A model generated the notes under the pieces. It saw nothing but the letters and a program-made list of their open reading frames with translations, made no database searches and was not told where the DNA came from. From assembly GCA_949014015.1 (NCBI GenBank), contig CARLGQ010000038.1, positions 1-34,388 on the forward strand: 34,388 bases of DNA, in the 5' to 3' direction. This DNA comes from an uncultured Lachnospiraceae bacterium. Lineage in GTDB: Bacteria > Bacillota > Clostridia > Lachnospirales > Lachnospiraceae. A program made the position numbers and the translations under genes. Positions within the stretch are counted from its first letter, which is position 1. The number at the start of each line of letters is the position of its first letter. Shown piece after piece: positions 1 through 34,388 of this stretch.

Positions 1-1004
1 GGAAGGTAGCTGCTGGATTTGTTGGAACGGCATTGTTTCTAGCTTGCTTATTTTTTACACTGGGTAATATTTCTGGAACTGGGGCAGGTATGAACTTGTT
101 GTTTGGAATAAACTGGAAGATTGGTGCTTTAATTATGTTGGCGGTTCTAATGTATTGCTACTTTTCAAAAGGGGTTTACTCAAAAGTAGAAAAGGGAATT
201 ACAGTATGCATTTTTGGTATCATCCTTGCATTTTATGCAACGCTGATTGCATCTGGAGGACCTGATTGGGGAGAAATGGGATACAGTGTAGTACACTGGA
301 GTTTTCCAGAGGCAAGCCTAACAACAGCTTTGGCTTATATTAGTACAAATGCAGCGGTTACGTCGGGTATTTATGGAACTTATCTTGGTGCAGAGAAAAA
401 ATGGAAGAAAGAGGATTTATTTAATGGAGCGATGATGGCGGATGCCATTGCTCATGTGATTACGGTTGTTCTGATTTCTGGTGCAATTATTTTAGTTGGT
501 GCAATCGTACTTTATCCACAAGGAACTTCTATTACTGCACCAGCACAACTTGGTGATTTGTTAGTACCATTTTTGGGAAATGCTGCAAAATATGTTATGG
601 GGGTGGCTCTTCTTGGTGCAGGATTTTCTTCTTTACTTGGTAATACACAAAGAGGGATGGTACTTTTAAGTGCAGGATTTGATAAGGAAGTAGGACTTGA
701 AACAAAAACTATTCGTTGGGGTTGTGTTATCTGTTTGGTGATTGCATGTATGATTTGTTTTGTATATGGAGGGTCTCCAACACAATTAATCTTTTTAGCA
801 AATGTCGCAACTGCAATTGCAACACCTGTTGCAGGACTGTTTATTGTGCTGATGTTATGGAAAAAAGAAGTAAATGCAGGTTTGAAGGCACCAAGAGGAT
901 TGCAGGTTTGTATGACAATAAGTTATTTGTTTGCTCTGGTTATGACTGCTTCTGCTTTGAGTAATTATATACCAAAATTGATTACATCAATTGTAGGATC
1001 ATAA
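1..1004 (+). CDS. Polytopic membrane transporter, 5'-partial (family unresolved, possibly NRAMP-related/APC-fold)
   Basis: Reading frame 3 stays open to the window start (KVAAGFVGTALFLACLFF...), so the CDS is N-terminally truncated. At least 8 hydrophobic helices with G/A-rich segments. Stop at 1002-1004, followed by a hairpin terminator. Family not recognisable by eye: no NRAMP MPH motif. Confidence 0.8.
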   Translation, partial: KVAAGFVGTALFLACLFFTLGNISGTGAGMNLLFGINWKIGALIMLAVLMYCYFSKGVYSKVEKGITVCIFGIILAFYATLIASGGPDWGEMGYSVVHWSFPEASLTTALAYISTNAAVTSGIYGTYLGAEKKWKKEDLFNGAMMADAIAHVITVVLISGAIILVGAIVLYPQGTSITAPAQLGDLLVPFLGNAAKYVMGVALLGAGFSSLLGNTQRGMVLLSAGFDKEVGLETKTIRWGCVICLVIACMICFVYGGSPTQLIFLANVATAIATPVAGLFIVLMLWKKEVNAGLKAPRGLQVCMTISYLFALVMTASALSNYIPKLITSIVGS

Positions 1005-1018
1005 ATAAACGAATAAGA

Positions 1019-1058
1019 AAATCCCTTTACAGTAATAATGTTAAGGGATTTTCGATTT
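1019..1058 (+). terminator. Rho-independent terminator of the transporter gene
   Basis: 9-bp stem AAATCCCTT(1019-1027) / AAGGGATTT(1043-1051), then TCGATTTAT. Confidence 0.6.
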
Positions 1059-1214
1059 ATAAATGTTGAAAGTTAGAAATTAAGGTGGTTTCATTTAGAA
1101 TCACTATTTTTTGGAAAATGGAAAAAATGGTTTTATGAAAATTTATTCGAATAAATTTTTTCTTTTAATATATTTAATACTAAGTTTTTAGTTGAAAAAT
1201 TTATAAAAATAGGG

Positions 1215-1243
1215 TTGAAAAAATCTTTCCTTATTTATATAAT
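1215..1243 (+). promoter_or_regulatory. SigA-type promoter, TTGAAA-N17-TATAAT
   Basis: -35 TTGAAA at 1215-1220, 17-nt spacer, -10 TATAAT at 1238-1243: a perfect -10 and near-perfect -35. Confidence 0.55.
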
Positions 1244-1272
1244 GGAATAAAATAATAAAATAAAGAATATTT

Positions 1273-1303
1273 TCGGAGAGAAAGGCTTCTCTCCGAGTTT
1301 TTA
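1273..1303 (+). terminator. Intrinsic terminator/attenuator hairpin in the leader, about 30 nt downstream of the predicted TSS
   Basis: 10-bp perfect stem TCGGAGAGAA / TTCTCTCCGA with a 4-nt loop (AGGC), followed by GTTTTTAT. It lies between the promoter at 1215-1243 and the ORF starting at 1343. Confidence 0.6.
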
Positions 1304-1342
1304 TATTGTACTAAAAAATAAAACTAAATTGGAGGGATCCGA

Positions 1343-1591
1343 GTGTTTCCATTTTTTAATAAGAAAAATTCTGAATTAGAAACAATTTTGCAGAAGATAC
1401 AGATAAATCAATCTAATAATTATAAAGATGCAGCACAGGAAAATTTAAAAGAATTTCAAAAAGTTTTTGAAGAATGTTTAAAGACAAATCAACTAAACGA
1501 AAAACAAAAGGAATATTATAAAAAAATTTTATCAGATTTAATAATACAAATGAAAAATTATACACATAAAGATCAAAAAGTTACTTGGTGA
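1343..1591 (+). CDS. Small Lys/Gln-rich hypothetical protein (82 aa)
   Basis: GTG start 7 nt after GGAGGG (1331-1336). Highly charged, no TM segment, no recognisable family. Confidence 0.45.
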   Translation: MFPFFNKKNSELETILQKIQINQSNNYKDAAQENLKEFQKVFEECLKTNQLNEKQKEYYKKILSDLIIQMKNYTHKDQKVTW

Positions 1592-1680
1592 TAAATAAGA
1601 CAAATAATAAGGAAAAAAGGAGGGCTTTGGTTTATGAAATAAAATGATAGATAGAGCAATGGAACTGGGTATTAAAATGC

Positions 1681-1709
1681 TTGCCAGATAGAGGAAGATC
1701 TGTTACAAT
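1681..1709 (+). promoter_or_regulatory. Promoter of ruvAB: TTGCCA-N17-TACAAT with extended TG
   Basis: -35 at 1681-1686. TGt at 1701-1703 plus -10 TACAAT at 1704-1709. 60 nt upstream of the ruvA ATG. Confidence 0.55.
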
Positions 1710-1769
1710 CGTATCTATGTTCGATTACTTTTAATAGATTGGATTAAAAAGAGCATAAGGAGAGTTTCA

Positions 1770-2375
1770 ATGATTTCTTTTATAAAAGGTGAGTTAAAAG
1801 AAGTAGGAATAGATTTTGTTGTGGTGGAAAATCATGGAATCGGTTATTTGATAAAGGTACCTGCTACTGTGGTTACTATGCTTCCAGCAATAGGAAGTGA
1901 GATACAGATTTTTACCTATCTCTATATCAGAGAAGATATTTTAGATTTATATGGATTTTTAGAAAAAGAAGATATCACAGTATTTCGGCTTCTTTTGGGA
2001 GTAAGTGGAATTGGCCCAAAAGGAGCGTTGGCTATTCTTTCTACAATTTCTGTAGATGATTTACGGTTTGCAGTGTTGGCAGGAGATGCAAAAACGATTG
2101 CAAAAGCACCAGGAATTGGCAGTAAAACAGCACAAAAGATGGTAATTGAGTTAAAGGATAAATTAAAATTAGAAGAGGTATTTGAACAAAAGTTGGCAAA
2201 AGAAGCAAAAGATGTTGGACAGACAAAAGAGATACAAAATGAGGCAGTGCAGGCACTGACTGCTTTGGGATATAGTCCAACTGATGCACTTCGTGCCGTT
2301 CGTGCTGTAACAGTAACAGAGGATATGACAGTGGAAACTTTGTTAAAGGCTTCTTTAAAAAAGATGAGTCGGTAG
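1770..2375 (+). CDS. ruvA: Holliday junction branch migration complex subunit RuvA
   Basis: 201 aa. N-terminal OB domain, HhH segments (GIGPKGALAIL, PGIGSKTAQKM), C-terminal domain III. AAGGAG RBS. Confidence 0.93.
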   Translation: MISFIKGELKEVGIDFVVVENHGIGYLIKVPATVVTMLPAIGSEIQIFTYLYIREDILDLYGFLEKEDITVFRLLLGVSGIGPKGALAILSTISVDDLRFAVLAGDAKTIAKAPGIGSKTAQKMVIELKDKLKLEEVFEQKLAKEAKDVGQTKEIQNEAVQALTALGYSPTDALRAVRAVTVTEDMTVETLLKASLKKMSR

Positions 2376-2392
2376 GATGAAAGGATTTCTAT

Positions 2393-3385
2393 ATGGCAAA
2401 GAGAATGATAACAACAGAGCGAACAGAAGAAGATAATAGTGTGGAAAATCATCTAAGGCCACAGCTTTTGGCAGATTATATTGGTCAAGCAAAAGCAAAG
2501 GAAAATTTAAAAGTATATATTGAAGCAGCGAAAAGCCGGAAAGAACCACTAGACCATGTATTATTTTATGGTCCTCCTGGACTTGGAAAAACAACTTTAG
2601 CTGGAATTATCGCAAATGAGATGGGAACCAATATGAAGATTACTTCTGGACCTGCGATTGAAAAACCAGGAGAGCTGGCGGCGATTTTAAATAATCTTCA
2701 AGAAAAAGATGTATTATTTATTGATGAAATTCATCGGTTAAATCGACAAGTAGAAGAAGTGCTTTATCCGGCAATGGAGGATTTTGCAATTGATATTGTG
2801 ATTGGAAAAGGCGCAACAGCACGATCCATCCGATTAGATTTACCTAAATTTACTTTGGTAGGTGCTACAACCAGAGCTGGACTTTTAACGGCACCGCTTC
2901 GGGATCGATTTGGCGTGATTCATCGATTAGAATTTTATACACCACAGGAATTGCAGACAATTTTAATGCGTTCTGCTAGGGTATTGCAAGTAGAAATTGA
3001 GGCTGCGGGTGCAATGGAGATGGCAAGAAGAAGTCGTGGCACACCTCGATTGGCAAATCGGCTTTTAAAGCGGGTGCGAGATTTTGCACAGGTAAAATAT
3101 CATGGAGTTATTACAGAAGAGGTGGCAAATTTTGCGTTGGATTTGCTGGAAGTGGATAAATATGGACTAGATAATAGCGATCGGATGTTTTTACTTACTT
3201 TAATTCAAAAATTTACAGGAGGTCCTTGCGGATTAGATACATTAGCAGCAGCTTTAGGAGAAGATGCTGGAACGTTAGAAGAAGTGATTGAACCTTATCT
3301 TATTCAAAATGGATTTTTACAGAGGACGCCTCGTGGAAGAATTGTAACAGATTTGGCTTATCAACATCTTGGACTAAAAAAATAG
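2393..3385 (+). CDS. ruvB: Holliday junction ATP-dependent DNA helicase RuvB
   Basis: 330 aa. Walker [12 protein letters not shown], Walker [10 protein letters not shown], sensor/arginine finger region, winged helix C-terminus. Immediately downstream of ruvA. Confidence 0.96.
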
Positions 3386-3521
3386 AAAAAACAGAATAGA
3401 ACTATAAACTGGAGAATCTTGGTAAACAAAATCCTCTCATAAAATGCTTGTGCTTTTTTCTGAAATTGATTATAATAAAGTTTAATGATAACAAAGGAAT
3501 AATGCAGGGAGAGGATATTGG

Positions 3522-3986
3522 ATGGCACTAAAGAATAATGTACAGGTGGTTATTGACGGAAAAGTATATACATTAAGCGGATACGAAGACCCCGAATACC
3601 TAAATAAAGTTGCTGCATATATTAATGCAAAACTTTCTGAGGTACGAATGGCAGAGGGATATAAACGTCAGAACCGAGAGGTGCAGAATATCCTGATGTA
3701 TCTCAATGTAGCAGATGATTATTATAAAGCAAAGAAAAATGCAGATACAGCAAGTTTAGAATTAGAAGAGCGCAATAAGGAGATTTCGAATTTAAAACAT
3801 GAATTAGTAGGACTAAAACTTCGAATGGAGGAGGAAGAGCTGGAATTAGAAGCTCTTCGAAAGACAGTAAGCGAACAGGAAAAAACGATTATTCGTTTAG
3901 AAGCAGAGAAAACACATACTAGAAAAGCACAAAATGAAAAAAGAAGCAAAGATGGGCAGGATAAGAATGAAAATCAGGATAAATAA
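3522..3986 (+). CDS. zapA: ZapA-like cell division protein with extended coiled-coil tail
   Basis: N-terminus VQVVIDGKVYTLSGYEDPEYLNKVAAYINAKLSEV fits the ZapA fold signature (I-x-G-x-xY-x-L). It is followed by a heptad-rich E/K segment. Longer (154 aa) than typical ZapA. Confidence 0.65.
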   Translation: MALKNNVQVVIDGKVYTLSGYEDPEYLNKVAAYINAKLSEVRMAEGYKRQNREVQNILMYLNVADDYYKAKKNADTASLELEERNKEISNLKHELVGLKLRMEEEELELEALRKTVSEQEKTIIRLEAEKTHTRKAQNEKRSKDGQDKNENQDK

Positions 3987-3995
3987 GGATAGAAA

Positions 3996-6317
3996 ATGTC
4001 ATGTCATTCCCAGAAAGAAGACATGACATTCTTTATAGAGAAAAAAGAAAAGATTGAGGAAAAAAGAATGGAGTTATATAAAAGTCAAAGGTATCAGGCA
4101 TGTTATGCAAAAAAAGCAGAATTGTTAGCACCAGCTGGCTCCTATGAAACGATGGTGGCGGCTGTTTTGGCAGGTGCTGATGCGGTTTATTTAGGGGGAA
4201 ATCTGTTTGGTGCAAGAGCATATGCCAACAACCTAGATACAGAAACCTTAAAATCTGCAATTGATTTTGTTCATCTTCATGGTAGAAAATTATATTTAAC
4301 AGTTAATACATTATTAAAAGAACAAGAGATGCAGGAAAAACTATATTCTTATTTACTTCCTTTTTATCAACAGGGATTAGATGCAGTAATTGTGCAGGAT
4401 ATTGGAGTATTTTCTTTTATTCAAAAGTATTTTCCCAAGCTTCCTATTCATGCTAGTACACAGATGACTTTGATGGGGCCTTATGGAGCAAAACTTTTAA
4501 AAGAAATGGGAGCTGTACGAATTGTAACTGCAAGAGAACTTTCCTTGGAGGAGATCCAAAAGATTCATCATACAGAAGGGTTAGAATCTTTAGAAATAGA
4601 AAGTTTTATACATGGAGCACTTTGTTATTGCTATTCGGGACAGTGTTTATTTAGTAGTTTGGCAGGAGGAAGAAGTGGAAATCGAGGACGTTGTGCACAG
4701 CCTTGCCGTCTTCCCTATCAGGTAAAAGAGAAAGAACAGAAAAAAAGATGGAGCCGTAAGGAGGAACCTTATCAATTAAGTCCAAAGGATTTGTGCAGTA
4801 TAGAACTTTTACCAGATATTTTAGAAGCAGGTGTCTATTCTCTTAAAATTGAAGGCAGGATGAAAAAGCCGGAATATACAGCAGGTGTAGTCAGTGTTTA
4901 TCGCAAATATCTAGATATTTATATTGAGCATGGAAGAGAGGGATTTGCTGTATCTGATAAGGATAAGAAAATTTTATATGATCTTTATAATCGGGGTGGA
5001 TTTACAAAAGGATATTATATAGAAAAGAACGGAAAAGATATGATGTTTCTTCAGGGAAAAGAAGCAGAAAGTGAGGAGAAAAATCAAGAACTTTTTGAAG
5101 CAGTTCGAAAAGAATTTCTCTCTGTAGAGCCAAAGGAAGCAATTGATGGAACAATAAGAATATATTCGAAAGAAAAGGCAAAACTTACTGTTCAATTTCA
5201 AAACCAAAGTGTTACTGTATTTGGAAAAGAGGTTGCTTTGGCAGAAAAGCAGCCTATGACAAAAGAAAATATTGCAAAACAAATAGAAAAAACCGGAAAA
5301 ACGCCATTTTCTTTTTCTAATCTTTTAGTAGAAACAGATGGAAAGAGTTTTATTTCTATAACAGAATTAAATGAATTGCGAAGAACAGCATTAGAACAAC
5401 TAACGGCAGCATATCTGCAACCATTTTATCGAGAAGAAAGTCAAAAAGAGATTTATATAAAGGAAATAAACAATAAAAAAAGAGAATTAAAATCCGCTTG
5501 TCAATATAAGATAAATGTCTATTTAGAAAAAAAAGAATATGTAGAAGCAGTAACAAAATTTACAGAACTTTCTTCGATTTATTTAGATGCAAGTGAATTT
5601 TCAACAGATGATGTAAAAAGTTATAAAAAACGGTTTCCAAATCAAAAGTTTTACTATATGCTTCCACCTATTTTTCGAGATACGACAAAGAATTGGTTAG
5701 AACAAGAATATCAATCATTGTTACAGGCAGGAATTGATGGATTTGTAGCAAGAAATTTAGATGAATTTTCTTTTCTAAAAGAAAAAAGAAAAGAAAAAGA
5801 AATACCGATTCGATTGGATTCTTCTCTTTATGGATTTAATTCGGAAAGTATGCAGGTATTTGAAAAACAGTGGAATGTAGAACAAATAACCCTTCCTTTG
5901 GAACTAAATGGAAGAGAGCTGGCACAAATTGCAGATAAAAGAAGTGAGTTAATGGTATATGGCTATTTACCAATGATGGTATCAGCACAATGTACGATGA
6001 AAAATTTAAAAGGATGTTCTTGCAAATCAGGAACACTTCTTTTAACCGATCGTTATAACAATGAATTTACAATAAAAAATAGGTGCAAATTTTGCTATAA
6101 TAAAATATATAATTGTAAACCACTTTCTCTTTTAAGTGTAAAAAAAGAAGTGGATCGAATTTTACCTAGTGCAATACGGCTGGATTTTACACTGGAATCT
6201 GTAAAAGAGGTAACAGAGATTCTTACAAAATTTATTCAGGCGTATCAAAAGGGTATTTTATTTTCAGAGGAACCTTTTGCATTTACAAGAGGGCATTTGA
6301 AACGGGGGATTGAGTAA
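3996..6317 (+). CDS. Peptidase U32 family protein, long form with C-terminal extension
   Basis: ELLAPAGSYETMVAAVLAGADAVYLGG is the canonical U32 N-terminal motif. Cys cluster GALCYCYSGQCL...CAQPCR. About 770 aa, typical of long Firmicutes U32 proteins. Alternative start at ATG 4068 (GAGGA RBS) is possible. Confidence 0.85.
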   Translation: MSCHSQKEDMTFFIEKKEKIEEKRMELYKSQRYQACYAKKAELLAPAGSYETMVAAVLAGADAVYLGGNLFGARAYANNLDTETLKSAIDFVHLHGRKLYLTVNTLLKEQEMQEKLYSYLLPFYQQGLDAVIVQDIGVFSFIQKYFPKLPIHASTQMTLMGPYGAKLLKEMGAVRIVTARELSLEEIQKIHHTEGLESLEIESFIHGALCYCYSGQCLFSSLAGGRSGNRGRCAQPCRLPYQVKEKEQKKRWSRKEEPYQLSPKDLCSIELLPDILEAGVYSLKIEGRMKKPEYTAGVVSVYRKYLDIYIEHGREGFAVSDKDKKILYDLYNRGGFTKGYYIEKNGKDMMFLQGKEAESEEKNQELFEAVRKEFLSVEPKEAIDGTIRIYSKEKAKLTVQFQNQSVTVFGKEVALAEKQPMTKENIAKQIEKTGKTPFSFSNLLVETDGKSFISITELNELRRTALEQLTAAYLQPFYREESQKEIYIKEINNKKRELKSACQYKINVYLEKKEYVEAVTKFTELSSIYLDASEFSTDDVKSYKKRFPNQKFYYMLPPIFRDTTKNWLEQEYQSLLQAGIDGFVARNLDEFSFLKEKRKEKEIPIRLDSSLYGFNSESMQVFEKQWNVEQITLPLELNGRELAQIADKRSELMVYGYLPMMVSAQCTMKNLKGCSCKSGTLLLTDRYNNEFTIKNRCKFCYNKIYNCKPLSLLSVKKEVDRILPSAIRLDFTLESVKEVTEILTKFIQAYQKGILFSEEPFAFTRGHLKRGIE

Positions 6318-6332
6318 GAGGGAGGTAGTAGT

Positions 6333-9110
6333 ATGGTTAGTCTGATGCAAGAGCTGTCAAAATATCTGATTATTTTGCTGATGATGGTATATACGTATTA
6401 TTCTTTTGCTTATTATAAAAAAAGAAAAGTAACAATATTAAATATTTGCCTGTTTATGGTACATTTTCTTGGTTTTTTTTCTTTATTTCTTTCTACAGGA
6501 AATGAGAATCTAATCCTTTTATATGGGGCGGAATTAGTTTATTTAATTTTGTTAGAAACATTATTTCATATTGCTTATCCAGCAGCTTCTAGATTATTAA
6601 CTAGTTTAGTTTGTATGCTAATGGTGATAGGGTTTCTTGTGCTGGCAAGACTTTCTATTGGAAAAGCAAACCGACAGTTTTTGATTTTAGCATTAGGAAC
6701 ACTTTTTATGGCAGCGATTCCATATATTATGAAAAAGTGGAAATCGTTAAGAAAGTTTGCATGGCTTTATGGAATTGCTGGGGTAGTGTTACTTTTGGTA
6801 GTTTTGATTTTGGCAGAAACCAGTTATGGAGCTAAACTTTCGATTGCATTACTTGGTGTTTCTTTTCAACCTTCTGAATTTGTAAAAATTAGTTATGTAT
6901 TTTTTATTGCTGCTATGTTTGAAGTAAGAGAGGATTGGAAGCAGGTAATAAAGACAGGAATTTTAGCAGCTGTGCATATTTTAATTTTAGTGGCATCGAC
7001 TGATTTGGGAAGTGCATTGATTTTTTCTTTGGTATTTGTATTTATGGTCTATGTAGCTACAAAAAAACCAGTTTATCTATTTGGCGGGTTATTAGCGGGA
7101 GCAGGTGCTTCCTATCTGGCTTATCAGACATTTTCCCATATTCAGACTCGTGTAACAGCGTGGATTGATCCCTGGTCTGTAATTGAAAGTAAAGGGTATC
7201 AGATTGCACAGTCTCTTTTTGCAATCGGAACAGGAGGCTGGTTAGGAGTAGGATTAAATAAAGGTTCTCCTTCCCAGATACCAGTTGTAGAAGAGGACTT
7301 TTTCTTTTCAGCAATTGCAGAAGAATTGGGCGGGTTAGTTGCAGTCTGTGTTATTTTTATCTGTTTAGGATGTCTGCTTTTGATTTTAAATATAGCGATT
7401 CAGATGCACAGTCATTTTTATCGCTATATGGCGTTAGGGCTTGCTTGTGAGTATGGAATACAAGTATTTTTAACAATTGGCGGAGCAATGAAACTAATTC
7501 CATCTACCGGTGTAACAATTCCATTTGTAAGCTGTGGCGGAAGTTCGATGCTAAGTTCACTTGTAATGTATGGAATTGTACAGGGACTATATATTTCAGA
7601 ATTAGAACTAGGGCTAGGAAAAGGGGAGGAAGAACAAAAACATACAGATGATGAAAGACTAAGAATTTTATCGGGAAAAACAAGTTGGAATCAAGAACTT
7701 TATTTTGTTATGTATTTATTTACAGGACTATTTCTATTAATGCCGTGTTATCTTGGTTATTTTCTTTTTGCAGAGAGTAAAGATGTTATCAACAATCCTT
7801 ATAATCTGCGGCAGGAGGATTTCGCAAAAAAGGTGGTACGTGGTACAATTCTTACGGCAGATGGAGAAGTGATTGCAAAGACAGAAACAAAGGAGGATGG
7901 AACAGAGCAAAGAGTTTATCCATTTGAGAATTTATTTTCCCATGTAGTAGGGTATTCACAGAGTGGAAAAGATGGATTGGAAAAAATCTATAACTTTCAG
8001 CTTTTAACATCAGATGAACCTATTTATGAAAAAATAGGACATGAATTAAGAGGGGAAAAAGATAAGGGAAATCAACTGATTACGACTTTAAATTATACGC
8101 TTCAAAAAGCAGCTTCTGAGGAATTGGAAGGCCAAAAAGGGGCTATTGTAGTGATGGAGCCATCGACTGGAAAAATTCTTGCTATGGTTTCGAAGCCAGA
8201 TTATAATCCAAACGAAATAGAAGCTATCTGGGAATCACTTGCAGATGATTCAGATGGAGAACAGAGCTATCTATTAAACCGTGCTACGCAAGGACGTTAT
8301 CCACCTGGTTCTACATTTAAGATTTTAACTGCATTAGAATATTTAAAAGAGTTTCCAGATCAGATTTCAAAGTTTTCTTATGATTGTACTGGTTCTTACC
8401 AACATAATGGAGCAACAATTCAATGTTCAAACCAAACTGTACATGGAACTATTTCATTTGAAACGGCTTTTGCGAAGTCTTGCAATGGTGCTTTTGCAAA
8501 AATTGGTTTGGAGCTTTCGATAGAACAGTTTTCAAAACTGTGTGAAAAATTTTTATTTAATCAAGATTTACCAGTTGCATTATCATATGTATCAAGTCAA
8601 TTTCAATTAAAGGATAGTTCTCCTGAATGGGAGATTATGCAAACTGCAATCGGACAGGGTACGGTGGAGATAACACCACTTCATCAGGCGATGATAACAG
8701 CAACCATTGCAAATGGTGGTGTTATGATGAAACCTTATTTAGTAGATCGAATTACAGATGTACATGGGAATACCATAAAAAAATATCGCCCTCAACGTTA
8801 TCAAGTACCCATTAGTGAACAGGAAGCAAAACAGCTGACAGAATGGATGACTTTGTGTGTAACAGAAGGAACAGGACATCGTGCTGGATTGGAAGAATAT
8901 TCAGTAGCTGGAAAGACAGGTACGGCAGAATGGGATCCAAAGAAAGAAGCGCACTCTTGGTTTGTGGGATTTTCTTCCGTAGAAAAACCAGAAATTGTAG
9001 TAAGTGTAATTGTAGAGGAGGGAGGAGCTGGAAGTAAAAAGGCAGCTTCGATAGCAGGAGAAATTTTTAAAGTATGGTATACATTAAAAGAATCCGAAAT
9101 GGATACGTAA
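6333..9110 (+). CDS. SEDS glycosyltransferase (FtsW/RodA/SpoVE family) fused in-frame to a class B penicillin-binding protein transpeptidase
   Basis: The N-terminal ~410 aa carry about 10 TM helices and the SEDS signature PVVEEDFFFSAIAEELGG plus PFVSCGGSSML. After an extra TM helix come a bPBP dimerisation domain and a transpeptidase domain with SXXK (STFK), SXN (SCN) and KTG (KTGTAEW) motifs. A single uninterrupted 925-codon ORF with a GGAGG RBS. Confidence 0.9.
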   Translation: MVSLMQELSKYLIILLMMVYTYYSFAYYKKRKVTILNICLFMVHFLGFFSLFLSTGNENLILLYGAELVYLILLETLFHIAYPAASRLLTSLVCMLMVIGFLVLARLSIGKANRQFLILALGTLFMAAIPYIMKKWKSLRKFAWLYGIAGVVLLLVVLILAETSYGAKLSIALLGVSFQPSEFVKISYVFFIAAMFEVREDWKQVIKTGILAAVHILILVASTDLGSALIFSLVFVFMVYVATKKPVYLFGGLLAGAGASYLAYQTFSHIQTRVTAWIDPWSVIESKGYQIAQSLFAIGTGGWLGVGLNKGSPSQIPVVEEDFFFSAIAEELGGLVAVCVIFICLGCLLLILNIAIQMHSHFYRYMALGLACEYGIQVFLTIGGAMKLIPSTGVTIPFVSCGGSSMLSSLVMYGIVQGLYISELELGLGKGEEEQKHTDDERLRILSGKTSWNQELYFVMYLFTGLFLLMPCYLGYFLFAESKDVINNPYNLRQEDFAKKVVRGTILTADGEVIAKTETKEDGTEQRVYPFENLFSHVVGYSQSGKDGLEKIYNFQLLTSDEPIYEKIGHELRGEKDKGNQLITTLNYTLQKAASEELEGQKGAIVVMEPSTGKILAMVSKPDYNPNEIEAIWESLADDSDGEQSYLLNRATQGRYPPGSTFKILTALEYLKEFPDQISKFSYDCTGSYQHNGATIQCSNQTVHGTISFETAFAKSCNGAFAKIGLELSIEQFSKLCEKFLFNQDLPVALSYVSSQFQLKDSSPEWEIMQTAIGQGTVEITPLHQAMITATIANGGVMMKPYLVDRITDVHGNTIKKYRPQRYQVPISEQEAKQLTEWMTLCVTEGTGHRAGLEEYSVAGKTGTAEWDPKKEAHSWFVGFSSVEKPEIVVSVIVEEGGAGSKKAASIAGEIFKVWYTLKESEMDT

Positions 9111-9135
9111 ATTTTTCACATATTTTTGGATTGAC

Positions 9136-9164
9136 TTGCATAATTCTGTCAATTGAGGTATACT
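9136..9164 (+). promoter_or_regulatory. Promoter TTGCAT-N17-TATACT upstream of the NUDIX gene
   Basis: -35 at 9136-9141, -10 at 9159-9164. Confidence 0.45.
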
Positions 9165-9207
9165 TATCCTAGTTTTGGTTTCACACCAAAGGACAGGAGG
9201 AATTGCA

Positions 9208-34388: not shown

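Follow-up and report, generated by a model that had tools for sequence, protein, structure and literature searches.

Gene organisation of the locus

The window analysed here, a stretch of 34,388 nucleotides from an uncultured Lachnospiraceae bacterium (GenBank assembly GCA_949014015.1, contig CARLGQ010000038.1), contains a single ORF that encodes a SEDS polymerase followed in-frame by a penicillin-binding protein of class B (bPBP). The source organism is from the mouse gut. The ORF lies exactly where the initial annotation had placed it, begins with an ATG codon, and specifies a protein of 925 amino acids. The features of the locus, all on the plus strand, are as follows:

3522-3986, +: zapA-like gene, first of a probable zapA-U32-fusion operon (Pfam ZapA, 5.7e-17; conserved synteny)
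3996-6317, +: U32-family protein with DUF3656, 9 nt after zapA (Pfam, conserved synteny)
6321-6325, +: Shine-Dalgarno sequence GGAGG, 7 nt before the ATG (read from the sequence)
6333-9110, +: whole fused ORF, SEDS glycosyltransferase and class B PBP (ORF, domain, homolog and AF2 evidence)
6333-6590, +: N-terminal extension of three predicted helices, residues 1-86, before the SEDS core (hydropathy, AF2)
6591-7622, +: SEDS (FtsW/RodA/SpoVE) 10-TM polymerase core, residues 87-430
7296-7298, +: codon for Asp322, predicted catalytic Asp of PVVEEDFFF (alignment, conservation)
7623-7691, +: cytoplasmic linker, residues 431-453, purine-rich, unconserved and partly disordered (conservation, pLDDT, composition)
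7692-7790, +: bPBP transmembrane anchor, helix 454-486 (hydropathy, conservation, AF2)
7791-8138, +: PbpA-type pedestal (non-penicillin-binding) domain, residues 487-602
8139-9068, +: D,D-transpeptidase domain, residues 603-912
8310-8321, +: SxxK motif S660-T-F-K663 with the acylation serine (invariant in 120 of the 120 best homologs)
8385-8486, +: putative Zn2+ site C685, C698, H704 and C717 (conservation, alignment with 7RD0 and 7RCZ)
8913-8921, +: KTG motif K861-T-G863 (invariant in 120 of the 120 best homologs)
9175-9660, +: NUDIX hydrolase, conserved downstream neighbour (domain match, synteny)

The stop codon of the upstream U32 gene (6315-6317) precedes the start of the fusion gene by 15 nt, and from zapA to the fusion gene no terminator-like site was identified except a weak one within the U32 gene. 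The neighbours in the window are ruvAB, zapA, U32, NUDIX, M32 and polA, and the arrangement ruvAB-zapA-U32-[fusion gene]-NUDIX is conserved across Lachnospiraceae. The zapA-like gene and its U32 neighbour are as first described, but the U32 protein resembles TrhP/UbiU-type enzymes rather than a protease (partial NCBIfam matches to TrhP/UbiU, all below cut-off).

The zapA-U32-fusion synteny and the tight spacing of the genes are real, but the divisome or sporulation role that had been drawn from this adjacency is not established. The 34-kb window contains none of the dcw genes (mraZ/mraW/mraY/mur/ftsZ), and neither mreBCD nor rlmH, which would point to an elongasome context. The sole actin-like ORF in the window (16055-17845) is a weak PilM/FtsA/MreB-type match, 7 kb from the fusion gene.

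Domain architecture of the fused protein

Pfam matches cover both halves of the protein, with FTSW_RODA_SPOVE (PF01098) at residues 91-417 (1.9e-55; 188.7 bits versus a cut-off of 26.4), PBP_dimer_2 at residues 503-581 (3.2e-11), and Transpeptidase (PF00905) at residues 603-912 (3.9e-63). AlphaFold2 models the protein with confidence (pLDDT 89), and close fold matches were found. The SEDS half thus combines the PF01098 match with a 10-TM core fold and the catalytic-loop Asp, and the class B PBP half has a TM anchor (454-486), pedestal and transpeptidase in that order. The pedestal is of the PbpA-type subfamily (PF21922, not PF03717), and no PASTA domains are present.

The 10-TM SEDS core described in the initial annotation is present, but the total of ten plus one helices is not, as hydropathy and AF2 both place three further helices (residues 2-30, 33-55 and 59-81) before the canonical SEDS TM1 (87-107). 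With these three additional N-terminal helices, the bPBP anchor becomes approximately the fourteenth helix of the protein. The extension is modelled by AF2 as secondary structure at pLDDT 86-97, is kept in most homologs at a length of ~87-95 amino acids, includes a Lys/Arg cluster at residues 29-32, and has five positions (Y11, Y20, H44, Y64 and Y82) that are at least 90% conserved. Stand-alone SEDS relatives align from residue 1 of the fusion protein, extension included. A second conserved element, an N-x-E-hydrophobic motif, is found just before the anchor helix, and the separate bPBP genes of relatives with a two-gene arrangement begin with this same motif followed by a TM segment.

Catalytic residues and family membership

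The motifs reported earlier are all in place, with PVVEEDFFF at 317-325, STFK at 660, SCN at 716 and KTG at 861, the last three being the SxxK, SxN and KTG motifs expected of a class B PBP. Conservation was assessed in the 120 best homologs, which share 42-100% identity and all have the fused architecture; in 120 of 120, Asp322, S660/K663, S716/N718 and K861-T-G are invariant. In four solved SEDS chains (FtsW, RodA), the residue aligned with Asp322 is the Asp of the HTDF(I/V)F motif. In both cores, third-position substitution fractions (0.67 and 0.65) are strongly biased, indicating purifying selection. Relatives at 30-31% identity include structures of beta-lactam complexes (4N1X, 4RA7 and others).

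Assignment to a functional class is a different matter. Scores against the NCBIfam equivalog models fall below cut-off for FtsW (TIGR02614, 204.8 versus 337.5), RodA (TIGR02210, 172.9 versus 336.7), SpoVE (TIGR02615, 152.3 versus 448.8), MrdA/PBP2 (TIGR03423, 284.3 versus 455), SpoVD (TIGR02214, 185.4 versus 688) and FtsI (NF011685, 42.8 versus 737). Because these scores are so far below the cut-offs, the pair of modules is not assignable to a known functional class.

A Cys-Cys-His-Cys motif around the SxN motif

The initial annotation overlooked four residues, C685, C698, H704 and C717, that surround the SxN motif S716-C-N718, with C717 being the X of the motif itself. Three of them (C685, H704 and C717) do not vary in homologs, and conservation of C698 is at least 90%. 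The best PDB matches of this segment are Clostridioides difficile PBP3 (7RD0) and SpoVD (7RCZ), with which all four positions align. Zn2+-binding serine PBPs are characterised by two Asp/Cys residues, an invariant His, and a Cys as the X of SxN (PMC9334274), and the fusion has a matching residue at each of these positions. A structural or redox-sensitive Zn2+ ion is predicted to be bound next to the SxN motif, as in C. difficile PBP3 and SpoVD. The ligand spacing is 13/6/13 in the fusion versus 13/10/13 in C. difficile PBP2 (7RCW), and the C. difficile Zn2+ bPBPs (7RD0, 7RCZ, 7RCW) are stand-alone proteins; in the fusion, Zn2+ binding is a prediction. In the literature searched, nothing was found on the gene neighbourhood of C. 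difficile PBP3, which might have hinted at a role.

Fused and split states at the same locus

The equivalent genes are separate in most relatives. An exhaustive HMMER search with residues 1-430 returned, among the best 150 matches, ~64 stand-alone SEDS proteins (420-500 amino acids) and ~39 fused ones (at least 880 amino acids), and a census of metagenomes recovered ~60 split loci versus 9 fused. At split loci the bPBP ORF usually shares sequence with the tail of the SEDS gene, up to ~185 nt, and it lies in the +1 frame in 46 of 56 unique split junctions; in many split loci a start codon is missing from the vicinity of the SEDS stop. For instance, locus L010 has an ATGA overlap followed by a 505-amino-acid PBP_dimer_2 and transpeptidase gene, and then NUDIX and M32, whereas in L011 the separate bPBP has its own GGAGG and ATG. 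In L009, a stand-alone SEDS gene occupies the same position, and the contig stops before the next gene is identifiable.

Certain of the split loci, such as L008, may be assembly frameshifts at A-runs, as L008 and L009 break at A7/A6 runs. An artefactual origin of all split relatives at homopolymers was considered and rejected, as L010 and L011 have proper starts and ribosome binding sites and ~60 independent metagenome loci are organised alike.

On a tree of 123 tips the fused and split states are interleaved, requiring 33 Fitch changes, but the count of independent fusions that this implies is an upper-bound estimate only because the NJ tree is poorly resolved at identities of 50% or less. 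Substitutions at the junction are spread evenly over the three codon positions (0.30/0.36/0.33), and are likewise flat in both frames of the split-locus overlap. A junction free of codon-phase constraint means that one-base indels can switch a locus between the fused and split states.

Comparison with known SEDS-bPBP systems

The covalent arrangement was initially described as uncommon, which is correct across bacteria, but the architecture has been described before and recurs within Lachnospiraceae. A 2025 survey in Microlife gives 117 SEDS and transpeptidase chimeras of this architecture in InterPro, with examples from Senegalimassilia faecalis (931 amino acids) and Rhodococcus jostii RHA1 (947 amino acids) (PMC12516126). 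As presented there, the chimeras resemble the present fusion in the order FtsW/RodA/SpoVE glycosyltransferase, pedestal and transpeptidase, and in a length of ~900-950 amino acids, and the S. faecalis protein has the same three Pfam/InterPro domains, PBPA_dimer (PF21922) included. By the definition used in that survey the present protein is a natural SEDS-bPBP chimera, as both modules are found, reproducibly, in one ORF. The survey's main text (PMC12516126) mentions neither Lachnospiraceae nor split relatives at one and the same locus, and neither the extra N-terminal helices nor the Zn motif, and a phrase search of the literature for a naturally occurring RodA-PBP2 fusion gave no match. What is new is the existence of two-gene relatives at the same locus with the bPBP mostly in the +1 frame, the interleaving of the two states, the unconstrained junction, and the Zn2+-type motif.

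Part of a related fusion has been in the PDB since 2013, as 4MNR is the transpeptidase module of an Eggerthella lenta fusion. This entry, and 4JBF, 4N1X and 4RA7 from Atopobium parvulum, are described as the 'D,D-transpeptidase domain of peptidoglycan glycosyltransferase'. These structures comprise the soluble pedestal and transpeptidase only, are without the Cys-Cys-His-Cys motif, and come from a different phylum, Actinomycetota. The Coriobacteriia-type fusions that we recovered have a GC content of 62-65% and also differ in being without the Cys/His motif; the two with the most complete N-terminus as judged by the first Met (L054 and L058) have two extra helices, versus three here.

In actinobacteria, the rodA and pbpA genes sit in a pstP-rodA-pbpA-pknAB cluster, unlike the fusion gene with its ruvAB-zapA-U32 context. 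Moreover, actinobacterial RodA and PbpA (M. tuberculosis PbpA, 3LO7/3UN7) are two proteins rather than one chain. The solved comparators are RodA-PBP2 from T. thermophilus (6PL5), an E. coli RodA-PBP2 fusion (8TJ3) and P. aeruginosa FtsWIQBL (8BH1), among which any fusion is artificial, whereas the present one is natural. Canonical SEDS-bPBP proteins also differ in having no three-helix extension, a longer PF03717-type pedestal, and HTD where the fusion has EED. The idea of a ready-made single-chain synthase has already been exploited in engineered RodA-PBP2 fusions.

Alternative explanations for the fused ORF

The ORF could be real and its product nonetheless be cut in the linker, yielding an ordinary two-subunit complex, with the fusion ensuring co-expression at a ratio of 1:1. 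The linker (23 residues, encoded by DNA that is 72% purine and 18% T) is unconserved and disordered, with residues 426-450 showing a conservation of 0.19 and 45% gaps among homologs, and with pLDDT falling below 50 only at 434-441. Engineered RodA-PBP2 fusions are partly cleaved in their linker, and evolution seems to have treated the two forms, split and fused, as interchangeable. However, the linker contains no conserved cleavage motif and is only 11 residues long in some homologs, and the engineered constructs are cut in a minor fraction only, the intact fusion being active. Cleavage into two subunits is thus considered unlikely.

Far less probable is that the protein is a degenerate or regulatory paralog, acting as a pseudo-enzyme or scaffold rather than as an active synthase. 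Such a reading would accommodate scores under every equivalog cut-off, the unusual catalytic motif in which EED replaces HTD, and N-terminal helices without known function, but it is at odds with the invariance of the catalytic residues of both modules down to 42% identity, the strong third-position bias of both cores, and the close fold matches.

The remaining explanation, that a sequencing or assembly frameshift merged separate SEDS and bPBP genes, has some appeal because a single-base error could create an apparent fusion where relatives are mostly split, often at A-runs, with the bPBP usually one frame off, and because the junction includes two A5 runs, but it is effectively refuted by the evidence from independent assemblies and from the junction itself. 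The identical 925-amino-acid product (or an 884-amino-acid version of it, with the ORF taken to begin at M42) is found on dozens of independent contigs in NCBI, ENA and Logan assemblies. Scanning genome contigs with the fusion protein identified two close relatives, MAG copies at 99% and 80% identity, both of them fused, and all members of the clade, to as low as 54% identity, are fused through in-frame linkers that differ from one another. More widely, single-chain homologs at 42-99% identity are joined in-frame by linkers of 11-116 residues. Both alternative frames hold stops across the junction, and the linker has no in-frame ATG, GTG or TTG that could serve as the start of a separate bPBP. 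The fused ORF also has a good Shine-Dalgarno sequence.

A model for the single-chain synthase and its origin

Recurrence, a kept reading frame and invariant catalytic residues support the original description of a natural, catalytically intact fusion, and the gene very probably encodes a genuine single-chain peptidoglycan synthase that arose from an overlapping SEDS/bPBP pair. By homology to RodA-PBP2 and FtsW-FtsI, the SEDS module (residues 87-430, with Asp322) would polymerise lipid II into glycan strands. Its cytoplasmic C-terminus would lead through the short flexible linker into the bPBP anchor (454-486). In solved complexes the bPBP TM helix lies against the SEDS bundle and promotes polymerisation; engineered RodA-PBP2 fusions are active, and the PBP2 TM helix stimulates RodA. 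The PbpA-type pedestal would then be positioned over the extracellular loops of the SEDS module, and Ser660 of the transpeptidase would cross-link the nascent strand. Tethering needs no topological rearrangement, since the two ends to be joined, the C-terminus of the SEDS module and the N-terminus of the bPBP, lie in the cytoplasm.

The likely ancestor is an adjacent, overlapping SEDS/bPBP pair of the kind still found at ruvAB-zapA-U32-[pair]-NUDIX in most Lachnospiraceae. The DNA encoding the two charged tails is rich in purines, has two open frames and shows no codon-phase constraint, and a one-base indel within it would merge the two ORFs, an event that has probably occurred repeatedly. In the present lineage the fusion is obligate, as no start codon lies within the linker.

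It is possible, although doubtful, that the zapA-linked SEDS/PbpA-type unit, whether fused or split, makes the peptidoglycan of the vegetative septum in Lachnospiraceae. More speculatively, +1 ribosomal frameshifting at split loci with a +1 overlap might give rise to a certain amount of fused protein, which, if true, would let genomes tune the ratio of fused to separate proteins.

Implications

Natural SEDS-bPBP single chains imply that tethering of the two enzymes is compatible with a working 1:1 complex, and such proteins would lend themselves to expression, cryo-EM and inhibitor screening, for which engineered fusions are already used. The locus is also a natural experiment, in that one family at one genomic position has the synthase fused in some lineages and encoded by an overlapping pair in others. 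As the two states differ by one-base changes in a spacer that is free of constraint, tethering can be argued to be nearly neutral, and matched fused and split pairs would provide a test of the effect of covalent linkage on activity or regulation. The division synthases of gut anaerobes are not well defined, and the susceptibility of these bacteria to beta-lactams is relevant to disturbance of the microbiome. A Zn-type transpeptidase site together with a probably co-transcribed zapA makes this unit a candidate for the control of cell-wall synthesis in these abundant gut anaerobes.

Architecture of the fusion protein

The SEDS-bPBP fusion gene begins at an ATG codon with a GGAGG Shine-Dalgarno sequence 7 nt upstream, and only 15 nt separate this ATG from the end of the preceding U32 gene. 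The single reading frame encodes three domains, all above the Pfam gathering threshold:

6333..9110 (+), SEDS-bPBP fusion ORF, ATG start, 925 codons
residues 91-417, FTSW_RODA_SPOVE domain (1.9e-55)
residues 503-581, PBP_dimer_2, a PbpA-type pedestal (3.2e-11)
residues 603-912, Transpeptidase domain (3.9e-63)
residues 317, 660, 716 and 861, the motifs PVVEEDFFF, STFK, SCN and KTG, respectively

The SEDS motif and the three transpeptidase motifs lie where the initial annotation had placed them. That annotation also counted the bPBP membrane anchor as the 11th transmembrane helix, which has to be revised. Both hydropathy and an AlphaFold2 model place three additional helices (residues 2-30, 33-55 and 59-81) ahead of the canonical SEDS TM1 (87-107), and the anchor helix (454-486) is therefore approximately the 14th. 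The model, built from an input alignment of 101 sequences, has a mean pLDDT of 89.2 and a pTM of 0.76, with pLDDT falling below 50 only at residues 434-441 in the linker.

The N-terminal extension, a family-specific feature, is 87-95 residues long in most homologs, with Y11, Y20, H44, Y64 and Y82 at least 90% conserved. Gene calls in public databases place the start of the identical locus at either Met1 (6333, 925 aa) or Met42 (6456, 884 aa). Met1 is the preferred start, because the upstream ATG is the one with a GGAGG sequence, homologs conserve the stretch 1-41 (Y11 and Y20 included), and Met42 falls within a predicted helix.

Both enzymatic modules appear intact, in agreement with the initial description of a complete SEDS and a complete bPBP. 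In alignments, Asp322 coincides with the Asp in the HTDF(I/V)F motif of P. aeruginosa FtsW and of the E. coli and T. thermophilus RodA proteins, and it is invariant in 120/120 homologs, as are Ser660/Lys663, Ser716/Asn718 and Lys861-Thr-Gly. Third codon positions account for most substitutions between related loci, 67% for the SEDS core and 65% for the PBP core, an excess indicative of purifying selection on both. Given the invariant catalytic residues, the confident structural model and this third-position bias, it is unlikely that the protein is a pseudo-enzyme.

Evidence for a genuine in-frame fusion

A single-chain synthase could arise artefactually if a stop codon or frameshift near 7560-7700 had been lost in assembly. 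The evidence is against this. Dozens of contigs in NCBI, ENA and Logan assemblies encode the identical protein, recorded with 925 aa or, where the start is called at Met42, with 884 aa. Two MAG copies are likewise unbroken, one at 99% identity in 'uncultured Lachnospiraceae bacterium MGBC114844' (residues 1-925) and one at 80% in MGBC128194 (residues 1-922). In each of the 120 best database matches (42-100% identity), a single chain contains all three domains; among them, the segment at residues 426-450 is nearly unconserved (0.19) and ranges in length from 11 to 116 residues, but is always in frame. In the window itself, both alternative frames of the junction contain stop codons. Nor is there an in-frame ATG, GTG or TTG between Met412, inside SEDS TM10, and Met460, inside the anchor helix, which leaves no start site for a separate bPBP with its membrane anchor. 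The fusion is thus real, as first proposed, and is obligate in the lineage of the window.

Relation to known synthases

Natural SEDS-bPBP chimeras are already documented as an architecture. A 2025 survey describes 117 InterPro proteins with both SEDS and transpeptidase domains, termed putative 'bifunctional class B' synthases, with examples from Senegalimassilia faecalis (931 aa; FtsW/RodA/SpoVE, PBPA_dimer and TPase domains) and Rhodococcus jostii (947 aa) (PMC12516126). In NCBI, the Lachnospiraceae members are labelled 'FtsW/RodA/SpoVE family cell cycle protein'. PDB entry 4MNR ('D,D-transpeptidase domain of peptidoglycan glycosyltransferase from Eggerthella lenta', 2013) matches, with 99.8% identity over 423 residues, the C-terminal module (3788-5056) of a fused ORF of ~900-930 aa at the related locus L045, and by this match is a fragment of a natural fusion. 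The entries 4JBF, 4N1X and 4RA7 probably are as well, the Atopobium parvulum PDB entries having 56%-identical fused relatives. Part of such a fusion was therefore solved more than a decade ago, beta-lactam complexes included.

Engineered fusions share the SEDS-to-bPBP orientation of the natural protein. For instance, an E. coli RodA-(GGGS)3-PBP2 fusion is functional in vivo and in vitro, and a similar B. subtilis fusion, cited in the same work, is functional for sporulation (PMC6207328). The cryo-EM structure of E. coli RodA-PBP2 (8TJ3) was likewise obtained from a fusion, and the PBP2 transmembrane helix alone stimulated RodA (PMC10449877). In the literature searched, we found no description of a Lachnospiraceae-wide conserved locus for the fusion gene, of coexisting and easily interconverted fused and split forms, of the three-helix N-terminal extension, or of a Zn-type motif in a fused protein.

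With regard to the kind of pair represented, the NCBIfam equivalog models for FtsW, RodA, SpoVE, MrdA, SpoVD and FtsI all score far below cut-off, the pedestal is of the short PbpA type and lacks PASTA domains, and neither dcw nor mreBCD genes occur in the window. Among unfused systems, the actinobacterial RodA-PbpA pair is therefore the nearest paradigm. In Coriobacteriia-type fusions, hydrophobic helices preceding the canonical core roughly align with helices 2 and 3 of the window protein; the two most complete N-termini of this type (L054 and L058) have two such helices, as opposed to three.

A further family-specific feature is a predicted Zn2+ site. C685, H704 and C717 are invariant in homologs and C698 is nearly so, and the best PDB matches of this segment are C. 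difficile PBP3 (7RD0) and SpoVD (7RCZ), whose Cys-Cys-His-Cys Zn2+ ligands all align with these four residues. C717 is the X of the SxN motif, as in the ligand motif defined by Sacco et al. (PMC9334274). A fused ORF of ~910-955 aa on metagenome contig LSQX01207724.1, from an organism with 69% G+C, also has the Cys-Cys-His-Cys/SCN motif, unlike the Coriobacteriia-type fusions, which suggests an additional, independent lineage of Zn-type fusions.

Split relatives and the evolution of the fusion

Genuine two-gene loci exist among relatives at the same genomic position. When residues 1-430 were used in an exhaustive HMMER search, the top 150 representatives considered included ~39 fused proteins (at least 880 aa) and ~64 proteins of 420-500 aa whose match spans residues 1 to ~429 and whose C-termini are short charged tails. 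At L010, for instance, a 434-aa SEDS gene overlaps through an ATGA stop/start with a 505-aa gene for PBP_dimer_2 and Transpeptidase domains, and NUDIX and M32 genes come next, just as they do in the window; at L011, the SEDS stop is followed by GGAGG and an ATG 5 nt later. At L009, ruvAB-zapA-U32 precede a 437-aa SEDS gene, and the contig ends before any identifiable downstream gene. An ORF there (8311-8706), with a GTG start and a 4-nt overlap with the SEDS gene, runs to the contig end and encodes at least 132 charged, repetitive (GSGRGPAD-like units) and apparently disordered residues; if this were the bPBP, its cytoplasmic tail would be unusually long.

A scan of metagenome contigs yielded 80 further loci, and those spanning the junction were classed by frame. 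Nine are fused, of which three are of Lachnospiraceae-like type, five are Coriobacteriia-like with high GC and one is a different high-GC locus; ~60 are split. Relative to SEDS, the bPBP frame at 56 unique split junctions is +1 in 46, +2 (ATGA-type) in five, and in frame after a stop in five. The SEDS stop often lies 10-31 nt ahead of the transmembrane codons, overlaps reach ~185 nt, and in 27/56 junctions even the last canonical start before the anchor helix precedes the SEDS stop by more than 20 nt. Unusually long +1 overlaps of this type, with the last ATG/GTG/TTG 20-185 nt before the SEDS stop, occur at L020, L073, L082, L025, L041 and others, and none in the window; they may reflect true long overlaps, start codons of a non-canonical kind or +1 frameshifting. 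The tail-coding DNA at split junctions is open in two frames. The linker of the window is 72% purine and 18% T, and substitutions at the junction are spread evenly over the three codon phases, whichever frame is read (0.30/0.36/0.33).

The two states are interleaved on a neighbour-joining tree built from the SEDS half, with 59 fused and 64 split tips, and require 33 Fitch changes versus a mean of 41 with shuffled labels; 33 is an upper bound, because deep resolution is weak. The clade of the window is fused throughout, down to 54% identity, and its linkers have conserved flanks and variable middles, consistent with one fusion event in this clade. The simplest reading of these sequences is that the ancestral state was an overlapping, translationally coupled SEDS/bPBP gene pair, in which one-base indels anywhere in the unconstrained two-frame stretch would merge or separate the ORFs. 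Both states would be tolerated, since the proteins form a 1:1 complex and the joined termini are both cytoplasmic.

Other features of the window

Several ORFs elsewhere in the window merit mention:

12404-12742 (+), small membrane protein of the zf-HC2 (anti-sigma-factor-like) type, just ahead of polA (12755-15427), with no adjoining sigma factor gene visible
16055-17845 (+), 596-aa actin-like ATPase with weak PilM/FtsA/MreB matches, directly upstream of the next gene
17864-20299 (+), 811-aa protein significantly similar to eukaryotic Major Vault Protein (Pfam MVP_shoulder, 5.4e-21, and Vault_3; PDB 4HL8 and 2QZV, E ~2e-16 over residues 426-739)
29771-30569 (+), VanZ-like protein overlapping a DUF6142 protein; next comes a 680-aa protein whose sole match, to M29 aminopeptidase, is partial

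Low G+C at 1001-2000 (0.256) and 28001-29000 (0.225), against a window average of ~0.35, coincides with gaps lacking a listed ORF of at least 100 aa.

Gene neighbourhood and possible role

The neighbours first reported, a zapA-like gene followed by a U32 gene, were confirmed:

3522-3986, zapA, upstream of the fusion gene
3996-6317 (+), U32/DUF3656 protein, between zapA and the fusion gene
downstream of the fusion gene, NUDIX hydrolase, then M32 carboxypeptidase

The block ruvA-ruvB-zapA-U32(DUF3656)-[fusion gene]-NUDIX is kept in Agathobacter and Acetatifactor at ~43-44% identity, and in GCA_947626915 (~46% identity), where the gene in the zapA position has no Pfam match. The gaps of 9 and 15 nt, with no terminator in between, suggest that zapA, the U32 gene and the synthase gene form an operon. 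The U32 gene is tightly and conservedly coupled between its two neighbours. The best NCBIfam matches of the U32 protein, all partial and below cut-off, are TrhP (a tRNA U34 hydroxylase) and UbiU/UbiV, and the protein may be a hydroxylase-type Fe-S enzyme and not a protease; it is no evidence for a proteolytic or septal function. The linkage to zapA is suggestive of a division role for the synthase. The canonical FtsW-FtsI pair is missing in many Clostridia (PMC10693644), which makes a zapA-linked synthase a reasonable candidate for vegetative septation, a hypothesis that we put forward as a long shot.
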